Assembly (NCBI GenBank): GCA_035325705.1
Contig: DAOKZI010000006.1
Span: 21,074 to 85,073 of the forward strand
Origin: Gammaproteobacteria bacterium
Lineage (GTDB): Bacteria > Pseudomonadota > Gammaproteobacteria > Ga0077536
Length of the DNA stretch: 64,000 nucleotides
Reading direction: 5' to 3'
Shown here in pieces: positions 1 to 64,000 of this stretch (its first letter is position 1; the number at the start of each line of letters is the position of its first letter). The notes beneath the pieces are model-generated. The model did not search any database. It had not been told where the DNA came from and was given only the letters and a program-made list of their open reading frames with translations. The translations under genes and the position numbers were made by a program.

Positions 1-1943
1 TCGTTCGTCGCATCGTTGCCGTCGGCGCGGCGGCCGACGTGCGTCGCCGCTACCCGCAGCTCGAGCGAGGAAGCGATCTGCCAGTCCGCGCCGAGATTCG
101 CGGTGAGGCGCGGCACCAGCGGAATGTCCGCATCGAGACCGGCGATGCGCGGCCGCACGTAGCCGAGGCTGCCGCGCAGCGCGAGGACGTCCAGCGGGCG
201 CCACTTAAGGTCCAGCTCGCCGCCGCGACGGCGCGTGCGGCGATCGAGGTTGCGATTCAGCGCCTGGCCCGCCGCGTCCTCGGCGTAGACGATCTCGTCG
301 TCGACGTCGAGGGCGAACACTGCCGCGGCGAGCTCGATGCGCGGCGACGGTGAGAACCTGATCCCGGCATCGAGCCCGCGGCCGCGCTGCGAATGCAGCG
401 AGTCGCTCGCGAACAGACGCTCGTCGACGTTCGGGTTGCGGAAGCTCTGATGCGCGCTGGCATAGACGGTGAGCGCGGGCAGCAGCGCCCAGCTCGCGCC
501 AATCGACCAGGCCTCGTCGCGCGAGCGATCGCGCTGCGCGGCGTCCAGCGCGAAGGCGCTCACGCAGTCGCGCTCGACCGGCAGATCCAGCGGCAAGGGC
601 AGGGGACCGAATGGGGTCTGGACGATCACGGTCTGCGCGACGAGCTCGATGCGGCACCGGCGCTGCAGCGTGCGATCCGTCTGCGCGGAGCCGTAACGGT
701 GGGTCCGGTAGCCGATGCTCAGATCGAGCGCCGGCCAGGGCTCGAGCGTGAGCTCGCCGTAATAGCCGCGCTCGTCGACGCGGCCGCGTCGGCGCTTGCT
801 GCTGCCCGGCACCTGCGTGCCGTTCTCCTGCCGCAGATAGTCGGCGTTGCTGAAATCCGCGCCGAGGATCAGCGCGTGCGTGCGCGCGCCCCGCGCCAGC
901 AGGTATTCGTATTTGAGGCCGGTGCTATGGCTCGCGGTGTCGATGCGATTGATCTGATCGCGAGGCGCGCCGTTCGGGTTGAAACCGATGAAGTAGGGAT
1001 TCGCGCGGTCGCGATAGCTGGCGCGCAGCTCGAGCCGGCCGTAGTGCTCGTGGTCCAGCGCCGCCGTCACGGCGTGGCGCTCCTCGACGGTTTCACCGCG
1101 ATCGTAGGGCCGCTGGGTCTGACGTCGCGCGAAGGACGAGCGTCGGAAATCGGCGAGGCTCAGCGGACCGGGCAGGCCGTAGCTGTCCTCGTGGCGGGAA
1201 GAGCGCAGCGTGAGCTCGAACAGATCGCCGGCGCGCAGGCCGAGGCGCACGGCGCCGTCCCGCTTGTCGATGAACTCGTTGTGGCGATAGCCGTCGCTGT
1301 CGAAGTCGCTGAGCTCGATCCCGAGCGCCACGGGCCCCCAGCTCGCGGCTGCGTGTCCGCGCAGATCGTCGGTGTCGAAGGCGCCGCGGCGGATTTGGAG
1401 CTCGAGCTCGCGCGTGTCGCGCCCCGCCTTGCGCGTGAGGATATTGATGACGCCGCCGACCGCGCCGTTGCCGTAGCGCACGCCGTTGCCGCCGCGCAGC
1501 ACCTCCACGCGCACGACCTGCGACAGCGGCAGCGAGGAGAAATCGGCGCCGGCCAGGTCGTCGGTGTTCAGGCGCACGCCGTCGACCATCACCAGCACGT
1601 TGCTGGTGGCGGTAGCGCCCATGCCGCGCACGTCGATGGTCGCGAACTTGTCGGAGCCGAAGAAGCTCTGGAGATTGAGATTGGCTTCCTGCCGCAGCAG
1701 ATCGACGACGGTCTCGGCGCTCGAGGCGCGGATCTCGCGCTCGGTGATCACCGCGACGCTCTGCGCGCGCCGCCACAGCGGGTATTCGCGCATGCCGCTG
1801 ACGACGACTTCGTCGAGCTCGCTGGCCGCGTCGAGATCGCCGGCCGCACCGGCCGCCACGCCGGATCCGAGCAGCAGCAGTGCGCCCGCGACGCGCAGCG
1901 CAGGCGCGCCGCCCCGGGGGCGACGAAAATTTCGCCGCGTCAT
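1..1943 (-). CDS. TonB-dependent outer-membrane receptor; the 3' end lies beyond the window start
   Basis: Start ATG complement at 1941-1943. The N-terminal signal region (RKFSSPPGGAPALRVAGALLLLGSGVAA) is followed by a TonB-plug region (DVRGMGATATSNVLVMVDGVRLN...VEVLRGGNGVRYGNGAVGGVINILTRK). No listed minus-strand ORF falls in this frame, consistent with one open frame running off the window edge. Confidence 0.85.
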   Translation of the reverse strand, partial: MTRRNFRRPRGGAPALRVAGALLLLGSGVAAGAAGDLDAASELDEVVVSGMREYPLWRRAQSVAVITEREIRASSAETVVDLLRQEANLNLQSFFGSDKFATIDVRGMGATATSNVLVMVDGVRLNTDDLAGADFSSLPLSQVVRVEVLRGGNGVRYGNGAVGGVINILTRKAGRDTRELELQIRRGAFDTDDLRGHAAASWGPVALGIELSDFDSDGYRHNEFIDKRDGAVRLGLRAGDLFELTLRSSRHEDSYGLPGPLSLADFRRSSFARRQTQRPYDRGETVEERHAVTAALDHEHYGRLELRASYRDRANPYFIGFNPNGAPRDQINRIDTASHSTGLKYEYLLARGARTHALILGADFSNADYLRQENGTQVPGSSKRRRGRVDERGYYGELTLEPWPALDLSIGYRTHRYGSAQTDRTLQRRCRIELVAQTVIVQTPFGPLPLPLDLPVERDCVSAFALDAAQRDRSRDEAWSIGASWALLPALTVYASAHQSFRNPNVDERLFASDSLHSQRGRGLDAGIRFSPSPRIELAAAVFALDVDDEIVYAEDAAGQALNRNLDRRTRRRGGELDLKWRPLDVLALRGSLGYVRPRIAGLDADIPLVPRLTANLGADWQIASSLELRVAATHVGRRADGNDATN

Positions 1944-2250
1944 GCCGACACCACGCGAGCCGCTAGCGGCGGACGCGAGGTGGCAGCACGAACACGGAAA
2001 TGGATGAACCGGTGCCTAGCGACAGCAGTCGACTGGACATTAGCCTCCCTCCGAGACGCACTTGGGCAGGCCGGTTCCGGACTTTCCTGCGGCGACGCGT
2101 GAGCGCGCCGGGATCACCGTTGCGGGGGCAGTGTTGGCATTGCGGCCGGGGCCGCGCACCAGACTTCCCGTTTAATCCTCACCTGGCGACTCCGCCTTGG
2201 ATGAGGAACCTGCGTGGAGACACCGCTTGCCGGTGTCTGCGCGCACCATA

Positions 2251-3348
2251 ATGCATGCCGCGGGCTGGCGGCAAGCGGCTCGACTCGAGGCGGGCCGTGC
2301 AGCGCGCGAACGTCGCCTGTGCTGCAATCGCCGTGACGGGCTGCCTGTTAAGCTTGCGATCGTGGATCGCTTCGATCGCATCTTTCTGCTGCACAAGGCC
2401 CTGGTCCGCGCGCGCGTGCCGGTGTCCTGTTCGCAGCTCGAGGAGGCGCTCGAGTGCGCGCGGGCGACGGTGATCCGCACGATCGCCGACATGCGCGATC
2501 ACCTCGGCGCGCCGATCGTCTACGACCGCCCGCGCAACGGTTATCTCTATGCGCGGGACGAGGGCGGCGGGCGCTACGAGTTGCCGGGGCTGTGGTTCAA
2601 CGCCGAGGAGACCTTCGCACTGCTAGCCTGCCATCAACTGCTGCGCTCGCTGCAGCCGGGACTGCTGGACGGCGAAATCGATCCGCTGCGCCAGCGGCTC
2701 GAGCGCCTGCTCGCGACGCGCCAGGGCGGCAAGGGTCAGCTCGCCAGGCGCGTGCGCATCCTCGGCATGGCGCGACGCATGCCGGCGAGCGAGGTCTTCG
2801 GCCCGGTGAGCTCGGCGCTGACGCTGCGCCGGCAGCTCGCCTGCCACTACGACGGCCGCGGCCGCGGCAGTCGTACGGCGCGCACCGTATCGCCGCAGCG
2901 CCTCGTCCACTATCGTGACAACTGGTATCTGGACGCCTGGGATCACGGCGCGCAAGCGCTGCGCACCTTCGCCGTCGAGCGCCTGCGCGAGGCACGCATG
3001 CTCGCGGCGAAGGCGCACGAGGTGAGCGACGCCGCGCTCGATGCCGAGCTCGCCGGCGCTTACGGCATTTTTGCCGGCGCGCCCAGCGCCACCGCGGTGC
3101 TGCGTTTCTCGGCGCGGCGCGCGCGCTGGGTCGCAGACGAAACCTGGCACCCGGCACAGGTCGCGCGCTGGCTCGAGGATGGCCGCTACGAGCTGTCGCT
3201 GCCCTACGGCGATCCGCGCGAGCTCGTGCTGGACGTATTGCGCTTCGGGCCCGACTGTGAGGTCGTGGCGCCGCCGGATCTGCGTGCGCTGGTGCAGAAC
3301 CGCCTGCGCGAGGCGCTGTCTATCTACCAGCCCGCCGCCGGCGAATGA
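2251..3348 (+). CDS. WYL-domain transcriptional regulator (HTH plus WYL)
   Basis: ORF 2197..3348. An internal ATG at 2251 was chosen as start. The motif RLVHYRDNWYLDAWDHGAQALRTFAVERL is typical of a WYL domain. Confidence 0.75.
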   Translation: MHAAGWRQAARLEAGRAARERRLCCNRRDGLPVKLAIVDRFDRIFLLHKALVRARVPVSCSQLEEALECARATVIRTIADMRDHLGAPIVYDRPRNGYLYARDEGGGRYELPGLWFNAEETFALLACHQLLRSLQPGLLDGEIDPLRQRLERLLATRQGGKGQLARRVRILGMARRMPASEVFGPVSSALTLRRQLACHYDGRGRGSRTARTVSPQRLVHYRDNWYLDAWDHGAQALRTFAVERLREARMLAAKAHEVSDAALDAELAGAYGIFAGAPSATAVLRFSARRARWVADETWHPAQVARWLEDGRYELSLPYGDPRELVLDVLRFGPDCEVVAPPDLRALVQNRLREALSIYQPAAGE

Positions 3349-3362
3349 GTGGAGGCTTTACC

Positions 3363-3563
3363 ATGAATGCGATGAGATCCTTGGTCGCAGTACTTGCAGT
3401 CGCTCTCGTCGGATGTGCCGCGCCGCGCGGTGAGGAGGACGGCCCGGTCAGCCGCCTCGACGGCAATTACAAGGCCGGCGCACCGAACTACACGATCGAC
3501 GGCCGGCCGACGATCTGCGACACGGCGGGCTCGCCCGGACGATCGGTGACGCGCTGCTATTGA
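3363..3563 (+). CDS. small putative lipoprotein
   Basis: MNAMRSLVAVLAVALVGCAAP carries a lipobox-like LVGC. The ORF has high GC3. The gene lies just downstream of the WYL regulator. Confidence 0.4.
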   Translation: MNAMRSLVAVLAVALVGCAAPRGEEDGPVSRLDGNYKAGAPNYTIDGRPTICDTAGSPGRSVTRCY

Positions 3564-3594
3564 ATCATCGCAGCAGTCGCGACCGGGGCGGACG

Positions 3595-3990
3595 TATCTT
3601 CGTAGCCCGGAAGCAGCGCAGCGGAATCCGGGCTCGGCATATCGGCCGGCACCGACGTTCGCTGATCGATCGCCACGGCGCTCCCGGATTCCGCGCCGCT
3701 GCGCGGCGCTGCTTCCGGGCTACGAAGATTTGTGGCTTGCCGTGAAAGAGGACGCCCCGTTCTCGTAGCCCGGGTGCAGCGTAGCGGAACCCGGGGTCGG
3801 GCATGCCTGAGACGCAAAGACTTTCGGCCCTGCGCGGGATCTTCCCGAATGCATGAGAGGACGGCGGGCGCCGATCCCGGGTTACGCGCTGCGCGCTCCA
3901 CCCGGGCTACGACACCGCCGAGGCTATGTCTCTTGCATGATTGGGGGTGATGCGCGCGCCTCATCACCGTTGGGCTGACGAAGAAAGCCC
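3595..3990. repeat. REP-like palindromic element cluster (4 units as two inverted pairs) plus a TTGGGCT...AGCCCAG hairpin motif
   Basis: Units of the form GTAGCCCGG(A/G)..GCGCAGCG..ATCCGGG / ACCCGGG sit at about 3598, 3676, 3757 and 3860. The hairpin ccgttgggctgacgaagaaagcccagcg lies at about 3958-3990. Confidence 0.8.
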
Positions 3991-4108
3991 AGCGTCTTCG
4001 TCGTGGCGACGAGCGCCGGGAATGAAACGACATAGGATTCTCTACGCCATGCCGGCGCGGCGGGCTGCGCGGGCACGACGGCGGCGTTTCGATCTTTTTC
4101 ACGGGCAC

Positions 4109-5002
4109 CTACGGCGCTGGATGGCGATCGACGCCAGCCGGCGGGCTGTCCTCCTCAGCGCGCGCCGGCCCGGCCTCGCCGTAGAAAGTGAGCGCCGCCG
4201 TGTCGCAATCCGCGGGATAGAAGGCTTCGATGTGCAGATCCTGCAAGGTCACGTCCAGCGGCGCGGACAGGGTGGTCACGGTGCTGAACATGCGCGCGTT
4301 GCGCGGCGCGCCGAGATTGGTGAGCTCGCAGGGAATGACGAGCCGCCCGGCGTCGCTGGGCAGCGGATTCGACCAGTGCGCGGGAACCTCGGGATAGGCG
4401 AGCAGATCCGCGATCAGCGCGTGCATCGCATGATCGCGGCGCCATAGCGCCGCGCGCTGTGCCTGCTCGAGCATCGCCTGCGCGACTTCTTCCCAGTTCG
4501 CGAGGTAGCGGCGCAGGCCCTGGGGATCGAACACGAGGCGCAGCACGTTGAGACGCGGCTCGGGCAGCACCGTGAACGGCGCCAGGCCCGCCGCGCGCGC
4601 GCCGATGGTGTAGCGCAGGAAGCCGACGTAGGCCGTGTTGGCCATGACGAGATTCCAATAGCGATCGCAGGCGAAGGCGCTGTACGGTTCGTGCGCTTTC
4701 AGGATCAGCTCGAGCGCGAGGCGCACCTCGCGCATGCGTTCGTCATCGAGCGGCGTCTCGCCGTAGACCGGCGCATAGCCGGCCGCGAGCAGCATCGCGT
4801 TGCGCTCGCGCAGCGGAAGATCGAGCGCACGGGCGAGCGTGAGCACCATCTCGCGGCTCGGCGGCGCCGCGCCGCAACTACCCGGCAAGTAAGGCGAGGC
4901 GCGCGTCGGCCGCGCACCCTCACGACGCCGAGGCCCGCCGTCGCGCGGCGCGGCCCGCGCCTGACGGCCGTGCGCGAGCGCGCACGGCATTCTTCGGCAC
5001 AT
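4109..5002 (-). CDS. MmyB-like transcriptional regulator; the N-terminal HTH looks degenerate or truncated
   Basis: PSREMVLTLARALDLPLRERNAMLLAAGYAP matches the end of the XRE-type HTH and the start of the MmyB ligand-binding domain. The upstream in-frame sequence is not HTH-like. Confidence 0.55.
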   Translation of the reverse strand: MCRRMPCALAHGRQARAAPRDGGPRRREGARPTRASPYLPGSCGAAPPSREMVLTLARALDLPLRERNAMLLAAGYAPVYGETPLDDERMREVRLALELILKAHEPYSAFACDRYWNLVMANTAYVGFLRYTIGARAAGLAPFTVLPEPRLNVLRLVFDPQGLRRYLANWEEVAQAMLEQAQRAALWRRDHAMHALIADLLAYPEVPAHWSNPLPSDAGRLVIPCELTNLGAPRNARMFSTVTTLSAPLDVTLQDLHIEAFYPADCDTAALTFYGEAGPARAEEDSPPAGVDRHPAP

Positions 5003-5241
5003 GAAGTTTCATCATCCACCGCCGACCGAGCCCGTCCCGCCGCCGCGGCCGCCGGACGAGCTGCCGCCGGCACGCGAGCCCCTCAACGTGCCCGAGCCGG
5101 ACGATCCGGCCGAAACGCCGGTGGTCGATCCGATCCCACCGCCGCCGCCGACCGAGCTGCCCGAGAGGCGCACGAACTGAGCCACCACCTCGCTTAGCCT
5201 CTTCGGCGTGAACGAACATCATTCCGATCGAGAGGTGAGCG

Positions 5242-5664
5242 ATGGATATCCGGATTGCAGCGACGCTGGTCGACACTTTGCGCTACCGACTCTATGCCCA
5301 GGCCACGATGCCGGGCGAGGGCGAGATCCAGGTCGAGATCGTGCCCGTGATCGGCGGCAAGGAGCGCGGGCCGCGGCGCCCCGCGGTCGTCGCGGATCCG
5401 CCGGCAAGCCTGATCGCGCCGGCGATGCTGAGACCCGCGGAGCTCTCGGCCGCGATCCGCGCGCTGCGCGAACACACTCGGCGCGAAGTGCAGGCGCAGC
5501 TCGAGCACTTCTGTCGCAGCACGGGCCGCGACTGGCAGATCAGGCGCCTGCACTACGGCGAGCTGCTGCCTCAGCCGGAAGCGGCGCAAGCGAGCACGCC
5601 GCGCACCCGCCTCGCCTTGGTCACCGAGGTCGAGCTCGGTGCCTGCGCGCCGATTTTGCACTGA
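5242..5664 (+). CDS. hypothetical protein
   Basis: 140 aa ORF with high GC3 and a protein-like composition. It is divergent from the MmyB-like gene. No recognisable motif. Confidence 0.45.
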   Translation: MDIRIAATLVDTLRYRLYAQATMPGEGEIQVEIVPVIGGKERGPRRPAVVADPPASLIAPAMLRPAELSAAIRALREHTRREVQAQLEHFCRSTGRDWQIRRLHYGELLPQPEAAQASTPRTRLALVTEVELGACAPILH

Positions 5665-5714
5665 GGCAGCCCGCCGGTTCCCGGCGAGCAGGCGACGAAG
5701 GACAAGAGCGTCGT

Positions 5715-5845
5715 AGCCCGGGTGGAGCGCGCAGCGCGTAACCCGGGATCCGCGCCCGCCGTCTTCTCGTGCATTCGCCGAAAGCCGTCGCGTATCGGGC
5801 ATGCCGGATCCCGGGTTCCGCTACGCTGCACCCGGGCTACGTTGT
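5715..5845. repeat. REP-like inverted pair
   Basis: gtcgtagcccgggtggagcgcgcagcgcgtaacccgggatc at about 5717, and its inverted partner ggatcccgggttccgctacgctgcacccgggctacg at about 5805. Confidence 0.8.
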
Positions 5846-5926
5846 TTACGGCGATGACAAAGCCGATGGGCCACGAGCCCGAGCGGAGGACGGTGAAACG
5901 AGACGCCGGGAATCGCGCGCCGCGCT

Positions 5927-6187
5927 TCAGCCGGACTGCAGCAAGAGATAGAGCGCGCAGGCGACGACGCCGGCCAGCGCCGAGCACCACAGGGTCCAGC
6001 GATCGAGGCGGGCCGCCGGGGCGAAGAGCTCGGGGGAGTGAGCGAGGTGCAGCGCGACGAGCTCGCTCGCCGCTTGCTGATCGAGATCGCTCGCCTGGCG
6101 CACCAGCGCGACGGCGAGCCGGCGATTGCCCGCGAGCAGCGCCGAGCGCGCCGCGGGCGGCAGGGCAGGCAAAGCGGAATCCGACAT
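5927..6187 (-). CDS. hypothetical small membrane protein
   Basis: Internal ATG of ORF 5927..6280. The C-terminal stretch WTLWCSALAGVVACALYLLL is hydrophobic. High GC3. Confidence 0.4.
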   Translation of the reverse strand: MSDSALPALPPAARSALLAGNRRLAVALVRQASDLDQQAASELVALHLAHSPELFAPAARLDRWTLWCSALAGVVACALYLLLQSG

Positions 6188-6278
6188 CGCTACACTCCTC
6201 GCACGCGCGCCAACGTGACTTCCCGCGCTGCATCGGCCGGGACGCGCCGCGCCTTGACTCCATTCGGACGAGGACCGC

Positions 6279-6857
6279 ATGCCGCTCTTGCCCGATCCCG
6301 ACTCGACGCTGCCGCTGGACGCGAGCGAGTTCGAGCGCCTGCAAGCGCTGCTCGACGCCGGCGCCGCGCGCGGCTACATGAACGTCGAAATGCTCGACGG
6401 CTACTTCGCGGCGCTGATCTGCGCGCCGCGCCAGGCCTCGACGGGCCTGCGCTTCGGGCCGGTGTTCGGCGTCGAGGTGCTGGCCGAAGCCGAGCTCGCC
6501 GACGCGGCGGCCGTCGAAGCGCTGCTGTGGCGCCACTGGCGCACATTGGTCGCGACGCTGGAGATCGCGCTCGAAGATCCGTCCGTGCAATATCAACCGC
6601 TGCTGTACGAAGACGCGAGCGGCGCGGTCGCCGGCAATGACTGGGTGCGCGGTTTCCTGCGCGGGGCGGCGGACGATCCGGCCGCATGGCGAGGCTTCGA
6701 GGCGGCCGTTCCCCGGGCGCTGGACCCCGTGCGGCGCCTCGCCGAAGAGCCGGTGCAGGGGCCGCGTTACGCGGCGGACGAGCGCGCAGCGCTGCTCGCG
6801 GCCGTCGCCGCGATGCTGGTAACTGCCTATCGCCACTTCGAGGCCGAGCGCGGCTGA
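6279..6857 (+). CDS. UPF0149/YecA-family protein
   Basis: The MLDGYFAALICAP motif is characteristic of the UPF0149 (YgfB/YecA) family. Confidence 0.7.
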   Translation: MPLLPDPDSTLPLDASEFERLQALLDAGAARGYMNVEMLDGYFAALICAPRQASTGLRFGPVFGVEVLAEAELADAAAVEALLWRHWRTLVATLEIALEDPSVQYQPLLYEDASGAVAGNDWVRGFLRGAADDPAAWRGFEAAVPRALDPVRRLAEEPVQGPRYAADERAALLAAVAAMLVTAYRHFEAERG

Positions 6858-6933
6858 GCCGGCGCTGCGCTGTCGGCGCGCATGCGGATCCGGCTAGGAT
6901 GCAGCCTCATCTTCCGCACGGCGAGGTCCCGGC

Positions 6934-7974
6934 ATGCGACTCGGTCTGATGCTCGGCTATTCGGGCGCGCACTACACCTTGCCGATGGACCTCGTGCTCG
7001 AGGCCGAACGGCTCGGTTATCACTCGGCGTGGACCGCGGAAGCCTGGGGTTCCGATGCGGTGACGCCCGTCGCGTGGTTGCTCGCGCGCACCACGCGCCT
7101 GAAGGCCGGCACCGCGATCATGCAGCTCGCCGGCCGCACGCCCGCCTGCGCGGCGATGACGGCGATGACTCTGGATCAGCTTTCCGGCGGCCGCTTCCTG
7201 TGCGGGCTGGGCCCGTCCGGCCCGCAGGTCGTCGAGGGCTGGCACGGCGAGCGCTACGGCAAGCCGCTGACGCGACTGCGCGAGTACATCGAGATCGTGC
7301 GCAGGATCCTCGCCCGCGAAGCGCCGTTGACCTACGAAGGCGAGCATTACCAGATCCCGTATCGCGGTCCCGGCGCGTCCGGACTCGGCAAGCCGCTGAA
7401 GAGCATCCTGCACGGCAATCCGCAGATCCCGATCTACACCGCCGGCATCTCGCCGAACGGCCTCGCCGTGGCCGGCGAGATCGCGGACGGCGTGATCCCG
7501 GTATGGATGAACCCAGAAAATGCGGACATGCTGCGCGCGCCGATCGTAGAAGGCTTCCGCCGCGGCGGTCGGCATACCGACTTCACGAGCTTCGATCTCG
7601 CGCCCTTCGTGCGCGTCGTTCTCGGCGCGGATCTCGAGGCCTGTCGCCGCCAGCTCAAGGAAGGCTTCGCGCTCTACATCGGCGGTATGGGTGCGCGCGG
7701 CAAGAACTTCTACAACGACTACGCCCGTCGTCTCGGCTACGAAGCCGCAGCGAAGCGCGTCCAGGATCTCTACCTTGCCGGCGACAAGGCCGCCGCCGCC
7801 GCGCAGATCCCCGATCGCCTCATCGACGAATGCTCCCTCATCGGCCCCGCCGCTCGCATCCGCGAGCATCTCGCGCCCTGGCGCGATGCCGCCCGCCGCG
7901 GCGAAGTCGGCACGCTGATCTTCACCGTCAACTCGGTCGAAGCGCTGCGTCTGTTGGCGGAGGAGCTGCTTTGA
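6934..7974 (+). CDS. LLM-class (luciferase-like) flavin or F420-dependent oxidoreductase
   Basis: 346 aa with a TIM-barrel LLM-like sequence (GLGPSGPQVVEGWHGERYGKP...IYTAGISPNGLAVAGEIADG). Confidence 0.85.
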   Translation: MRLGLMLGYSGAHYTLPMDLVLEAERLGYHSAWTAEAWGSDAVTPVAWLLARTTRLKAGTAIMQLAGRTPACAAMTAMTLDQLSGGRFLCGLGPSGPQVVEGWHGERYGKPLTRLREYIEIVRRILAREAPLTYEGEHYQIPYRGPGASGLGKPLKSILHGNPQIPIYTAGISPNGLAVAGEIADGVIPVWMNPENADMLRAPIVEGFRRGGRHTDFTSFDLAPFVRVVLGADLEACRRQLKEGFALYIGGMGARGKNFYNDYARRLGYEAAAKRVQDLYLAGDKAAAAAQIPDRLIDECSLIGPAARIREHLAPWRDAARRGEVGTLIFTVNSVEALRLLAEELL

Positions 7975-9362
7975 AGAAGAATCTAGCCACGGAGGGCACG
8001 GAGGAAGAAAAGGATTGATGGGCGTTTCGGCGACGCCGACGCCCCTCGTCTTTTCCCACCCGCCACCGGGCGGTTGTCCGTTCCGCGCTGCCGGACCGGT
8101 CGATGTGCATATCGTTGGCCAACCGACTATGTGATACTGCCGGCCTTCACGATAATCAATAATTAGAAGGTAGCGCCTTGTACAACAATTCCAAAAAACG
8201 TAGTTGTGGCTTGCTGTTTTCCGGTCTCCTGCTCATCTCGGCAGTTCCCGCCCACGCGGCATCCGTCAGTGCCTCGTCGGCGGTGCTGTACGACGAGGGC
8301 TGGTCGGGCCTGACTCAGATTAACGGTACGCCGGGTAACGTGAGCACGGTGAGTTATACCAATGTCAACGGCCTGGCGGCCGGGGCTTATGGGCAGGCGT
8401 CGTTCGGCGCACTGTATGCGAGCGCAAGCTCGGTTGCCGCGGGGGATCACACCCAGACACGTGGCCAAGGCTCCGCCAATTGGGCCGCCGTGCTGACCTT
8501 TTCCGACCTGGCGCTCACTGGAACCACCGCCTACGCGCACGCCAGCTTCCATCTAAACGGCGGCCTGGCTTCCTACTCCGACCCGCTCTCGGTAGGCGCG
8601 CTCGGCAATTCGACCGTCGGGGCAAGCATATTTGTCGGCGGCACAAAGGTATTTGAAGTGCTGGGGCAACTCACGTCACGCAATGGAACCATCATTACCG
8701 ATGACAAGCGCCTCGGCCTGGCGGTGAACGGGGTTTATCAGATGGATCCCACGAACAGTTTGTCCGGCACCTTCTCGTTCGACATCCCCTTTACCTTCGG
8801 CACCCCCTTCCTGATGAACGCGAGTCTGACCGCCTTCACGCAGGCGCTCGCGAGCGCGCCCGGCGATCTCGCGAGCGCCTACAGCAACTTCGGTTCGTCC
8901 GGCTATTGGGGCGGCATCGGCGACGTGCACCTGGCAGATGGCACCGTACTGAGCGGCTACAGCCTTTCTTCCGATTCCGACTTCGATTGGAGCAACGCCT
9001 ATCCCGCCGCCTCACCGGTGCCCGTTCCCGCCGCCATGTGGCTGTTCGGCTTGGGATTGCTGGGCCTGATCGGCTTTGCGCGGCGTACGCCAGGCGCGTA
9101 ACAAGTCAGAAACCGTCCGCCACTGCGTGACGAACGGTTGGCGGGACTTCCGTCAACTCTCGCTTCAGCTCTTGTTCTTGGTGACGGGCTCGCCCTGATC
9201 GGGGGACGGGTCCGGCGCTTCACCGGACGAGGCGACATTCTTCTCCAGCTTGCGCTGGCGCTTCTCTTCCATTTTTTCTTCTTTTGCAGCTCCTTCTGGG
9301 TGATTGAGTGACGGAGGTGCAGTACCAATCAATCTCCTCCTCCGTGCCCTCCGTGGCTAGAA
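7975..9362. mobile_element. MITE-like or TIR-bounded element (about 1.39 kb) carrying a PEP-CTERM protein gene
   Basis: Left end gaagaagaatctagccacggagggcacggaggaagaaaaggattgatggg (7975-8025). Right end, reverse-complemented, gaagagattctagccacggagggcacggaggaggagattgattgg (about 9315-9362). Inverted-repeat identity runs about 30 of 32 nt, with extended similarity beyond. The interior has an AT-rich promoter-like stretch at 8030-8178. Confidence 0.55.
8178..9101 (+). CDS. PEP-CTERM sorting-domain secreted protein
   Basis: TTG start. Signal peptide LLFSGLLLISAVPAHA. The C-terminus VPVPAAMWLFGLGLLGLIGFARRTPGA is the classic PEP-CTERM layout (VPxP, then a TM helix, then basic residues). Confidence 0.8.
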   Translation: MYNNSKKRSCGLLFSGLLLISAVPAHAASVSASSAVLYDEGWSGLTQINGTPGNVSTVSYTNVNGLAAGAYGQASFGALYASASSVAAGDHTQTRGQGSANWAAVLTFSDLALTGTTAYAHASFHLNGGLASYSDPLSVGALGNSTVGASIFVGGTKVFEVLGQLTSRNGTIITDDKRLGLAVNGVYQMDPTNSLSGTFSFDIPFTFGTPFLMNASLTAFTQALASAPGDLASAYSNFGSSGYWGGIGDVHLADGTVLSGYSLSSDSDFDWSNAYPAASPVPVPAAMWLFGLGLLGLIGFARRTPGA

Positions 9363-9394
9363 TCTCTTCAACTCCACGCATGGAACGGCACTGA

Positions 9395-10887
9395 ATGTTC
9401 GAAGCGGCAGAGGTCGGTCATCGGATCGAGAAAAAGGCGTTCGAGGCGGCGCTGCCGGCGCTGCGCGTAGCGCTGCTCGAGGCGCAGTGGGCCGTGCAGT
9501 CGAAGCAGGCGTTTCCCGTGCTCGTCGTGATCGCCGGCGTCGACGGGGCGGGCAAGGGCGAGACGGTCAACGTGCTGAACGAATGGATGGATCCGCGTCA
9601 CATCCGCACCGTCGCCTTCGACACGCCGACCGAAGAGGAAGCGCAGCGCCCGCGCATGTGGCGCTATTGGCAGGCCCTGCCCGCGCGCGGACAGATCGGC
9701 ATCCTGTTCGGCTCCTGGTACACGGATCCGATCGTCGCGCGCGTGTACCGGCGCGCGAAGAAGGTCGAGCTCGCGCTCGAGATCGAACGCATCAACCGCT
9801 TCGAACGCATGCTCGCCGACGACGGCGCGCTGATCCTGAAGTTCTGGTTTCACCTGTCCAAGGACGCGCAGCGCGCGCGGCTGGAGGCGATCGATCGCGA
9901 CCCGCAGCGCACCTGGCGCGTGACGCGCGCGGACTGGAAACAGTTCGAGCACTACGATCGCTACTACGCGGTCTCCGAGCACGTGCTGCGCGAGACGTCG
10001 ACCGGCTATGCGCCCTGGCAGGTCGTCGAGGGTGTCGACGAGCGCTACCGGCACCTGACGGTCGGCACCTTGTTGCGCGATGCGATCGACAAGCGTCTCG
10101 CCGCGACGCGACGGCATCGCCGGCCGCCGGCCGCGAGCTCGACGGCGCCGCTCGTCGCGCCGCTCGATGCCCTCACCGTGCTCGGACGCCTGGATCTCAC
10201 GCGCAAGCTGGGCGAGCGCAAGTACGAGCGCGAGCTCGAGCAGTGGCAGGGCGAGCTCGCCCGCCTGTCGCGTGGCAAGGGCTTCGAGAAACGCGCGATC
10301 GTCGTCACTTTCGAAGGCATGGACGCCGCGGGCAAGGGTGGAGCGATCCGCCGCCTGACCGGCGCGCTCGATGCGCGCCAGTACCGCGTCGTGCCAGTCG
10401 GCGCGCCGAACGAAGAGGAACGTGCCTATCCCTATCTGTGGCGCTTCTGGCGGCATCTGCCGCGGCGCGGCCGCATGACGATCTACGATCGCTCCTGGTA
10501 CGGTACGGGCGCGTGCTGGTCGAACGCATCGAAGGCTTCTGCACCGAAGCGGACTGGATGCGCGCCTACGGCGAGATCAACGAGTTCGAAGAAGAGCTCG
10601 TCGACGGCGGCGGCCTCATCTGCAAGTTCTGGCTGCACGTTTCGCCGGAAGAGCAGCTGCGCCGCTTCGAGGAACGCGCGCAGACGGGCTTCAAGCACCA
10701 CAAGATCACGGCCGAGGACTGGCGCAATCGCGCCAAGTGGCCGCTCTACCAGCAGGCCGCCGCCGACATGATCGAACGCACCTCGACCCGCCTCGCGTCG
10801 TGGACGCTGGTCGAAGCGGAAGACAAGCACTGGGCGCGTATCAAGGTCCTGAAGACCCTCGTTGAGCGCCTGTGCGAGGCGCTGTGA
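9395..10887 (+). pseudogene. ppk2: two-domain polyphosphate kinase 2 (PPK2) interrupted by a frameshift
   Basis: Two PPK2 domains (FPVLVVIAGVDGAGKGETV... and RAIVVTFEGMDAAGKGGAIRRL...). The reading frame switches from ORF 9395..10771 to ORF 9487..10887 at 10498-10507. There, tacggtacgg is a 5 bp tandem duplication. Removing one copy restores SWYGRVLVERIEGF. Confidence 0.6.
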
Positions 10888-10892
10888 GCGAG

Positions 10893-11115
10893 CGGGGAAC
10901 GTAGCTTGGGCTGACGAAGGAAGCCCAACGGTGATGAGGCGCGCGCATCACGGCGGTTTCGTAGCCCGGGTGGAGCGCGCAACCCGGGAGCGGCGCCCGC
11001 CGTCCTCTATGCCTTCGAGAAGACCCCGCGCGGCGCGCGCCGAGCATGGCCGCAAGCCCTTGCGTATCGGGCATGCCGGATCCCGGGTTCCGCTACGCTG
11101 CACCCGGGCTACGAA
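10893..11115. repeat. hairpin motif plus REP-like inverted pair
   Basis: gtagcttgggctgacgaaggaagcccaacg at about 10895-10930. REP units at about 10960 and about 11070. Confidence 0.75.
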
Positions 11116-11242
11116 TTCCGGCCCGAACGGCGCATGGGGTGCACGAGCGCACTGCGCTCGCGCGCATGGAGGCCGCAGCGCTTCCTGCTGCGGCTGCGCT
11201 CGGGTAGGCTCGCGGGCCTGCATACGTCCCGGAGAAGCCAGC

Positions 11243-11920
11243 ATGGGCTACAAGCTATTCGGCGCGAACGTGTCGCCGTTCGTGCGCAAGTGTCGCGTCT
11301 ATCTCGCCGAGAAAGGCATCGCCTACGAGCACGAGTCCGTCAATCCCTACCAGCCGCCGTCGTTCTATCGTCAGGTGAGCCCGCTCGGCAAGATCCCGGC
11401 GCTGCTCGACGGCGATCGGCCGGTCGCCGATTCGAGCGTGATCTGCCTCTACCTCGAACGCTGCAAGCCGACGCCCGCGCTGTACCCGGCCGATCCTTAC
11501 GACTATGCGCAGGCGCTGTGGATCGAGGAATACATGGACAGCGGCTTTCTGCCGGTCGCCGGTACCGGCGTGTTCCGGCCGCTGGTGCTGGGTCCCGTCG
11601 CGATGAATCAGCCGCTGACCAAGGAGATCAAAGAGGCGGCGCTCGAAGTCGTCGAGAACCAGCTCGGACCGATGTGGGACTATCTCGAACGCTACCTCGG
11701 CGGCAAGGAGTTCTTCGTCGGCGGCCGCCTGTCCATAGCCGACATCGCGGTGGCGAGCGGTCACGTGAATCTGTGGCACGCCGGCATCGATCTCGACACC
11801 GACCACTGGCCGAAGCTCGCGGCGTTCCTCGCGCGCATGTGGAGCCGCCCCTCGTTCAAGACGCTCCTCGCCGAGGAGCAGACGCCGTGGAATCGTCGCG
11901 AGGCGATCGCGAAACTCTGA
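11243..11920 (+). CDS. glutathione S-transferase
   Basis: ATG at 11243, preceded by ggaga. N-terminal MGYKLFGANVSPFVRKCRVYLAEKGIAYE, and a GST C-terminal domain. Confidence 0.85.
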   Translation: MGYKLFGANVSPFVRKCRVYLAEKGIAYEHESVNPYQPPSFYRQVSPLGKIPALLDGDRPVADSSVICLYLERCKPTPALYPADPYDYAQALWIEEYMDSGFLPVAGTGVFRPLVLGPVAMNQPLTKEIKEAALEVVENQLGPMWDYLERYLGGKEFFVGGRLSIADIAVASGHVNLWHAGIDLDTDHWPKLAAFLARMWSRPSFKTLLAEEQTPWNRREAIAKL

Positions 11921-12098
11921 GCACTCCGCGCCTGCGCGGCCGCGGGCGAGATTTCGATCGGAACATACGCTTCAAATGCGGGCTCGCCGCGCGCCGGCCT
12001 GCTCTGGTATGGTCACGACCATCCGGCATGCGGGACCTGTCGTGTATCGATATTCGGAAAATCCCGGCCACCGTACGGCCGGCGGGCCCGCGCCCACG

Positions 12099-12779
12099 AT
12101 GGGCGCCGCGCCCGCCGATTCGAGCGTCTCGCATCCATGCCGGATCCCCGTGGCAACGCTGCTCGTCCTCACCCTCGGCATCGGCTGCACGGCCGTTCTC
12201 GCCCTGCGGGTCGGCGCGAGCGCAGTCTACGGCCCGCGCGTCTCCGCGCTCGCCGGGATGTGGTGGCCGCAGCCGCCGCGCTTGAGCGCCTTCCGCCTGA
12301 TCGATCAGGATGGTCACGCCTTGACCGCGGGCGATCTGCGCGGGCAATGGACGCTGCTGTTCTTCGGCTACACCCACTGTCCCGACGTCTGCCCGGCGAC
12401 GCTCGCCTTGATAGATCGCGCGTATGAAGCGCTCGGTGACGACGAAGCGGCCCGCGATCTGAGCGTGCTATTCGTCTCCGTCGATGCCCGGCGCGATCGG
12501 CCGGACGTGCTCGCCCGCTACGTCCGCCACTTCGATGCGCGATTCCGCGCGGCGACGGCGCCGATGGAAGCGCTGCATCTGCTCACGCGCCAGCTCGGGG
12601 CGGACTTCACGAAGATCGCGGGCGAGGTCGCCGGCGAATATGGGTACGAGCATTCGGCGTCGATTTTCCTCATCGCGCCGGATCTGCGCGTCGTCGGCGA
12701 GCTGATGCCGCCGCTGGAGGCGGAGGCGCTCGCGACGCGCGTGCGCAGCATTCGCCGTTTCATCGAGGCGCAGGGATGA
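12099..12779 (+). CDS. SCO1/SenC-family copper chaperone (thioredoxin-like)
   Basis: FGYTHCPDVCP CxxxC motif and a TM anchor VATLLVLTLGIGCTAVLAL. The start is uncertain. An alternative is the GTG codon (gtg gca acg) in PVATLL that would open the TM segment. Confidence 0.75.
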   Translation: MGAAPADSSVSHPCRIPVATLLVLTLGIGCTAVLALRVGASAVYGPRVSALAGMWWPQPPRLSAFRLIDQDGHALTAGDLRGQWTLLFFGYTHCPDVCPATLALIDRAYEALGDDEAARDLSVLFVSVDARRDRPDVLARYVRHFDARFRAATAPMEALHLLTRQLGADFTKIAGEVAGEYGYEHSASIFLIAPDLRVVGELMPPLEAEALATRVRSIRRFIEAQG

Positions 12780-12838
12780 GGCCGGCGCGTTTGCCCGTGT
12801 CCTCGTTCGCGGTGCGCAAGCCTCAGGAGTCAGCCCGC

Positions 12839-14155
12839 ATGCAAACCGTCCGACTCGCCGACGCCGCCTCGCGCGCGCTGCGCATCGCCGCCTCGGCCGC
12901 CCTGATCGGCGCGAGCGGCGTCGCACTTGCCGCCGAACGCTCGAGCAATCTTTCCTACACCGCGCTGCGCGAATGGATCGCGCAGGCCCCGGACGCGGCG
13001 GGGCTGACTAGCGGCAAGATCTATACGCTGGCCGATCGCGCGGCGCTCGAGGCCTACATTCCGCGCACCGTGTGGGACTACTACTTCTTCGACGACATGG
13101 CGATGGAGGTGACGCCGACCGCGCACTATCCGACGCCGCCGGACTGGACGATGGACGGCAGCGGCGCTCACGTGCTCGACGAGCGCGGCATCCTGCGCGG
13201 CTTCAAGGGCGGCGGCACGCCGTTTCCGCAGGTCGCGCCGGACGATCCGCAGGCGGCGGTGAAGCTGATCTGGAACATGCTGTGGCGGCCGGGCGAGCAC
13301 GACTTCGACATGCCGATGATGACCTGGCTGCGCAGCGAGAACGGCAAGCTCGATCGCGAGATCGAGTACATGTCCACCAATGCGAGCTACGCGCTCGGCG
13401 AGCGCTGCCTCGTGCCGGGCTACGAGGAGGTCAAGTCGAAGCGGATCATGGAGTTCCGCTCGCCGCGCGACATGGCCGGCGCCAAGGACATGCAGATCGT
13501 CTACGTCGATCACGAGCGCGAGGACAGCGGCTGGCTCTACCTGCCGGCCCAGCGCAAGCCGCGGCGCACGCTCGCCTCGGAGCGCACCAGCGAGCTGATG
13601 GGCATGGACATGATCCGCGAGGATCTGAACGGCTTCAACGGCAAGGTCTACGAGAACGACTGGACTTATCTCGGCCGCCGCCAGGTGCTCGCGACGGTCA
13701 ACGTCAGGGACAACCCGAAGATGGGCGGGCCGCACCTGTGGGTGCCGAACGAGGCGCGCTGGGAAGTGCGCGACGCCTACGTGGTGATGATCGAGCCGAA
13801 GTCCAAGGATCATCCCTACGCGCAGCGCATCCTTTTCCTCGATCCGGACTCGTACTGGACGCTGTGGATGATCGCCTTCGATCGCCGGGACGAGCAGCTC
13901 CTGCGCATGGCGCAGCACTTCATGAAGTACTCCGAGAGCTATCGCGACGAGCAGCCGCAGCAGGCGCCGTATCTGAACCAGGACTTCACCAAGAACCTCG
14001 GCCACCACGTGTTCCTGCATCTTGGCGAAAACGACATCAACGCCAAGAAGCCGCACGCGACGATCACGCACTGCTTCGTCAAGAAGCGCGTGTTCTCCGA
14101 GGCGCGCGCGCAGCAGTTCTATTCGCTGCGCAATATGATCAGCGGGCGACGCTGA
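12839..14155 (+). CDS. DUF1329-family secreted or outer-membrane-associated protein
   Basis: Signal peptide MQTVRLADAASRALRIAASAALIGASGVALA. The length and sequence are typical of DUF1329. It is followed immediately by a DUF1302 partner. Confidence 0.75.
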   Translation: MQTVRLADAASRALRIAASAALIGASGVALAAERSSNLSYTALREWIAQAPDAAGLTSGKIYTLADRAALEAYIPRTVWDYYFFDDMAMEVTPTAHYPTPPDWTMDGSGAHVLDERGILRGFKGGGTPFPQVAPDDPQAAVKLIWNMLWRPGEHDFDMPMMTWLRSENGKLDREIEYMSTNASYALGERCLVPGYEEVKSKRIMEFRSPRDMAGAKDMQIVYVDHEREDSGWLYLPAQRKPRRTLASERTSELMGMDMIREDLNGFNGKVYENDWTYLGRRQVLATVNVRDNPKMGGPHLWVPNEARWEVRDAYVVMIEPKSKDHPYAQRILFLDPDSYWTLWMIAFDRRDEQLLRMAQHFMKYSESYRDEQPQQAPYLNQDFTKNLGHHVFLHLGENDINAKKPHATITHCFVKKRVFSEARAQQFYSLRNMISGRR

Positions 14156-14279
14156 AACCGGCGTCGCCGCTGCGAGCGGCCGCAAGCGGGACATCCCGTC
14201 GCGGCCGACGACCGACAATGACAACGACGAGGGCCGCCGAGCGCGGATACGCGGCGCGGCCGACTGGGGGACCGAGCTC

Positions 14280-15884
14280 ATGCGTTCATCGAGGGTCTGC
14301 CGCCCGTTCGCCGGCAGTCTGCTGGCCGGGCTGTTCGTCACACCTGCCGCCGAGGCGATCGTCACGCTGACCGACGAGATCGAAATCGAAGGCTTCGTCA
14401 ATCTGCAGAACGCCGTGCGCGAGCCGCGCTTCGAGTCCGCCGAGCTCGTGATGCAGCGGAACACGGCGCAGATCGAAGGCAAGTACTATTTCCTCAAGGA
14501 CAGCACCGCCTTCGGGCGCTTCCACACCGGGCGCCTCGAGGAGGCGACGCTGACGATCGTCGGCCGCGGCGTCTACGATTCGGTCTACGACATTCGCGGC
14601 TCCTACAGCGACGCCTTCGAGCACGATCGGCACCATCCCGGCGAGGCCGAAGTGAAGCTGCGCGAAGCCTTCATCGACTTTCTGCTGCCGCCGTTCACGC
14701 TGAGGCTCGGCCGCCAGCAGGTCGTATGGGGCGAGACCGACAACTTCCGCGCCCTCGACGCGATCAATCCGCTGGACCTGAGCTGGCACTGGAGCTGGGA
14801 GTCCTGGGAAGACATCCGCATTCCGCTGTGGATGGCGCGCGGTGTCTACGACATCGGCAAGCTCGGGCCCTTCGACGAGTCCTTCGTCGAGGCGGTCTAC
14901 ATCCCGTGGGACGTGCAGCACAACCGGATCTCGACCGATCCCAGACGGCCCTGGGCGCTGCACGGTGCGGGTCTGCGCAAAAACGCGAACACCGTCATCA
15001 TCGACGGTCAGGCGCTGGATCTCGATCTGCGCGTGCACGACGGCAGCCCCTCGCGGCGCTTCGAGAACGGCCAGGCGGGCATGCGCTTCAAGGCCATCTG
15101 GGGCGACGTCGAATTCAGCCTGAACTATTTCTACGGCTACTCGGCGGACACGCGCGCGCGCTTCCAGGCGGATCGTTCGGGCGTCGTCGGCGGGCGCTTC
15201 CACGCCGAGTACGTGACCGAGAACCCGCGCACCCACCTCCTCGGCTTCACCGCGAACTACTCGGACGAGAAGTACACGCAGGCGGTGTTCCGCATGGAAA
15301 CGGTGTTCACGACCGGTGTGCCCGTCGCCATCGACGCGGCGGCACCGCGCGCCGTCGATCCCGACGGCGATCAGTTCGACGAAGCGCGCCGCACCGTGCT
15401 GATGCTCGCCGTCGATCGCCCGACCTGGATACGCTGGCTCAACGATCAGCGCACCTTCTTCCTGTCGACGCAGATCTTCTGGCGCCACTACCTCGACTGG
15501 AGCGCGTTCTATCGCGGCATTCCGGCCGTCGAACAAGCGGTCCTGAACGGGCAGGTGCTGCCCGGCCGCTTCATCAGCACCAATACCGATCGCATCGACC
15601 AGAACGAGTTCGTGATGACCTTCTCCGCGTCCACCAGCTACGGCGCGGCGGGGCTGCTGCAGCCGCGCTTCGTGCTGGCCTACGATCCGCGCTCGACCGG
15701 CGCCTACAATCAGCTCGGCTTCGACTATCTGCTGTCCAAGCACATCCAGCTACGCCTGCAGCAGAACCTGTTCTGGCGCGTGAACGGCGATTCGATCGGG
15801 CCGTGGCAGCTCGGCGATCTGTGGGGACACTCCAGCGGCAACAGCCGCCACGAGACGGTGTTCAGCCTGATCTACCAGTTCTGA
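14280..15884 (+). CDS. DUF1302-family outer-membrane protein
   Basis: 534 aa with a signal peptide. The repetitive beta-rich sequence ends in an aromatic residue (LIYQF). It is the canonical partner of DUF1329. Confidence 0.75.
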   Translation: MRSSRVCRPFAGSLLAGLFVTPAAEAIVTLTDEIEIEGFVNLQNAVREPRFESAELVMQRNTAQIEGKYYFLKDSTAFGRFHTGRLEEATLTIVGRGVYDSVYDIRGSYSDAFEHDRHHPGEAEVKLREAFIDFLLPPFTLRLGRQQVVWGETDNFRALDAINPLDLSWHWSWESWEDIRIPLWMARGVYDIGKLGPFDESFVEAVYIPWDVQHNRISTDPRRPWALHGAGLRKNANTVIIDGQALDLDLRVHDGSPSRRFENGQAGMRFKAIWGDVEFSLNYFYGYSADTRARFQADRSGVVGGRFHAEYVTENPRTHLLGFTANYSDEKYTQAVFRMETVFTTGVPVAIDAAAPRAVDPDGDQFDEARRTVLMLAVDRPTWIRWLNDQRTFFLSTQIFWRHYLDWSAFYRGIPAVEQAVLNGQVLPGRFISTNTDRIDQNEFVMTFSASTSYGAAGLLQPRFVLAYDPRSTGAYNQLGFDYLLSKHIQLRLQQNLFWRVNGDSIGPWQLGDLWGHSSGNSRHETVFSLIYQF

Positions 15885-15898
15885 GCCCGTTCAACCGA

Positions 15899-16100
15899 AG
15901 GCTATCGGCCGTAGAAAACCGCCACCGCGTGCTTGGCCTCGGCGAAGAACAGCCAGCGCTCGACGATCAGGCCCAGCGCGAGCGCGGGGACGGCGAGCCC
16001 GAGCAGCACCGAGCCGGCGGCATCATTGAGCGCGACGCTGGCGAGCGCGGCGAGCGCGGGCAGCACGAAGGCGCAGACGGCGGCGATGCGTCGCAAGACA
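15899..16100 (-). pseudogene. duplicated 3' fragment of the NrfD-like anchor gene (putative soeC)
   Basis: About 200 bp, with two mismatches visible in the aligned stretch relative to 17063-17265. It encodes MRRIAAVCAFVLPALAALASVALNDAAGSVLLGLAVPALALGLIVERWLFFAEAKHAVAVFYGR, matching the C-terminus of the full gene. Confidence 0.8.
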
Positions 16101-16202
16101 GTGCACGGAGTTCGTTCGTGTATGCGTTGCTGAATGTGGTCTTGCTAAAGATCCGCCAAGATCACCGTTTCCTCGCATTCTTTATGAAAGCCTGCCTGGG
16201 GA

Positions 16203-16664
16203 ATGAGAGTTGTGATGAGCGCCGATAGCAAAAAGACACTTCTGCTTATCCTAGTCTTCGTTCTGGGAATGGGATGGGGGCTGATAGGTCCAGTTAATCG
16301 CCTTATGATTAACGATATAGAGACAACTAAATTCACCTACATCATAGATGCATATTTGTGGCCCACACACTTCCTCGCCTTTGGCGAAGGGGGGTGGTAT
16401 CCAGCTTCCATAACTGCAAATGTCCTACTGTTCGGTGTCATTGCGCTTGTAATCTATTGCTCCTTAGAAAGAGCAACAAGGCTGTGGGTTATTTTTTGTG
16501 CCGTGGTCATATGGGGCGCTCTCGTGGGAAGTTTCATAGCCGGATTTAGGCTTCGAGATTTTCAGGTCTTGCCGTTTAGTGCCGGGCCTTTATTTTATGC
16601 GGCGTTCGTCTCTCTCATTATCTTCATCAAAAAGCACAGGCTCTTCGGGAACTCGCCTGGATGA
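16203..16664 (+). CDS. hypothetical polytopic membrane protein in a low-GC island
   Basis: 153 aa with about 4 TM segments. The region 16140-16700 is clearly AT-richer than its flanks, with low-GC3 codon usage. Confidence 0.5.
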   Translation: MRVVMSADSKKTLLLILVFVLGMGWGLIGPVNRLMINDIETTKFTYIIDAYLWPTHFLAFGEGGWYPASITANVLLFGVIALVIYCSLERATRLWVIFCAVVIWGALVGSFIAGFRLRDFQVLPFSAGPLFYAAFVSLIIFIKKHRLFGNSPG

Positions 16665-16708
16665 ATCTGGGCGACCTTCGCTGCGGTTAGGCCGTTTTTT
16701 GACACGCT

Positions 16709-16827
16709 CTGATGGAGATGGCGAAGGCGAACGGACTCGAACCTTATGCGTACCTGCGCCGGGTGTTCACCGAGTTACCGGCGGCAACGACGGTCGACGA
16801 TATCGAAGCGTTGCTGCTCTGGGCCTA
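16709..16827 (+). mobile_element. IS66-family transposase C-terminal remnant
   Basis: Translation LMEMAKANGLEPYAYLRRVFTELPAATTVDDIEALLLWA* matches the conserved IS66 transposase C-terminus. The upstream frame is disrupted, so no intact transposase is present. Confidence 0.55.
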
Positions 16828-17067
16828 AGCGAACTGCCGCACTTTTGGCAATGACGGAGTTGGTGGAGCGCGACCAGAATATCGAGAAGAAGGCCCATGG
16901 AAGCCCTGAACAAGTCCATCCTGGACTCGTGCAGAGACGGCGAGGTCGTGGCAAGCCCGTGCTCGCCTCCGCGAATCAGGCGCTTACGCGATTGATTCGC
17001 GAGCGGACCGGCGATGGCCCGCGGAAACTCCGCTGTTCCCAGGTTTCCCCTCGCGCTCGGCCGAAAG

Positions 17068-17997
17068 CTACCTGCCGTAGAACACCGCCACCGCGTGCTT
17101 GGCCTCGGCGAAGAACAGCCAGCGCTCGACGATCAGGCCCAGCGCGAGCGCGGGGACGGCGAGCCCGAGCAGCACCGAGCCGGCGGCGTCACTGAGCGCG
17201 ACGCTGGCGAGCGCGGCGAGCGCGGGCAGCGCGAAGGCGCAGACGGCGGCGATGCGCCGCAGCTTGCGCGCGTGACGGCGCGCGAGGACATAGCCCATCT
17301 CTTTCAACAAATAGTTCTGCTCGGTGTGCGGCCAGGCCAGCGAGGACACGGCGCCCAGCGCGCCCAGGCCGGTCGCGCTCGCGAGCGTCGAGGTCGGCGC
17401 CTGGCGATCGATACTCCTCCAGTAGCGCCACTTGGCGAGCCCCGCGCAGGCGAGGAGGGCGGCCGTCACGGCCGCGTCGCGCGCATCCGCGACGCCGCTC
17501 CACTGCCGCAGCGCGAGCCACAGCACGGCGCCGCTCGCGAGTGAGAGCAGCAGATAGTTCAGCGGCACGGCGCCGCGGTGCCAGGCGTCGACGGTCTTCA
17601 GCGACGCGTAGATCATCGCGGTCGCATACACCGTCGCCAGCGCGAGCGCGGCGCTCGCGAGCGGCAGGATCGGGTCGACGCCCGTGCCGCGCCATAGCTG
17701 CCGGGCCCAGGCGAGCGCGGGGAGATAGCAGGCCAAGGCGAGCACGCCTTCGCGCGACAGCCAGGAACTGCGCCACTGCGTCAGCGCGCGCCAGGCGCGT
17801 TCCGGATGCCCGAGATGGCGGGTCGAGGACAGCAGGCCGGCGCTGACGAGCACCGCGGCGAGCGCGAGCGCCGTGAGGGCCAAGGCGCCGCGGCTCGCCG
17901 CGTCCCCGCTCGCGGCGTACAGCGCGAGGATCGCGATCAGGCCGTAGCCGGCGCCGGCTGCGGTCGTGAAGAAGACGATCGAATAGGCCGGATTCAC
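17068..17997 (-). CDS. NrfD/PsrC-like polytopic membrane anchor subunit (putative SoeC)
   Basis: GTG start at 17997 overlaps the upstream stop as GTGA. The protein runs from VNPAYSIVFFTTAAGAGYGLIAILALYAA... through about 8 TM helices. The N-terminal part of ORF 17068..18840 lies in an overlapping frame and is ignored. Confidence 0.7.
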   Translation of the reverse strand: MNPAYSIVFFTTAAGAGYGLIAILALYAASGDAASRGALALTALALAAVLVSAGLLSSTRHLGHPERAWRALTQWRSSWLSREGVLALACYLPALAWARQLWRGTGVDPILPLASAALALATVYATAMIYASLKTVDAWHRGAVPLNYLLLSLASGAVLWLALRQWSGVADARDAAVTAALLACAGLAKWRYWRSIDRQAPTSTLASATGLGALGAVSSLAWPHTEQNYLLKEMGYVLARRHARKLRRIAAVCAFALPALAALASVALSDAAGSVLLGLAVPALALGLIVERWLFFAEAKHAVAVFYGR

Positions 17998-18719
17998 GTC
18001 AGGATGCGATCGATCCAGCGCAGCAGCGCGGTCTCGAAGCGGCCGGCCGGACGCGGCAGCGGGCTTGCCGCGAGCTCGGGCGCGCGGCGCGGCGGCAGAT
18101 ACTTGTTCACGGGCGCGCAGCCCTGCTCGGGCATCAGATCGTAGCCGCCGCGTTCGCGCACGAGCCGCGATACGCCGCTCGCGGGATCGCCCAGATCGCC
18201 GAAGCTGCGCGCGCCGGTCGGGCAGGCCGCGACGCAGGCCGGCACGCGCGCGGCCTCGGGCAGGTTGCCGTTGTAGATCCGATCGACGCACAGCGTGCAT
18301 TTCTTCATCACGCCGGCGTCCGCGTCGTACTCGCGCGCGCCGTAGGGGCAGGCCCAGGAGCACAGCTTGCAGCCGATGCATTTGTCCGCGTCGACCAGCA
18401 CGATGCCGTCCGCCGCGCGCTTGAACGAGGCGCCGGTCGGGCACACGGTGACGCAGGGCGCGTTGTCGCAGTGCAGGCAGGAGCGCGGGAAGTTGACCGT
18501 CTTGCTGCCCGCGGCAGTCTGCACTTCGTAAGTGTGCACGCGGTTGAACCACACACCGTCCGGCGCCGCGCCGTAGGGATCGGTGTCGGTCAGCGGCGCC
18601 GAGTAGCCGGCGTCGTTCCACTCCTTGCAGCTCGTTGCGCAGGCGTGGCAGCCGACGCAGGTGTCGAGATCGATCACGAGCCCGAGCTTGCGAGTCGTCG
18701 ACGGCGGCAGCATCGTCAT
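17994..18719 (-). CDS. 4Fe-4S ferredoxin-type subunit (DmsB-like; putative SoeB)
   Basis: MTMLPPSTTRKLGLVIDLDTCVGCHACATSCKEWN... carries four Cys clusters. The start ATG overlaps the upstream stop as ATGA. No Tat signal. Confidence 0.8.
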   Translation of the reverse strand: MTMLPPSTTRKLGLVIDLDTCVGCHACATSCKEWNDAGYSAPLTDTDPYGAAPDGVWFNRVHTYEVQTAAGSKTVNFPRSCLHCDNAPCVTVCPTGASFKRAADGIVLVDADKCIGCKLCSWACPYGAREYDADAGVMKKCTLCVDRIYNGNLPEAARVPACVAACPTGARSFGDLGDPASGVSRLVRERGGYDLMPEQGCAPVNKYLPPRRAPELAASPLPRPAGRFETALLRWIDRILT

Positions 18720-21640
18720 TGCGGCTCTCCTTCGCGTTCGGCCTGCGCGCTGCCGCCGAGGTATTCGCGCGGCGTATCGAGCGTCCGGCCCGTCGCCTCG
18801 CCCTTGAGCGCGAGGCCTCGGCGCAAGATCTCCGGCGCATGCGCCCGCGCCGGCAAGACCTCGAACAGCGGTGCGGTGGCGCCGGCTTCCTGCGGCCGGC
18901 ATTTCTCGAGGCGCACTCGCAGATCGAACCAGGCGGCCTGGCCGGTCAGCGGATCGGCGTTGAGCGCTGCACGCGCCGGGCCGGTGTGGGTCGGGATCAG
19001 ATGGTTCAGCAGAAAGCCCTGCGTGCTCTCCGGGGCGTCGGCGGCGAGCCCCCACGCGCCGCGCCGCTTGCCGAGCGCGTTCCAGGTCCACACCGTGTGC
19101 GGATTCACGCCGCGCATGGTCTGCACCTGCGCCTTGACGCGACCGCCAGGCGCGAGGATCCAGGCCCAGTCGCCGTCGGCGAGGCCCGCCGCGGCGGCGG
19201 CCTCGGGATGCACATAGAGGACATTGCGCGCGCTGATCTGCCGCAGCCACGCGTTCTGCGCGCCCCAGGAGTGATACATGTGCATCGGCCGCTGCGTGAT
19301 CGCGTGCAGCGGATAGTCACCCGCCGGCGGCGCGAGCGGCTGCCACAGCGGCAGCGGATCGCAGTGCTCGCGCAAACGCGCGCGCAGAGGCGCGGGCGGC
19401 TGCAGCTCACCGTGACCCGTGGCCGCGAGCCGGAACTTCTGCAGGATCTCGCTGTAGAGCTCGAGCACGATCGGCTGCGCCGCGCCGATCCAGCCCGCCG
19501 CCACTGCGTGCTCGAGGTAGGCGCGGTTCGCGAACCGGTAGTAGCGCAAGGTAGGCGGCAGCTCCGCGCGAAAGAAGCAGCCGTTCTCCACATAGCGTTC
19601 GAGCTGCGAAGGGTTCGGCGCGCCGCGGAAGGACAGGCTGCCGTCCTCGCCGCGCCAGCCGGCGAGCGGACCGACGTCGTTCGCGCGCATGTGATGCTCG
19701 AGGTAGTCGCGGTAGCCGCCGGGATAGCGCGGGCTGCCGTCTTCGCGCGTCATGCCGGGCAGGCCGAGGCGGGCGCCGAGATCGAGCAGCACGTCCTGGA
19801 ACGGACGCACGTCGCGGTCGGGCGCCACGACCGGCTGGCGGATCGCGTCGGCCGCGCCGTTGGCGTCCGAGATCGGCCGATCGAGCAGCGAGATGCAGTC
19901 CCAGCGCTCGAGATAGGTCGTGTCCGGCAGGACGAGATCGGCATAGGGCACGGTCTCGCTGTAATAGGCGTCGACGTAGACGATGCGCGGGATGCGGTAC
20001 TCGCCGTCCGCGCGTCGATCGCAGAGCTGCGCGAGCGTCGCCGGGACGTCCATCGCCGAGTTCCAGGCCATGTTCGCCATGTACAGGAACAGCGTGTCGA
20101 TCGGATAGGGATCGCCTTTCCATGCGTTGTGGATCACGGTGTGCAGCAGGCCGTGCAGGGCGAGCGGGAATTCCCAGCTAAAAGCCTGATCGAGGCGCTC
20201 CGGCTTGCCGTCTGCGTCGTGCAGCAGGTATTCGGGGCCGCGCGGAAAGCCGAGCGGCATGCGCGTCAGCGGCTGGCCGGGCGCGCTGCCGGTCGCCGGA
20301 CTGCCCGGCGGCGGGATCGGGCGCGGGAACGGCGGCTTGTAGCGAAAGCCGCCGGGCACGTCGATCGTCCCGAGCAGCATCTGCAGCGCGTGGATCAGGC
20401 GGCAGGTGTGGAAGCCGTTCGCATGCGCCGAGATCCCGCGCATCGCGTGCATCGAGATCGGCCGCCCGATGAACTCGGCGTGCTCGCGTCCCGCCGCGTC
20501 GATCCACGGCCCGGGCAGCGCGATCGTCTGCTCGAAAGCGACCGCGGCGAGCTCGGCGGCGAGCGCGCGGATGCGGGCGGCGGGAATGCCGCAGTGGGGA
20601 GCGACGGCCTCGGCCTCGAAGCAGGGATCGAGGAAGCGGCGCGCAAAGCCTTCGAAAGCCGGCGCCGCGCGGCGTCCGTCGGGCGTTTCGACGGCACCGA
20701 CGAAACGCGGCGCTTCCGCGCCCGGCGCGGGCACGAGCGCGCCGCTGCGCGCGTCCACGCACAGCGCCCGCCCCTCGGCGTCGCGCGCGAAGAGGCCGTG
20801 ATCCGGCGCGCCGGGATCGTCGATCACGAGCCAGGCCGCGTTGGTGTAGCGCGCGAGGTAGGGCCAGTCGATCTTCTCCGCGGCGAGCAGCTCGTTGATC
20901 AGCGCGGCGACGAGCAGGCCGTCGCTGCCGGGCGTGATCGCGAGCCATTCGTCGGCGATCGCGGAATAGCCCGTGCGCACGGGATTGATCGACACGAGCT
21001 TGGTGCCCGGCCGCGCCTTCAACTGGCCGAGCCCGATCTTGATCGGATTGGAGGCGTGATCCTCGGCGACGCCGAACAGCAGGAGCAGCCTGGTGTGCGC
21101 CCAGTCCGGCTCGCCGAACTCCCAGAACGAGCCGCCGATCGAATAGAGCCCCGCGGCCGCCATGTTGACCGAGCAGAAGCCGCCGTGGGCGGCGTAGTTG
21201 ACGGTGCCGAACTGCTGTGCCCACCAGCCGGTGAAGGACTGGCTCTGATCGCGGCCGGTGAAGAAGGCGAGCTCGCGCGGCGCGCGCGCGCGGATGTCCT
21301 GCAGCCAGCCGGCCGCGAGGGCTAGCGCCTCGTCCCATTCGATCTCGCGGAACTCGCCGGCGCCGCGCGGGCCCACGCGCAGCAGCGGCTTGCTCAAGCG
21401 CGCCGGGGAATGTTGCTGCATGATCCCGGACGCGCCTTTCGCGCAGATCACGCCGCGGTTGACGGGATGATCCGGGTTGCCGTCGATGTAGCGCACCGCG
21501 CCGTTCTTCAAGTGCACGCGGATGCCGCAGCGGCACGCGCACATGTAGCAGGTGGTGGTGCGGATCTCGTCGGCGACGGCGGGGGCGGTGTCGACGGGCG
21601 ACTCGGCGCTGCGCCGGCCGGGCTCAGTGCCGTCGGCCAC
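18716..21640 (-). CDS. molybdopterin-guanine-dinucleotide oxidoreductase catalytic subunit without a Tat signal (putative SoeA-type sulfite dehydrogenase)
   Basis: 974 aa. N-terminal TTCYMCACRCGIRVH FeS motif, with no RRxFLK. The sizes 974/241/310 aa, the A-B-C order and the absence of signal peptides match cytoplasm-facing SoeABC. Confidence 0.75.
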   Translation of the reverse strand: MADGTEPGRRSAESPVDTAPAVADEIRTTTCYMCACRCGIRVHLKNGAVRYIDGNPDHPVNRGVICAKGASGIMQQHSPARLSKPLLRVGPRGAGEFREIEWDEALALAAGWLQDIRARAPRELAFFTGRDQSQSFTGWWAQQFGTVNYAAHGGFCSVNMAAAGLYSIGGSFWEFGEPDWAHTRLLLLFGVAEDHASNPIKIGLGQLKARPGTKLVSINPVRTGYSAIADEWLAITPGSDGLLVAALINELLAAEKIDWPYLARYTNAAWLVIDDPGAPDHGLFARDAEGRALCVDARSGALVPAPGAEAPRFVGAVETPDGRRAAPAFEGFARRFLDPCFEAEAVAPHCGIPAARIRALAAELAAVAFEQTIALPGPWIDAAGREHAEFIGRPISMHAMRGISAHANGFHTCRLIHALQMLLGTIDVPGGFRYKPPFPRPIPPPGSPATGSAPGQPLTRMPLGFPRGPEYLLHDADGKPERLDQAFSWEFPLALHGLLHTVIHNAWKGDPYPIDTLFLYMANMAWNSAMDVPATLAQLCDRRADGEYRIPRIVYVDAYYSETVPYADLVLPDTTYLERWDCISLLDRPISDANGAADAIRQPVVAPDRDVRPFQDVLLDLGARLGLPGMTREDGSPRYPGGYRDYLEHHMRANDVGPLAGWRGEDGSLSFRGAPNPSQLERYVENGCFFRAELPPTLRYYRFANRAYLEHAVAAGWIGAAQPIVLELYSEILQKFRLAATGHGELQPPAPLRARLREHCDPLPLWQPLAPPAGDYPLHAITQRPMHMYHSWGAQNAWLRQISARNVLYVHPEAAAAAGLADGDWAWILAPGGRVKAQVQTMRGVNPHTVWTWNALGKRRGAWGLAADAPESTQGFLLNHLIPTHTGPARAALNADPLTGQAAWFDLRVRLEKCRPQEAGATAPLFEVLPARAHAPEILRRGLALKGEATGRTLDTPREYLGGSAQAEREGEPQ

Positions 21641-21734
21641 GATGGGTCTCGGAATTCATATATGCCAGAATCATATAAGCTCAGAACTTTCCCAGCCATC
21701 CGCGCCCGATGTCTCTAGGCTACTGCTCGCCGCC

Positions 21735-23279
21735 ATGACGCAGCGTCCTGCCGTGCGGCCGCAGTGGGGCGATCTCGTCGCGGGCCTGAGCGTCGCGCTG
21801 GTGCTGATCCCGCAGTCGCTGGCCTATGCCGAGCTCGCCGGCATGCCACCGGTGTACGGCCTCTACGCCGCGATCCTGCCGCCGATCGCCGCCGCCTTTT
21901 TCGCCTCCTCGCCTTATCTGCAGACGGGTCCCGTCGCGATCACCAGCATGCTGACGCTCGCCGCGCTCAGCGGTCTCGCGCCGCCGGCGAGCGCGGACTA
22001 CGTCGCGCTCGCGGCGCTGCTCGCGCTGACGGTCGGCGCGCTGCGGCTCGCGATCGGCGCGGCCGGCGCCGGCTTCGTCGCCTTTCTGATGTCGCAGCCC
22101 GTGATGATGGGCTTTTCGAGCGCCGCCGCGCTTCTGATCCTCGCTTCGCAGCTACCGCCGCTGCTCGGTCTCGAGGCGATGCCGGGAGAGGAGATCTCGC
22201 GCGCGCTGGCGGCGCTCGCGCGGCCCGGGGAATGGTCGCTGGCCGCGCTCGGCTGCGGCATCGGCACGCTCGCGGCAATCGGTGGCGGACGGCGGCTCCA
22301 CGTGCTCTTCCCCGGCGTGCTGGTCGCGGTCGCCGTCGGCGTGCTGATCGGCCGCTACGCCGACTACGGCGCGCCGCTGGTCGGTGCGATTCCGCGCGAG
22401 CTGCCGCCGTGGGGCTTCGATCTGGCCTGGGGACGCGCGCGCGAGCTCCTGGTGCCCGGGCTCGTCATCGCCTTCGTCGGCTTCGCCGAGCCGGCCGCGA
22501 TCGCGCGCACGCTGGCCACGCAGGATCGCAGTCCCTGGAGCGCCAATCGCGAGCTGATGGGGCAGGGCGCGGCGAACATCGCGGCCGCGCTGTCGCACGC
22601 CTTTCCGGTCGGCGGCTCGTTCTCGCGCACCATGGTCAATCGCACGGCCGGCGGGCGCACGCGCTGGAGCGGCGCCGTGGCCGGGCTCGCGGTCCTCGCC
22701 TTCCTGCCCTGCGCGCCGGTGCTGGCCGCGCTGCCCAAGGCCGTGCTCGCAGGCGTGATCATCGCGTCCGTGCTGAAGCTCGTGCGGCTACGCGCGCTGT
22801 GGCGGATCGGCGAGGTGTCGCGCGCGCAGGCCTTCGTCGCCTGGAGCACCTTCGGGCTCACGCTGTGGCTCGCGCCGCGCATCGACGTCGCGGTCGGCAT
22901 CGGCATCGTGCTCGGCATCGCCGTGCACCTGTGGCGCGAGCGGCGCATCCACATCGGCGTGCACTACGAGCCCGCCGCGGGCGAGCTGCGGCTCGTGCCG
23001 GTCGGCGTGCTGTACTTCGGCTCGGCCAACGTCGTCGACGAGAAGCTGCTCGACGAGCTGGTGCGCCACCCCGAGGCGAAGCGCGTGATCTTCGATCTGC
23101 GCCGCGTCGGGCGCATCGACTACACGGGCGTGATGGTATTCCAGCGCATCGTCGCCGACGCCCAGGCGGCAGGGCTCGCCGTGCACATCGTCCCCGGCGA
23201 TCCGCCGCAGGGCGAGCGGCTGCTCAGACGCGTGTTCGGCGAGGATTCGCCGGTGATCCTGCGCGATCCGGCGCGCTGA
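21735..23279 (+). CDS. SulP-family anion transporter with a C-terminal STAS domain
   Basis: The internal ATG at 21735 gives MTQRPAVRPQWGDLVAGLSVALVLIPQSLAYAELAGMPP. The STAS tail reads VIFDLRRVGRIDYTGV. Confidence 0.85.
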   Translation: MTQRPAVRPQWGDLVAGLSVALVLIPQSLAYAELAGMPPVYGLYAAILPPIAAAFFASSPYLQTGPVAITSMLTLAALSGLAPPASADYVALAALLALTVGALRLAIGAAGAGFVAFLMSQPVMMGFSSAAALLILASQLPPLLGLEAMPGEEISRALAALARPGEWSLAALGCGIGTLAAIGGGRRLHVLFPGVLVAVAVGVLIGRYADYGAPLVGAIPRELPPWGFDLAWGRARELLVPGLVIAFVGFAEPAAIARTLATQDRSPWSANRELMGQGAANIAAALSHAFPVGGSFSRTMVNRTAGGRTRWSGAVAGLAVLAFLPCAPVLAALPKAVLAGVIIASVLKLVRLRALWRIGEVSRAQAFVAWSTFGLTLWLAPRIDVAVGIGIVLGIAVHLWRERRIHIGVHYEPAAGELRLVPVGVLYFGSANVVDEKLLDELVRHPEAKRVIFDLRRVGRIDYTGVMVFQRIVADAQAAGLAVHIVPGDPPQGERLLRRVFGEDSPVILRDPAR

Positions 23280-23315
23280 ACGAAAGCGCCGAGCGGCGGC
23301 AAGCCTTGTCTTCCC

Positions 23316-23500
23316 GTAGCCCGGGTGCAGCGTAGCGAAACCCGGGATCCGGCATGTGCAATATGCGATAGCCTTCTTCTCGGATGTATGAGAGGACGGC
23401 GGGCGCGGACCCCGGGTTACGCGCTGCGCGCTCCACCCGGGCTACGACACCGCCGTTCATCATCTAGGCCGTAGGTTGGGCTGACGCAGGAAGCCCAACA
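23316..23500. repeat. REP-like inverted pair plus hairpin motif
   Basis: REP units at about 23316 and about 23408. Hairpin ggttgggctgacgcaggaagcccaac at about 23468-23495. Confidence 0.75.
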
Positions 23501-23594
23501 TCTTCGTCGTGGCGCCGAACGTTGAGCTTCCTCCCGTGTTCTCCGTGGCTGGATTAACCGGCATATCAGGCGTCGCCGAAGCCCAGGATGCTTT

Positions 23595-24767
23595 TCAATA
23601 CGAACGCGGCATGCCGAGGTTGTGCTGCGCGATGAAGTTCAGAATCATCTCCTCGGACACCGGTGCGAAGCGGAACAGGCGCTGGTCGCGCCACAGGCGT
23701 TCGAGGTGGTATTCGGACGCATAGCCCATGCCGCCCAAGGTCTGCATCGCCTGGATCGTCGCCTTGTCGCAGGCCTGCGAGGCGATCAGCTTGGCCATGT
23801 TCGACTCGGCGCCGAAGGGCTGGCCCCGATCGCACAGCGTCGCCGCCTGGTAGTTCATCAGCCGCGCGCAGCCGATTTCGGCGAAAGCCTGCGCGAGCGG
23901 GAACTGGATCCCCTGGTAGGCGCTGATCGGCGTCTTGCTGAATACGCGGCGCTCGTTGGCGAAATCGACGGCGAGCTTGAGCGCGAGATCGACCGTGCCG
24001 CAGAGACCGGCGGTGGTGACGATGCGCTCGGTGTTCAGCACGTCCAGGAGCTGCGGCCAGCCGCCGTCGAGGGTGCCGACGAGATCGGCGGGCTCGAGGC
24101 GCACGTCGTCGAAGAACACGGTCGAGGAGTCGAGCGTGTTGGTGCCGAGCTTGTCGATGCGGCCGAGGCTGACGCCCTTGCGGCCGGTGTCGATCAGGAA
24201 GAGGGAGATGCCTTCGGTCTTGCGCTTGACCTCCTCGATCTTCTTCGTGCGGCAGACGATCAGCGTGATCCCGGACGACAGCGCGCCCGTGATCCAGTGC
24301 TTCTTGCCGTTCAGCACCCAGCCTTCGCCGTCGCGGCGCGCGAAGCTGGTGATCTCCAGCGTATTGGTGCCCGCGTCGGGCTCGGTCAGCGCCATGCAGC
24401 AGACGAGATCGCCGGCGATCAGCGGCGGCAGGTATTTCTGCTTCATCTCGGCCGTGCCGTAGCGCGAGATCGACACACCGCCGAAGATCGGGTTCAGCAT
24501 GAAGAGCTGGCCGATCGTGCTGCCGCCGCCGCCGCGCGCAAGATTCTCGATCGCGAGCGCCATCTCGAGCATGCCGAGCCCGCTGCCGCCGTACTCGTCC
24601 GGCAGCGCAACGCCGCCGATCCCCGCCTCGCAGGTCGCCTTCCAGAACTCCTGCGGAAACGCCTTGCGCTTGTCGTGATCCCGCCAGTAGTCGAGCCCGA
24701 ACTTCTCACCGAGCTTGCGCGCGGTGTCGGCAATCATCTTCTGCTCGTCGGTCAGTTGAAAATCCAT
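23595..24767 (-). CDS. acyl-CoA dehydrogenase
   Basis: 390 aa with ACAD N-terminal, middle and C-terminal domain motifs (ALTEPDAGTN...; GMGYASEYHLERLWRD). Confidence 0.9.
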   Translation of the reverse strand: MDFQLTDEQKMIADTARKLGEKFGLDYWRDHDKRKAFPQEFWKATCEAGIGGVALPDEYGGSGLGMLEMALAIENLARGGGGSTIGQLFMLNPIFGGVSISRYGTAEMKQKYLPPLIAGDLVCCMALTEPDAGTNTLEITSFARRDGEGWVLNGKKHWITGALSSGITLIVCRTKKIEEVKRKTEGISLFLIDTGRKGVSLGRIDKLGTNTLDSSTVFFDDVRLEPADLVGTLDGGWPQLLDVLNTERIVTTAGLCGTVDLALKLAVDFANERRVFSKTPISAYQGIQFPLAQAFAEIGCARLMNYQAATLCDRGQPFGAESNMAKLIASQACDKATIQAMQTLGGMGYASEYHLERLWRDQRLFRFAPVSEEMILNFIAQHNLGMPRSY

Positions 24768-24835
24768 GGCTGGCTCCTGAAATGGTGTGCGCGTGGACGT
24801 GTCCGTGCATGCCCTTGGTGCCTGGAAGTCGGGCC

Positions 24836-24998
24836 ACAGAGAACACCGAGAACACCGAGGAATTCATGATTGCGCGCTCGATGGTCATACGAGCCGGGTT
24901 CCGGAGTAAGCCCCTGTTTGCCGCTCACGAAGTCCGCAAACGTTGAAGCGGCACCCACGCCTTCTCGCTCTTCCTCGGTGTTCTCTGTGTTCTCGGTG
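24836..24998. repeat. MITE-like element (family 2) of about 160 bp
   Basis: The left end cacagagaacaccgagaacaccgaggaa (24836) is inverted relative to the right end ttcctcggtgttctctgtgttctcggtggc (about 24966). These flank about 100 bp. Confidence 0.65.
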
Positions 24999-25041
24999 GC
25001 CATATCGACGGGTTCCGTAGCACCAAAGCCGAAGTGCCGGC

Positions 25042-26259
25042 TCAGCGCGCCACGAGCAGCAGCGACAGCGGATCTTCGAGGCGCGCGACGATCGCGTCGA
25101 GCAGGCGCGCGCCGTCCATGCCGTTCAGCACGCGGTGATCGCAGGCGAGCACGAGGTTGAGCTCTTGGCGCAGCGCGGGCTGGCCGGCGGCGTCGGGGCG
25201 GAATACCGCTTCGGTGCGGCCGACGCCGAGGATGCTGGCCTGGCCGGGCAGCACGATCGGGAATACGTGGCGCACGCGCGTGCCGCCGAGATTCGACACG
25301 CAGATTGCGCCGCCGCCGCTGTCCTGCGCCGTCAGGCGTCCGCTGCGCGCGCGCTGCGTGAGCTCGGCGAGCGCCTGTGCGTTGTGCACCAAGGGATGGC
25401 GGCCGACCCGGCGCGCGACGCCGACGTAGAGGCCCTTGTCCGTCGCCGCGGCGAGCGCGACGTCGCTGTCCGCGAGCTCGACGGCCCCGTCGTCTTGCCA
25501 CACGCGGCGGAACAGCGGCTCGGCCTCGAGCGTGAGGCCGACGGCCTGCACGATCCAGTGCGTGAGCGTGAGCATTTCGCAGCCGGCGCGGGCCTTCGCC
25601 TGCCGGTGCAGCTCGAGCAGCTTGCCGACCTCGGCCGCGGCTTCGAGATAGAAGTGCGGGATCTCGCGCTTGCTCTGCGCCATGCGCGCGGCGACGGTGC
25701 GCTGGGCAGCCGTCAGCGCGACGGGCTGCGCGGCGCCGGACGCGATCGCGGGCGCCGGCTGCGCGGCGCGCGGCGCCGGGATCGTGGGAGCAGTCGGCAC
25801 GTCGCAGGCCTTGATGCGGCCCTTCGGACCCGTGCCGGCGACGAGCGCGAGATCCACGCCGCGGGCGCGCGCGAGCTTGCGCGCATGCGGGGTCGCGAGC
25901 AGACGGCCGTCCCGCGCCGGCGCGGCGGATGCGGGCGCCGCAGGGGGCGCCGGCGCGGGCGCCGCGGGAACCATCGGCGCGGCCTTGGATGCCGCGGCCG
26001 GGACGCCGGCCAGCGGGCTGCCGGCCCAGGTCGCGAGCGCGGTGCCGACCTCGACGGTCTCGCCGGGCTGCACGAGCAGCTCGCCGATCGTGCCGGCCTC
26101 GTCGGCCGCGATCTCGTTCGCGATCTTCTCGGTCTCGCAGACGTAGAGCAGATCCCCGGCGTGCACGGCCTGGCCGGGTCGGACCAGCCATTCGACGAGG
26201 GTGCCTTCGGTCATCGTCAGCCCGAGCTTGGGCAGACGGATCGCGCGTTCGGCGCTCAC
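25042..26259 (-). CDS. dihydrolipoamide acyltransferase (E2) of a 2-oxoacid dehydrogenase complex
   Basis: GTG start. Lipoyl domain (CETEKIANEI), then a Pro/Ala linker, then the catalytic domain (DHRVLNGMDGARLL). Confidence 0.85.
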   Translation of the reverse strand: MSAERAIRLPKLGLTMTEGTLVEWLVRPGQAVHAGDLLYVCETEKIANEIAADEAGTIGELLVQPGETVEVGTALATWAGSPLAGVPAAASKAAPMVPAAPAPAPPAAPASAAPARDGRLLATPHARKLARARGVDLALVAGTGPKGRIKACDVPTAPTIPAPRAAQPAPAIASGAAQPVALTAAQRTVAARMAQSKREIPHFYLEAAAEVGKLLELHRQAKARAGCEMLTLTHWIVQAVGLTLEAEPLFRRVWQDDGAVELADSDVALAAATDKGLYVGVARRVGRHPLVHNAQALAELTQRARSGRLTAQDSGGGAICVSNLGGTRVRHVFPIVLPGQASILGVGRTEAVFRPDAAGQPALRQELNLVLACDHRVLNGMDGARLLDAIVARLEDPLSLLLVAR

Positions 26260-26263
26260 CGGA

Positions 26264-27055
26264 TCATTCGCCCTTGAAGTGGGCCGCGCGCTTGCCGAGG
26301 AAGGCCTGGCAGCCTTCGTGCGAATCCTTCGAATCGAGCACGAGCCCGATCATCGCCTGCTCGTAGGCGAGCGCGGCGGGCATCGGCATGTCGATGCCGT
26401 TGCTCATCGAGCGCTTCAGCAGCTTGAGCACGAGCGGCGACTTGTGGGTGATCTTCGCCGCGATCTCGCCGACCTTCGCCACCAGTCGATCCGGCGGCAC
26501 GACGTGGTTGACGAGGCCGAGCGACAGCGCCTCAGTGGCGGTGATCTGATCGCCCGTGTACATCAGCTCCTTGGCGCGGCACGGCGGGATCTGGCGGATG
26601 AAGCGCTGCGTGCCGCCGGCGCCGGGGAAGAGGCCCAGGGTGATCTCGGGCAGGCCGAGCCGCGCCTTGTCGGACACCACGCGCACGTCCGTGCACAGCA
26701 GGATCTCGGTGCCGCCGCCGAGGGCCCAGCCGTTGACCGCGCAGATCGTCGGCTTGTCGCTGGTCTCGATCTTGCGGAACACGCGATGGATCACCTCGGC
26801 GAATTCCTGGTAGTGCGCGAGTCCTTGGCGCGAATCGAGATCCGCGATGTCGCCGCCGGCGACGAAGGCGCGATCGCCGGCGCCGGTGAGCACGATCACG
26901 CGCACCTCCGGGTTCTCGAGCGCTTCGCCGAAGGCCGCCTCGAGCTCGAGCAGGGTCGGGATGTCGAGGGCGTTCAGAGTCGACGGACGATTGATCGTGA
27001 GCCACGCCTGGTGGTCACGGACGTCGAGCAGGATGTACTGGCGTGGAGTCGTCAT
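26264..27055 (-). CDS. enoyl-CoA hydratase/isomerase (crotonase family)
   Basis: MTTPRQYILLDVRDHQAWLTINRPSTLNALD...ICAVNGWALGGGTEILLCTD. The N-terminal part of ORF 26264..28978 belongs to a different frame and is ignored. Confidence 0.85.
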   Translation of the reverse strand: MTTPRQYILLDVRDHQAWLTINRPSTLNALDIPTLLELEAAFGEALENPEVRVIVLTGAGDRAFVAGGDIADLDSRQGLAHYQEFAEVIHRVFRKIETSDKPTICAVNGWALGGGTEILLCTDVRVVSDKARLGLPEITLGLFPGAGGTQRFIRQIPPCRAKELMYTGDQITATEALSLGLVNHVVPPDRLVAKVGEIAAKITHKSPLVLKLLKRSMSNGIDMPMPAALAYEQAMIGLVLDSKDSHEGCQAFLGKRAAHFKGE

Positions 27056-27069
27056 GAGGGTTTCCGTGT

Positions 27070-28044
27070 TCAGGCCATGACCCGCTCGATCGCCGCGAGC
27101 AGGCGCGCGGCGTCGGGCAGGTAGGCGCTTTCGAGATTGGGAGCGTAAGGCGTCGGCATGAACGGCGCGCCGACGCGCAGGATCGGGGCATCGAGCTCGT
27201 CGAAGCCGACGTCGGCCATGCGCGCGGCGATCTCGGCGCCGACGCCGAAGGCTTCGACCGCTTCGTGGAAGACGACGAGGCGATGCGTGCGCGACAGCGA
27301 GGCCAGCACGCCGGCCTCGTCCCAGGGCTGCAGCGAGCGCAGATCGAGGATCTCGAGCTCGACGCCGCGCTCGGCCGCCTGTGCCGCCGCCGCTTCCGCC
27401 TGGTACAGCGCCGCGCCGTAAGTGACGACGGTGACGTCGCGGCCGGGCCGCGCGATCCGCGACTGGCCGAAGGGGATCGCGGCCGGCGTCTCCGGCATGT
27501 CGCCCTTGCGCGCGTACAGCGCCTTGTTCTCGATGTAGAGCACCGGGTTCGGCGAGGCGATCGCGCTGCGCAGCAGGCCGTAGGCGTCGGCCGGCGTCGC
27601 CGGGCACACGACGTTCAGGCCCGGCACGTGCGCGAACCAGGCTTCCAGACACTGCGAGTGCTGGGCGCCGGCGTTGACGCCGCCGCCGTGCGGCGCGCGC
27701 ACGACGAGCGGCACGGCGGTCTGGCCGCCGAACATGAAGTGCGCCTTCGCCGCCTGGTTCACGATCGCGTCCATCGCCAGCGTGCAGAAGTCCATGAACA
27801 TGATCTCGGCGACCGGCCGATAGCCGGACAGCGCCGCACCGGCCGCGGTGCCGACGAGCGCAGCTTCCGAGATCGGGAAGTCGAACACGCGGCCCGCGCC
27901 GAAGCGCTGGTACAGCCCGCGCGTGACGCCGAAGGGGCCGCCGGCCTCGCCGATGTCCTCGCCGAGCAGGATCACTTTCGGATCGGCCTCCATCGCATCC
28001 GCGAGGGCCTTGCCGATCGCCTGACCGAAACGCATCTGTTCCAT
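27070..28044 (-). CDS. 2-oxoacid dehydrogenase E1 component beta subunit
   Basis: 324 aa with a transketolase-like pyrimidine-binding domain. Confidence 0.9.
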   Translation of the reverse strand: MEQMRFGQAIGKALADAMEADPKVILLGEDIGEAGGPFGVTRGLYQRFGAGRVFDFPISEAALVGTAAGAALSGYRPVAEIMFMDFCTLAMDAIVNQAAKAHFMFGGQTAVPLVVRAPHGGGVNAGAQHSQCLEAWFAHVPGLNVVCPATPADAYGLLRSAIASPNPVLYIENKALYARKGDMPETPAAIPFGQSRIARPGRDVTVVTYGAALYQAEAAAAQAAERGVELEILDLRSLQPWDEAGVLASLSRTHRLVVFHEAVEAFGVGAEIAARMADVGFDELDAPILRVGAPFMPTPYAPNLESAYLPDAARLLAAIERVMA

Positions 28045-28047
28045 GCT

Positions 28048-29034
28048 CTATCCCTGCGCGTAGACGTCGGCGCGCGCCGCCGCGAAGTCCGGCAGCGGCG
28101 CCGCGCGGGCGTAGGCGACGGCCGTCTCGATCTCGGCGTCGATCTCCGCGTCCAGCGCGTCGAAGCGCGCGCCGTCGACGCCGGCCGCGGCGAGCGCGGC
28201 GCGGGCGCGCGCGAGCGGATCCTTGTCGCCGAGCGCGGCCATCTCGGCCGGGTCGCGGTATTTCTGCGGATCGCCTTCGTAGTGGCCGTGGAAACGCTCG
28301 ACGCGGCACTCGAGCACGGCGGGCCGGGAGTCCTGGCGCATCTGCGCGAGGAGCTCGCCGGCGACGGTGGTGACTTCGCGCACCTCCAGGCCGTCGGCAC
28401 AGCGATACGGCACGCCGAAGGCGCTCGCCAGGCCTTCGAGCTTGCCGCAGAACTGGCGATCGGTGCGCGAGAATTCGCCCCAGCCGTTGTTCTCGCAGGC
28501 GAACAGCACGGGCAGCGCCCACAGCGCAGCGAGATTGAGGCATTCGTGGAAGATGCCCTCGGCGAGCGCGCCGTCGCCGAAGTAGCACACGGCGACGTCG
28601 CCCTTGCCGGCGAGCTTGTGCGCGAGCGCGCTGCCGGTCGCGAGCGAGATGCCGCCGCCGACGATGCCGTTCGCGCCGAGCATGCCGACCTTCGCCTCCG
28701 CGATGTGCATCGAGCCGCCGCGCCCGCGGCAGATGCCGAGCTCGCGGCCCATCATCTCGGCGACGAAGCCCTTGAGGTCGATGCCTTTGGCGAGGGCCTG
28801 GCCGTGACCGCGATGGGTCGCGGCGATCGTGTCGCTGTCCCGCAGGTGACGGCTGATCGCGACCGGCACGGACTCCTGGCCGATGCTCAAATGGATGAAG
28901 CCGGGGATTTCCTTGTCCGCGAACAGTTTCGACAGGCGCTGCTCGACCTTGCGGATGCGCAGCATGCCGCGATAGCACGCGAGCAGCGTGTCCGTGTCCT
29001 GCCCGCCGCGCGTCACGGTGGATTTCTTGCTCAT
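28048..29034 (-). CDS. 2-oxoacid dehydrogenase E1 component alpha subunit (TPP-dependent)
   Basis: 328 aa with the TPP-binding motif GDGALAEGIFHECLNLAALW...ENNGW. Confidence 0.9.
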   Translation of the reverse strand: MSKKSTVTRGGQDTDTLLACYRGMLRIRKVEQRLSKLFADKEIPGFIHLSIGQESVPVAISRHLRDSDTIAATHRGHGQALAKGIDLKGFVAEMMGRELGICRGRGGSMHIAEAKVGMLGANGIVGGGISLATGSALAHKLAGKGDVAVCYFGDGALAEGIFHECLNLAALWALPVLFACENNGWGEFSRTDRQFCGKLEGLASAFGVPYRCADGLEVREVTTVAGELLAQMRQDSRPAVLECRVERFHGHYEGDPQKYRDPAEMAALGDKDPLARARAALAAAGVDGARFDALDAEIDAEIETAVAYARAAPLPDFAAARADVYAQG

Positions 29035-29187
29035 GCGGAGCTCGTACTCGAGGCTGGCAGAGGCGTCGTTCCGGCGACGGAACCGCGCACCGCCTGCGCC
29101 GGTTCAGGATGAAAGGTGCCCGGATGGTAGCGTCGTGCTGCGAGCAGTGTCAAAGCACGGCGCCGGCGTCCGGCGCGGACCGCCGGC

Positions 29188-29865
29188 TCAGCGCGACACG
29201 ACGCGGGCGCGCTGCCCGCGGATTTCGTCGAGCAGGACTTCCGTCGGCCGCTGCCGGCAGTAGCCGGCGAGCGCGGCCAGCGAATTGCGGTGGCGTTCCG
29301 GCGTGAAGCTGGTGCAGCCGTCATCGACGAGGGTCACGAGATAGCCGCGATCGCAGGCGTCGCGCACGGCCGACTCCACGCACTGATCGGTCACGACGCC
29401 GCCGATCACGAGCTGCGTGACGCCGAGATTGCGCAGCAGGTAGTCGAGGTTCGTCGCATTGAAGACGCTGGACGCCGTCTTCGGCAGCCTGATCTCGTCG
29501 CAGATCGGCGCCAGCGCCTCGATCGGCTGGCCGTCCCAGGCGCCTTTGGGCACGAAGATCTCGCTGATCTTGTAATCGAGGCTCTGCTCGCGCCCGTCGG
29601 CGGTCAGCGACTCGATGGTCGTGTGCATGACCTCGACGCCGGCCTGGCGACAGGCCGAGAGCAGACGTTGGAGGTTCGGGATCACGACGCTCTCGAGCTG
29701 GCGCCGGAACCAGCCGTAGCGCGCCGTCACCTCCTCGGGCGGGCAGCTTCGATAGAGCCCGCCGTCCGGATGACAGCAGTAGTTCTGCATGTCGATGAGC
29801 AGCAGGGCGGCCTGATCGCTCAGCAGGGCGAGCTCACGGCTGTAGACGGTCTTGACGGCGGGCAT
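29188..29865 (-). CDS. isochorismatase-family cysteine hydrolase
   Basis: LLLIDMQNYC...VIGGVVTDQCVESAVRDA. Confidence 0.8.
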   Translation of the reverse strand: MPAVKTVYSRELALLSDQAALLLIDMQNYCCHPDGGLYRSCPPEEVTARYGWFRRQLESVVIPNLQRLLSACRQAGVEVMHTTIESLTADGREQSLDYKISEIFVPKGAWDGQPIEALAPICDEIRLPKTASSVFNATNLDYLLRNLGVTQLVIGGVVTDQCVESAVRDACDRGYLVTLVDDGCTSFTPERHRNSLAALAGYCRQRPTEVLLDEIRGQRARVVSR

Positions 29866-30002
29866 CGGCGTTCTCCTGCCGGGGGCAGCGGCGGCGAATC
29901 GTTTGATGGCGTGGCCGTCGCGCCCCCACCCTCAGGTCGTTGGCGCGCGCCGGGACGGTTTCTATACTCCCGGGCAGCGATCCTGCGCAAGAGGAGGGGG
30001 CG

Positions 30003-31472
30003 ATGAGCATTCAGGACGGCAGCGTCGGCCAGCTCGACTTCGTGACGCGTCACGGCCTCCACTGCGCAGAGCAGCAGGCGACGATCGCGCGCATCGAAGA
30101 GGACATCGCGCGCCATCGCCTGCGCACGATCCGCATCGCCTGGGGCGATCAGCACGGCATCGTCCGCGGCAAGCACGTGATGGTCCACGACTTCATGCTC
30201 GCGCTGAAGAACGGCATCGACTTCCAGACCGCGACGCTGTTCATGGACACCACGAACAATCTGTTCGCGCCGATGTTCAGCAGCGACGCCGGGCTCGGCA
30301 TGACCGCGCTCGCCGGCGGGCCCGATGCGATCCTGGTGCCCGATCCGCTGACCTTCCGCGTCCTGCCCTGGGCCGAGCGCACGGGCTGGGTCCTGTCCGA
30401 GATGTATCTCGCGAGCGGCGAGCCGATGCCCTTCGACACTCGCGCCGTGCTCAAGAAGCAGCTCCGCGAGCTGGCGCGGCGCGGGCTGGACTTCGTCGCC
30501 GGCCTGGAGGTCGAGTTCTACATCTGCAAGCTCGAGGATCGCATGCTCGAGCCCGCGCAGTCGGGCTGGCCGCCGGATCCGCCGCGCGTGTCCGCGATCG
30601 CGCACGGCTTCCAGTACCTGACCGAAGATCGGCAGGACGAAATCGATCCGATTCTGCAGATGCTGCAGGACAATCTCGAGGCCCTGGAGCTGCCGCTGCG
30701 CACGATGGAGGACGAATGGGGCCCGGGCCAGTGCGAGTTCACCTTCGATCCGCGCCGCGGCATCGGCGCGGCCGACGACATGCTGCTGTTTCGCACCGCG
30801 ACCAAGCAGCTCTGCCGGCGGCACGGCTATCACGCGACCTTCATGACGCGCCCGGCGCTGCCGAACTTCTTCTCCAGCGGCTGGCATCTGCACCAGTCGC
30901 TGTGCGAGGCGACGACCGGCGGCAATCTGTTCGCGAACATGGCCGGCGGTGAGGAGGCGCTGAGCCCGCTCGGCCGCCAGTACGTCGCCGGTCTCCTCGC
31001 CCACGCGCCGGCCGGCTGCGTGTTCTCGACGCCGACGATCAACGGCTACAAGCGCTACCGGCCGAATTCCTTCGCGCCCGATCGCATCACCTGGGCGCGC
31101 GAGAATCGCGCGGCGATGATCCGCGTGCTCGGCAGCGCCGGCGATCGCGCCACGCACATCGAGAACCGCGCCGGCGAGCCCTGCGCGAATCCCTATCTGT
31201 ACATGGCCTCGCAGATCGTCGCGGGCCTCGCCGGCATCGACGCGCGGCTCGATCCCGGCCCGCCGGAGGCCTCGCCCTACGAGTCCAGCAAACCGAAGCT
31301 GCCGCGCAGCCTGATGGAGGCGACGGCGGCGCTGCGCACGGACGCGGTGTACCGCGCGGGCTTCGGCGACACCTTCGTCGACTACCTGCTCGCGATCAAA
31401 CAGCACGAGATCGAACGCTTCCTCGCCCACGTCACGGACTGGGAGCATCGTGAATACTTCGAAGTCTACTGA
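30003..31472 (+). CDS. glutamine synthetase-family protein (GS-like gamma-glutamyl ligase)
   Basis: The internal ATG at 30003 gives a GS catalytic domain (EVEFYICK...EWGPGQCEFTF...NPYLYMA). Confidence 0.8.
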   Translation: MSIQDGSVGQLDFVTRHGLHCAEQQATIARIEEDIARHRLRTIRIAWGDQHGIVRGKHVMVHDFMLALKNGIDFQTATLFMDTTNNLFAPMFSSDAGLGMTALAGGPDAILVPDPLTFRVLPWAERTGWVLSEMYLASGEPMPFDTRAVLKKQLRELARRGLDFVAGLEVEFYICKLEDRMLEPAQSGWPPDPPRVSAIAHGFQYLTEDRQDEIDPILQMLQDNLEALELPLRTMEDEWGPGQCEFTFDPRRGIGAADDMLLFRTATKQLCRRHGYHATFMTRPALPNFFSSGWHLHQSLCEATTGGNLFANMAGGEEALSPLGRQYVAGLLAHAPAGCVFSTPTINGYKRYRPNSFAPDRITWARENRAAMIRVLGSAGDRATHIENRAGEPCANPYLYMASQIVAGLAGIDARLDPGPPEASPYESSKPKLPRSLMEATAALRTDAVYRAGFGDTFVDYLLAIKQHEIERFLAHVTDWEHREYFEVY

Positions 31473-31481
31473 GGCGCAACG

Positions 31482-32006
31482 ATGAGCGACTGGCGCGGCA
31501 AACTCGGCGGCATGACGCCGCAGGAGATGAACGAATTCCTCGCCGGGCCGTGGCTCGCGCGGCTCGCCTGCCTGAAGCCGGACGGCTGGCCCTACGTCGT
31601 GCCCGTCTGGTACCACTGGGACGGCAGCGCGTTCTGGATCGTCGGCCGCGAACGTTCGGAGTGGTGCCATTACATGGCGCTGGACCCGCGCGTGTCGCTG
31701 GTCGTCGACGAGCCGCAGGCGCCGATACGCAAGGTGATCTGCGAAGGCACGGCCGTGATCGTCGAGGCCGCGGTCGGGCCCACGCTGATGAACGGCGAGA
31801 AATCGATCTGGAACCAGATCGGCGAACGGCACACCGGGCCGCGCTATCTCGGCGCGAAGGCCCAGGACTATCGCGGCGGCGTCAACGTCGAGCCGTGCTG
31901 GACCTTCAAGATCGTGCCGAAGAAGCTCACGACCTGGCAGGGCTTCGGCTGGGCGAAGCGTTATCGGCATCCCGAGCTCTATCCCGACGGCAAGGTGCCG
32001 ACGTGA
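31482..32006 (+). CDS. pyridoxamine 5'-phosphate oxidase-family (PPOX-class) protein
   Basis: 174 aa with a PNPOx-like split-barrel sequence (WLARLACLKPDGWPYVVPVWY). Confidence 0.7.
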   Translation: MSDWRGKLGGMTPQEMNEFLAGPWLARLACLKPDGWPYVVPVWYHWDGSAFWIVGRERSEWCHYMALDPRVSLVVDEPQAPIRKVICEGTAVIVEAAVGPTLMNGEKSIWNQIGERHTGPRYLGAKAQDYRGGVNVEPCWTFKIVPKKLTTWQGFGWAKRYRHPELYPDGKVPT

Positions 32007-32770
32007 TGCTGCTCGGGCCGCAGGAACCGCCGGCGGTGTCGGTGGCGCGCGCCGCGTCGGATTCGCCGTTCCTGCTGACCTGCGATCACGCGAGCAATCG
32101 CCTCCCCGCCGCGCTCGGCGATCTGGGCGTGCCGGCCGCCGAACGCGATCGACACATCGCCTGGGACATCGGCGCGCTCGGCGTCGCCGGCGGCCTGTCC
32201 GCGGCCCTCGACGCGACGCTCGTCGCGAGCGGCTATTCGCGGCTGGTGATCGATCTGAACCGGCCGCCTCACCGGCACGATCTCTTTCCCGAGAAGAGTG
32301 AGAACACGCCGGTGCCCGGCAACGTGGCGCTCTCGGCGGCCGAGAAGCAGCGCCGCCGTGCGGCGCTGTTCGAGCCTTATCACGAGACGATCGCGCGCCT
32401 GCTCGATGCGCGCGCCGCGCGCGGACTGGGCACGCTGCTCGTCGCGATCCACAGTTTCACGCCGGTCTACGCCGGCGTTGCGCGGCCGTGGGAGATCGCG
32501 CTGCTGTCGAACCGCGATCGCCGCGTCGCCGAATGTCTGCTCCGAGCTCTGCACCGCGACCACGTCCTGAACGTCGGCGACAACATCCCCTATCGTCTGA
32601 CCGACGACGGCGACTACGGCGTGCCCGTGCACGGCGAGCGGCGCGGCCTGCCGCACGTGCTCATCGAGCTGCGCCAGGACACCGTCGCCGCGGTGAGCGG
32701 GCAGCGCGCCTGGGTCGCCCGGCTCGCGCCGCTGCTGCGCGAGGCCTGGGCCTACGTCTCGTCGGCGTGA
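32006..32770 (+). CDS. N-formylglutamate amidohydrolase-family protein
   Basis: ATG at 32006 overlaps the upstream stop as TGATG. FLLTCDHASNRLP...LLVAIHSFTPVY is typical of the FGase family. Confidence 0.75.
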   Translation: MLLGPQEPPAVSVARAASDSPFLLTCDHASNRLPAALGDLGVPAAERDRHIAWDIGALGVAGGLSAALDATLVASGYSRLVIDLNRPPHRHDLFPEKSENTPVPGNVALSAAEKQRRRAALFEPYHETIARLLDARAARGLGTLLVAIHSFTPVYAGVARPWEIALLSNRDRRVAECLLRALHRDHVLNVGDNIPYRLTDDGDYGVPVHGERRGLPHVLIELRQDTVAAVSGQRAWVARLAPLLREAWAYVSSA

Positions 32771-32902
32771 GGACGGCGTCGACGTCGGCGCCGTGGCGAA
32801 AGAGGCCGAAAAGCGCCCAATTTCCGAATGCGCTGGATCAAGCGCGCGGCGCAGCGGGCGCCTATGCTTCAAGCATCGTCATTGAAAGGATGGGGATCTC
32901 CG

Positions 32903-33763
32903 ATGCTCACCAATGTGTCCTTGTTGTATGCAGGCACGCCGAAGGAGCAGGCCGCGCTGGCGTTCGCCGCCGCGGTCGCGGACGGGCTGGGTGCCTCGGT
33001 CGCCTGCCGCTACGCGGCCGACATGCTGAGCCTGCTGTCGCCGGATCAGCGCGCGGAATATCGGGCTTTGATCGAGGTCGACGGCCTGAACCGCGCGCAG
33101 GACTATCTGAACCGCGCCTATGAGAGTCAGCGCGCGAGCCATGCGGAAGCGGCGCAGGCCGCGTACCGGCAATCGGCCTCGGCAAGTCATCTGATCTGGG
33201 GCGAGCCGCTCGATCTGCGCGAGGATCCGCGCAAGGTGCTCACGGCCATGGGTTTCACGCACGACATGATCGTCGCCAGCTTCGATCTGCCGGCGACGGT
33301 GCTGCAGCCGGCGATCGAGCAGGTGCTGATCGCGGCGGGTGCGCCGCTCGCGCTGATCGCGCACGCGCCCAAGGCGGCGAGTCTCGAGCAGATGACGATG
33401 CTCTACGCGTGGAAGCCTTCAGCCGCCGCGAAGCGCGCGCTGCGCTACGCCCTGCCGCTGTTCCGCAAGGCGCGTCAGGTCCATCTCGTGTCGATCGAGG
33501 ACGACAGCGAGCCGCCGGTGGCGCCCTCGGTGCAGGACGTCGCCGACTACCTGATGAACGTGCACAGTGTGGCGACCTCGCCGATGGTGCTCCAGGCGGC
33601 CGACTCGCCGCAGCAGCAGCTCGCCGACTTGTACAAGGAGGTCGGGGCCGATCTGCTGGTGATGGGTGCGTACTCGCACTCGCGGCTGCAGCGCCTGTTC
33701 TTCGGCGACTTCACCAGCCACTTCCTGAAGAAGCGCCCCTGCAATCTGCTGCTCGCGCATTGA
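32903..33763 (+). CDS. universal stress protein (tandem UspA domains)
   Basis: Internal ATG. C-terminal motif LLVMGAYSHSRLQRLFFGDFTSHFL. Confidence 0.75.
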   Translation: MLTNVSLLYAGTPKEQAALAFAAAVADGLGASVACRYAADMLSLLSPDQRAEYRALIEVDGLNRAQDYLNRAYESQRASHAEAAQAAYRQSASASHLIWGEPLDLREDPRKVLTAMGFTHDMIVASFDLPATVLQPAIEQVLIAAGAPLALIAHAPKAASLEQMTMLYAWKPSAAAKRALRYALPLFRKARQVHLVSIEDDSEPPVAPSVQDVADYLMNVHSVATSPMVLQAADSPQQQLADLYKEVGADLLVMGAYSHSRLQRLFFGDFTSHFLKKRPCNLLLAH

Positions 33764-33784
33764 GGCTTGCGCGAGCATGAACGC

Positions 33785-33980
33785 CGGATCCCGGATTCGC
33801 TGCGCGCATCCGGGCTACGAAGAATGCGATCTTCGTAGCCCGGGTGGAGCGCGCAGCGCGTAACCCGGGATCGGCATGTCGGCGTAGTTTGAAGATCCCG
33901 GGTTCCGCTTCGCTGCACCCGGGCTACGAAAAACGCCATCGGCGTAGCCCGGATGCGCGCAGCGAATCCGGGATCGCGAC
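33785..33980. repeat. REP-like cluster (4 units)
   Basis: Units at about 33787, 33835, 33893 and 33938, in alternating orientation. Confidence 0.8.
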
Positions 33981-33987
33981 TTCGAGC

Positions 33988-34461
33988 TCAGCGATAAATC
34001 GCCGTCAGCACGATACAGACGATGGCGCCGAGGCTGAGATGCAGGCGCAGGCGCAGGAACCAGGCGGGCAGCGCGTGCAGGCTCGCGGTGCGCGTGTCGT
34101 GCGCGAAGGTGACGGCGAAGCCGATCGCGCAGAACCACAGCGTGAACGGCGCCGGCAGCAGCACGGCCGCCCACGCGGCGAGCGCGGGCAGCATGCTGTA
34201 GATCAACTCGCGGCTGCCCTGCACGTTCGCGAGCGTGGGGTTGTTGACCGTGAGCCCCCAGGTGATGCCGCCGAGGAAGGACAGGATCACCGCGCCATAG
34301 CTCGCGATGCCGAAGGCCGCATGCTGCGCGAGGCTGTCTTCTCCCTTGGGCCCGAACACGACGGCGAGCATCTGCACGACGAAGGGCAGCAGGCCGAGAT
34401 AGCCGAGCCAGCCGGCGGTCGTGGGGATCTGATTCACGGGGCGGGCAGCGGCATCGGTCAT
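33988..34461 (-). CDS. DUF3429-family membrane protein
   Basis: Internal ATG (MTDAAARPVNQIPTTAGWLGYLGLLPFVV...). 4 TM helices. Confidence 0.6.
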   Translation of the reverse strand: MTDAAARPVNQIPTTAGWLGYLGLLPFVVQMLAVVFGPKGEDSLAQHAAFGIASYGAVILSFLGGITWGLTVNNPTLANVQGSRELIYSMLPALAAWAAVLLPAPFTLWFCAIGFAVTFAHDTRTASLHALPAWFLRLRLHLSLGAIVCIVLTAIYR

Positions 34462-34760
34462 GGCGAGCTCGACTCTCGGGCGGGCAATTCCGCGGCCAGC
34501 ATAGTCGGGTCGATCCCGCCGAGCCTGCGCTGGGTCAAACTTTCTGCCCTGCGAACACTCCGCTTTTGAACGGCGCGAGCGCGGAAACCTCAGCGAGGAC
34601 GGCCTCCTTTCGCGCTTCACTTTCCGGAGCACCAGAGACGGCACGCGCGCTCTGCAAACACCGCAACGCGGCGCGACGCCACCCTCGTCTTCCTCGGTGT
34701 TCTCGGTGTTCTCTGTGGCAAAAACGGCGCCTCATGAGGCACCCACGGATCAGCGCCGCC

Positions 34761-35360
34761 TCAGAGCGAGCTGAACTTTCGCAATTGACGATCGTGCCAG
34801 CGGCGCAGCGTGAGCAGGGCGAGGATCGCGCCGAGGCCGGCGAAGGCCATGTCGGACTGCGTGTCCCACACATAGCCCTGGGTGCCGAGAAAGGCGGCGG
34901 CCGCCTGCTCGGACAGCGCGGCGACGGCCCATTCGAGCAGCTCGTAGACCGCGCTGAGCGCGAGGCATACGCAGACGACCAGAAAGCCGCACCAGCCGCG
35001 GCGCGCCAGCACGCGGCGCCGGATCAGCACTTCGCGCGCGATCAGCGCCGGCACGAAACCCTGCGCGAAATGCCCGAGCTTGTCGTAGTGATTGCGCTCG
35101 AAGCCGAACAGCGGCTTGATCCATTCACCGAGCGGCACTTCGGCATAGGTGTAGTGCCCGCCGACCATCAGGATCACGCAGTGGACGAGGATGAGGACAT
35201 AGACCAGCGTCGTCAGCGGGAAGCTGCGGCGCGTCGCCCACAGCAGCACGAGGCCGATCACCGCGGGCGCGACTTCGAGACCCCAGGTCGCGTAGTCCTT
35301 GGGCTGGATGCCCGACCAGATGAGCGTGCCGAAGAACACGAGGAGCCACAGGTTCGCCAC
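34761..35360 (-). CDS. DUF2238 (YjdF-like) membrane protein
   Basis: 199 aa with polytopic hydrophobic segments. Confidence 0.6.
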   Translation of the reverse strand: MANLWLLVFFGTLIWSGIQPKDYATWGLEVAPAVIGLVLLWATRRSFPLTTLVYVLILVHCVILMVGGHYTYAEVPLGEWIKPLFGFERNHYDKLGHFAQGFVPALIAREVLIRRRVLARRGWCGFLVVCVCLALSAVYELLEWAVAALSEQAAAAFLGTQGYVWDTQSDMAFAGLGAILALLTLRRWHDRQLRKFSSL

Positions 35361-35479
35361 GCGTGCCCCCCGAGCCGCGCTGCCGAGGACGAAGTGCGCG
35401 CATCATGCACGCGCCCACCGGCCGCGTCCACCGCGCCGCCTGCGGTATAGTGCGGTCTCCATCCACGGTAAGCCGCGCC

Positions 35480-35965
35480 ATGACCTACGCCACGTTCAGT
35501 ACGCCCCCCGACGATCGCTATTACGAGGATTACGAGGTCGGGGCAACCTACGAGCTCGGCAGCTTCAGCCTGAGCGAAGGAGAGATCGTCGACTTCGCGC
35601 GGCGCTTCGACCCGCAGCGCTTCCACGTCGACCCGGTCGCCGCCGCGACCTCGCCTTACGGCGGCCTGATCGCGAGCGGCTGGCACACGGGCAGTGCGAT
35701 GATGCGCCTGCTCGCCGATCGCTTCATTTCCTCGGTCGCGGGGTTGGGCTCGCCCGGGCTCGACGAAGTCACCTGGCACAAGCCCACGCGGCCGGACGCC
35801 GAGATGACGGTGCGCGTGACGGTGCTCGACAAGCGCCGTTCGCAGTCGAAGCCCGACCGCGGGCTCTTTTTCCACAAGGTCGAGGTCTTCGATCCGGCCG
35901 GCGAGCTCGCGATGACCGTGCGCGGCAAGGGCATCATCAGGCTGCGCCATCCGGATGCAGCCTGA
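35480..35965 (+). CDS. MaoC-like (R)-hydratase/dehydratase
   Basis: Internal ATG. Hot-dog fold signature (PYGGLIASGWHTGSAMMRLL). Confidence 0.75.
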   Translation: MTYATFSTPPDDRYYEDYEVGATYELGSFSLSEGEIVDFARRFDPQRFHVDPVAAATSPYGGLIASGWHTGSAMMRLLADRFISSVAGLGSPGLDEVTWHKPTRPDAEMTVRVTVLDKRRSQSKPDRGLFFHKVEVFDPAGELAMTVRGKGIIRLRHPDAA

Positions 35966-35989
35966 ACACAGCGAGCGGAGAACCCTACG

Positions 35990-36793
35990 ATGACACCGAA
36001 CTGCTGGGGCGACGACAATCCTTATGACTATGCCGCGATCAACGACGCGCTGAACCGCTATCTGCGCCTGAAAACCACGCCGATCGGCCTGAAGCGTTTC
36101 CGTACGGTCGAAGAAATGGCGAGCGTGCCCAAGCTGCGGCGGCCGCCGGCGGGCGAGAAGTTCGCCTTCGATCAGATGGTCGGCCAGTCGCGCTGGCTGG
36201 GCTGGACCTTGGGCGTGACCATGGACAATCTGATGGGGCAGCAGTGCGGCGCCGTCGTCGGTCTCGCGCCGCGCGATCCCGCCTGGCTCGAAGGCCGGCA
36301 GCTCGTCGGCGTGTGGTACGGCACGCCGGCGGACAGCGCGGCCCATCAGCAGGCGATGAGCTGTGCGAGCCACGGCGACTATCAGGCCATCGCGCTGTCG
36401 CCGATCACCTCGGGCCGTCTCGACAATCCGGACATCGTGCTGATCTACGGCACGCCCGGCCAGATGATCACCTTCGTCAACGGCCTGCAGTACCGGCAGT
36501 ATCGCAAGTACAGCTTCACCTGCGTCGGTGAGAGCGCCTGCGCGGATTCCTGGGGCAATGCGCTGAAGACCGGTGAGCCCTCGCTGTCGGTGCCCTGCTA
36601 CGCCGAGCGCAAGTTCGGCGGCGTGCTCGACGAGGAGATGCTGATGGCGATTCCGCCGAGCTTCCTGCCGCAGGTCGTCGACGGGCTCAAAGCCCTGAGC
36701 GACAACGGCCTGCGCTACCCGATCCCCAATCACGGCATCCAGAAATCGCCGCTCGACAGCATCGCGGCGAGCTACGGCCAGCAGAAAATTTGA
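35990..36793 (+). CDS. DUF169-family protein
   Basis: 267 aa. The sequence pattern is typical of DUF169. Confidence 0.6.
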   Translation: MTPNCWGDDNPYDYAAINDALNRYLRLKTTPIGLKRFRTVEEMASVPKLRRPPAGEKFAFDQMVGQSRWLGWTLGVTMDNLMGQQCGAVVGLAPRDPAWLEGRQLVGVWYGTPADSAAHQQAMSCASHGDYQAIALSPITSGRLDNPDIVLIYGTPGQMITFVNGLQYRQYRKYSFTCVGESACADSWGNALKTGEPSLSVPCYAERKFGGVLDEEMLMAIPPSFLPQVVDGLKALSDNGLRYPIPNHGIQKSPLDSIAASYGQQKI

Positions 36794-36804
36794 AGGAGCG
36801 GACG

Positions 36805-37983
36805 ATGACGATGAACGGCGTATCCCCGGCGGCGGTGGATCTCGGCTTCGACCCGGTGCGCCTCGGGCGCGTGGCGACGCGTATCGAACGGGACATCGCT
36901 GCCGGCCGCTATCACGGCGCGCAGCTCAAGCTCGCGCGCCGCGGTCGCGTCGTGCTCGACGTCGTCTGCGGCCACGCCGATCGGGCGAACGGCCGGCGCA
37001 TGCGCGGCGACGAGAGCTTCGTGTCCTTCTCGATCGGCAAGCAGTTCACGAACGTGCTGGTGCTGAACCGGATCGAGCGCGGCGATCTGCACCTCACGCT
37101 GCGCGTCGGCGAGCTGATCCCGGCGTTCAACACGCGCGGCCTGCGCGAGATCAACGTCTTTCATCTGCTGACGCACACCAGCGGCCTGATGTCGGCCATC
37201 CCCGGCGTGCCGCTGGAGGTGCTGACGAGCGTCGAGAAGCTGAGCGAGTGGGTCGCGACGCAGCGTCCGGAATCGCTGCCCGGCGAGCGCGTGAACTATT
37301 CGATCATCGTCGCCCACGCCGTGCTCGCCGAGCTCGTGCGGCGCGTCGATTCCCAGGGCCGCTCCTTCGGCCGCATCATCACCGAGGATCTCTTCGAGCC
37401 GCTCGGCATGCGCGAGACCAGCCTCGGCCCGCGCGCCGATCTCGTGCACAAGCTCTGCCCGGTCGTCGCCTGCTACGAGGTGCCCGGCATGTTCTATCCA
37501 CAGGAGGTCGAGGGCGTCGGCCAGGTCGTGCTGATGGAAGGCGCCGAGGTGCCGGCCGGCGGTTATCTGACGACGAGCGCCGACGTCCACCGCTTCGCGC
37601 TGATGCTCGCCAACGGCGGTGAGCTCGACGGCACGCGCATCCTGTCGCCGCGCACGATCGAGTACTGCGCGCGCAATCACACCGGCGAGCGCCGCAACGT
37701 GCTGTTCGACTACGCGCGCGACACGCGCGGCTGGGCGCCGTGGCCGGCTACCATCGGCATCGGCTTCTTCGTCCGCGGCGAAGGCGTGCAACCGGGCCCG
37801 ATGAGCAACTTCTCGAGCCCGCAGACCTTCTGCGGCTGGGGCGCAGGCTCGACCTGCTTCTGGATCGATCCCGTCCAGCAGCTCTCCTTCTCGTTCCTCT
37901 CGACCGGCCTGATGGAAGAAACCTTCCACTGCGAACGCCTGCAGCGTTTGGCCGATCTGGCCGTCACTTCGATGGTGGAGTGA
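36805..37983 (+). CDS. serine hydrolase, beta-lactamase/transpeptidase-like
   Basis: SxxK motif SIGKQFT. Class-C-like length. A TTG at 36790 is an alternative start. Confidence 0.75.
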   Translation: MTMNGVSPAAVDLGFDPVRLGRVATRIERDIAAGRYHGAQLKLARRGRVVLDVVCGHADRANGRRMRGDESFVSFSIGKQFTNVLVLNRIERGDLHLTLRVGELIPAFNTRGLREINVFHLLTHTSGLMSAIPGVPLEVLTSVEKLSEWVATQRPESLPGERVNYSIIVAHAVLAELVRRVDSQGRSFGRIITEDLFEPLGMRETSLGPRADLVHKLCPVVACYEVPGMFYPQEVEGVGQVVLMEGAEVPAGGYLTTSADVHRFALMLANGGELDGTRILSPRTIEYCARNHTGERRNVLFDYARDTRGWAPWPATIGIGFFVRGEGVQPGPMSNFSSPQTFCGWGAGSTCFWIDPVQQLSFSFLSTGLMEETFHCERLQRLADLAVTSMVE

Positions 37984-37995
37984 GTACGTGTCGAA

Positions 37996-38460
37996 AGGCG
38001 CGATTGGCCACAGAGAACACCGAGAACACAGAGGAAGAGGGGTTGATTGGGCTCTGCTTCGTCACGTCTGTGCTGACGAAAATGCCGATGCAGCAGCGTT
38101 TCTTTCCAATCTCTTCCTGTCGGCGTTCTCGGTGGCGATTCTCATTCAACGAGAAACGTAGCTTGGGCTGAAAGAGGCATAGTCCTTCAACGTGGACGGC
38201 GGTGTCGTAGCCCGGGTGAAGCGCGCAGCGCGTAACCCGGGATCGGCGTCCGCCGTCCTCTGATGCACTCGAGAAGAGCTGCCGCTGTGCGCGCCGAGCA
38301 TGGCCGCAAGCCCTTGCGTATCGGGCATGCCGGATCCCGGGTTCCGCTACGCTGCACCCGGGCTACGAAGACGGGGCGCTCTCTTTGACGGCAAGCTACG
38401 AGCTCTGCGGCAGCATCCAATCCGTCTTCTTCTCTCTGTGTTCTCGGTGTTCTCTGTGGC
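37996..38460. repeat. composite MITE-like element (family 2 TIRs) enclosing a REP pair and a degenerate hairpin
   Basis: Left TIR gccacagagaacaccgagaacacagaggaagaggggttgattggg (37996-38040). Right TIR, inverted, cttctctctgtgttctcggtgttctctgtggcc (about 38408-38440). REP units at about 38206 and 38328. Confidence 0.65.
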
Positions 38461-38487
38461 CCCTGGGCATAGCAGGGGGCACGAACC

Positions 38488-39165
38488 TCAAGCCGTTTCG
38501 CGTTTGACCTCGGCGTCGAAATCGCCGTCGCGGATCCGATCCATCATGTGGGCGTAGAAGCGCGCGAAGTCGGTGGTCATCTCCGCGAGCGGGAGATCGG
38601 CGAACTCGCCGCGGTAGCGCAGGTATTCCATGTGCTGGCGGCCTTCGAGATCGAAAGGGTGGTAGATCGAATCCTCGCGGCCGTCGAACTCGAGCGGGCG
38701 CAGGCGGAATTTTTCGCACAGCTCGACGTTGAAGGCCGGCGTCGCCTTCACCCATTTGCCGTCGAGCAGGATCGCGGTGTAGCCGTGCCAGCGGAATTCG
38801 TCGGTCTTCATCAGCGCGCGCATGCGCGCCGTCGACAGGTGATTCTTCACGTCCGCGTAGCCGGGACGGGCCGGGATGCCGATCGCGCGACAGCAGGCCG
38901 TCAGCAGCGCGGCTTTGGACACGCACCAGCCGCGGCCGAGGCTGGCGCAGCGACCCGCGCTCAGGCCTTCGGCACTCAGCACGATCTCGTAAGGGTCGTA
39001 GCGGATGCGATCGCGGACCGCGTAGTAGAGCCGCACCGCGCGCGTCCGCGCCTGCGCGCCGGGCAGGTCGTGCTCGCGCACGAAAGCCTGCACGGCGGGA
39101 TGCGGGTAGTCGATGATCGCGGTCGGCGCGAGGAACACCGTCGGGTCGTCGCCGAGGAGAGTCAT
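38488..39165 (-). CDS. transglutaminase-like cysteine protease-fold protein
   Basis: Internal ATG (MTLLGDDPTVFL...). The core Cys motif GWCVSKAALLTACCRAIGIPARPGYADV is present. The start overlaps the upstream stop as ATGA. Confidence 0.7.
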   Translation of the reverse strand: MTLLGDDPTVFLAPTAIIDYPHPAVQAFVREHDLPGAQARTRAVRLYYAVRDRIRYDPYEIVLSAEGLSAGRCASLGRGWCVSKAALLTACCRAIGIPARPGYADVKNHLSTARMRALMKTDEFRWHGYTAILLDGKWVKATPAFNVELCEKFRLRPLEFDGREDSIYHPFDLEGRQHMEYLRYRGEFADLPLAEMTTDFARFYAHMMDRIRDGDFDAEVKRETA

Positions 39166-39563
39166 GTCGGTTCCAGTTCGATGATCGCGCGGGCGTCGTA
39201 GCGGCCGCTCAGTTTGGACATCCAGTCGAGCAGACGCATCTGCCAGCCGTACTTCGCGCGCAGCGCACGATAGGCGCGGGTGACCGTGTCCGGCGCCTCG
39301 ACGATCCGGCCGCGCGCTTCCTGCCATGCGCCGAGCACGCGGCCGCTGGCCGTGCACGGGGCGAGACGGGCACGGCCGTTGGCGCGCAGGCGTTTCGCCT
39401 TGCCGGCGCGCGCCGCGGTGAAGACGTAGTAGCGGCCTTCGCTGTGCGCGATCCACACGGGCGTGCGCACTTCGCGGCCGTCGCGCCGGAAGCTCGCGAG
39501 GCTGACGTAGCGGGTGTCGAGGAAATCGCGCATGCGGCGATCATCATACGCCGCGGCGCTCAC
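39162..39563 (-). CDS. PPOX-class (pyridoxamine 5'-phosphate oxidase family) protein
   Basis: 133 aa. The GTG start overlaps the upstream stop as GTGA. Confidence 0.6.
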   Translation of the reverse strand: MSAAAYDDRRMRDFLDTRYVSLASFRRDGREVRTPVWIAHSEGRYYVFTAARAGKAKRLRANGRARLAPCTASGRVLGAWQEARGRIVEAPDTVTRAYRALRAKYGWQMRLLDWMSKLSGRYDARAIIELEPT

Positions 39564-40405
39564 TCGGGCAGTTCACCGTAGCGCACCCGGCGCCCGGTCC
39601 ACGGGTCGGTGAAGGCGATGCCGATCGCGGCGAGGCGCATGCCGCCCGGATCCGCGTTGCCGCGGCCGTAGCGCGGATCGCCGATCACGGGGTGGCCGAT
39701 GGCCTCGAAGTGGCGGCGGATCTGGTGATGACGGCCGCTCAGCATGCGAATGAGGACAGTGCTGCGCGCGGCGGCCGTGTCGACGGCCTCGACGCGGTAC
39801 TCGGTGACGGCGGCCTTGCCGTCGAGCGGCAGCTCGATGCGCCCGCGCTCGCCGCGCGCGCGCAGATCGCCGAGCACCTCGACGCGATAGCGCTTGTCGA
39901 CGCTGCGCGTCTGGAACAGCGCCGACAGCTTCGCCGCGGCCTGGCGGCTGTGGGCGACGAGGAGCAGGCCGCTCGCCTCCAAATCGAGACGGTGCACGAG
40001 ATAGACCTCGCGGCGCGGCGTGAAGTGCGCGGCGATCTGCGCCGCGAGCGTCGCGTGATCGCCGAAGCGCGAGCCTTCGACCAGCAGACCCGCCGGCTTG
40101 TGCCACACGCTGTAGCGCCGGCAGTCGGCGACGAGCGAGGCCGGCGGCGGGCTCAGCGCGAGCACCGCCGAATCGTAATAGAGCTGCAGGCGATCGCCGA
40201 TCTTCAGCGGCGTCGTGACCCGCCGCAGGCGCGCCGGCTTGGCGCGGCCGCGCGCATGCCACACGGCGCCTTTCTGCATCGCGTCCTTGACGCGCAGCTT
40301 CGACAGCCCGCTCAGCGCCGCGAGCAGCTCGGCCGCGAGCCGCGGATCGCCTTCGCGCACCGTGTGCTCGAGCGTGAACACGCGGCGCGCGGCATCCTCG
40401 CTCAC
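39560..40405 (-). CDS. RluD/RluC-type pseudouridine synthase with an S4 domain
   Basis: GTG start at 40405 overlaps the protease stop as GTGA. It carries an S4-like N-terminus, HRLDLEASGLLLVAHS and SGRHHQIRRHFEAIGHPVIGDPRYG. Confidence 0.75.
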   Translation of the reverse strand: MSEDAARRVFTLEHTVREGDPRLAAELLAALSGLSKLRVKDAMQKGAVWHARGRAKPARLRRVTTPLKIGDRLQLYYDSAVLALSPPPASLVADCRRYSVWHKPAGLLVEGSRFGDHATLAAQIAAHFTPRREVYLVHRLDLEASGLLLVAHSRQAAAKLSALFQTRSVDKRYRVEVLGDLRARGERGRIELPLDGKAAVTEYRVEAVDTAAARSTVLIRMLSGRHHQIRRHFEAIGHPVIGDPRYGRGNADPGGMRLAAIGIAFTDPWTGRRVRYGELPE

Positions 40406-41043
40406 CGCGGCAACGTCCCGAACTCGTCGAGCAGATCGATCGGCATCGCAAAATTGAGGTTCTCTCTGTGATTGCCCTCGTCGCTGAGCTTGAAGCTGAT
40501 GATGCCGACGAGGCTGCCGTCCTGCGCAAGCAGCGCGCCGCCGCTGGAGCCGGGGGACACGGCGGCGCTGGTCTGGATCAGCGCATAGCCGCCTTCGTGA
40601 CGCAGCCCCGAGACCAGCCCTTCGGTGAACGTCAGATCGAGCCCGAGCGGCGCGCCCAGCGCATAGACGCGCTGTCCGATGCGCAGATCCTGCGCGCTGC
40701 CGCGCGCGAGCGGCGGCGCATCGAGCAGCGCCGCGCGCAGCAGGCAGAGATCGTGCGCGATCTTCACTTCGACGAGCTCGGCCGTGATCGTCGCGCCGCC
40801 CGACTTCAGGCCGACGAAGTCCGCGCCCTTGAGCACGTGGCAATTGGTGAGCACATGACGGGCCTGCACGACGACGCCGCTGCCCTGGCTCAGCACCCGG
40901 CCGCCGCGGTCCGCGGCATAGACGGTGACGACGCTGGGCGCCGCGCGCTCGAAGACGAATTCCGGGGCCGTGGTGCCCGCCGCCTGCGCGCCTCGCAGGC
41001 AGGCGAGCAGCAACAGCGCGAACGAGGATCGGCGCAGCGGCAC
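40402..41043 (-). CDS. secreted trypsin-like (S1) serine protease, no PDZ domain
   Basis: GTG start gives the signal peptide VPLRRSSFALLLLACLRGAQA. Catalytic triad context is present (NCHVL; DLCLL; SPGSSGGAL). Confidence 0.7.
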   Translation of the reverse strand: MPLRRSSFALLLLACLRGAQAAGTTAPEFVFERAAPSVVTVYAADRGGRVLSQGSGVVVQARHVLTNCHVLKGADFVGLKSGGATITAELVEVKIAHDLCLLRAALLDAPPLARGSAQDLRIGQRVYALGAPLGLDLTFTEGLVSGLRHEGGYALIQTSAAVSPGSSGGALLAQDGSLVGIISFKLSDEGNHRENLNFAMPIDLLDEFGTLPR

Positions 41044-41062
41044 GGGGCGCGCGACCGCGCGC

Positions 41063-41443
41063 TCAGAGATTCTGCTTGGCGGCGTGGTTGCGCCAGGCGA
41101 GCACGATCGCGCCGATGGTCTCCGGCGTGATCTGCAGCTCGTGCAGCAGGTGGCGCTGCAGCCGGCGCAATTCGTCCCGATCGAGCTCGCCGATGAAGCC
41201 ATCGGTGTAATAGGTGATCGACCAGATGTCCTCGTTCGGCCGTTCCTGCCACAGATACCAGCGCCCGGATTCGGGATGCGCGCCGTTGGCCGAGGAGCGT
41301 GCCTTGGAGGTGGTCGGAAACTGCGTGTGGCTGGCCACGCCCGCATCGACGAGCGCCGCGCGGCGACCGGTGTAGGTCGTCGACCAGACGATTCCTTCGC
41401 CAAAGCGGGCTGGCGAGACGGCAAAGCGGGCAGCAATGGACAT
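41063..41443 (-). CDS. hypothetical protein
   Basis: 126 aa with a protein-like composition. It is upstream of, and co-directional with, the protease operon. Confidence 0.45.
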   Translation of the reverse strand: MSIAARFAVSPARFGEGIVWSTTYTGRRAALVDAGVASHTQFPTTSKARSSANGAHPESGRWYLWQERPNEDIWSITYYTDGFIGELDRDELRRLQRHLLHELQITPETIGAIVLAWRNHAAKQNL

Positions 41444-41642
41444 CGAGAACGATTCGATTGAGGCTCGGGCGATTCTAAACGCGGCGAAGGGCCGCGCCTA
41501 GGCGTCGCGACGCTGCGCGCCGAAACGCGCCGGCAAACATCTGTGACGGGTCGGCGGCCGAGGATCCGGCGCGGCCGCGCGAGCGCCGGCGCGGTGCGCC
41601 CGCCTGCTAAGATGCGCGCATCGCGTCGCGGAGCAGCGGATC

Positions 41643-43436
41643 ATGCCCAGTTACAAAGCCCCGGTCAGGGACAGCCTGTTCATCCTCAACGAAGTGCTCG
41701 AGCTCGGGCGCTATGCGGCGCTGCCGGGCTTCGCCGAGCTGACACCGGACACCTTGGCCGCCGTGCTCGAAGAAGGCGGCCGCTTCGCCGAGGAAGTCAT
41801 CCAGCCGCTGAACCGCAGCGGCGACGAGCAGGGGTGCACCCGCCATGCCGACGGCCGCGTGACGACACCCGAGGGCTTCAAGGCCGCCTACGAGAAGTTC
41901 GTCGCGGGCGGCTGGGGCGGGCTCGCCGGCGATCCCGCGTTCGGCGGTCAGGGTCTGCCGCACGCCGTCGCGACCGCCTTCGAGGAGTACATGATCGCGG
42001 CGAACATGGCCTTCACGATGTACCCGATGCTGACGCAGGGCGCAATCGCCGCGATACGCGCCGTCGCCACGCCCGAGCAGCAGCAGAAGTTCATCCCCAA
42101 GATGATGGACGGCACGTGGACGGGCACGATGAACCTGACCGAAGCCCACTGCGGCACCGATCTGGGCCTGCTGCGCACGCGCGCCGAAGCGCAGGCCGAC
42201 GGCACTTATCGGATCACGGGCACCAAGATCTTCATCTCCAGCGGTGAGCACGATCTCACCGAGAACATCATCCATCTCGTGCTCGCGAAGCTGCCGGACT
42301 CGCCGGACAGCGTGAAGGGCATTTCGCTGTTCATCGTGCCGAAAGTCCTCGTCGACGACGCCGGCCGCCTCGGCGCGCGCAATGCGGTGTCCTGCGGTCG
42401 CATCGAGGAGAAGATGGGCATCCACGGCAACGCGACCTGCGTGATGAACTACGAGGGCGCGACGGGCTATCTGATCGGCGAGCGCGACAAGGGCTTGCGC
42501 GCGATGTTCATCATGATGAACGCCGCGCGCCTCGGCGTCGGCGTGCAGGGGCTCGCGCAGTCCGAGGTGGCCTATCAGAACGCGGCGATCTATGCCCGCG
42601 AACGCCTGCAGGGCCGCGCGCTGAGCGGGTCGAAGAACCCGGCCGGCAAAGCCGATCCGATCATCGTGCACCCCGACGTGCGGCGCATGCTGATGAACGC
42701 GCGCGCCTTTAACGAGGGCGCGCGCGCCTTGACGCTGTGGAGCGCGCTGCAGGTCGATCTCGCCGAGAAGGCGGCGACGCCGGCGGAGCGCGAGGCGGCC
42801 GAGGATCTGATCGGCCTGCTGACGCCCGTCATCAAGGCGTATTTCACCGATCGGGGCTACGCGCACGCGACGGACGCCCAGCAGTGCTACGGCGGCCACG
42901 GCTATATCCGCGAATGGGGCATGGAGCAGTTCGTGCGCGACGCGCGGATCGCGATGATCTACGAAGGCACGAACGGCATACAGGCCCTGGATCTCGTCGG
43001 CCGCAAGCTGCCGGCGAACGGCGGGCGGGCGCTGCGCGCCTATCTGCAGCTCGTCGGTCAGTGCGTCGAGGCCTGCGCGGCCGACGAGCGCACACGGTTC
43101 GTCGTCGCGCCGCTGAAGCGCGCGCTGGAGGATCTGCAGGGCGCGACGGGCTGGCTGATGCGCCACGCGCTGATGAAGCCCGACAACGCGGCCGCCGGCT
43201 CGATGGCCTTCCTGCATCTGCTGGGGCTGGTCGCCCTCGGTCACCAGTGGGCGCTGATGATTCGGGCGTCGCTCGCGGCGCTCGCCAAGGGCGCCGGGGA
43301 AGCGGCCTTCTACGAGCACAAGCTGACGACCGGCCGCTATTACTTCAGCCACGTGATCTGCGAGACCGCGGTGCATCGCGCGCGCGTCGAGGCCGGCGCG
43401 GAGCCGATGATGGCGCTGCCCGCGGAGGCGTTCTGA
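41643..43436 (+). CDS. long acyl-CoA dehydrogenase (FadE/AidB-like, with a C-terminal extension)
   Basis: 597 aa (NLTEAHCGTDLG...GTKIFISSGEHD...YGGHGYIREWGMEQFVRDARI). Confidence 0.9.
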   Translation: MPSYKAPVRDSLFILNEVLELGRYAALPGFAELTPDTLAAVLEEGGRFAEEVIQPLNRSGDEQGCTRHADGRVTTPEGFKAAYEKFVAGGWGGLAGDPAFGGQGLPHAVATAFEEYMIAANMAFTMYPMLTQGAIAAIRAVATPEQQQKFIPKMMDGTWTGTMNLTEAHCGTDLGLLRTRAEAQADGTYRITGTKIFISSGEHDLTENIIHLVLAKLPDSPDSVKGISLFIVPKVLVDDAGRLGARNAVSCGRIEEKMGIHGNATCVMNYEGATGYLIGERDKGLRAMFIMMNAARLGVGVQGLAQSEVAYQNAAIYARERLQGRALSGSKNPAGKADPIIVHPDVRRMLMNARAFNEGARALTLWSALQVDLAEKAATPAEREAAEDLIGLLTPVIKAYFTDRGYAHATDAQQCYGGHGYIREWGMEQFVRDARIAMIYEGTNGIQALDLVGRKLPANGGRALRAYLQLVGQCVEACAADERTRFVVAPLKRALEDLQGATGWLMRHALMKPDNAAAGSMAFLHLLGLVALGHQWALMIRASLAALAKGAGEAAFYEHKLTTGRYYFSHVICETAVHRARVEAGAEPMMALPAEAF

Positions 43437-44323
43437 TGGCCGGCCAGTCCGATACCAGCATCATGGCGCTGTTCTGCGACTTCGAGAACATCGCGCTCGG
43501 CGCGCGCGACGCCAAGTTCTCGCGCTTCGACATCCGCAAGGTGCTCGAACGGCTGCTGCTGAAGGGCAACATCGTCGTCAAGAAGGCCTACTGCGACTGG
43601 GAGCGCTACAAGGAGTTCAAGGGCAATATGCACGAAGCGGCTTTCGAGCTGATCGAGATCCCGCACGTGCGCATGTCCGGCAAGAACTCGGCCGACATCC
43701 GCATGGTCGTCGACGCGCTGGACCTCTGCTACACGAAGTCGCACGTCGACACCTTCGTCATCATCAGCGGCGACTCGGACTTCTCGCCGCTGGTCAGCAA
43801 GCTGCGCGAGAACAACAAGACGGTGATCGGCGTCGGCGTCAAGCAGTCGACCTCGGATCTGCTGATCTCGAACTGCGACGAGTTCATCTACTACGACGAT
43901 CTCGTGCGCAACGAGAAGAAGCGCCCGGCGCGCCGCCGCAGCACGGCGAGCGCGGCGGCCGTCGCGGTGCCCGCCGTCAGTGCCGCCGCCGAGGCGCCGG
44001 GCGAGCCCGCCGAGGCGCCGAACGGCAACGTCGCCGCGCCGGAGGCCGCGGCCGGCGTCGCCGAGCACGATCGCAAGCAGGAGGCCCTCGACATCGTGAT
44101 GGAGACGGTCGAGGCGCTGTTCGCCGAACGCGGCGCCGAAGAAAAGATCTGGGGCTCGATGGTGAAGCAGGCGATCAAGCGCCGGCAGCCGGGCTTCAAC
44201 GAGTCGTACTACGGTTACCGCTCCTTCAGCAAGCTGCTCGAGGAGGCGGCGGCGCGCAAGCTGTTGACGCTGGAGCACGACGAGAAGTCCGGCGGCGTCA
44301 TCATCCGGATCAGCCAGCTCTGA
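43436..44323 (+). CDS. NYN-domain (LabA-like) protein with a C-terminal OST-HTH/LOTUS domain
   Basis: ATG overlaps the acyl-CoA dehydrogenase stop as TGATG. The NYN core reads ALFCDFENIALG...FVIISGDSDFSPLVSKLRENNKTVIGVGVKQSTS. A low-complexity Ala/Pro/Glu linker is followed by a LOTUS-like tail. Confidence 0.75.
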   Translation: MAGQSDTSIMALFCDFENIALGARDAKFSRFDIRKVLERLLLKGNIVVKKAYCDWERYKEFKGNMHEAAFELIEIPHVRMSGKNSADIRMVVDALDLCYTKSHVDTFVIISGDSDFSPLVSKLRENNKTVIGVGVKQSTSDLLISNCDEFIYYDDLVRNEKKRPARRRSTASAAAVAVPAVSAAAEAPGEPAEAPNGNVAAPEAAAGVAEHDRKQEALDIVMETVEALFAERGAEEKIWGSMVKQAIKRRQPGFNESYYGYRSFSKLLEEAAARKLLTLEHDEKSGGVIIRISQL

Positions 44324-44365
44324 TCGCGAACGCCGGGCGCTACCCGGCACGACGGGGGCCACGAG

Positions 44366-45382
44366 ATGAAGATCGACAGTCTGCTGCCGGCCGCTGCGCC
44401 GGCCGAGGTCATGACGCGCGCCCAGGCGCTGGAGCGGGACGGCTTCGACTGCGTATGGACCTTCGAAGCCGCGCACGACGCCTTTCTGCCGCTGGCCTTC
44501 GCCGCGCACGCGACGAAGAAGCTCGAGATCGGCACCAACATCGCCGTCGCCTTCGCGCGCACGCCGTTTGCGATGGCGCAGATGGCCTGGGATCTCCAGC
44601 GCTACAGTGACGGACGCTTCCGGCTCGGTCTCGGCACGCAGGTGCGCCAGCACGTCGAGCGCCGCCTGTCGGCGAGCTTCGATCATCCGGCGGCGCGCGT
44701 GACGGACTACATCCGCTGCGTGCGCGCCATCTGGCGCACTTTCCAAACCGGCGCGAAGCCCGACTACCAGGGACCGTTCTACCAGTTCAAGCTGATCAAC
44801 GACTTCTTCAATCCCGGCCCGCTGGCGCAGCCCGAAATCCCGATCTACCTCGCGGGCGTCAATCCCCGCATGTGCCGCGCCGGCGGCGAGGTCGCGGACG
44901 GCTTCCACGTGCACCCGGTGCACACCGTGCCCTATCTGAAAGAAGTCGTGCGGCCGGCCATCGACGAAGGGGCGCGTACGGTCGGCCGCAGCGTCGCCGA
45001 TCTGGAGCTCTACTCGCCGGTGTTCGTGATCACGGGCGACACCGAGGCCGAGCGCGCGGACATGGAGCGCGCGGTGCGGCGGCAGATCGCCTTCTATGCC
45101 TCGACGCCGAGCTATGCGGCCGTGCTCGAATTCCACGGCCACGCCGATCTCGGGAAGAAGCTCGGCGGCCTGCTGCGCGAGGGCCGGCTGAACGAGATGG
45201 GCCAGCACGTGCCGGACGCGCTGCTCGAGGAAATCGCCGTGTTCGCGCCGCCGGCGGAGCTCGGGTCGCGCCTGCGCCGGCGCTACGAGGGCGTGCTCGA
45301 TCGCATTGCGCTGTACTCGATGATGGGCGGCGAAGGCAGCTTCAAGGCCTGGCGCGAGCTCACCGCTGCAATCCACGCCTAG
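44366..45382 (+). CDS. LLM-class F420- or flavin-dependent oxidoreductase
   Basis: 338 aa luciferase-like monooxygenase-family sequence. Confidence 0.8.
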   Translation: MKIDSLLPAAAPAEVMTRAQALERDGFDCVWTFEAAHDAFLPLAFAAHATKKLEIGTNIAVAFARTPFAMAQMAWDLQRYSDGRFRLGLGTQVRQHVERRLSASFDHPAARVTDYIRCVRAIWRTFQTGAKPDYQGPFYQFKLINDFFNPGPLAQPEIPIYLAGVNPRMCRAGGEVADGFHVHPVHTVPYLKEVVRPAIDEGARTVGRSVADLELYSPVFVITGDTEAERADMERAVRRQIAFYASTPSYAAVLEFHGHADLGKKLGGLLREGRLNEMGQHVPDALLEEIAVFAPPAELGSRLRRRYEGVLDRIALYSMMGGEGSFKAWRELTAAIHA

Positions 45383-45411
45383 CGCCCGCGCTTCGTCGCG
45401 GAACCCGGGAT

Positions 45412-45960
45412 CCCTCATTCCACCAAAGCGCCGCTCCCGGGTTACGCGCTGCGCGCTCCACCCGGGCTACGAAATGCCGTGCGCGCGGTTAGCTCCCGGG
45501 TTACGGAATGCCGTGCGCGCGGTTAGCTCCGGGACTACGGAATGCCGTGCGCGTGATTGGCGCTCGTAGCCCGGGTGCAGCGTAGCGGAACCCGGGATCC
45601 CTCATTCCTTCGTAGCGCCGCTCCCGGGTTACGCGCTGCGCGCTGCACCCGGGCTACGAAATGCCGTGCGCGCGGTTAGCTCCCGGGCTACGGAATGCCG
45701 TGCGCGTGATTGGCGCTCGTAGCCCGGGTGCAGCGTAGCGGAACCCGGGATCCCTCATTCCTTCGTAGCGCCGCTCCCGGGTTACGCGCTGCGCGCTGCA
45801 CCCGGGCTACGAAATGCCGTGCGCGCGGTTAGCTCCCGGGCTACGGAATGCCGTGCGCGTGATTGGCGCTCGTAGCCCGGGTGCAGCGTAGCGGAACCCG
45901 GGATCCCGCATCACACCGGAGCGCCCGATCCCGGGTTACGATCCAGCCTTCAGGCGGCAG
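45412..45960. repeat. tandem array (about 3.5 copies) of a 153 bp unit carrying two oppositely oriented REP palindromes
   Basis: The unit starting cgtagcccgggtgcagcgtagcggaacccgggatccctcattcc recurs at about 45565, 45718 and 45871. An internal submotif aatgccgtgcgcg(c/t)g(g/a)tt(a/g)gc is duplicated within each unit. Confidence 0.8.
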
Positions 45961-46501
45961 TGCTCGCCGGCTGCATCAGCCCGCGCCAGCCGCTGAGCAG
46001 GCCGTCGAGCTGGCATTGGTAGAGATCGAGCCCGACGGTGAGCGGGGAGGCAGCCGGCAGCGACAGCACGGCGTCCGCCTCGCCCTGCGAGACGCGGATC
46101 GTCATGCCGAGCTCGCGCGTGAAACGCGCCATCGCGTAGTTGTCCTGCACGAAGTGTATCCACAGCTCGCGCCGGCCCAGCGCCGTCGCGCGCTGGATCG
46201 CGCGCGCGGCGAGACGCCGCGCCAGACCTTCGCGCCGATAGGGCGTGAGCACGCTCAAGCCGAGCTCCGCGGTATCGTCCATGCGGCCCATGTGAGCGAC
46301 GCCGATGAGCTCGAAGGCCGGGCCGAAGATGCCGAAGACATGATCGCGCGCGAAATCGATGCGCTCGACATAGTCGGCGAGACAGGCCTCGGACAGCGCG
46401 AAACCGAAGCGCAGCCGCCGATCTTCCGCGCTCAGGGCCCGGTAGTGCTCGACGAGACGAGGACGGTCGAGCGCGCCCAATTCGTGTACCAGTCTGGTCA
46501 T
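45950..46501 (-). CDS. GNAT-family N-acetyltransferase
   Basis: 183 aa containing the acetyl-CoA-binding-like motif (RREGLARRLAARAIQRATALGRRELWIHFVQDN). Confidence 0.75.
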   Translation of the reverse strand: MTRLVHELGALDRPRLVEHYRALSAEDRRLRFGFALSEACLADYVERIDFARDHVFGIFGPAFELIGVAHMGRMDDTAELGLSVLTPYRREGLARRLAARAIQRATALGRRELWIHFVQDNYAMARFTRELGMTIRVSQGEADAVLSLPAASPLTVGLDLYQCQLDGLLSGWRGLMQPASTAA

Positions 46502-46647
46502 GTCTCCTGCTCCCGGCAGCTTGCCGTCTCGGCGCCGCCACCTTCATTGAGACCAGTATCGACCAGTTTTGTTGCAAAGCAACATCGGTTTCATGACGGG
46601 CATCACGCCGGCGCGGCGCGGGTGAAATTCGGCCAGGGAGAATCGTC

Positions 46648-46758
46648 TTTGTAGCCCGGATGAGCGCAGCGAATCCGGGGTTCGGCGCCTGCCGAGGTAC
46701 CGGCGCGTAACTCGGACGTCGGATCTCGGATTCGCTGCGCTTCCGGGCTACGAACCGC
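46648..46758. repeat. REP-like inverted pair (CCCGGAT subtype)
   Basis: tgtagcccggatgagcgcagcgaatccggggttcggc at about 46650. Its inverted partner cggattcgctgcgcttccgggctacg at about 46725. Confidence 0.75.
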
Positions 46759-47353
46759 CTTGCCGATCGCCCCCGCTCGCCGCCGCGAGATCGGCCGGGG
46801 TATCGATGTCCAGCAGGACACCGGGATCGTCGACGTCGACGGACGTGAGCTGCGCGCCGGCGAGCACGGCGCGAGCGCCTTCGTCGCCGGTCAGGGCGGC
46901 GAGGGCCGGCAGATGCGCGGCGCCGAAGAGCACGGGATGGCCGCGCCGGCCGCGATGGAGCGGCGCGACGACCGCGCCGTCGCACAGCGTCTCGAGGCGC
47001 TCGAGCAGGACCGCGATGCTGGCAGGGCGCACGCGCGGCATGTCACCGAGCACGATGAGCACGCCGTCGACATCGGGCGAAAGCGCGCGCACGCCGCAAG
47101 CGATCGAGGCGCCGAGTCCCTGCGCGGGATCGCGATTGACGGCGAGGCTCGCCTCGGCGCTCCGCGCCAGCGCTGCCGCGGTCTCGTCCCCGGGCGCGAC
47201 GACGAGGACGCGCTGTGCGAGCGGCAGCTCGCGCAGCGCGTCCAGCGTCCAGGCGAGCACGGGGCGGCCGGCCAGTATCGCCGCGAGCTTACGCTCTGCG
47301 CCGTAGCGGCGTCCGTAGCCGGCCGCGGCGACGATGGCGGCGACGCGCTTCAA
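46748..47353 (-). CDS. MobA-like NTP transferase (MocA-type molybdenum cofactor cytidylyltransferase)
   Basis: TTG start overlaps the XdhC stop as TTGA. The N-terminus VAAIVAAAGYGRRYG matches the MocA/MobA nucleotide-binding motif. LGDMP is also present. Confidence 0.65.
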   Translation of the reverse strand: MKRVAAIVAAAGYGRRYGAERKLAAILAGRPVLAWTLDALRELPLAQRVLVVAPGDETAAALARSAEASLAVNRDPAQGLGASIACGVRALSPDVDGVLIVLGDMPRVRPASIAVLLERLETLCDGAVVAPLHRGRRGHPVLFGAAHLPALAALTGDEGARAVLAGAQLTSVDVDDPGVLLDIDTPADLAAASGGDRQGGS

Positions 47354-48264
47354 GCGCGCACGCCGCGTCGCACGGCGACGATCTCGGCGAGGATCGCGAG
47401 CGCGATTTCCGGCGGGCTCTTCGCGCCGATCGAAAGTCCGATCGGCGCGCGGATGCGGGCGATGTCGGCCGGCGCGACACCCGCCTCGGCCAGCGCCTGG
47501 CGACGAAGCTGGGCCGCGCGCCGGCTGCCGAGCGCGCCGAGGTAGAAGCACTCGCTCTGCAGCGCCTGAATCAGCACCGGCGGCTCCCACTCGTGCTCGT
47601 GGAACAGCGACAGGAAGGCCGTCCAGCGATCGAGGCGGCCGCAGCGGAACGCGTCCGGTGTCGTCAGCGCGTGGGCTTCTCGCGCATGGGGCCGCGCCAT
47701 TTCCAGCGTCTCCGCCTCGGGCGACATCGCGATCACCTCGAATTCGGCGACGCGGCCGAGCTCCGCGAGCAGCGGCAGGATCGGGCCCTTGCCGACGGCG
47801 TAGAGCCGCGTGACGGGCTCGCAGACCCGCACCCAGCCGTAGCCCGCGGCGCCCTCCACGGGCACGGCGGCCGCGCGCAGCGCGGCGAAGTCGAAGCCGA
47901 GGCCGATCGGCCGGCGCGCCGCGGCGGCGGCCAGCAGCGCATCGAGCTCCGCATCGGGCAAAGTCACGTCGAAGAAGACGTCGATGCCCGAGCCGCAGGG
48001 CAGGCGCAGATCGATGTACGGCGAGTCCTTGCCGTAGCGGGTCATGCGATTGCGGCCGGCCGCGATGCAGGCCTGCGCTTCGGCGACGATCGCCGCCTCG
48101 GCGCAGCCGCCGGTCAGATTGCCGACCGCCTCGCCGCGTTCGTTGATCGCCATCTGGCTGCCCAGCGGCCGCGGCGCCGAGCCGTCGACGTAGACGATCG
48201 TCGCGAGCGCGGTGCCGAGCCCGGCCGCGCGCCACGCGGCGAGCGTCGGCAGGACGTCGGCCAT
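47350..48264 (-). CDS. XdhC/CoxI-family molybdoenzyme maturation factor
   Basis: Internal ATG (MADVLPTLAAWRAAGLGTALATIVYVDGSAPRPLGS...). XdhC N-terminal and Rossmann-like domains. Confidence 0.75.
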   Translation of the reverse strand: MADVLPTLAAWRAAGLGTALATIVYVDGSAPRPLGSQMAINERGEAVGNLTGGCAEAAIVAEAQACIAAGRNRMTRYGKDSPYIDLRLPCGSGIDVFFDVTLPDAELDALLAAAAARRPIGLGFDFAALRAAAVPVEGAAGYGWVRVCEPVTRLYAVGKGPILPLLAELGRVAEFEVIAMSPEAETLEMARPHAREAHALTTPDAFRCGRLDRWTAFLSLFHEHEWEPPVLIQALQSECFYLGALGSRRAAQLRRQALAEAGVAPADIARIRAPIGLSIGAKSPPEIALAILAEIVAVRRGVRA

Positions 48265-48281
48265 GTAGCGCGCCGCCACGT

Positions 48282-49196
48282 TCAGCCTCCGAAGCGCGGC
48301 TCGGGGATGCCCGTGATGCCGAGACCGCGTATGCGGAACAGGCTGCCGGCGCCGAACTGCGGCTTGAGCTGCTTCGCGAAATGCTCGTGCGCGGCGGGGT
48401 GACGCACGCGCGCCATCGAGGTCACGTAGATCTCGTCGAGCTTCGGACCGCCGAAGATCAGGCTCGTGATGTTCTTCACCGGCATGCCGATCCGGCGTTC
48501 GACGCTGCCGTCCGGCGCATAGCGGATCAGATCCCCGCCGATCACGAGTGCGTTCCACACGCCCCCTTCGGCGTCCACCGTCGAGCCGTCGAAGAAGCCG
48601 GGATCCTCGCGCGTCGATGCGAAGTCGCGCCGGTTCGAGACGCGACCGCTCGCGAGATCGTAATCATAGGCCCACATCGTCTGGCGGAAGGTATCGGCGA
48701 AATAGAAAGTGCGATCGTCGGGGCTCCAGCAGGGGCCGTTCGAGCAGATGATGCCCTCGTCGAGCTGCCGCAACGTGAAGTCGGTGTCGAGCTGCCACAG
48801 CCCGCAGATCCCGAGCTCTTCCTTGTCGTCCATGCCGCCGGCGAGGAAGCGGCCGCGACGATCGCATTTGCCGTCGTTGAGCCGCGTGCGCGGCCGCTCG
48901 GGATCGACCAGCGCGATCAGCTCCAGCGCGCCGGTGTCGAAATCGAAAGTGTAGAAACCATCGTCCAGCGCGAGGATCGCGCCGCCGCCCCGGCGCAGCG
49001 CGAGTGCGCCGACGTCGTGATCCAGCGACCACGAACGCTTCTCGCCGGTGCGCGGGTTCAGGCGCCAGATCGACGGCTTGCCGACCCGCCGGCCGGTGCC
49101 GTCGACCCAGTACAGCAGGCCGTCCTCGACGTCCCACACCGGGCCTTCGCCGAGCTCGTTCGCGTCGGCGACCACGCATTCGATCGAGTAGTGCAC
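48282..49196 (-). CDS. SMP-30/gluconolactonase/LRE-family protein
   Basis: GTG start. GEGPVWDVEDGLLYWVD...NDGKCDRRGRFLAGGM. Confidence 0.75.
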   Translation of the reverse strand: MHYSIECVVADANELGEGPVWDVEDGLLYWVDGTGRRVGKPSIWRLNPRTGEKRSWSLDHDVGALALRRGGGAILALDDGFYTFDFDTGALELIALVDPERPRTRLNDGKCDRRGRFLAGGMDDKEELGICGLWQLDTDFTLRQLDEGIICSNGPCWSPDDRTFYFADTFRQTMWAYDYDLASGRVSNRRDFASTREDPGFFDGSTVDAEGGVWNALVIGGDLIRYAPDGSVERRIGMPVKNITSLIFGGPKLDEIYVTSMARVRHPAAHEHFAKQLKPQFGAGSLFRIRGLGITGIPEPRFGG

Positions 49197-49383
49197 TGCG
49201 TCAGTCCTTTCGATGAGGAAGCTTCGCGGCGGCGCGCCGCATGGTCGTCGCGCAGGGCCTGCGCAGCGGGGATTACCGCGTATTACATCAGGCTTGCCAT
49301 CGGTTGACGAGGCGGCCGCGAGCATGGAGAGTGACCGCGCCCGCGACGTCGCCGACGGCCGCGGCGCGCAGAGGGGAGGGCAG

Positions 49384-50259
49384 ATGTTTCCGGCACACAT
49401 CGATGAATACCTGCGGCCCGCGACGATCGCCGAAGCGCTCGCGGCGAACGCGCGCTACGAGGAAGGCGAGGCGATGTTCATCGCCGGCGGCCAGAGTCTG
49501 ATGCAGGCGATCAAGTCGCGCATGGCGCGTCCGCGCTGTCTGATCGATCTGCAGGCGATAGAGAGCTTGAAGGGTTTCGACTTCAGCGACGGCGTGCGCA
49601 TCGGCGCGATGACGCGCTACGTCGAGATCGCCGCCGAGGAGCGCCTGCGCGGCGCCTGCGCGGCGCTGCGCGACGCCGCCGGCCACGTCGGCGATCGCCA
49701 GGTGCGCAACCGCGGGACGATCGGGGGAAGCTGCTGCTGGAACTACGTCGCGTCCTGCACGCCGGCCGTGGTGCTGGGCCTCGGCGGCACGCTGCATCTG
49801 GTCGCGACCGACGGCACGCGCCGCGCGCTGCCGGCCGAGGAGTTCCTGATCGGACCGCTCGAGACCGCGCGCCGCGGCGACGAGATCCTCGACGCCGTGA
49901 GCTTCGCCGCGAGCGCCGGCCGCGGCGGCAGCGCTTACCGCAAATGGGGCCTGGTCAAGGATGCCTTGCCCGTCGTCGGCGTCTGCGTGCGGGTGCAGCT
50001 CGACGCCGGCGGGCGCTGCAGCTCGGCGCGCATTGCGCTGTCGGGCCTCGCCGCCGGCGCGCAGCTCGCGCCCGCCGGCGCCGCGCTCCTCGTCGGCTCG
50101 GGCGGCGAGGCCGCGGCGATCGCGCGCGCGATGGACGCCGTCGCCGCGAGCGTCGAGACCCAGTCCGACAAATGGGCGAGCAGCGACTATCGCCAACAAC
50201 TGATCAGGACGCTGGGCGCGGAAGTCGCCGCCACCGCGTTCGCACGCGCCGCCGCCTGA
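49384..50259 (+). CDS. FAD-binding subunit of a xanthine-dehydrogenase-family molybdenum hydroxylase (CoxM/XdhB-like)
   Basis: The internal ATG at 49384 gives a FAD-binding PCMH domain (GTIGGSCCWN). Confidence 0.8.
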   Translation: MFPAHIDEYLRPATIAEALAANARYEEGEAMFIAGGQSLMQAIKSRMARPRCLIDLQAIESLKGFDFSDGVRIGAMTRYVEIAAEERLRGACAALRDAAGHVGDRQVRNRGTIGGSCCWNYVASCTPAVVLGLGGTLHLVATDGTRRALPAEEFLIGPLETARRGDEILDAVSFAASAGRGGSAYRKWGLVKDALPVVGVCVRVQLDAGGRCSSARIALSGLAAGAQLAPAGAALLVGSGGEAAAIARAMDAVAASVETQSDKWASSDYRQQLIRTLGAEVAATAFARAAA

Positions 50260-50278
50260 GCGCGCAGGAGGAGCCCCC

Positions 50279-50758
50279 ATGCAGACCGTCCGCATCACCG
50301 TCAACGGCACGCTGTTCGAGGAAGCCGTGCCGCCGCGCATGCTGCTCGTCGACTTTCTGCGCGATCGCCTCGCGCTCACCGGCACCCACGTCGGCTGCAC
50401 GCACGAGGGCGTCTGCGGCGCCTGTACGATTCATCTCGACGGCGAGGCCGTGAAGAGCTGCATGCTGCTCGCCGTCCAGGCCGACGGCCACGCGGTGACG
50501 ACCGTCGAAGGCCTGTCGCAGCATGGCGAACTATCCGTGCTGCAGAGATCTTTTCGCGAGCACCACGGCCTGCAGTGCGGCTACTGCACGCCGGGCATCC
50601 TGATGAACATGAGCGACTTCCTCGCCCGCCATCCGAACCCGAGCGACGAGGAGATCCGCCACGGCCTGATCGGCAATCTGTGCCGCTGCACGGGCTATGT
50701 GCACATCGTCAAGGCCGTGCGCGAAGCGGCGAAGACGCTCGCGACCGGCGCGGTCTGA
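50279..50758 (+). CDS. (2Fe-2S)-binding small subunit (CoxS/XdhA-like)
   Basis: CGACTIHLDGEAVKSC and QCGYCTPG...CRCTGY Cys motifs. Confidence 0.9.
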   Translation: MQTVRITVNGTLFEEAVPPRMLLVDFLRDRLALTGTHVGCTHEGVCGACTIHLDGEAVKSCMLLAVQADGHAVTTVEGLSQHGELSVLQRSFREHHGLQCGYCTPGILMNMSDFLARHPNPSDEEIRHGLIGNLCRCTGYVHIVKAVREAAKTLATGAV

Positions 50759-50769
50759 GGGGAGGCGCG

Positions 50770-53178
50770 ATGGACATCACGGTACAGGACAGCAAGCGCT
50801 GGATGGGCGCGCGCCTCGAGCGCAAGGAAGATCTGCGGCTGGTCTCGGGCCAGGGCAAGTATCTCGCGGACCTCGTATTGCCCGGCATGCTGCACGCGGT
50901 GTTCGTGCGCAGCGAATACGCGCATGCGCGGATCACGGGCATCGACGCCAGCGCGGCGCGCGCGCTGCCGGGCGTCGTCGACGTGATCACGGGCGAGGAG
51001 ATCAGGGCGCACGTGAAGTCGATGCGCCAGCCCGTGCTGCTGCCGAACCTGCCGGCGAAGTATCCGGACTACCACGCGCTCGCCGTCGACAAGGTCAAGT
51101 TCCACGGCGATCCCGTCGCCGTCGTGATCGCGCGCGACAAGTACCTCGCCGAGGACGCAGCCGAGCTCGTCGTCGTCGACTACGAGGAGTTGCCCGTCGT
51201 CGTCGACGCCGAGCAGGCGCTCGCGCCGGGCGCGACGAAAGTGCACGACGCGGAAGCGGACAACGAAATGTTCGCGATGAGCTTCACCGGCGGTGCGACG
51301 CCCGAGGAGCAGGCGCAGAACGGGAGCGAGGTGCAGCGCATTTTCGATACCGCCGAGATCGTCGTGTCGAACCGCTTCCGCGTGCACCGCACCGGGATCA
51401 CGCCGATGGAGCCGCGCGGCGTGCTCTGCGACTGGTCGCTCGCCGACGGGCTGACCGCGTGGATCACGACGCAGCGCCCGCACATCGATCGGCTGGCGCT
51501 GATCGACATCCTCGACATCCCGGGCGAACGCGTCCGCGTAATCGCGCCGCGCGATCAGGGCGGCGGTTTCGGCGTCAAGGCGCCGTTCTATCGCGAGAAC
51601 GTCGTCATCGCCTATGCCGCGCGCAAGCTCGGCCGGCCCGTGCGCTGGATCGAGTCGCGCTACGAGGGTCTGATGAACGTCGGCCAGGAGCGCGATCAGA
51701 TCAACGATCTCGAAGTCGCGGCAACCAGGGACGGCAAGCTGCTCGCGCTGCGCAACCGCGGGATCGCGAACAACGGCACCGGCCAGACCGGCGTCTACTG
51801 GGGCTTCGTGATGCCGTTTCTCGGCCAGGTCGAGCTGCCGAACGCCTACACCTGGGAGAAAGGCGACATCAAGCTGCGCGTGGCGACGACCAACAAGGCC
51901 TGCCTCACGCCCTCGCGCGCTTTCGGCCATTTCCCGACGCGCTTCGCCCTCGAGCGCTCGATCGACATGGTCGCGCGCCGCTGCGGGCTCGAGCCGGCCG
52001 AAGTCCGTCGTCGCAACATGGTGCCGAAATTGCCGTATACGACGATCACCGGCGAGTACTACGACAGCGGCGACTTCCTGAAGGTTTGGGACAATCTGAT
52101 GCGGCAGGTCGATCTCCCGGCCTTTCGCCGCGAGCAGGCGGCGGCGCGCGCGCAGGGACGCTATCTCGGCATCGGCTTCTCCTGCGGCGTCGAGCTCTCC
52201 GGCGTGGCCTCCGAGCTGCTGGTGCCGATGGAGAACCAGCCCGGCTACGGCGCGGCGACGGTGCGCGTCGATCCGCGCGGCAAGGTGCTGATCTTCGGCG
52301 GCGACGCGCCGGGCGGGCAGGGCCACGAGACGACGGTCGCGCAGGTCGTCGCGTCGATCTTCGGCATCGATCCCGCGGACACCCTGGTGACGACCGGCGA
52401 TACCGGCTCCACGCCTTTCGGCGCCGGCACCATCGGTGCCCGCGCGGGCTCCTATTTCGTCAGCGCCGTGCACAAGGCCTGCGCGGAGCTGAAGGAGAAG
52501 ATCACGCACGTGCTCGCCCACGATCTCGGCGTGCGCGCGACGGCCGAGGAATTCGCGTTCAGCAACGGCGAGGTCATCTACCTGCGCGATCCGAGCCGGC
52601 GCAAGACCTTCCGCGAAATCGTCGAGCGCATCATCATGTTCCCGGTGAACCTGCCCGAAGGCGAGGTCGGCGGCCTGGAGTCGACGGCGTTCTTCGAGGC
52701 CGCGAAGCCGATGATCTGCTTCAACGCCGACTTCTGCATCGTCGAGGTGAAGCCCGCGACGGGCGAGTTCACGATCAAGCGCTGGGCGACGTCCGAGGAC
52801 GTCGGCAACGTGATCAACCAGAACATCGTCGACGGCCAGATGCACGGCGCGATCGTGCAGGGGCTGTCGAACGCGATCTTCGAAGAGTTCATCTACACCG
52901 ACGAAGGCCAGCAGCTCACGGCGGACTTCGAGCACTACAAGATGGCGACCGCCGCCGATGTGCCGGACATCGAGCTGTCCTATGCGTCGACGCCCTGCCC
53001 GCACACGCCGCTCGGCACGCGCGGCATCGGCGAAGGCAGGCCGAGCTCGGTGCCGGGTGCGCTGTGCAACGCGATCTGCGATGCGCTGAGCCCCTTCGGC
53101 ATCGAGATCACCGAGCTGCCGCTGCGGCCGAGCGCGCTGTGGACGAAGATCCGCGACGCACGGGCAACGCAGCGCTGA
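50770..53178 (+). CDS. molybdopterin-binding large subunit of an XDH-family molybdenum hydroxylase (substrate unknown)
   Basis: The internal ATG at 50770 (MDITVQDSKRWMGARLERKEDLRLVSGQGKY) gives about 802 aa. The GGGFG motif is present. Neither canonical CO-dehydrogenase active-site loop (VAYRCSFR or AYRGAGR) was found by eye. Confidence 0.85.
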   Translation: MDITVQDSKRWMGARLERKEDLRLVSGQGKYLADLVLPGMLHAVFVRSEYAHARITGIDASAARALPGVVDVITGEEIRAHVKSMRQPVLLPNLPAKYPDYHALAVDKVKFHGDPVAVVIARDKYLAEDAAELVVVDYEELPVVVDAEQALAPGATKVHDAEADNEMFAMSFTGGATPEEQAQNGSEVQRIFDTAEIVVSNRFRVHRTGITPMEPRGVLCDWSLADGLTAWITTQRPHIDRLALIDILDIPGERVRVIAPRDQGGGFGVKAPFYRENVVIAYAARKLGRPVRWIESRYEGLMNVGQERDQINDLEVAATRDGKLLALRNRGIANNGTGQTGVYWGFVMPFLGQVELPNAYTWEKGDIKLRVATTNKACLTPSRAFGHFPTRFALERSIDMVARRCGLEPAEVRRRNMVPKLPYTTITGEYYDSGDFLKVWDNLMRQVDLPAFRREQAAARAQGRYLGIGFSCGVELSGVASELLVPMENQPGYGAATVRVDPRGKVLIFGGDAPGGQGHETTVAQVVASIFGIDPADTLVTTGDTGSTPFGAGTIGARAGSYFVSAVHKACAELKEKITHVLAHDLGVRATAEEFAFSNGEVIYLRDPSRRKTFREIVERIIMFPVNLPEGEVGGLESTAFFEAAKPMICFNADFCIVEVKPATGEFTIKRWATSEDVGNVINQNIVDGQMHGAIVQGLSNAIFEEFIYTDEGQQLTADFEHYKMATAADVPDIELSYASTPCPHTPLGTRGIGEGRPSSVPGALCNAICDALSPFGIEITELPLRPSALWTKIRDARATQR

Positions 53179-53190
53179 GGACAACCGCTC

Positions 53191-53766
53191 TTGGAACTGA
53201 AAGACGAAATCCGCATCAACGCGCCGCGCGCGCAGGTCTATGCCGCTCTGAACGATCCGGACATTCTGCGCCAGTCGATCCCGGGCTGCGAAAGCCTGCA
53301 GAAGAACTCCGACACCGAGTTCGAGGCGACCGTGACGTCCAAGGTCGGGCCGCTGACGGCGAAGCTGAAAGGCGCCGTGACGCTGAGCGATCTGGATCCT
53401 CCCGCGGGCTACACCCTGGCCGGTGAAGGCAAGGGCGGCCCGGCCGGCTTCGCCAAGGTGAAGGCGCGCGTCGCGCTCGCCGACGAAGGCGCGGCGACGC
53501 TGCTGCGCTACGAGGTCAAGGCCGAGGTCGGCGGCAAGCTCGGCCAGCTCGGCGGCGCGATCATCGATCGCACCGCGCGCAAGCTCGCCGGCGAGTTCTT
53601 CCAGCAGTTCGAGTCGCTGGTCAGCGTGCCGGTGCCGGCCGAGGAAGCGGCCGGCGCGGCCGCCGCGATGCCGGCGCGGGCGGCGAGCGCCGTCTCGACC
53701 GCCGCGGTCTGGTATTTCATCGCCGCCATCGCGCTCGCGCTCGCCGCGTGGATCCTGCTCACGTGA
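53191..53766 (+). CDS. CoxG-like SRPBCC protein
   Basis: TTG start. MELKDEIRINAPRAQVYAALNDPDILRQSIPGCESL is typical of CoxG. C-terminal TM segment. Confidence 0.7.
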   Translation: MELKDEIRINAPRAQVYAALNDPDILRQSIPGCESLQKNSDTEFEATVTSKVGPLTAKLKGAVTLSDLDPPAGYTLAGEGKGGPAGFAKVKARVALADEGAATLLRYEVKAEVGGKLGQLGGAIIDRTARKLAGEFFQQFESLVSVPVPAEEAAGAAAAMPARAASAVSTAAVWYFIAAIALALAAWILLT

Positions 53767-53776
53767 ACCGGCGCAT

Positions 53777-54610
53777 TTGAAGCTCGACCTGCACACGCAC
53801 AGCACGGCCTCGGACGGCGTGCTCGCGCCGGCCGCGCTGCTCGCGCAGGCGATCGAGGCGGACGTCGAGCTCTTCAGCATCACCGATCACGACTCGCTCG
53901 CAGCCTACGATGCGATCGCTGGGGCGCCGCTCGGCCGCCTGCGTCTGCTGCCCGGTATCGAGCTGACGGCGCAGTGGCGCGGACAGGTCGTGCACGTGCT
54001 CGGCTACGGCTTCGACGCTGGCCGCGGCGCACTGCGCGCCGGCGTCGAGGCGCAGCGCCGGCGACGCGCCGAGCGCGCGGCCGCGCTCGGCGCCAGGCTC
54101 GCGCGTCTAGGGATCGCGGATACCTTCGAAGGCGCGCGGGCGCTGGCCGGCGAGGGCAGCATCGGCCGGCCGCATTTCGCGCGCCATCTCCTCGCCGTCG
54201 GCGCCGTGCGCAGCGTCGAGGAAGCTTTCGAGAAATACCTCGGCGATCGCGCGACGGCCGGCGTCGGTTCCGCCTGGGCGAGTCTGGACGAGGCCGTGGC
54301 CTGGATCAGGGCCGACGGCGGTCAGGCCGTGCTCGCCCACCCGGTGAAGTACCGCTACACGCACACGCGCCTGCGCGAGCTGCTCGCGGATTTCGTCGCC
54401 GCCGGCGGCTGCGGTCTCGAAGTGCTGTGCGGGCGGCAGCCGCCGGGCGCGCTCGTCGAGATGGCCAAGCTGTGCCAGCGCTTCGGCCTCGAAGCCTCCA
54501 TGGGCAGCGACTTCCATGCGCCGGAAGCCTGGCAGCCGGCGCCGGGCGTGATGTCCCGACTCCCGCACGGCATCCCCGCGCTGTGGGAGCGCTGGGCGGT
54601 TTGCGCGTGA
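53777..54610 (+). CDS. PHP-domain phosphoesterase (TrpH/YciV-like)
   Basis: TTG start. LKLDLHTHSTASDG...SITDHDS. Confidence 0.75.
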   Translation: MKLDLHTHSTASDGVLAPAALLAQAIEADVELFSITDHDSLAAYDAIAGAPLGRLRLLPGIELTAQWRGQVVHVLGYGFDAGRGALRAGVEAQRRRRAERAAALGARLARLGIADTFEGARALAGEGSIGRPHFARHLLAVGAVRSVEEAFEKYLGDRATAGVGSAWASLDEAVAWIRADGGQAVLAHPVKYRYTHTRLRELLADFVAAGGCGLEVLCGRQPPGALVEMAKLCQRFGLEASMGSDFHAPEAWQPAPGVMSRLPHGIPALWERWAVCA

Positions 54611-54845
54611 AATTCGATTCACGGAAACCCTGCAAGAGCAGAGCTTCCGCGGGCCATGGCCGGCCGGCCCGCGAATCCGAGCTTGCTCCGGATTCGCCGA
54701 CCCCGAATAGGTCCGGATAGTCCTGTTCAGGATTTCCTTAGAAAGCGCCGTTAACTACTTGAATTATTGAGATCGACGTTACAGACTTCACGTAACACTT
54801 CAAGTTTGGCGGCCCAGGCCGCCGCCGTGCCGGGGGGCTTGCCGC

Positions 54846-56270
54846 ATGAAATCGATGCCACGCCGTTCGCTTCGTCTGGCCATCATCATGGCGCTGGGCG
54901 CGCCGCTCGGCGGGATCGCGCTGCCCGCCGCTGCCAGCGGCCTCGACGACTACGACCCCACTTTCGACAGCCCGATCGGCGGCAGGCTGCAGGGCGTTGC
55001 CCGCACCGGCCCGCAGCAAACCATGGGCGCGCTGATCGAGGACGTGTGCCCGGCCGGCCTCTCGCGCGGCCGCATCCTCGATACCGCAGGCGGCCGGGAT
55101 CTCGCCGATCGCTGCACCGACATGGTCGAAGCCGCGCTCGCCACCGGCGATCTCGATGCGGCGCTGAACGCGATGCAGGAGGTGGCGGGTGAGGAGGTCG
55201 ATGCGATCGCGACGTCCGAGGTCGACGCCTCCTCCGGCCAGATGGACGCGATCGGCGCACGCCTGCAGTCGCTGCGCAGCGGCGGCCCGCGCGTAGCCTT
55301 CGCGCTGCCGGGCTTCGAGGATGCGCTCGCGGCGCGCGGCGGCGCCGGCCTGCTCAGCGGCGGCGGCGCCAGCGCGGACGGCGCGCAGCGCCTCGGCGTC
55401 TTCGTCAACGGCAGCTATGACTACACCGATCGCGATCCCTCCTTCAACGAGGCGGGCTTCGAAGCCGACGGCTACGGCGTCACCGCCGGCCTCGACTATC
55501 AGCTCAGCGACGCGCTGCTCCTCGGTGCCGCTTTCAGCTACAAGAACACCGACGCCGACATCGCGCAGCGCGGCGGCACGCTGGACACCGACAGCGTCGG
55601 CGGCTACGGCTACGCGACCTACACCATCGGCGGCGGCTGGTATCTCGATGCGATGGGCGGCTACACGCAGAACGATCACGAACAGGTGCGCACCCTCGCC
55701 TATGCGGTGCGCGGCGCGACGCGCGGCAACGTCGATACCCAGCAGACCGCCCTGTCGGAGCTCGACAGCGACGAGATTGCCGGCAGCGTGAAGCTTGGCT
55801 TCGACGCCGTGCACGGCGCGTGGACCGTCAGTCCCTATGTGCGCGCCGAGATCGCGAAAGTCGAGATCGACGGCTACACCGAGCGCATGTCGCGACCGAG
55901 CGCGCTGGGCAACGGCCTCGCGCTGCAGATCGACGACCAGTCCTTCACTTCGGTAATGAGCGCCGTCGGCGCGCAGTTCGGCTGGCTCAGCACGCAGACC
56001 TGGGGCACCTGGTATCCGCAGGTGATGGCGGAATACGTGCACGAGTTCGACAACGACGGCGATCCGATCACGGGCCGCTTCGTCAACGCGCCGGGCGTGA
56101 GCTTCCGCATGGGCATCGACGATCCGGATCGCAACTTCGCGAACATCGGCGTCGCATCGAGCTTCGTGTTGAACAGCGGCACCGCCGCCTTCGTGTCCTT
56201 CCAGACCTTGCTCGGCTATCACGATCTGACCGCGCACGCCGTCGAGCTCGGCCTGCGCGTGCCGTTCTGA
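54846..56270 (+). CDS. autotransporter-type outer-membrane beta-barrel protein
   Basis: Signal peptide MKSMPRRSLRLAIIMALGAPLGGIALPAAA. A Gly/Asp-rich passenger region. A C-terminal beta-domain ends ...LGLRVPF. The AT-rich upstream region spans 54700-54845. Confidence 0.75.
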   Translation: MKSMPRRSLRLAIIMALGAPLGGIALPAAASGLDDYDPTFDSPIGGRLQGVARTGPQQTMGALIEDVCPAGLSRGRILDTAGGRDLADRCTDMVEAALATGDLDAALNAMQEVAGEEVDAIATSEVDASSGQMDAIGARLQSLRSGGPRVAFALPGFEDALAARGGAGLLSGGGASADGAQRLGVFVNGSYDYTDRDPSFNEAGFEADGYGVTAGLDYQLSDALLLGAAFSYKNTDADIAQRGGTLDTDSVGGYGYATYTIGGGWYLDAMGGYTQNDHEQVRTLAYAVRGATRGNVDTQQTALSELDSDEIAGSVKLGFDAVHGAWTVSPYVRAEIAKVEIDGYTERMSRPSALGNGLALQIDDQSFTSVMSAVGAQFGWLSTQTWGTWYPQVMAEYVHEFDNDGDPITGRFVNAPGVSFRMGIDDPDRNFANIGVASSFVLNSGTAAFVSFQTLLGYHDLTAHAVELGLRVPF

Positions 56271-56312
56271 GCCGTTCGTGGCCTGTGCTGGCTGAAATGC
56301 ATTGAATCCCGG

Positions 56313-56812
56313 AGGACACGGGGAAAGACGGGATTGGCTGCGGCACAGCCCGTAGGTCGGGCTGACGAAGGAAGCCCAACGCGCACGACGTCAAATGTCT
56401 TGTAGCCCGGATGAGCGCAGCGAATCCGGGGTTCGGCGGATCATTGCGCGCAAGCGCGAGGCTTGGCGTCCGATCCCGGATTCGCTGCGCTCATCCGGGC
56501 TACGAAGATTCCGGGGCGGCCGCACGCGGAGCGGAATGTCGAACTCCTTCCAACGTGAACGGCCGTTTCGTAGCCCGGGTGGAGCGCGCAGCGCGTAACC
56601 CGGGATCGGCGCGCGTCGTCTCCCATGCATTCGAGAAGACCCGGCGCGGTGCGCGCCGGGCAGGGCCGAAAGCGCTTGCGTATCGGGCATGCCGGATCCC
56701 GGGTTCCGCTCCGCTGCACCCGGGCTACGAGAGCGGGGGGCACTTTCTTTAGCGCTGCGGAGGTTCAAACAATCCCTTTCTCCCTCCGTGTCCTCCGTGT
56801 CCTCCGTGGCTA
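56313..56812. repeat. composite intergenic mosaic: family-2 TIRs enclosing the hairpin motif and four REP units
   Basis: Left degenerate TIR gaatcccggaggacacgggg (about 56313). Hairpin cgggctgacgaaggaagcccaacg (about 56355). REP units at about 56400, 56470, 56565 and 56690. Right TIR ccctccgtgtcctccgtgtcctccgtggctagattc (about 56768-56805). Confidence 0.7.
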
Positions 56813-56826
56813 GATTCATCAGCGTC

Positions 56827-57657
56827 TCAGCGCAGCACAGAGCCCGATACCTGCGCTGCGAGGAGCAAAGGCCAGACCGTGATCCAGCCGCGCGCATGGG
56901 CGGCATCGTCGACGATGACGAGACGTGCGCCGGTCTGCGCTCGTAGCGCGGCAGAGATCTGGGCTGGCGGCACGTTGCGATCGCGGCCGCCCGCATAGTG
57001 GACTTGCGCGACTCGCGGCGGCAGCGGCGGGCGGCGCGCGGGGTCAAGCGAGGCGGTGAGCGGCGAATAGCCGTGCGCCGCGGCCCAGGCCTCGAGATCG
57101 AGATTCGCGGCCACCGTGATCACGCGATCGACGGCCTCGATGCGCTCGGCGAGGAGCATCGCGAGCACGCCGCCGCCGCTGTAGCCGACGAGCGTGTAGT
57201 GGCCGATCCGATGCGTCACGCGCAGCCGCGCCAGCGCGGCGGCGAGGCTCGCGACCACCTCCGTGCCGTAGCGGGCTTCCGTCCACAGCCGGGGCGCGCA
57301 GCCCGGCGCCTGCGCGAGACCCTCATAGCAGGGGCGGGCGAGATAGATCGAAGGCGCGGGATCGAGCGCCATCAGCTCGCGCGCGAGGCGACGGCGCGGC
57401 GTCGGATCGCCGGCCGGCAGATGGCGCGTCGCGAACGGGCGGCCATCGCCTTCGAGATAGACGTGCACGCGGTCCGCGCCGTCGAGACGGCCCTGCACGT
57501 CGATCCGGTGCATGAAGCCCGCGCCTTCGATCAGCGATCCCGGCAGGGGCGGCGGCGCGCCGGCGCAAGCGGCCAGGAACACCGGCGCGCCGAGCAGGAC
57601 GAGCAGCGCCCGCGCGCGGCGCGATGCTATGCTCGGCACGGGATCCCGGAGCAACAT
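56827..57657 (-). CDS. alpha/beta-hydrolase lipoprotein
   Basis: Lipobox LLGAPVFLAAC. GYSGGG nucleophile elbow. Confidence 0.65.
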   Translation of the reverse strand: MLLRDPVPSIASRRARALLVLLGAPVFLAACAGAPPPLPGSLIEGAGFMHRIDVQGRLDGADRVHVYLEGDGRPFATRHLPAGDPTPRRRLARELMALDPAPSIYLARPCYEGLAQAPGCAPRLWTEARYGTEVVASLAAALARLRVTHRIGHYTLVGYSGGGVLAMLLAERIEAVDRVITVAANLDLEAWAAAHGYSPLTASLDPARRPPLPPRVAQVHYAGGRDRNVPPAQISAALRAQTGARLVIVDDAAHARGWITVWPLLLAAQVSGSVLR

Positions 57658-57663
57658 TCAGGC

Positions 57664-58344
57664 ATGAAGCACCTCGCCCTGCTGCTGGTGACGCTGTGCT
57701 GCGCATGGACGCTGTCCGCGCGCGCGGCGGCGCCGGCCGCGCAGGTCGCCGAACTCGAAGGGCGTGCGATCGCGCTGGGCGCGGACGGGCATACGCGGAC
57801 GCTCGCGATTCAGGCACCGGTCTACGCCGGCGACACGGTCGCGACCCTGGGCCGCGCGCGGGCGCTGCTGCGGTTCACGGACGGCTCGAAGTACGAGCTC
57901 GGCGCGGACACGCGGCTGCGCATCGATCGCTATCGCTACGGCGGGCAGCCGGACGAGGCCGAGGCCGCGACCGAGATCGTCAAAGGCCTGTTCCGCTATG
58001 TCTCCGGCCTCATCGCGAAGCATCGGCCGCGCGCGACGCAGATCCGCACGGCGGTCGCGACGATCGGCATCCGCGGCACGCATGTGATCGGCGAAATCAC
58101 CGAGACCTCGGCGACGATCGGGCTGCTGCCGCCGGAGACGGGCGACGCACCGAGCGCGATAGAGGTATCGAACGCGCACGGCAGCGTGACGATCGACCAG
58201 CCGAACTACGTCACCGAGATCCCGGACGCGAACAGTCCGCCGTCGCCGCCGCGGCCGCGCGATCTGCGCTCGATGACGCGCCAGCTCCGTCTGGTGCAGA
58301 CCATGCGCCGCGTGATTACGCCGAGGATGCCCGCACTGCCCTGA
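57664..58344 (+). CDS. FecR-domain secreted protein
   Basis: The internal ATG at 57664 gives signal peptide MKHLALLLVTLCCAWTLSARA. The FecR-like region reads IQAPVYAGDTVATLGRARALLRFTDGSKYELGADTRLRID. Confidence 0.6.
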   Translation: MKHLALLLVTLCCAWTLSARAAAPAAQVAELEGRAIALGADGHTRTLAIQAPVYAGDTVATLGRARALLRFTDGSKYELGADTRLRIDRYRYGGQPDEAEAATEIVKGLFRYVSGLIAKHRPRATQIRTAVATIGIRGTHVIGEITETSATIGLLPPETGDAPSAIEVSNAHGSVTIDQPNYVTEIPDANSPPSPPRPRDLRSMTRQLRLVQTMRRVITPRMPALP

Positions 58345-58419
58345 GACCGCGTTTCCTCCGCCGCGCGCGGAGCGCCACGCTCCATCCGATTCAGCATTCA
58401 TCTCGAAGAGGTTTTCCGC

Positions 58420-59577
58420 ATGAAGCTCGACGGCGTCACCGTGATCGATTTGTCGATGTTCCTGCCCGGTCCCCATTTCACGCTGATGATGGCCGACCAC
58501 GGTGCGGACGTCATCCGCATCGAGCCGCCCGCCGGTGAGCCGAGCCGCGAGTACGGCCTGCGGCTCGGCGAACACAGCGTGTGGTTCCGCAACACGCATC
58601 GCGGCAAGCGCAGCCTGCGCCTGAACCTGAAGGATCCGCGCGGCAAGGCACTGCTGATGAAGCTGCTGGAGAAGGCCGACGTGCTGGTCGAAGGCTTCAG
58701 GCCCGGCGTCATGCGCCGGCTCGGGCTCGACTACGAGAGCGTGCGCGCGCACGCGCCGCAGATCGTCTACTGCTCGATCTCCGCCTTCGGCCAGACCGGT
58801 CGCTATCGCGACAAGCCCGCGCACGACATGGCGGTGCAGGCGCTCGCCGGCACGCTGGGCTTCAACCTCGGACGCGACGGCGCGCCGACCAATCCCGGCC
58901 TGCCGACCGCCGATATCACGAGCTCGATGTTCGCGCTGAGCGGTGTGTTGATGGCGCTGCTGAAGCAGCGGCAGACGGGGCAGGGAGATTTCCTCGACAT
59001 CGCGATGCACGACAGCCTGCTCGCGTGGACACCCAACTACACCGGCCCCGTGTTTGCCGAGCACCGGCCGCACGAGGTGAAGCACGAGCGCAACTGGGGC
59101 GGTGGCGCTTTCTACAATCTCTATCGCACGCGCGACGCGCAGTGGATGGTGCTCGGTGGCCTGGAGCACCACTTCTGCGCGAATTTCCTCAACAAGGCGG
59201 GGCGGCCGGATCTGATCCCGCTGTGCGAGCTGCCGCCGGGCCCGGGCCAGCAGCCGGTGAAGGACTTCCTCGCGGACTTCTTTGCGGCGCGCACGCGGGC
59301 GGAAGCGCTGGCATGGCTCGCCGACATCGACGTCTGCTATGCGCCGCTGCGCACGCTGGTCGAAGCCTATGACGATCCGCATGCGGCCGAGCGCGGCATG
59401 CTGCTGCACGACGAGCAGGGCTTGCCGCACATCGGCACCGCGATCAAGTTCACCCGCGAGCCCGCGCAGATAGGCTACGCGGTGCCGCGCCTCGGCGAGC
59501 ACTCGCGGGCGATCGCGGCGGAGCTCGGTTATGCCGACGCGGAGATCGAGGCACTGGCGCGCGACGGGGTCATCTGA
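58420..59577 (+). CDS. CoA-transferase family III (CaiB/BaiF) protein
   Basis: 385 aa (VIDLSMFLPGPHFTLMMADHGADVIRIEPP...). Confidence 0.85.
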   Translation: MKLDGVTVIDLSMFLPGPHFTLMMADHGADVIRIEPPAGEPSREYGLRLGEHSVWFRNTHRGKRSLRLNLKDPRGKALLMKLLEKADVLVEGFRPGVMRRLGLDYESVRAHAPQIVYCSISAFGQTGRYRDKPAHDMAVQALAGTLGFNLGRDGAPTNPGLPTADITSSMFALSGVLMALLKQRQTGQGDFLDIAMHDSLLAWTPNYTGPVFAEHRPHEVKHERNWGGGAFYNLYRTRDAQWMVLGGLEHHFCANFLNKAGRPDLIPLCELPPGPGQQPVKDFLADFFAARTRAEALAWLADIDVCYAPLRTLVEAYDDPHAAERGMLLHDEQGLPHIGTAIKFTREPAQIGYAVPRLGEHSRAIAAELGYADAEIEALARDGVI

Positions 59578-59739
59578 AGCCATCGCCGCGGTCGCGCGTC
59601 GGAGCCGGACGCGCACAGATCCGGCGAGCTCACGGCCGAACGCAGCGGCGCCGGCAACGCTCGGCTCCGCAGGCCCCGCCGGGCAATCTGCCCGTTGATG
59701 CCGTCGCGGCGCGCGGCTTCGGCCCGGCGGAGTAGAGTT

Positions 59740-60165
59740 CGAGCGGGGACACCCACCGAGTTCGAGAGTAGAGTTCGAGCGGGGACACCCACAGTTCGAG
59801 CGGGGGACGGGTCGAGCGGGGACACCCACAGTTCGGGGCGAGTCGAGTGGGGACACCCACCCGAGGGAGCGAGCCATTCGAGTGGGGACACCCATTTAAT
59901 CAAGCGGGAAGACCTATGGCTGTCCCGGCTCGCGGTTCGCGGACGGTGGGTGTCCCGGCCCGCGCCCCAGGTCTCGCGAACAGCGCGAACGGTGGGTGTC
60001 CCGGGCCCACGCCACGAAGCGGTGGGTGTCCCAGCTCGAGTAGCCAGCGCGACGCGGTTCGAAGCGGGTCCCGCGAACGGTGGGTGTCCCGGCCCGAAGA
60101 CAAACCTCCGGCACCACGCCCGCCGTCCCACTTGCCTAGAATCGCCCGCAGCGAGGACACCCATG
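59740..60165. repeat. convergent array of a 12-20 bp motif (core GGGGACACCCAC) upstream of the two-component system
   Basis: Direct copies (context GTTCGAGCGGGGACACCCAC) at 59745, 59781, 59818, 59849 and 59884. Inverted copies (GGTGGGTGTCCCGG) at 59945, 59991, 60021 and 60079, plus a partial copy at 59921. A degenerate direct copy gaggacacccatg lies at 60153, about 40 bp before the kinase ATG. Confidence 0.85.
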
Positions 60166-60200
60166 CTTCATGCCCGTCCGGATCCGTGCCGAGCCGCTTT

Positions 60201-61583
60201 ATGATGAGGCTGACCCACCACCTGTTGCTGCATCTCCTCGGCTGGTCGCTGGTCTGTGCGGTGATCGCGACCGCCTTCGTCGCGCAGCGCACCGAGCGCG
60301 CGCTGCGGCGCGAGGCGAGCGCGCTCGCGGACAGCGCCGTGCGCGTGCTCGACATGCAGTTGGCGCGCATCGCGCTGGGGGCCGAGCACGATGCGCAGTT
60401 CCCGGACTGGGACCTGGTCGAGGGATTGCGCGTGCCGGCGGGCGGCTGTCTCCGTCTGCTGCATGCCGGCGGCGAGGTGTGGCGCAGTCACTGTCGCGGG
60501 CTGGACCTCGCGCGCAGCGCCCCGGCGCCGGCGTGGTTCACGGCGCTGCGCGCGCGCATGCCCGGGACGATCACCGCGCTCCTGCGTCCCCTACGGTCGA
60601 CCGCGCCGGCGCCCGCGCGCATCGAGGTGACGCTGGACGCGCGCGAGCAGTCGGCGCTCGCCTGGCGCTCGCTGCGCGAGACCCTGCTGCTCGTCGCGAG
60701 CGTCGCCGCCGCGCTGGGTGCCGTCGTGCTCGTCGTCGTGGCGCGGGCGCTGCGGCCGGCACGCGCGCTGCTCGCCCGCATCGACGCGCTCGAGCGCGGC
60801 GCGCCCGCGGAGCCGCCCGGTCGCTACCGCTTCCTCGAGCTGCAACGCATCGGCGACGCGCTCGAGCGCCTCGCGAGCTCGCTCGCCGCCGCGCTGGTCC
60901 GCCAGCGCCGGCTCGCCGCCGAGCTGCTCCATGCCCAGGAGGACGAGCGCCGCCGTCTCGCCCGCGAGCTGCACGATGAATTCGCGCAGAGCCTCGCCGG
61001 CATCGCGGCGACGACGGGCGCGCTGAAGAGCGACGTCGCCGCCGGCCGCCTCCCGCCCGCCGCCGATCTCGATCGGCTCGCCGCCGCCGCCGCGGGCATG
61101 CAGCGCCAGCTCCGCGAGCTGCTCGAGCGTCTGGGGCCGGCGACGCTGGACGATCTGGGGTTGGGCCCCGCGCTCGTCTCCTTGACGAAGGAGTGGGACG
61201 CACGCTGTCGCGGCCGCCCGCGCTTCGTCTGCGACATCGACGCGACGCTGCCCGACCCGCTGCCCGCCGCCGTCGCGATCACGGCCTACCGCACGGCGCA
61301 GGAAGCGCTGACCAATGCCGCGCGTCATGCCGGGGCGGCGCGAGTCGTGCTCCGGATCGCCGCGGCGCCGCTCGGGGCCGAGCCCGGCCTCGTGCTCTGG
61401 ATCGACGACGACGGCGACACCGCGCCCGCCGCGCCGATCCTCGGACGCGGCCTCATCGGCATGCGCGAGCGCGCGCTCGCGCTGGGCGGCACGGTGAGCT
61501 GGGGCAGGCGAGCGGACGGCGGATTCCGGATCGAAGCGCGGCTGCCGCTGGGACAGACACGGGCCAGCGCAGCCTCCGTATGA
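60201..61583 (+). CDS. sensor histidine kinase (NarX/UhpB type, HisKA_3 plus HATPase)
   Basis: N-terminal TM segments. H-box ELHDEFAQSLAGI. ATP-binding region (TNAARHAGAARV...GRGLIGMRERALALGG). Confidence 0.85.
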   Translation: MMRLTHHLLLHLLGWSLVCAVIATAFVAQRTERALRREASALADSAVRVLDMQLARIALGAEHDAQFPDWDLVEGLRVPAGGCLRLLHAGGEVWRSHCRGLDLARSAPAPAWFTALRARMPGTITALLRPLRSTAPAPARIEVTLDAREQSALAWRSLRETLLLVASVAAALGAVVLVVVARALRPARALLARIDALERGAPAEPPGRYRFLELQRIGDALERLASSLAAALVRQRRLAAELLHAQEDERRRLARELHDEFAQSLAGIAATTGALKSDVAAGRLPPAADLDRLAAAAAGMQRQLRELLERLGPATLDDLGLGPALVSLTKEWDARCRGRPRFVCDIDATLPDPLPAAVAITAYRTAQEALTNAARHAGAARVVLRIAAAPLGAEPGLVLWIDDDGDTAPAAPILGRGLIGMRERALALGGTVSWGRRADGGFRIEARLPLGQTRASAASV

Positions 61584-62254
61584 ACGCCACCCGCCGCATC
61601 GTCATCGCCGACGATCACGCGATCGTCCGCGCCGGCTACTGCGCGCTGCTGTCGCGCCACCCGGGCTGCACGATCGTCGGCGAGGCCGCCGACGGCGCCG
61701 AAGCCTACCGCCTGGTCGCGAGCCTCGCGCCGGATCTGCTCGTGATCGATCTATCGATGCCGGGTCTCGGCGGCCTGGGCGCGATTCCGCGCGTGCGCCA
61801 GCGCCGGCCCGACTGCCGTGTCCTCGTACTCAGCATGCACGGCGATCCGGCCTACGTCGAACGCGCGCTGCTCGCCGGCGCGCACGGCTATGTGACCAAG
61901 AGCAGCGCGCCGGACATCCTCCTCGCCGCGGTCGATGCCGTCGCCGGCGGCGGCCGCTACTTGAGCCCGGATCTATCCTCGCGGCTCGCCTGGCAGCGCC
62001 TCGGCAGCGCCGTGCCGGGCGCCGAGGATCTGACGCCGCGGGAGTTCGAGGTCCTGCGTCTGCTCGTCGAGGCGCACACGCCTGCGGCGATCGCGCGTGC
62101 GCTCGGGATCAGCGACAAGACCGTGCTGAACATGCACTACACCATCAAGCGCAAGCTGCAGGCGCGCACCGACATCGAGCTGATGCACGCGGCGCTGCGC
62201 ATGGGTCTGATCGACGCGCCGCCCCAGTCTCCGCCGGCGCCGGCAGAGGACTGA
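61580..62254 (+). CDS. LuxR/NarL-family response regulator
   Basis: ATG overlaps the kinase stop as ATGA. The receiver domain carries a DD...D...K pattern. The C-terminal HTH reads LTPREFEVLRLLVEAHTPAAIARALGISDKTVLNMH. Confidence 0.85.
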   Translation: MNATRRIVIADDHAIVRAGYCALLSRHPGCTIVGEAADGAEAYRLVASLAPDLLVIDLSMPGLGGLGAIPRVRQRRPDCRVLVLSMHGDPAYVERALLAGAHGYVTKSSAPDILLAAVDAVAGGGRYLSPDLSSRLAWQRLGSAVPGAEDLTPREFEVLRLLVEAHTPAAIARALGISDKTVLNMHYTIKRKLQARTDIELMHAALRMGLIDAPPQSPPAPAED

Positions 62255-62349
62255 GCCGCGACGCCGGGCAGCGGTTCAGCGGGCCTGCGCATTCGCGTAT
62301 GCTGGCGCCCTTTCCGGCCCGCGTCCCCGAAAGAACCTCCGTCGAGTCC

Positions 62350-64000
62350 ATGCCGATTCTGCTGAAGTACCTGCCGCGCGAGTTCGCGGCCTTCCTCGTC
62401 GCGTGCGCCACTCGCTGGCCCTGGCTCGTGATCCTCGTAATGCTCGCGTTGACGGGCTGGGGCGTCCGCTACACCGCCGCGCACATCGGTATCGACACCG
62501 ACACGGGCGAGATGATCGATCCGAAGCTGCCGCACCGGCAGGCGAGCAGGGCGCTCGACGAGGCCTTTCCGCATCTGCCCGGGGACGTCCTCGTCTACGC
62601 ACAGGCCGCCCACGCCGGTGACGCGGAGGACGCCGCGGACGCGCTCGCCGCGGCGCTGCGCGAGCGCCCGGACATCGCGCGCGCGCTGTCGCAACCGGGA
62701 GGCGGCGAGTTCTTCGCGCGCCAGGGACTGCTCTATCTATCGGTCGACGAGCTGTGGACGCTGGACGAGAAGCTCGCCGACGCCGCGCCGCTGCTCGGCA
62801 CGCTGGCCGCGGACGCGAGCCTGCGCGGCCTGTTCGACACGCTGTCGCTAGGCCTCGACGAAGCGCAGGACGAGTCGGCGCGGGCGAACCTCGCCCGGCT
62901 CTTCGATCGCGTGTCCGCTGCGCTCGAACGGTACGCCGCCGGCGACACCACGCCGAATCACTGGCGCGAGGAGTTGTTCGACGAGAACGAGGACGGCGGC
63001 CCGGCGCGCGCCTTCGTGCTGATCGATCCCGCGCTCGCGAACACGAGCTTCCAGCCGGCGGAGCCCGCGATCGAGGCGCTGCACGGGCTGCTCGACGAGC
63101 TGCAGCGGCATCATCCGCAGGTGCAGTACCGCGTGACGGGCTCCGCGGCGATGAACGGCGAAGAGCTGGTGACGGTCGCCGAGGACGCGAGCCTGACGAC
63201 CGGGCTGTCCTTCGCCTTCGTCGCGCTGGTGCTCGTCTGGGGGCTGCGGCGCGGCGGGCTCGTGCTCGCCGTGCTGGTGACGCTCGCCTGCGGTCTGGCG
63301 CTGACCGCGGCCTTTGCCGCCGGCTTCGTCGGCAGCCTGAACCTCATCTCGGTGTGCTTCGCCGTGCTCTTCATCGGCATGGGCGTCGACTTCGGCATCC
63401 AGTTCGTGCTGCGCTACCAGGAAGAGAGTCGGCACGGCATCGCGCGCCGCGCCGCGCTGCTCGCCGCCGCGCGCGGCGTCGGCGGCGCGCTGATCCTCGC
63501 CGCCGCCGGCGCCGCGATCAGCTTCTCCGCCTTCGTGCCGACGAGCTACAAAGGTCTCGCCCAGCTCGGCATCATCTCGAGCTGCAGCATGGCGATCGCG
63601 CTGCTCGCGAATCTCACGCTGCTGCCCGCGCTGCTGGTGCTGCTGCCGGCGCCGAAGGCGAAGCCCGCGCCCGTGCGCTCGCGTGAGCCCGGCTTCGTCG
63701 CGCGCCACGCGAAAGCGATACTCGCGGTGTCCGCGCTGCTGACGATCGTGAGCCTCGCGCTGCTGCCGCGCGCGCGCTTCGATCTGAATCCGCTGAACCT
63801 GAAGGATCCGCGCAGCCCGGCGGTGCGCGCGTTCAAGGATCTGGCGAGTACGCCGGGTGCCTCGCCGTACACCATCGATCTGCTCGCGCCGACGCTCGCC
63901 GCGGCCGACGCGCTCGCGGCGCGCATCGGGGCCCTGCCCGAAGTCGATGAAGCCCTCACGCTCTCGAGCTACGTCGCGGCCGATCAGGAAGAGAAGCTCG
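62350..64000 (+). CDS. MMPL/RND-superfamily transporter (HpnN-like); the 3' end lies beyond the window
   Basis: ATG at 62350 (MPILLKYLPREFAAFLVACATRWPWLVILVMLALTGWG). A large periplasmic loop is followed by the TM cluster (LNLISVCFAVLFIGMGVDFGIQF). No plus-strand ORF is listed in this frame through to the window end, consistent with an open frame. Confidence 0.7.
   Translation, partial: MPILLKYLPREFAAFLVACATRWPWLVILVMLALTGWGVRYTAAHIGIDTDTGEMIDPKLPHRQASRALDEAFPHLPGDVLVYAQAAHAGDAEDAADALAAALRERPDIARALSQPGGGEFFARQGLLYLSVDELWTLDEKLADAAPLLGTLAADASLRGLFDTLSLGLDEAQDESARANLARLFDRVSAALERYAAGDTTPNHWREELFDENEDGGPARAFVLIDPALANTSFQPAEPAIEALHGLLDELQRHHPQVQYRVTGSAAMNGEELVTVAEDASLTTGLSFAFVALVLVWGLRRGGLVLAVLVTLACGLALTAAFAAGFVGSLNLISVCFAVLFIGMGVDFGIQFVLRYQEESRHGIARRAALLAAARGVGGALILAAAGAAISFSAFVPTSYKGLAQLGIISSCSMAIALLANLTLLPALLVLLPAPKAKPAPVRSREPGFVARHAKAILAVSALLTIVSLALLPRARFDLNPLNLKDPRSPAVRAFKDLASTPGASPYTIDLLAPTLAAADALAARIGALPEVDEALTLSSYVAADQEEKL

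What the first reader, a model, noticed from the sequence alone, without database searches (positions are those of the whole stretch)
7975..9362. A PEP-CTERM protein gene sits inside an element bounded by roughly 50 bp terminal inverted repeats
The two ends are near-perfect inverted copies over about 30 nt and related for about 50 nt. The left end is gaagaagaatctagccacggagggcacggaggaag...ggattgatggg, and the right end in reverse complement is gaagagattctagccacggagggcacggaggagg...gattgattgg. They enclose only the PEP-CTERM gene and an AT-rich promoter region. Related TIRs elsewhere in the window bound small non-coding MITE-like units (24836-24998, 37996-38460, 56313-56812). So this looks like a MITE family that has captured, or mobilises, a secreted-protein gene. 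That would be a way of spreading exosortase substrates.
Basis: seen in the sequence. Interest (0 to 1): 0.7.

Follow-up and report, generated by a model that had tools for sequence, protein, structure and literature searches.

The report
PEP-CTERM gene inside a split hairpin repeat
A secreted-protein (PEP-CTERM) gene sits exactly in the loop of one copy of a very common ~150-bp hairpin repeat whose full-length relatives carry a small nuclease gene at that same spot, so the repeat's loop acts as a slot for foreign DNA, but nothing shows that the repeat has moved this gene.

Summary
The inverted repeat is real: 40 nt at 88% complementarity, with a 22-nt core identical in both arms and no such match expected by chance. 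A profile built from four unrelated short copies matches window 7979-8052 as its left half and 9299-9364 as its right half. So 7979-9364 is one ~150-bp palindromic element split at its apex by 1246 bp. The insert is a self-contained PEP-CTERM cassette (upstream region, gene, hairpin; ~8051-9137) plus 160 bp of unknown origin holding a doubtful 35-aa ORF.

Seven homologous cassettes (71-86% aa identity), in at least three other genomic contexts, carry no arms. Two distant relatives have the flanking genes adjacent. A 98%-identical strain has the same composite at the same locus. No second copy, empty site or target-site duplication was found.

The arms belong to a cross-phylum extragenic repeat family built from tandem CACNGAGNN 9-mers. 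Its 450-550-bp members carry a GxxExxY PD-(D/E)XK nuclease gene in the loop. This holds in four metagenome contexts and four of five isolate records.

The structure is right and there is a candidate cognate enzyme, but mobilisation is unproven, and a secondary insertion into a resident repeat is slightly more likely.

The parts
7979..8052 (+). Left half of the hairpin element. It runs from the terminus GAATCTAGCC, through two tandem 9-mers (CACGGAGGG CACGGAGGA) and the GATTGATGGG box, into the inner stem. It begins 4 nt after the stop codon of the LLM oxidoreductase gene.
   Evidence: nhmmer with a profile of four external short elements matches model positions 4-87, E 7.7e-14. Inverted-repeat arm found; 22-mer core.
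8053..9298 (.). 1246-bp insert sitting at the apex of the element.
   Evidence: It lies between model positions 87 and 85 of the element profile. Joining the two halves without it gives a hairpin of -83.8 kcal/mol, z = -10.2.
8051..8177 (+). Conserved upstream (promoter/5' leader) region of the PEP-CTERM gene. It travels with the gene in genomes that lack the arms.
   Evidence: blastn homology to L330 starts at 8051, to L329 at 8086 and to L086 at 8100. No sigma-70-like site was found.
8178..9101 (+). PEP-CTERM protein gene (307 aa) with a signal-peptide-like N-terminus. Weakly related to the flocculation protein PepA.
   Evidence: Pfam PF07589 scores 24.1 bits against a 20.7 cut-off. NCBIfam floc_PepA E 8.6e-07, below its cut-off. 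99 homologues found. GC 0.62 against 0.68 in the flanking genes.
9102..9139 (+). Hairpin downstream of the gene (likely terminator). This is the end of the conserved cassette.
   Evidence: Homology to L087, L088 and L331 ends at 9137-9139. The equivalent GC hairpin plus T-run is visible in L086, L329 and L330.
9165..9272 (-). 35-aa ORF (MEEKRQRKLEKN...) within 160 bp of unknown origin (9138-9298). Its coding status is doubtful.
   Evidence: Called as a gene in L001 and L002. Its cluster has only 2 members, and the other is a 54-aa version caused by an indel just upstream of the ATG. No Pfam or NCBIfam match.
9299..9364 (+). Right half of the hairpin element: inner stem, CCAATCAATC box, two tandem 9-mers in reverse complement, terminus GGCTAGAATC. 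It ends 30 nt before the PPK2 start codon.
   Evidence: nhmmer model positions 85-159, E 3.1e-9. Inverted-repeat arm found.
24824..25005 (.). Complete short element of the CACAGAGAA subtype, lying in an intergenic spacer.
   Evidence: Model positions 2-157. RNA fold -84.4 kcal/mol, z = -6.1.
38001..38462 (.). Short element (38001-38144), followed by the unrelated REP-like repeat (38205-38368) and an extra right arm (38401-38462).
34664..34723 (-). Solo right arm with no partner nearby.
56299..56819 (.). Element of the CACGGAGG subtype: a degenerate left arm and a good right half (56750-56819). Its interior is filled by two copies of the unrelated REP-like repeat.

Best explanation
Window 7979-9364 is one copy of a high-copy, extragenic, ~150-bp palindromic repeat. 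Each arm has a terminus GAATCTAGCC, 2-3 tandem CACNGAGNN 9-mers and a GATTGA box.

The family occurs across bacterial phyla. Its 450-550-bp members carry a small GxxExxY PD-(D/E)XK nuclease gene exactly in the hairpin loop. The ~150-bp copies look like non-coding derivatives of those members.

In this copy the loop instead holds 1246 bp: an ordinary, self-sufficient chromosomal PEP-CTERM cassette plus 160 bp of unknown DNA.

The most likely history is that the repeat was resident in the short LLM-PPK2 spacer and the cassette was joined into its apex. The probable route is break-and-repair at the extruded or cleaved hairpin tip. That is the same position where the family's own nuclease gene sits in other copies, and where (in 56299-56819) another repeat family sits. 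The arms are then a landing pad, not a vehicle.

Shown: one split element; the cassette boundaries; armless homologues; the link between arms and GxxExxY genes.
Inferred: the order of events, and cleavage at the apex by the nuclease.
For: - Split element: the profile halves are complementary (model 4-87 and 85-159) and abut at the apex. The fused halves fold at z = -10.2.
- Autonomous cassette: DNA homology to seven homologous loci covers only ~8051-9137. None of those loci has arms or any other flanking inverted repeat.
- At least three other contexts exist for the gene: next to a membrane-protein gene (L086, L329, L330), upstream of TauE (L085, L331) and downstream of DsrC (L087, L088).
- One locus only: the LLM, PEP-CTERM and PPK2 look-ups all return the same context. 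A 98%-identical strain has the same composite at the same place.
- Loop as a slot: GxxExxY genes lie between arms of the same subfamily in L102. The same is seen in L205, L334/L335 and L336-L345, and in Bacteroides, Sphingomonas and Bernardetia isolates. Gemmatirosa has arms on both sides but no clean flanking pair.
- The interior of 56299-56819 holds the unrelated repeat.
- Pair spacing in 240 loci is either under 200 bp or 400-500 bp, and never 500-3000 bp. A 1.3-kb load is therefore not a normal form of the family.
- The nuclease looks active: D69, E79 and K81 are invariant in 74 sequences. The AlphaFold model has pLDDT 93 and best matches Cas4 and lambda exonuclease.
Against: - No intact short element was seen at the LLM-PPK2 spacer in any relative. 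L011 and L013 are only 72-76% identical in LLM and have no arms at all. The 'resident first' order is therefore unproven.
- The PEP-CTERM cassette has no known means of inserting itself.
- The two halves are unusually intact: the stem is nearly perfect, and there are 0 of 134 substitutions between the two strains against 25 of 1425 elsewhere. This would also fit a recently arrived composite.
- The family must be, or have been, mobile to reach its copy number, so anything held between the arms could in principle be carried along.
Confidence: 0.5

Rival explanations
1. Cargo-bearing non-autonomous element, as the first reader proposed (like a mobile insertion cassette). The cassette entered the loop of an element elsewhere. 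The whole 1.39-kb unit was then copied into the LLM-PPK2 spacer, mobilised in trans by the family's enzyme, presumably the GxxExxY nuclease. One possible route is nuclease-induced breaks repaired using the arms as homology.
For: - The arms form one intact, nearly perfect pair.
- Family members do carry a gene in the same position.
- A GxxExxY gene flanked by arms whose first 26 nt equal the window's 38006 arm occurs in the same samples as this organism.
- Distant relatives have LLM and PPK2 adjacent, with neither arms nor cassette.
- The arms carry no substitutions between the two strains.
Against: - No second copy and no empty site were found.
- All seven homologous cassettes are armless.
- There is no target-site duplication.
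- No pair with a load above 500 bp occurs among 63 pairs.
- No GxxExxY gene or transposase is present in the window.
- This history needs one more event than insertion in place.
Confidence: 0.3
2. Product of recombination between two separate elements. Homologous recombination, or inversion, between the arms of two different copies brought a left half and a right half to either side of a chromosomal segment that happened to contain the PEP-CTERM gene.
For: - Arms are dense (10 in 64 kb) and similar enough to recombine.
- Solo arms exist (34664-34723 and 38401-38462), so half-elements do arise.
Against: - The two halves meet at the same model position (87 and 85) with nothing missing or duplicated.
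- They are each other's best match among all arms in the window.
- The enclosed DNA is just one cassette, with boundaries matching those seen in unrelated genomes.
- The flanking order LLM-PPK2-GST is the conserved synteny.
Confidence: 0.1
3. Two independent, unrelated repeat copies happen to lie in the two spacers either side of an ordinary gene. They would be ordinary intergenic repeats with no link to the gene.
For: The family is common in spacers and usually lies within 5-30 nt of a stop or start codon. A solo arm exists.
Against: - Each arm continues inward into the matching half of the canonical element, up to the apex.
- Neither arm has a partner of its own nearby.
- In relatives there is only one spacer here, not two.
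Confidence: 0.04

Closest known systems
Mobile insertion cassettes (MICs): IS-type terminal inverted repeats flanking passenger genes with no transposase, for example the qnrD mic elements (PMC3913671) and the Tn3-type MICs that carry TALE genes in Xanthomonas (PMC4337579)
   Same: An inverted-repeat pair encloses a non-transposition gene. The same repeats also bound short non-coding units in the same genome.
   Different: There is no target-site duplication. The arms do not end like a known IS and are built of tandem 9-mers. The related gene-bearing members encode a PD-(D/E)XK nuclease rather than a DDE transposase. No presence/absence variation or second copy shows movement.
REP/BIME repeats and their RAYT genes (REPtrons); this comparison rests on my own knowledge, with the review PMC3184786 as background
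   Same: High-copy extragenic palindromes lying next to stop codons. A single small enzyme gene is found flanked by inverted copies of the same repeat. No target-site duplication. Different repeat families are nested or clustered in the same spacers.
   Different: The units are ~150-bp hairpins with 50-65-nt arms, not 20-40-nt REPs. The enclosed gene is a Cas4/lambda-exonuclease-like PD-(D/E)XK protein, not an HUH/Y1 transposase. The arm motif is shared across phyla, whereas REPs are typically species-specific.
23S rRNA intervening sequences that carry an S23p ORF (Coxiella and Leptospira; PMC4990558)
   Same: Terminal inverted repeats form a long stem. Tandem short direct repeats lie just upstream of a small (~125-aa) ORF that sits in the loop. 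These elements are regarded as selfish and of unknown mobility.
   Different: The present elements lie between protein-coding genes, not in rRNA. The loop ORF is GxxExxY, not the four-helix-bundle S23p. RNase III excision has not been tested here.
IS elements that insert specifically into the loops of REP palindromes (IS1397 and ISKpn1; from my own knowledge, not checked here)
   Same: The tip of an extragenic hairpin repeat serves as a preferred insertion point for other DNA.
   Different: What was inserted here is an ordinary gene cassette with no transposase of its own.

Membership tests
MITE (non-autonomous derivative of a DDE-transposase IS) | Terminal inverted repeats | tested here: met
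   40 nt at 88% complementarity with a 22-nt identical core. The two halves match the element profile.
MITE (non-autonomous derivative of a DDE-transposase IS) | Target-site duplication flanking the element | tested here: not met
   The flanks of the window copy (TGAAGAA| ... |TCTTCAA) and of L171, L182, L102 and L111 show no direct duplication. The similarity outside the termini is inverted, not direct.
MITE (non-autonomous derivative of a DDE-transposase IS) | Short (under about 600 bp) and non-coding | tested here: not met
   This copy is 1386 bp and carries a 307-aa gene. The short copies of 144-182 bp (24824-25005, 38001-38144) do meet the criterion.
MITE (non-autonomous derivative of a DDE-transposase IS) | Many copies per genome | tested here: met
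   10 arms in 64 kb. Short-read contigs of four samples break at the arms: L002, L004, L333 and L334.
MITE (non-autonomous derivative of a DDE-transposase IS) | An autonomous IS with the same terminal repeats that encodes a transposase | tested here: not met
   No transposase appears among the listed Pfam families of 48 window ORFs; only the 25 families with the most matching ORFs, out of 49, were shown. Gene-bearing members carry GxxExxY (PF13366) instead.
Mobile insertion cassette (MIC) | Inverted repeats enclosing passenger gene(s) and no transposase | tested here: met
   The PEP-CTERM gene and a 35-aa ORF lie between the arms.
Mobile insertion cassette (MIC) | Evidence of movement: the same unit at more than one site, or an empty site in a close relative | tested here: not met
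   All contigs that carry the protein share one context. The 98% strain variant has the same context. The only 'empty' sites are in relatives 72-76% identical in LLM.
Mobile insertion cassette (MIC) | Terminal repeats identical to those of a catalogued IS family | not testable with these tools
   No IS reference library was available. There was no hit in 72,556 plasmids with the fused element.
REP/BIME with RAYT (REPtron) | High-copy extragenic palindromic units | tested here: met
   All 10 arms lie in spacers, usually 4-30 nt from a stop or start codon. The hairpins fold at z = -3.7 to -10.2.
REP/BIME with RAYT (REPtron) | The cognate gene flanked by the repeats is a RAYT (HUH/Y1 transposase) | tested here: not met
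   The flanked gene is TIGR04256/PF13366 GxxExxY, at E 4e-38 and 1e-43. It has a Cas4/lambda-exonuclease-like fold.
23S rRNA intervening-sequence elements | Located in helix 25 or 45 of 23S rRNA and excised by RNase III | tested here: not met
   The window has no rRNA; the only Rfam match is a cobalamin riboswitch. The elements lie between protein-coding genes. Excision by RNase III cannot be tested here.
23S rRNA intervening-sequence elements | Inverted-repeat stem with a small ORF in the loop, preceded by tandem short repeats | tested here: met
   Met by the gene-bearing members L102, L334, L336, L347 and L350. The comparison is with PMC4990558. The loop ORF belongs to a different family.
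PEP-CTERM protein (the cargo) | C-terminal PEP-CTERM sorting domain | tested here: met
   PF07589 scores 24.1 bits against a 20.7 cut-off, at residues 280-303.
PEP-CTERM protein (the cargo) | An exosortase encoded in the same genome | not tested
   None appears among the 25 listed Pfam families for the window. The rest of the genome was not available.
Flocculation protein PepA (NF033554) | Score above the curated cut-off of 80 bits | tested here: not met
   29 bits, E 8.6e-07. It is related to the family but is not a member.

The most novel reading that the evidence does not exclude
The arms define an undescribed, cross-phylum class of selfish element. It is a ~150-bp hairpin whose autonomous form encodes a minimal Cas4-like GxxExxY nuclease in its loop. 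The loop is a general cargo slot. The nuclease cuts hairpin tips, and repair templated by another copy moves whatever lies between the arms. On this reading the PEP-CTERM copy is a captured, mobilisable gene cassette, and the family is a route for shuttling single genes between intergenic spacers.
Probability: 0.2. Interest if true: 0.8.

Novelty: new variant of a known kind. Interest (0 to 1): 0.5.

Why it matters
If the loop of these hairpin repeats really accepts and carries genes, it would be a transposase-free way of inserting single, self-expressed genes into tight operon spacers. The gene here encodes a surface or floc-forming protein.

It would also give a function to the GxxExxY/PDDEXK_3 family. 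That family has thousands of members, and its function is listed as unknown in PMC3424549.

Even on the conservative reading there is practical value. The result explains why assemblies of these organisms break at such spacers. It also flags spurious N-terminal extensions (TExTE, HRxHR, DAKDAK) in annotated GxxExxY proteins.

Tried and rejected
- Rfam at gathering thresholds over the whole window, and at E <= 1 over 7900-9450 and 24750-25080: nothing apart from a cobalamin riboswitch elsewhere.
- blastn of the fused element against 72,556 plasmids: no match.
- Full-text search for six versions of the 16-mer arm: the only hit was a PCR primer in a Bacteroides fragilis paper.
- GxxExxY relatives in viral contigs: none. 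None in the window either.
- Empty-site search by exact look-up of LLM, PEP-CTERM, PPK2 and the strain-variant protein: always the same locus, or contigs truncated at the arms.
- The species-level genome representative (L010, LLM 97% identical) ends inside LLM, so it gave no information.
- A degenerate second arm just inside the left arm (8040-8075) was considered. It was rejected because that stretch is homologous to the upstream region of armless cassettes.
- The 35-aa ORF has no family, no relatives and an unstable start, so it was left as doubtful.
- The sigma-70 promoter scan of the element found nothing, and the terminator scan found only two weak sites inside the 35-aa ORF region. A sigma-54 promoter was considered by eye but not established.
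- The 20-member ORF cluster next to 'arms' in viral contigs has no Pfam family and looks like one phage lineage that matches the degenerate pattern. It was not used as evidence.
Full report
**1. The observation**

The repeat finder gives arms 7978-8017 and 9326-9365: 40 nt, 88% complementary, 1308 nt apart. The 22-mer CTAGCCACGGAGGGCACGGAGG is identical in both arms. It has one more one-mismatch copy at 56792-56813, and none were expected in 100 dinucleotide-preserving shuffles.

Between the arms lie three things:
- a 307-aa ORF (8178-9101, + strand) with a PEP-CTERM domain: PF07589, 24.1 bits against a 20.7 cut-off, plus a weak sub-threshold similarity to the flocculation protein PepA;
- its upstream region;
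- 160 bp that include a 35-aa ORF on the minus strand.

The left flank is an LLM-class F420-dependent oxidoreductase gene (6934-7974). The right flank is a PPK2-type polyphosphate:AMP phosphotransferase gene starting at 9395.

**2. The repeat family in the window**

A profile of the arms finds ten arms in the 64 kb:
- on the + strand at 7979, 24828, 38001 and 56299;
- on the - strand at 9364, 25005, 34723, 38144, 38462 and 56818.

There are two subtypes. One has tandem CACGGAGG(G/A) 9-mers, at 7979/9364 and 56299/56818. The other has tandem CAC(A/C)GAGAA 9-mers. After the 9-mers both subtypes have an AAGA..GATTGA box.

All arms lie in spacers, typically 4-30 nt from a stop or start codon. Every + arm is followed by a - arm. 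One arm (34664-34723) is solo.

The short pairs fold as long hairpins:
- 37999-38146: -59.7 kcal/mol, z = -3.7;
- 24826-25008: -84.4 kcal/mol, z = -6.1.

The two 'long' units are long because they contain a second, unrelated palindromic repeat (GTAGCCCGGGTG...AACCCGGGAT). That repeat has at least nine sites of its own in the window.

**3. One element split at its apex**

Among them, four short elements of exactly the window's subfamily were found, with the same GAATCTAGCC terminus and 144-156 bp long: L111, L171, L179 and L182.

A 164-position profile built only from these four external copies matches the window in two pieces:
- model positions 4-87 at 7979-8052 (E 7.7e-14);
- model positions 85-159 at 9299-9364 (E 3.1e-9).

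The two flanks of the PEP-CTERM segment are therefore the two complementary halves of a single canonical element, and they meet at its centre. Joined in silico, they fold into an almost perfect hairpin (-83.8 kcal/mol, z = -10.2). This rules out two unrelated repeats lying by chance on either side of a gene. The insert is 8053-9298, or 1246 bp.

**4. What the insert is**

The PEP-CTERM protein has 99 homologues at E <= 1e-5. I fetched seven loci carrying homologues of 86, 76, 76, 75, 72 and 71% identity (two loci for the 71% homologue): L086, L329, L330, L085, L331, L087 and L088.

DNA homology to the window covers ~8051/8100 to 9121/9139 only. That is the upstream region, the gene and the downstream hairpin.

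None of the seven loci has an arm, by the nhmmer profile or by the tandem-9-mer pattern, and none has any other inverted repeat flanking the cassette. They fall into at least three genomic contexts:
- beside a divergently transcribed gene (L086, L329, L330);
- upstream of TauE (L085, L331);
- downstream of DsrC (L087, L088).

The cassette is therefore a self-contained unit that exists, and changes place, without these arms. Its GC content is 0.62, against 0.68 for the flanking genes and 0.69 for the window.

The 35-aa ORF there has no family. Its cluster has two members, and the second is a 54-aa version caused by an indel just before the ATG. I treat it as doubtful.

**5. The locus in relatives**

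The window comes from ENA assembly ERZ794915, contig NODE_22 (239.8 kb). It is an uncultured gammaproteobacterium.

In species-level representative genomes with LLM 72-76% identical:
- L013 has PPK2 starting about 60 bp after LLM, and L011 about 270 bp after. Neither has arms or a PEP-CTERM gene.
- L005, L008 and L009 have a 507-aa ORF resembling a mechanosensitive channel with a cyclic-nucleotide-binding domain (assigned by eye) in that position.
- L012 lacks PPK2.

The segment is therefore lineage-specific, but these relatives are too distant to show how it arrived.

The species-level representative (L010, 97% identical in LLM) ends inside LLM. Exact-protein look-ups for LLM, the PEP-CTERM protein and PPK2 return only the same context, or short-read contigs that stop at an arm: L002 starts in the left arm, L004 ends in it, and L333 starts just after the right arm.

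A strain variant (L346, 98% nt identity) has the same composite at the same locus. It shows 0 of 134 differences in the two element halves against 25 of 1425 elsewhere. No empty site and no second site were found.

**6. What the family is**

The arm core is far more common in metagenomes than chance allows: at least 120 stretches, against roughly 7 expected by my own estimate for a 19-mer with one two-fold position. It occurs in soil, peat, freshwater and wastewater samples. A looser pattern is also frequent in viral contigs.

Among 63 inward-facing pairs in the 240 fetched loci:
- the spacing between arms is under 200 bp for 53 pairs;
- it is 250-300 bp for 2 pairs;
- it is 400-500 bp for 5 pairs;
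- it is never between 500 and 3000 bp.

Two of the five 400-500-bp pairs enclose a GxxExxY protein gene (TIGR04256, E 4e-38 and 1e-43). One of them is L102, whose arms belong to the window's own subfamily. A third GxxExxY gene (L109) lies between direct copies of the arm.

No GxxExxY gene occurs in about 1 Mb of loci chosen without regard to the motif, nor in the viral loci.

I then started from the protein instead. A homologue (P0109) is annotated as coming from a gammaproteobacterial MAG. It is found in the same sample series as the window's contigs (SRR2107128, SRR223489xx). It lies between arms whose first 26 nt are identical to the window's arm at 38006. Another homologue (P0128) sits between trpE and trpG, flanked by a CGCAGAG variant of the arms.

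In isolate records:
- the GxxExxY genes of Bacteroides finegoldii (between radA and an FAD-dependent protein gene), Sphingomonas parapaucimobilis (between fabD and fabG) and Bernardetia sp. are each flanked by 25-30-nt inverted arms of tandem 9-mers;
- Gemmatirosa has such arms on both sides of the gene, but no clean flanking pair;
- Persicobacter has none.

Gene calls that over-extend the N-terminus of GxxExxY proteins read TExTE, HRxHR or DAKDAK, which is how such tandem 9-mers translate.

Evidence that the protein is a nuclease:
- D69, E79 and K81 are invariant in 74 sequences;
- the AlphaFold model has pLDDT 93;
- its best matches among solved structures are Cas4 nucleases and lambda exonuclease.

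The family's function is listed as unknown in the PD-(D/E)XK survey (PMC3424549). I found no paper describing the arms or their link to this gene.

**7. How it most likely works**

Shown:
- There is a cross-phylum, high-copy hairpin repeat.
- Its gene-bearing members hold a small PD-(D/E)XK nuclease gene in the loop.
- In this copy the loop holds a foreign, self-sufficient PEP-CTERM cassette.

Inferred: the loop or apex is where DNA is gained. The likely cause is that the hairpin tip is cut, possibly by the family's own nuclease, and then repaired.

Two histories fit the data.
- Insertion in place into a resident short element. I put this at about 0.5. It needs no further event, and it fits the armless homologues, the single locus and the absence of other heavy loads.
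I put this at about 0.3. It fits the very intact arms and the absence of any element in distant relatives, but it needs one more event and has no direct support.

Two further histories are less likely. Recombination between two separate elements (about 0.1) and chance flanking (about 0.04) both conflict with the exact abutment of the halves at the apex.

**8. Comparison with known systems**

- The structure is that of a mobile insertion cassette (PMC3913671, PMC4337579). It lacks a target-site duplication, an IS-type terminus and any evidence of movement.
- The family behaves like REP/BIME repeats with their RAYT genes, but the units are larger and the enzyme is of a different class.
- The architecture of a stem, tandem short repeats and a small ORF in the loop mirrors the 23S rRNA intervening sequences (PMC4990558). 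The location and the ORF differ.
- It is not a classical MITE. The terminal repeats and the copy number are met. The target-site duplication, the non-coding criterion (for this copy) and a cognate transposase are not.

**9. Verdict**

Novelty: a new variant of known kinds. The more interesting lead is the apparently undescribed link between the arms and the GxxExxY nuclease, and the idea that the loop acts as a slot. Interest 0.5.

Noticed in passing
window 9395-10887: The PPK2-type polyphosphate:AMP phosphotransferase gene is frameshifted near 10455-10480. The N-terminal 342 residues are in one frame and the C-terminal 135 in another. The same 458-aa truncated product is called on six contigs from several samples, so it is probably a real frameshift and not an assembly error. 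The gene lies directly downstream of the element.
   Followed up: partly
window 3597-3920, 5710-5841, 10950-11115, 23308-23459, 33783-33930, 38205-38368, 45429-45911, 46644-46686, 56472-56744: A second, unrelated high-copy palindromic repeat (GTAGCCCGGGTG..GCGCAGCGCGTAACCCGGGAT, units of about 40-200 bp). It includes what looks like a tandem array at 45429-45911. Two of its sites lie inside elements of the first family. It gives spurious ORFs that read ...VQRSGTRDPACPIR...
   Followed up: partly
L347 (Bacteroides finegoldii), L348 (Sphingomonas parapaucimobilis), L350 (Bernardetia sp.), L336-L345, L334: GxxExxY genes with their inverted arms are wedged, co-oriented and with spacers of only 30-60 bp, between housekeeping genes. 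Examples are fabD|fabG, trpE|trpG, radA|FAD-dependent protein, adenine deaminase|mannose-1-P guanylyltransferase, and upstream of purD. In several of these the left arm ends at, or a few nt before, the start codon.
   Followed up: partly
L229 9556-13343 and L288 1263-10391 (viral contigs): Solo arms (TAGCCACAGAGRGCACAGAGGACACAGAGAAAG) recur in the same orientation as the genes, 0-60 nt upstream of start codons. They are often accompanied by a second tandem motif, AATCGTAAATCGTAAA. In phages the arm looks like a portable 5' leader and not like half of a hairpin.
   Followed up: no
L101 387-926, L142 705-1256, L180 1270-1809: A peat-soil subfamily of the arms (TGACCTCTGTGTTAAG..CTGGCCACGGAGGACACGGAGGCATTAC...) accounts for about 15-20 of the 120 metagenome stretches returned. 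In three of them it lies next to a DUF123 (PF01986) ORF.
   Followed up: partly
L002 start, L004 end, L333 start, L334 and L335 start: Short-read assemblies from independent samples break exactly at the arms. This is a practical sign of the repeat's high copy number in these organisms.
   Followed up: yes
L005 8069-9592, L008, L009: In three relatives the LLM-PPK2 spacer holds a 507-aa ORF that looks like a mechanosensitive channel with a cyclic-nucleotide-binding domain (assigned by eye, no family search run). L011 and L013 have nothing there, and L012 lacks PPK2. This spacer is a recurrent site of gene gain and loss.
   Followed up: partly
window 2052-2228 (- strand): Cobalamin riboswitch (RF00174, 55.2 bits). 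It is the only Rfam family found in the window.
   Followed up: no
window 9165-9272 (- strand): A 35-aa lysine/glutamate-rich ORF (MEEKRQRKLEKNVASSGEAPDPSPDQGEPVTKNKS) lies in the 160 bp that belong neither to the element nor to the conserved cassette. It has no relatives. In the strain variant a poly-T indel just before the start codon changes the gene call to 54 aa.
   Followed up: partly

What the first reader, a model, noticed from the sequence alone, without database searches (positions are those of the whole stretch)
15885..17270. Roughly 200 bp direct duplication of the soeC-like 3' end flanking a foreign insert (low-GC membrane-protein ORF plus IS66 transposase remnant)
Positions 15899-16100 match 17063-17265 with two mismatches visible in the aligned stretch. 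Both copies encode the C-terminal 64 aa of the NrfD-like anchor. Between them lie about 960 bp containing an AT-rich 153 aa four-TM ORF with low-GC3 codons, and the last roughly 39 codons of an IS66-family transposase. A gene 3' end duplicated so as to bracket foreign DNA is the signature of site-specific integration at a gene 3' end, in an attL/attR-like arrangement. The element now appears decayed, with no integrase or intact transposase.
Basis: partly seen in the sequence, partly recalled or inferred. Interest (0 to 1): 0.65.

Follow-up and report, generated by a model that had tools for sequence, protein, structure and literature searches.

The report
Gene-end duplication bracketing captured immunity gene
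A 1.17-kb piece of scrap foreign DNA, carrying an intact immunity gene against a bacterial Rhs toxin, sits between two slightly different copies of the last 194 bases of a respiratory-enzyme gene; close relatives lack it, and it looks like ordinary recombination rather than a new kind of mobile element.

Summary
Copy A (15888-16095) and copy B (17054-17261) are direct repeats 1166 bp apart. They differ at 8 of 201 bases, not two. Both encode the last 64 codons of a DmsC/NrfD-type anchor gene (soeC-like, minus strand). Copy B is the live end of the gene. Copy A is a displaced fragment that still abuts DUF1302, as in relatives.

The roughly 950-bp insert is a mosaic:
- the last 35 codons of an Rhs-type toxin;
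- its intact 153-aa, four-segment membrane immunity gene (GC 47% against 69% for the window);
- the last 39 codons of an IS66 transposase;
- a 150-nt MITE-like repeat.

Two near-identical strains from other metagenomes (L084, L180) have the uninterrupted junction. Their allele equals copy B at the two 5' variant sites and copy A at the five 3' sites. That is the product of one crossover within a 38-bp identical stretch.

My best reading is a Campbell-type single-crossover insertion, or its reversal, of DNA carrying a diverged soeC 3' allele, most simply by homologous recombination. There is no integrase, and none of about 168 homologous loci from other organisms has a second copy. Site-specific integration is not. 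Interest is modest.

The parts
14280..15884 (+). DUF1302 gene, the native convergent neighbour of soeC
   Evidence: Pfam PF06980, E = 2.6e-23. It holds the same position in L002, L003, L084, L092 and L180.
15885..15901 (.). Spacer A (17 nt), the native intergenic spacer between DUF1302 and the soeC stop
   Evidence: Identical to the spacer in the empty-site loci L084 and L180.
15902..16095 (-). Copy A: displaced, promoterless soeC 3' fragment (64 codons plus stop). Public records annotate it as a hypothetical protein.
   Evidence: HMM75578.1. Its 3' part matches the empty-site allele and its 5' part does not.
16027..16064 (.). Inferred crossover interval in copy A: a 38-nt stretch identical in both copies
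   Evidence: The alleles of L084 and L180 switch from copy-B type to copy-A type between sites 16065 and 16026.
16096..16206 (+). Remnant of an Rhs-type toxin C-terminal domain: the last 35-36 codons plus the stop, which overlaps the next start as ATGA
   Evidence: 69% identity over 35 aa (E = 6e-16) to the end of the Rhs-CT ORF in L179, and 57% to that in L178.
16203..16664 (+). Intact 153-aa membrane protein with four hydrophobic segments: putative cognate immunity protein (orphan immunity gene)
   Evidence: Homologues at 30-39% identity share the motifs D.YLWPTH.LAWG, AN..FF and FLAGF. In L178 and L179 the homologue directly follows an Rhs core-end plus CT ORF. GC 0.47, GC3 0.52.
16665..16828 (+). 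IS66-family transposase remnant: the last ~39 codons are intact, and the degenerate upstream stretch contains stop codons
   Evidence: PF13817, E = 5.9e-14. 72.5% aa identity to an IS66 transposase on a Halioglobus plasmid.
16829..16898 (.). 70 nt of unassigned sequence between the IS66 remnant and the MITE-like element
   Evidence: No match in any fetched locus other than this organism's own contigs. No Rfam hit.
16899..17048 (.). MITE-like or REP-like repeat with ~16-nt terminal inverted repeats (GGAAGCCCTGAACAAG ... CTGTTCCCAGGTTTCC). It ends exactly where the DUF1302 stop codon would be.
   Evidence: A second, inverted copy lies at 54623-54738: 82% over the 55-nt core, E = 2e-9.
17049..17067 (.). 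Spacer B (19 nt), homologous to the soeC-DUF1302 spacer of relatives but of a different allele from spacer A
   Evidence: Alignments: 13 of 19 positions match L002, and the length equals that in L092.
17068..17261 (-). Copy B: the working 3' end of soeC. Its 3' two-thirds carries the diverged (foreign) allele.
17193..17230 (.). Inferred crossover interval in copy B
   Evidence: Same evidence as for 16027-16064.
17068..17997 (-). soeC-like membrane anchor gene (309 aa), last gene of a molybdopterin oxidoreductase / 4Fe-4S / anchor operon
   Evidence: Pfam DmsC, E = 8e-18, and NrfD, E = 2e-8. Operon genes are listed.
54623..54738 (-). Second copy of the MITE-like repeat, 13 nt downstream of another gene's stop codon

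Best explanation
This is an insertion-duplication made by one reciprocal (Campbell-type) crossover.

A DNA unit of about 1166 bp, circular or circularised, carried a 211-bp soeC 3' end plus spacer from a related lineage that is about 4% diverged. It recombined with the soeC 3' end of a chromosome of the L084/L180 type. The crossover fell inside a 38-bp identical stretch (16027-16064 in copy A, 17193-17230 in copy B).

The result keeps soeC whole: native 5' sequence joined to an imported 3' end. The native 3' end (copy A) is stranded next to DUF1302, and the cargo lies between the two copies.

The cargo is scrap from an Rhs orphan toxin/immunity locus and from mobile elements. Only the 153-aa immunity gene is intact. 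It is probably the selectable part, giving protection from a competitor's Rhs toxin.

The same crossover run backwards removes the insert precisely. The locus is therefore an occupied/empty polymorphism in the population.

Shown: the anatomy, the identity of each fragment, the empty sites, and the reciprocal allele mosaic.
Inferred: homologous (RecA-type) rather than site-specific recombination, the circular intermediate, the direction of the event, and the immunity function.
For: 1. Repeat and mosaic insert.
2. Empty sites exist in strains only 0.35-0.9% diverged. L084 aligns ungapped to the computationally 'excised' window with 27 mismatches in 3079 nt, and L180 with 10 in 2887 nt. Each has only one mismatch inside the repeat.
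3. Diagnostic sites, plus strand, copy-A coordinates 16091, 16065 | 16026, 16022, 15917, 15907, 15905:
   - copy A = T,A | T,A,A,G,T
   - copy B = C,G | C,G,C,T,C
   - L084 = L180 = C,G | T,A,A,G,T
   This is a single switch, as a reciprocal crossover predicts.
4. The A/B differences look allelic, not decay. Five of the 7 are synonymous, including a CGA/AGG arginine pair (P about 0.02 under neutrality). Both states at all seven sites occur among the orthologous alleles L084, L092, L002, L089 and L003.
5. The inferred donor haplotype (copy A 5' plus copy B 3') matches outgroup L002 at 5 of 7 sites, so it forms a coherent foreign allele.
6. No recombinase gene lies in the insert or in the window. 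The duplication is unique among 170 soeC loci.
7. Immunity assignment: homologues follow Rhs core-end plus CT ORFs (TIGR03696, E = 5e-6 to 3.5e-19), and the toxin tail is present upstream in the window with an ATGA overlap.
8. The same arrangement appears in three assemblies, and a Logan contig spans the left junction.
Against: - The switch to copy-B type on the 5' side rests on only two sites (16091, 16065). Given 0.4-1.2% background divergence, chance is not negligible (roughly 5%).
- The direction (integration into an empty site, or excision producing L084/L180) cannot be decided.
- No donor lineage carrying the inferred allele, and no circular form, was found.
- A 1.17-kb circle is not a replicon, so a larger integrating molecule with later deletions, or circularisation of a linear fragment, has to be assumed.
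- Under homologous recombination, the 104-nt identical stretch was a likelier crossover site than the 38-nt one. I estimate about 1 in 7 for the 38-nt stretch.
- How soeC was first joined to the mid-toxin sequence at 16095|16096 is unexplained.
- The 104-nt identical stretch cannot be phased from the k = 31 Logan contig, so linkage across it rests on the SPAdes-type assemblies.
Confidence: 0.55

Rival explanations
1. It is the decayed remnant of a site-specific integrative element, of the phage 21 / e14-in-icd or CIME type. The element's attP carried a replacement soeC 3' end. The integrase and most of the element were later deleted. L084 and L180 are either never-occupied sites or excisants.
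For: Direct repeats of a gene's 3' end flank low-GC foreign DNA while the gene stays intact. An empty site equals an attL x attR recombinant. The element-side copy is diverged, as in icd-type elements (own knowledge).
Against: There is no integrase in the insert or the window. None of the ~168 other soeC loci has a duplicated 3' end within 6-10 kb. The repeat's inner edge is fused directly to a truncated toxin ORF rather than to an att arm or int gene, so a deletion would have had to end exactly at the repeat boundary. The homology extends 31 nt on the 5' side of the crossover interval.
Confidence: 0.15
2. The duplication arose in situ. Staggered breaks or replication template switching copied the 211 bp as two identical copies around captured DNA. 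The copies then diverged, and later recombination with other strains produced the allele mosaic.
For: The duplicated unit runs exactly from the spacer edge to one point in the gene, like a long target duplication. The population shows mosaic alleles, for example L092.
Against: The 3.6% coding divergence is mostly synonymous, although copy A has been non-functional since the event. Copy A's 3' part is identical to the functional allele of L084 and L180, while the working copy B carries the differences and is further from L092 (1 of 5 sites against 4 of 5). Two separate recombination tracts would have to end in the same 38-nt interval.
Confidence: 0.1
3. Homology-facilitated illegitimate recombination of a linear fragment from a related strain. 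One end was anchored by homology in soeC, and the other end was joined illegitimately at 16095|16096.
For: The 16095|16096 junction has no clear microhomology and joins unrelated sequences. HFIR has been proposed as the origin of orphan immunity arrays (PMC5361080).
Against: HFIR normally deletes recipient DNA rather than duplicating it. It predicts that copy A is entirely of recipient type, yet copy A differs from L084 and L180 at 16091 and 16065. A duplication would need a second chromosome copy.
Confidence: 0.1
4. It is a metagenome assembly artefact. A loop sharing the 104-nt identical stretch was threaded into the chromosome path, or two strains were merged.
For: The source is a MAG. The copies share an exact 104-nt stretch, longer than common k values. 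The Logan contig breaks exactly where 31-mers become shared between the copies. ERZ794915 shows the empty-site variant at 15997 within copy A, which may reflect mixed strains.
Against: The same structure appears in three assemblies. The left junction was assembled independently. The alternative path would leave a 1166-bp circle with no replication function. The phase across the 38-nt stretch (16065 with 16026) is fixed for any k of 41 or more.
Confidence: 0.07

Closest known systems
Campbell-type insertion-duplication of a circular DNA through one homologous segment (suicide-plasmid or insertion-duplication mutagenesis, F' or lambda-dgal integration by homology; own knowledge)
   Same: The homologous segment is directly repeated on both sides of the inserted DNA. 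The two copies are reciprocal donor/recipient mosaics. Reverse recombination between the repeats gives precise loss. No dedicated recombinase is needed.
   Different: This case is natural and was seen in an uncultured population. The homologous segment is only 211 bp and about 4% diverged. The integrating unit as now seen (1.17 kb) has no replicon or selectable marker other than the immunity gene. The circular form was not observed.
Prophage and element integration into the 3' end of a protein-coding gene with an element-borne replacement end (phage 21 and e14 in E. coli icd; own knowledge)
   Same: The target gene's 3' end is duplicated. The copy joined to the gene differs by mostly synonymous changes, so the gene stays functional. 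The displaced native end is left at the far side.
   Different: There is no integrase or excisionase. The site is not reused in other genomes. The inner edge of the repeat abuts a truncated toxin ORF. The homology extends on both sides of the crossover.
Orphan Rhs / T6SS toxin-immunity modules and acquired orphan immunity genes (PMC3150448, PMC3967940, PMC5361080, PMC10539506, PMC12247911)
   Same: A truncated toxin 3' end is followed by an intact immunity gene. The GC content is lower than the host's. Homologues lie in arrays of orphan Rhs-CT/immunity pairs (L179). Mobile-element debris is associated.
   Different: The module is not in an rhs or T6SS locus. It sits alone at the end of a respiratory operon, with no Rhs core sequence left. 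The toxin and immunity families have no Pfam model and are very rare.
IS66-family insertion sequences
   Same: The C-terminal transposase motif is present: PF13817, and 72.5% identity to a Halioglobus IS66 transposase.
   Different: Only about 39 codons remain. There is no tnpA or tnpB, no recognisable GTAAGCG-type ends in the right place, and no 8-bp target duplication. The IS did not create the 211-bp repeat.

Membership tests
Site-specific integrative element (genomic island, prophage or CIME) | Direct repeats (attL/attR) flank the element | tested here: met
   208-nt repeats with spacing 1166.
Site-specific integrative element (genomic island, prophage or CIME) | Integrase or recombinase gene in the element (or nearby, for a CIME) | tested here: not met
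   The insert holds only a toxin remnant, the immunity ORF, an IS66 remnant and a MITE-like repeat. No recombinase lies in the 64-kb window. The rest of the genome was not visible.
Site-specific integrative element (genomic island, prophage or CIME) | Unoccupied attB in relatives that equals an attL x attR recombinant | tested here: met
   L084 and L180. Homologous recombination predicts the same result.
Site-specific integrative element (genomic island, prophage or CIME) | The same att site is used recurrently in other genomes | tested here: not met
   tblastn of the soeC C-terminus over 176 loci: only L082 and L083 (the same organism) have two copies within the 6-10 kb flanks. Islands longer than the flank would be missed.
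Site-specific integrative element (genomic island, prophage or CIME) | Strand exchange at a fixed short core bounded by recombinase-binding repeats | not testable with these tools
   The crossover is only localised to a 38-nt interval. There is no recombinase to define binding sites.
Campbell-type insertion-duplication by homologous recombination | Repeats are homologous to the target, and the two copies are reciprocal mosaics of two alleles | tested here: met
   Relative to the empty-site allele, copy B is native at 2 of 2 5' sites and foreign at 5 of 5 3' sites. Copy A is the converse. The 5' side rests on only two sites.
Campbell-type insertion-duplication by homologous recombination | A circular donor or excised product exists | not testable with these tools
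   This needs read-level data or outward-facing PCR.
Rhs polymorphic toxin / immunity module (orphan) | Toxin C-terminal domain demarcated by the Rhs core-end motif (TIGR03696, ...DPxGL) | tested here: inconclusive
   The motif is present in the homologous modules of L178 and L179 (TIGR03696, E = 5e-6 to 3.5e-19). In the window only the last 35 codons of the CT remain, so the motif itself is gone.
Rhs polymorphic toxin / immunity module (orphan) | Small immunity gene immediately downstream of the toxin CT, conserved as a pair | tested here: met
   The ATGA overlap lies at 16203-16206. The same toxin-tail plus immunity pairing is found in L178 and L179.
Rhs polymorphic toxin / immunity module (orphan) | The immunity protein neutralises the cognate toxin | not testable with these tools
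   This needs co-expression or competition assays.
IS66 family insertion sequence | Complete tnpA-tnpB-tnpC with terminal inverted repeats and an 8-bp target duplication | tested here: not met
   Only the PF13817 tail is present. A canonical IS66 ends in CGCTTAC just after the stop codon. Here the only CGCTTAC, at 16981-16987, lies inside the MITE-like repeat.
MITE / REP-like intergenic repeat | Short non-coding unit with terminal inverted repeats in several copies | tested here: met
   Two copies with ~16-nt TIRs. No target-site duplication was recognised and there is no Rfam family.

The most novel reading that the evidence does not exclude
The 1166-bp unit is a working, non-autonomous 'immunity cassette'. 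It moves between related strains by using the conserved 3' end of soeC as a portable landing pad. It excises as a circle and re-integrates, either by host recombination or through a recombinase supplied in trans. That would be a route for spreading orphan Rhs immunity genes outside toxin loci.
Probability: 0.1. Interest if true: 0.6.

Novelty: new member of a known kind. Interest (0 to 1): 0.3.

Why it matters
This is a clean natural example of how a bacterium can pick up a single useful gene, here an orphan immunity gene against a competitor's Rhs toxin. No dedicated mobile-element machinery is involved and the target gene is not damaged. Occupied and empty alleles are both still present in the population.

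It also has three practical consequences:
- A 64-aa 'hypothetical protein' in public records (HMM75578.1) is in fact a displaced gene fragment.
- The work defines a rare, unannotated toxin-tail / membrane-immunity pair.
- It shows how allele phasing across short repeats can separate a crossover product from decay.

It does not open a new class of system.

Tried and rejected
- DNA search of the insert against plasmids found nothing. Protein searches of the immunity ORF against plasmids and phages also found nothing.
- The word-indexed protein search of the 153-aa ORF returned only itself. The exhaustive HMMER search was needed to find relatives.
It gave no close strains.
- I looked for degenerate DUF1302 3'-end homology beyond copy B. 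The apparent similarity is the MITE terminal repeat and was rejected.
- I tried to place the IS66 right end using a canonical IS66 from Halioglobus. This was inconclusive.
- Rfam found nothing on the insert or on the second MITE copy.
- Pfam, NCBIfam, PADLOC and PDB sequence searches gave no significant hit for the immunity protein. For the toxin CT of the homologous modules they gave only the Rhs core-end motif.
- A search for full-length Rhs proteins carrying this CT found only a core-motif hit.
- The promoter and terminator scan around the insert gave nothing above shuffled expectation.
- I considered IS66-generated target duplication and rejected it. The family makes 8-bp duplications (own knowledge), and the IS is a stub.
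Full report
**1. Observation**

The window (69% GC) carries a direct repeat. Copy A is at 15888-16095 and copy B at 17054-17261, 1166 bp apart, 95-96% identical and ungapped, with E = 2e-91.

On the minus strand, 17068-17997 encodes a 309-aa DmsC/NrfD-type anchor (Pfam DmsC, E = 8e-18). It is the last gene of a molybdopterin oxidoreductase / 4Fe-4S / anchor operon, so it is soeC-like. Copy B is this gene's last 64 codons plus its stop. Copy A is a second, detached copy of the same 64 codons.

There are 8 mismatches in the 201-nt core, 7 of them coding. The 153-aa low-GC ORF has GC 0.47 and GC3 0.52, against 0.80-0.94 for its neighbours. The last 39 codons of an IS66 transposase match PF13817 with E = 5.9e-14.

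**2. Anatomy of the insert (16096-17048)**

The insert is a mosaic of four pieces.

*(i) Toxin remnant, 16096-16206 (+).* It encodes ...RQCTEFVRVCVAECGLAKDPPRSPFPRILYESLPGE*. This is 69% identical (E = 6e-16) to the C-terminus of an ORF in locus L179, and 57% identical to one in L178. Those ORFs begin with the end of the RHS repeat-associated core domain (TIGR03696; E = 8e-6 and 5e-6). A neighbouring module in L179 scores 3.5e-19, above the family cut-off. They are therefore Rhs-type C-terminal toxin domains, and L179 is an array of orphan CT/immunity modules.

*(ii) Immunity ORF, 16203-16664.* The 153-aa ORF starts in an ATGA overlap with the toxin stop. The word-indexed search found only the ORF itself. 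The exhaustive HMMER search found a handful of relatives of 115-193 aa at 30-39% identity. They share the motifs D.YLWPTH.LAWG, AN..FF and FLAGF. Two of them sit directly after the homologous toxin tails in L178 and L179. The ORF has four hydrophobic segments. Conserved toxin-tail / small-membrane-protein pairing in three independent contexts makes it a putative cognate immunity protein. In the window it is an orphan, because its toxin is truncated.

*(iii) IS66 remnant, about 16665-16828.* This is the degenerate tail of an IS66 transposase.

*(iv) MITE-like repeat, 16899-17048.* After 70 unassigned bases comes a 150-nt repeat with ~16-nt terminal inverted repeats. It has a second, inverted copy at 54623-54738, again just downstream of a gene's stop codon. 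Rfam has no match for either copy.

The junction of copy A with the toxin remnant is at 16095|16096. It joins unrelated sequences with no clear microhomology.

**3. Surroundings**

The rest of the window is ordinary chromosomal metabolism and transport. I found no integrase, no Rhs or T6SS genes, no intact IS and no other low-GC island.

**4. Is the assembly real?**

The source is an uncultured gammaproteobacterial MAG. The same arrangement is present in ENA assemblies ERZ794933 (100% identical over 2 kb) and ERZ794915 (one difference). A Logan contig from SRR2107133, seen in two samples, equals window 16035-16942 exactly, so the left junction was assembled independently. It starts just where 31-mers stop being shared between the two copies.

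Linkage across the 104-nt identical stretch cannot be checked without reads. I keep a small probability for an artefact.

**5. Relatives**

Without exception, the other relatives have the convergent soeC-DUF1302 junction uninterrupted:
- L002 (90% aa identity): 20-nt spacer.
- L003 and L085-L088: 36-nt spacer.
- L092 (2.8% nt divergence): 19-nt spacer.
- L089: a 410-nt spacer carrying GTAG-type REP hairpins, with contigs L093-L095 breaking at a similar hairpin.

Two contigs from other metagenomes are almost the same strain as the window and have the empty site with copy A's 17-nt spacer. They are L084 (NCBI WBZO01037072) and L180 (JGI 3300028830).

Copy A therefore keeps the ancestral junction with DUF1302. 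Copy B's 19-nt spacer is homologous to relatives' spacers and stops exactly where the DUF1302 stop codon would be. The MITE-like repeat begins there.

Among 170 fetched loci with a soeC C-terminus, only this organism's own contigs have a second copy.

**6. The key result**

I removed 1166 bp in silico by joining the window at 16045 to 17212. L084 aligns to this sequence ungapped with 27 mismatches in 3079 nt. L180 aligns with 10 mismatches in 2887 nt. In each case only one mismatch lies inside the repeat, at 15997. That site is also polymorphic in ERZ794915.

The seven coding sites that distinguish the copies are listed below (plus strand, copy-A coordinates).

| Sequence | 16091 | 16065 | 16026 | 16022 | 15917 | 15907 | 15905 |
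|---|---|---|---|---|---|---|---|
| Copy A | T | A | T | A | A | G | T |
| Copy B | C | G | C | G | C | T | C |
| L084 = L180 (empty site) | C | G | T | A | A | G | T |

The empty-site allele is copy-B type at the two 5' sites and copy-A type at the five 3' sites. It also has copy A's spacer. The occupied and empty forms therefore differ by exactly one reciprocal crossover inside the 38-nt identical stretch (16027-16064 in copy A, 17193-17230 in copy B).

**7. Are the two copies diverged duplicates or two alleles?**

Four observations point to two alleles.
- Five of the 7 differences are synonymous, including a CGA/AGG arginine pair. The probability is about 0.02 if the changes were neutral.
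- Both states at all seven sites occur among orthologous single-copy alleles (L084, L092, L002, L089, L003).
- The non-functional copy A is identical in its 3' part to the functional allele of L084 and L180. It is also closer to L092 (4 of 5 sites) than the working copy B is (1 of 5 sites).
- The haplotype made of copy A's 5' part and copy B's 3' part matches outgroup L002 at 5 of 7 sites, so it forms a coherent foreign allele.

The insert therefore arrived together with a soeC 3' end from a related, roughly 4% diverged lineage. That lineage also carries the MITE-like family.

**8. Mechanism**

The simplest account is a Campbell-type single crossover. A circular or circularised DNA carrying that 211-bp segment recombined with an L084/L180-type chromosome, or the reverse reaction produced the empty form. 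A 38-bp perfect match is enough for RecA-type exchange (own knowledge), and no recombinase is encoded nearby.

The outcome preserves soeC and traps the cargo. The only intact cargo gene is the immunity gene, so that is what selection could act on. Acquisition and retention of orphan immunity genes is well documented for Rhs and T6SS systems (PMC3150448, PMC3967940, PMC5361080, PMC10539506, PMC12247911).

Three things remain unexplained:
- the origin of the soeC / mid-toxin joint;
- how so small a unit became circular, unless a larger molecule integrated and was then trimmed;
- the direction of the event.

**9. Rivals**

It lacks an integrase and recurrence, and its att boundary would be fused to a truncated ORF.
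- *In-situ duplication followed by divergence.* It fits poorly with the synonymous bias and with the working copy being the odd one out.
- *Homology-facilitated illegitimate recombination of a linear fragment.* It predicts that copy A is wholly of recipient type, which the two 5' sites contradict.
- *Assembly artefact.* It is made unlikely by three assemblies and an independent junction contig, but it is not excluded across the 104-nt stretch.

**10. Verdict**

The att-like interpretation is partly supported. The mechanism is most likely homologous insertion-duplication, not site-specific integration.

This is a new instance of known processes. A rare, unannotated Rhs toxin-tail / membrane-immunity pair comes out of the work as a by-product. 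Interest is modest (0.3).

Noticed in passing
window 16899-17048 and 54623-54738: A MITE/REP-like repeat of 116-150 nt with ~16-nt terminal inverted repeats (GGAARCCCTG.AA.AG). The ends loosely resemble IS5-type ends (from memory). Both copies lie 13-19 nt downstream of a gene's stop codon, in the same orientation relative to that gene. Copy 1 has an extra 34-nt hairpin. No target duplication was recognised and Rfam has no match.
   Followed up: partly
L089 7606-8016; ends of L093-L095: In a relative (DUF1302 95% nt identical), the soeC-DUF1302 spacer is 410 nt and holds inverted GTAGGTCGGGCTGACGAAGGAAGCCCGAC hairpins (GTAG-type REPs). Several Logan contigs break at a similar GTAGGT... hairpin shortly after the DUF1302 stop. 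This convergent intergenic spot seems to collect small repeats in the clade.
   Followed up: partly
window 15902-16096 (-): The displaced soeC fragment is annotated in public records as a 64-aa hypothetical protein (HMM75578.1, MGYP001232405729) starting at a TTG codon. It is a gene fragment, not a gene.
   Followed up: yes
L179 1-3303 (JGI 3300082540) and L178 (Logan SRR22388347): L179 is an array of three orphan Rhs core-end / CT / immunity modules. The CT paired with the immunity family is about 120 aa and cysteine-rich, with GHIGFG and RQCTEFV motifs. These are reminiscent, from memory only, of NlpC/P60-LRAT-type Cys/His enzymes. Pfam, PDB and PADLOC give no match, and the domain is very rare in the 5.8-billion-protein database.
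   Followed up: partly
protein P0015 (Logan contig of 1572 bp, not fetched): A 60-aa gene call joins the last 52 residues of DUF1302 to an unrelated N-terminus (MHASRPAD...). This suggests another rearrangement or truncation at the DUF1302 3' end in some strain.
   Followed up: no
window 15997 (copy A); L083 locus position ~10100: ERZ794915's otherwise identical contig has A instead of G at 15997 in copy A (Leu to Phe). This is the same state as in the empty-site strains L084 and L180. It is either a shared polymorphism or a consensus drawn from mixed occupied and empty strains in that sample.
   Followed up: partly
window 16968-17001: A perfect 9-bp stem (CGCGAATCA / TGATTCGCG) has a loop that contains CGCTTAC, the canonical IS66 terminal heptamer. 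It lies 153 nt beyond the transposase stop and inside the MITE-like repeat. Whether it marks the old IS66 end or is a coincidence is unresolved.
   Followed up: partly

Follow-up and report, generated by a model that had tools for sequence, protein, structure and literature searches.

The array of short repeats in front of the sensor kinase gene is probably an orphan, gene-less cluster in which the motif repeated at the ends of TnpA_Y1 subclass 2.3 elements forms two arms, a reading to which we assign a probability of roughly 0.7. The enzyme of these elements is of the IS200/RAYT-related HUH single-tyrosine type, ∼320 amino acids in length, and autonomous copies carry 1 to ∼10 cores of the form (R)GACACCCA(C) upstream of the gene and the inverted motif downstream (→→→ gene ←←←). 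In the window, by which we mean the whole 64-kb stretch of DNA that was analyzed, the two arms abut with no gene between them, and the array would stand to its parent element much as a REPIN or a MITE does.

The array is located between two co-oriented genes, that of a family III CoA-transferase upstream (58420..59577, + strand; CoA_transf_3, PF02515, 1.9e-96) and that of a HisKA_3 sensor kinase downstream (60201-61583, + strand). The kinase gene is followed by that of a LuxR-type regulator (Response_reg+GerE, 61580-62254, + strand) and then by an MMPL transporter gene; the transferase, kinase, and regulator genes lie outside the element. The intergenic tract spans 623 bp (59578-60200), rather than the ∼430 bp of the original prediction, and the array proper occupies ∼370 bp of it (59730..60098, a region without a strand of its own) as five ‘+’ units followed by five ‘−’ units in a gene-less, ‘TIRtron-like’ arrangement. 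The gene callers used for public assemblies place a spurious 211-residue open reading frame across the array. When up to one mismatch is allowed, GGGACACCCA is matched 13 times in the 64-kb window against 1.88 matches expected, a count reached by 0 of 100 shuffles, and 11 of the 13 matches fall within 59746-60163. Nine of the cores in the array are exact, five on the + strand and four on the − strand, and two further copies are degenerate (59746-60164); the rest of the 64-kb window contains no exact core. The predicted minimum of ten copies is thereby reached, and the predicted 12-bp core has to be shortened to the 10–11 nt that are exact in all copies of the window.

The two arms are internally regular. 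Exact ‘+’ matches of GGGACACCCA start at 59746, 59782, 59819, 59850, and 59885, at intervals of 36, 37, 31, and 35, and share the sequence (T)TCGAG(C/T)G immediately 5′ of the core, in agreement with the 5′ extension and the 31–37 bp intervals that had been described for the direct copies. The first four cores read GGGACACCCAC (59746..59756, 59782..59792, 59819..59829, and 59850..59860, all on the + strand), the first of them within a unit composed of AGTTCGAGCG and the core. The fifth and innermost reads GGGACACCCAT (59885..59895, + strand) and forms an inverted pair, across a 20-nt spacer, with the innermost unit of the other arm. That unit is degenerate (59916..59926, − strand; ATGGCTGTCCC when read on the + strand) and matches GGGACACCCA with one mismatch from 59917. 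Exact ‘−’ matches start at 59947, 59993, 60023, and 60081; the corresponding cores, all on the − strand, are at 59946..59956 (GTGGGTGTCCC on the + strand), 59992..60002, 60022..60032, and, outermost, 60080..60090, and the spacings in this arm are 30, 46, 30, and 58. Units of this ‘−’ arm have the sequence CGGTGGGTGTCCC(G/A)GC, and the form earlier given for the inverted copies, GGTGGGTGTCCCGGCCCG, is exact in two of the four and departs from the sequence of the other two. Complementarity between the arms amounts to 83–95%. A solitary degenerate ‘+’ copy, AGGACACCCAT (60154..60164, + strand; one mismatch to GGGACACCCA, starting at 60154), is situated 38 nt before the ATG of the kinase gene at 60201. 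The dense, head-to-head array of the original prediction, with five direct and four to five inverted copies (four exact and one degenerate) and one more degenerate copy ∼40 bp ahead of the kinase, is thus confirmed.

The spacers between the units hold partial repeats rather than unique sequence, and comparison of the repeat family within the array also identifies a truncated unit, AGTTCGAGCGGGGGACGGG, that lacks a full core (59793..59811, + strand). These features bear on the possibility that the array is a replication or partition site, made up of iterons or forming a parC-like centromere, or else a CRISPR-like array. The parC site of plasmid R1 consists of two blocks of five repeats, which the window array superficially resembles. 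The locus, however, is a syntenic part of a chromosome without rep, par, or cas genes nearby, the spacing is irregular, and the two blocks face in opposite orientations. Such an identity is exceedingly improbable; the iteron or partition site that had been entertained is abandoned, and the earlier dismissal of CRISPR, given the variable spacing, the flip in orientation, and the partial repeats in the spacers, was correct. DnaA boxes were likewise considered as the identity of the cores and were rejected. A megablast search of 57000-63000 against plasmids returned only a chance-level match of 128 nt in Cupriavidus.

The same sequence is present in three other public assemblies. Comparison of the 626-nt intergenic region with that of one of the three, a near-identical strain (L004), reveals a single SNP (625/626 identical) and one extra 32-bp unit in L004, which is inserted between units 3 and 4, directly 3′ of the unit 3 core; single units are thus gained or lost at the level of strains. 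Orthologs of the kinase place the source organism among uncultured gammaproteobacteria. Orthologous kinase loci at greater distance differ far more. L123, in which the kinase is 83% identical, contains three ‘+’ and two ‘−’ copies ∼100 nt apart that are mostly mismatched, and L126 (78% identical) contains 11 copies, all of them ‘+’ and embedded in different flanks (CCGATCG-core-CG). In L129, where the kinase is 60% identical and the upstream neighbor is a different one, the intergenic region has no copy of the motif. Copy number, spacing, and orientation are not conserved among these loci, and what can be aligned with copies in L123 are, on the side of the window, the outermost copies together with the promoter-proximal one. 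The core of ‘+’ unit 1 (59746..59756) aligns with the first copy of L123 and with copy 7 of L126; the outermost ‘−’ core and the adjoining flank ...CCCGGCCCGAAGACA can be aligned with the final ‘−’ copy in L123; and the position of the copy at 60154 is conserved, as AGGGCACCCGT in L123 and as an exact GGGACACCCAC in L126. Alignable outer copies combined with differing interiors indicate that the insertion is old, that the interior was rebuilt independently, and that the cores are decaying in one of the lineages. In two lineages, decay has also reached the promoter-proximal copy.

The location of the array suggested a tempting function, and the original prediction had raised the idea of an operator field or cooperative binding platform for the downstream regulator. 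In such a field, the cores would be cooperative sites for the NarL/LuxR-type regulator, or for another local one, acting on the kinase-regulator-MMPL operon. The kinase operon is indeed preceded by the motif in the window and at the orthologous loci L123 and L126, and the copy ∼40 nt before the start codon holds its position. Retention ahead of the same operon in three lineages, the sole argument for a local role, could reflect a local function under selection, although common descent explains this persistence equally well. The geometry speaks against an operator, as the orthologous loci differ completely (5+5, 3+2, and 11 all ‘+’), the promoter-proximal copy decays in two lineages, and L129 has no motif. 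Sites for NarL-type regulators are 7-2-7 heptamer pairs, and the array has spacings of 30–58 nt without helical phasing.

The distribution of the motif in other genomes weighs still further on this question. A scan for GGGACACCCAC-N15-45-GGGACACCCAC across 185,579 species genomes yielded at least 118 loci, as compared with a chance expectation that we estimate at ∼2 for uniform composition and at no more than ∼17 if all genomes had 65% GC. The matches listed include Pseudomonadales, Pseudohongiella, Lysobacterales (among them the cultured Tahibacter), Aeromonas, Chromatiales, and Myxococcota, together with Acidobacteriota (the cultured Acanthopleuribacter pedis and Sulfidibacter corallicola), Phycisphaerae, Binatia, and others, mostly with 3–25 copies per locus. 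A few of the matches listed (L096, L047, and L115) consist of simple tandem repeats without any variation and possibly have nothing to do with the family. Viral contigs contributed only three weak loci, and we therefore see no link to phages. A phmmer search with the kinase and the regulator of the window among 1473 open reading frames within 1.5 kb of the arrays at the 118 loci listed found, leaving aside the locus under study, one weak match to a regulator and no HisKA_3 kinase. The original prediction had itself named recurrence at many unrelated loci with no link to regulators as the argument against an operator, and such recurrence is what the scan found. The array most likely does not serve as an operator for the kinase and regulator, and an operator field of any kind is very improbable at this locus.

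Across this taxonomic range, conservation is limited to a core of 8–11 nt. In an alignment of 616 motif copies among the matches listed, no position outside the 11-nt core is conserved, with a C following the 10-mer in 86% of the copies and with flanks at background. The flanks are alike within one array or arm and unlike between arrays, even in the same genome, and the window array behaves likewise, with similar flanks within each arm. Spacings between copies of the same orientation are broad among the loci listed (15–60 nt, a range that includes the window values), and neither these loci nor the window display helical phasing or any periodicity in the spacing of the units. A hairpin test around the core in 902 distinct units detected perfect 5-bp stems in at most 2.5% of units at any register. 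Full-text literature searches with the motif string recovered unrelated primer sequences only, and in the library searched no paper contains both the motif and the term ‘tyrosine transposase’ or links the two.

In order to find proteins associated with the motif, all open reading frames of at least 100 residues within 1.5 kb of any copy at the loci listed were clustered. A single recurrent family emerged, present at 23 loci among the matches listed, the next-largest real family being present at four. Its members are 300–390 residues long, give weak and consistent matches to Pfam Y1_Tnp and to the NCBIfam entry ‘REP-associated tyrosine transposase’, and have homologs that carry the JGI label ‘REP element-mobilizing transposase RayT’ and occur as several diverged copies per genome. 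All 20 of the complete array-linked reading frames among the matches listed contain the motifs NH[YVLFH]H and Y[VDNQI][DEA]LNP, separated by 105–113 residues. Judged by sequence, these proteins of ∼320 residues carry the signature of TnpA_Y1 subclass 2.3, for which NHYH / WE / YVDLNP motifs and a median length of 325 residues have been reported, along with a core interrupted by two insertions, a long tail in two parts, an average of 3.9 copies in each genome, and frequent presence in marine Gammaproteobacteria (Quentin 2018, PMC6006769). In that study, automatic and manual searches found no REP-like sequences for subclasses 2.1 and 2.3 (PMC6006769). A sequence search of the PDB with the Y1 profile gave no meaningful match. 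An AlphaFold2 model of a subclass 2.3 protein was of low confidence (pLDDT 61.7), with a C-terminal domain that could not be interpreted, and 25 of the 26 best-ranked Foldseek hits were to IS200, IS608, ISDra2, or TnpA_REP structures, all of them weak (E 0.05–0.3).

The layout of the 23 transposase loci among the matches listed is always →→ gene ←←, with ‘+’ copies to the left and ‘−’ copies to the right of the gene, whichever strand the gene occupies; examples from these motif-selected loci are L055 (four copies, gene, three copies), L051 (three, gene, three), and L080 (seven, gene, three). Because this sample had been chosen through the motif, 80 metagenome loci were fetched by protein similarity alone (alignment A1) and searched with the relaxed core GACA[CG][CA]CA. 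One or more upstream copies are present in 52 of the 80 loci, even though many flanks in this sample are truncated. The 500 nt upstream of the gene hold 97 ‘+’ and 2 ‘−’ copies, the downstream flanks hold 63 ‘−’ and 6 ‘+’ copies, and within the gene the two orientations are equal (3/3). The innermost upstream copy in the protein-fetched loci is nearly fixed at −76 to −110 from the gene start and is often followed within 12–20 nt by a TTGACA box, and outside it are further copies with element-specific flanks. The arrangement recurs on a plasmid of the cultured Pseudoalteromonas sp. CuT4-3, in which the gene has no annotation beyond ‘transposase’ and an IS30 has inserted ahead of the copy at the right end. 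The counts show that subclass 2.3 genes are flanked by the motif as a conserved element, inverted between the two sides and often present in several copies. A variant core, GACACACA, is found at five loci, four of which are neighbors in the protein tree, a clustering that hints at co-evolution of enzyme and motif.

An association of this type could also arise if the arrays were targets and not ends, that is, pre-existing host repeats preferred by Y1 elements, with the window array as an unoccupied target. Such a preference is known from some IS elements, which insert into REPs, and it would accommodate both the excess of gene-less arrays over those with a gene and the specificity of the flanks to each array. 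In the protein-fetched loci, the near-constant distance of the innermost copy from the gene start, the TTGACA box that often follows this copy, and the strict symmetry of orientation on both sides of the gene fit the ends of an element and not random insertion into an array, and we know of no host factor that conserves a core of 8–11 nt across phyla. We regard the target reading as quite improbable and retain the identification of the motif with the ends of subclass 2.3 elements.

Arrays without a gene are a regular part of this family. Among the matches listed, gene-less arrays are more numerous than those with a gene, and 160 clusters of at least two copies comprise 137 with one orientation, 20 convergent, none divergent, and 3 mixed; the ratio of 20:0 between convergent and divergent clusters has a probability of ∼1e-6 under random switches of orientation. 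Convergent arrays with 17–100 nt between the arms include, among the matches listed, L020, L009 (5+2), and L120 (4+2). The first of these, from the cultured Acanthopleuribacter pedis, consists of 7+7 copies with no gene and spacings of 29–37. At least 11 genomes harbor both transposase-linked and orphan arrays. Gene-less convergent arrays like that of the window are a normal, widespread form of the array family.

A model for the origin of the window array can be proposed from these observations. The Y1 enzyme would be supplied in trans from elsewhere in the genome, would recognize the short linear, non-hairpin core by means of its subclass-specific extra domains, and would cleave and rejoin DNA at or near the core. 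The arms would grow and shrink by single units, either through insertion beside an existing copy or through slippage or recombination between units, and growth and loss of this kind would explain why the flanks are specific to an arm and the core is exact. The site upstream of the kinase operon would be an old insertion, made in the ancestor of this gammaproteobacterial lineage, with no regulatory partnership, and changes in the expression of the kinase operon, if there are any, would be incidental. We infer binding and cleavage of the core by the Y1 protein, for this array as for every member of the family. Hairpins are the usual substrate of HUH enzymes, and the array units have none. By analogy with what has been proposed for RAYTs and REPINs and for TIRYTs and TIR repeats (PMC3733652), the Y1 enzyme may both create and maintain the orphan arrays in trans.

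A subclass 2.3 gene in the source genome is putative, the region covered being the 64-kb window and 8 kb to its right. A tblastn search with six array-linked Y1 proteins found nothing better than E = 0.07 in the 64-kb window, and Y1_Tnp matched no called gene in the 8 kb beyond its right end. This region of ∼72 kb is also free of a second array, and the family is therefore sparse in this region, unlike the abundant GTAG REPs of the window. The latter are a canonical REP family of the window's own, and the array units differ from it.

The capacity of the tract to fold, which the original prediction had pointed out, is confirmed for both nucleic acids: the array region folds as single-stranded DNA with −130.9 kcal/mol (z = −5.06), and the array as RNA with −213.8 kcal/mol (369 nt). 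Such strong foldback potential, the placement between co-oriented genes, and the persistence of the locus in three lineages would suit an element that, whatever its origin, has been exapted by the host, whether as a foldback that terminates or stabilizes the CoA-transferase transcript, as an insulator, or as a platform for nucleoid-associated proteins, as has been proposed for REP/BIME. Scans for sigma-70 promoters and intrinsic terminators in 59400-60400 found nothing, an Rfam scan of 59000-61000 (E ≤ 1) gave no match, the cores are decaying in L123, and the copies in L126 all have one orientation, so that a foldback is not conserved. Exaptation is in our judgment unlikely, and an orphan cluster of subclass 2.3 terminal repeats is the reading that we carry forward.

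These results remove a tempting but wrong regulatory annotation, since the supposed ‘operator field’ is better read as mobile-element debris. The suggestion of a ‘previously undescribed repeat element’ came close, with the amendment that the repeats form a family tied to a subclass of Y1/HUH transposases. The interest of the finding is moderate and lies chiefly in the provision of a candidate DNA substrate for subclass 2.3, which was thought to be without one and has thousands of members annotated only as ‘transposase’ or ‘RayT’. It is possible, if somewhat doubtful, that GACACCCA arrays are the unrecognized cognate DNA of the subclass, which would then constitute a linear-motif HUH system with tandem multi-copy ends and gene-less convergent arrays, the latter persisting and exchanging single units as REPIN-like replicators served in trans, with a recognition logic that differs from that of REPINs. 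Recognition would in that case presumably proceed through the subclass-specific insertions and the C-terminal tail, and the window array would be an example of these replicators that became fixed ahead of a two-component operon long enough ago for three lineages to have it in common. The question is thus raised of how an HUH enzyme works without hairpin recognition, and, since the core is short and forms no hairpin, binding and cleavage can be assayed directly on 11-mer oligonucleotides. On the practical side, such arrays trap gene callers, and because units are gained or lost between near-identical strains, they may serve as strain-level markers.

Among known systems, IS200/IS605 elements and the PATEs derived from them have subterminal hairpins on one strand and no inverted repeats, whereas the arrays present an inverted linear motif without hairpins. 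Membership in these groups is ruled out by the inverted ends of the protein-fetched loci and by the absence of hairpins in the 902 units. The ends of Tn7 and Mu consist of several transposase-binding repeats that share one orientation within each end and are inverted between ends, an architecture shared by the arrays. Tn7 and Mu employ DDE transposases that act on double-stranded DNA at sites of defined number and spacing, whereas the arrays are linked to an HUH single-tyrosine nuclease and vary widely in copy number and spacing. Ends of the Tn7/Mu DDE type were rejected for the window, in which there are no such genes nearby and no TGT/ACA termini.

Similarity to REPs, BIMEs, and REPINs is closer. 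In each case short intergenic repeats are inverted around a single-tyrosine HUH gene and are found as orphans, in inverted doublets or clusters, as well; inverted flanking of a class 2 TnpA_Y1 gene, the trait of REPtrons, is found for the array family and not at the window locus. The reverse complement of the core begins with GTGG (GTGGGTGTCCC), as would suit the GT[AG]G tag, which in REPs sits 5′ at the foot of a hairpin that the array units lack. The array-linked enzyme has the class 2 Y---NP motif. The array units are not palindromic hairpins (5-bp stems in ≤2.5% of 902 units) and fall outside the definition of a REP, an imperfect palindrome of 20–40 nt; their orientation is uniform within an arm, whereas it alternates in BIMEs; and they have a core in common across phyla, in contrast to the lineage-specific REPs. 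With about twice the length of a RAYT, the array-linked enzyme contains two insertions, ends in a long C-terminal tail, and occurs in multiple copies. The earlier description of the array as not REP-like is accordingly right with respect to hairpins and to the GTAG REPs of the window, and goes too far in that both belong to the same broad class of Y1-associated repeats.

TIRtrons are Y1 (RAYT-like) genes flanked by terminal inverted repeats that are not REPs; many of these TIRs share the sequence GGGGWSAS, and copies away from the gene occur as singles, dimers, and groups (Di Nocera, De Gregorio & Rocco 2013, PMC3733652). The array family likewise places non-hairpin inverted repeats around a Y1 gene and includes orphan grouped copies, and all five ‘+’ units of the window read GGGGACAC, which matches GGGGWSAS. 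The units of the ‘−’ arm read CGGGACAC or TGGGACAC and do not fit GGGG; with these units and with the pan-family core (R)GACACCCA, the match to GGGGWSAS is therefore partial outside GC-rich lineages. TIRtrons differ further in having one long TIR per side, as against tandem cores of 8–11 nt with variable spacers, and the array core is conserved across phyla. Moreover, the described TIRYTs belong to subclasses 2.1, 2.2, and 2.5 and not to 2.3 (Quentin 2018, PMC6006769), whereas the array-linked enzyme is of subclass 2.3 (20 of 20 Y1 reading frames among the matches listed). With subclass 2.3 as originally defined, the array-linked proteins agree in signature, in length, and in the presence of multiple diverged copies (PMC6006769); the present analysis differs from that account in finding a conserved inverted flanking motif for most members and a wider taxonomic range.

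All three orthologous kinase loci share a short conserved block, made up of CCGGGCAATCTGCC and then CTGCGGCCCCGCCCC...TAAACTT, that immediately precedes the first copy of the motif in the GGGACACCCAC array. In the window it comprises GGGCAATCTGCC (59681-59692) and the GC-rich block that follows; in L123, the ortholog with 83% identity, it spans 3164-3212; and in L126, the ortholog with 78% identity, it is present twice (3668-3712 and 3925-3950). The CCGGGCAATCTGCC/CTGCGGCCCCGCCCC block may mark the edge of the old insertion or the point where a transcript ends. Within the array of L123, additional strongly degenerate motif copies (GGACGTCCATC, GATGGATGTCCTCGG; at 3263-3275, 3375-3390, and 3470-3485) are situated between the recognizable ones, which suggests that the array in this lineage is decaying rather than being maintained.

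Public assemblies annotate as a gene a 211-aa open reading frame (59529-60164, minus strand) that traverses the entire array in the window and overlaps the CoA-transferase gene at its 3′ end. This reading frame has no Pfam match, and it is not conserved at the orthologous loci: a DUF2490 gene occupies that place in L123, and in L126 no gene is annotated at this position. Additionally, the 32-bp indel in the near-identical strain (L004) shifts its frame. The 211-aa ORF is almost certainly spurious.

Among the 80 metagenome loci fetched by protein similarity alone (L130-L209), many subclass 2.3 Y1 transposase genes carry a TTGACA box, resembling a −35 element, on the gene side of the nearest upstream motif copy and 12-20 nt from it (for example, L159, L164, L165, L172, L188, L193, L194, L196, and L200). 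Judged from this placement, the motif could also act as a site for autoregulation of the transposase promoter. On the Pseudoalteromonas sp. CuT4-3 plasmid (NZ_CP142031.1; locus L213), an IS30-family element inserted at 2684-3682 separates the Y1 gene from the right-end motif copy at 3742, and this cultured strain thus offers a natural case of a disrupted Y1 element.

A few of the at least 118 matches of the two-core motif scan are probably not true family members, because three of them are perfect simple tandem repeats that contain the 11-mer, with periods of 56 nt (L096, 24-300), 30 nt (L047, 2206-2320), and 15 nt (L115, 361-480). The first of these in particular, from a Bacteroidales MAG of 31% GC, may have no connection with the Y1 family.

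Two further repeat families are found in the window. One, unrelated to the GGGACACCCAC array, has a ∼30-nt unit, GGCCACAGAGAACACCGAGAACAC(A/C)GAGGAA, composed of tandem 9-bp sub-units. It occurs both as MITE-like inverted pairs with ∼110 and ∼400 nt between copies (24832-24862/24972-25000 and 38006-38037/38428-38461) and as solo copies; other members are located at 34688-34720 and, as the variant CTCCGTGTC, at 56783-56810. The other comprises canonical GTAG-tagged REP-like palindromes, GTAGCCCGGGTG...CCCGGGCTAC, which form inverted doublets with 80-150 nt between copies at about eight intergenic sites (3765/3901, 5713/5831, 10961/11103, 23316/23436, 33835/33918, 38207/38357, and 56570/56719) and a tandem array at 45461-45940 (2.9 copies of 153 bp, 95% identity). 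This REPIN-like GTAG family is abundant in the window, at roughly one per 8 kb, whereas the GGGACACCCAC array is present only once.
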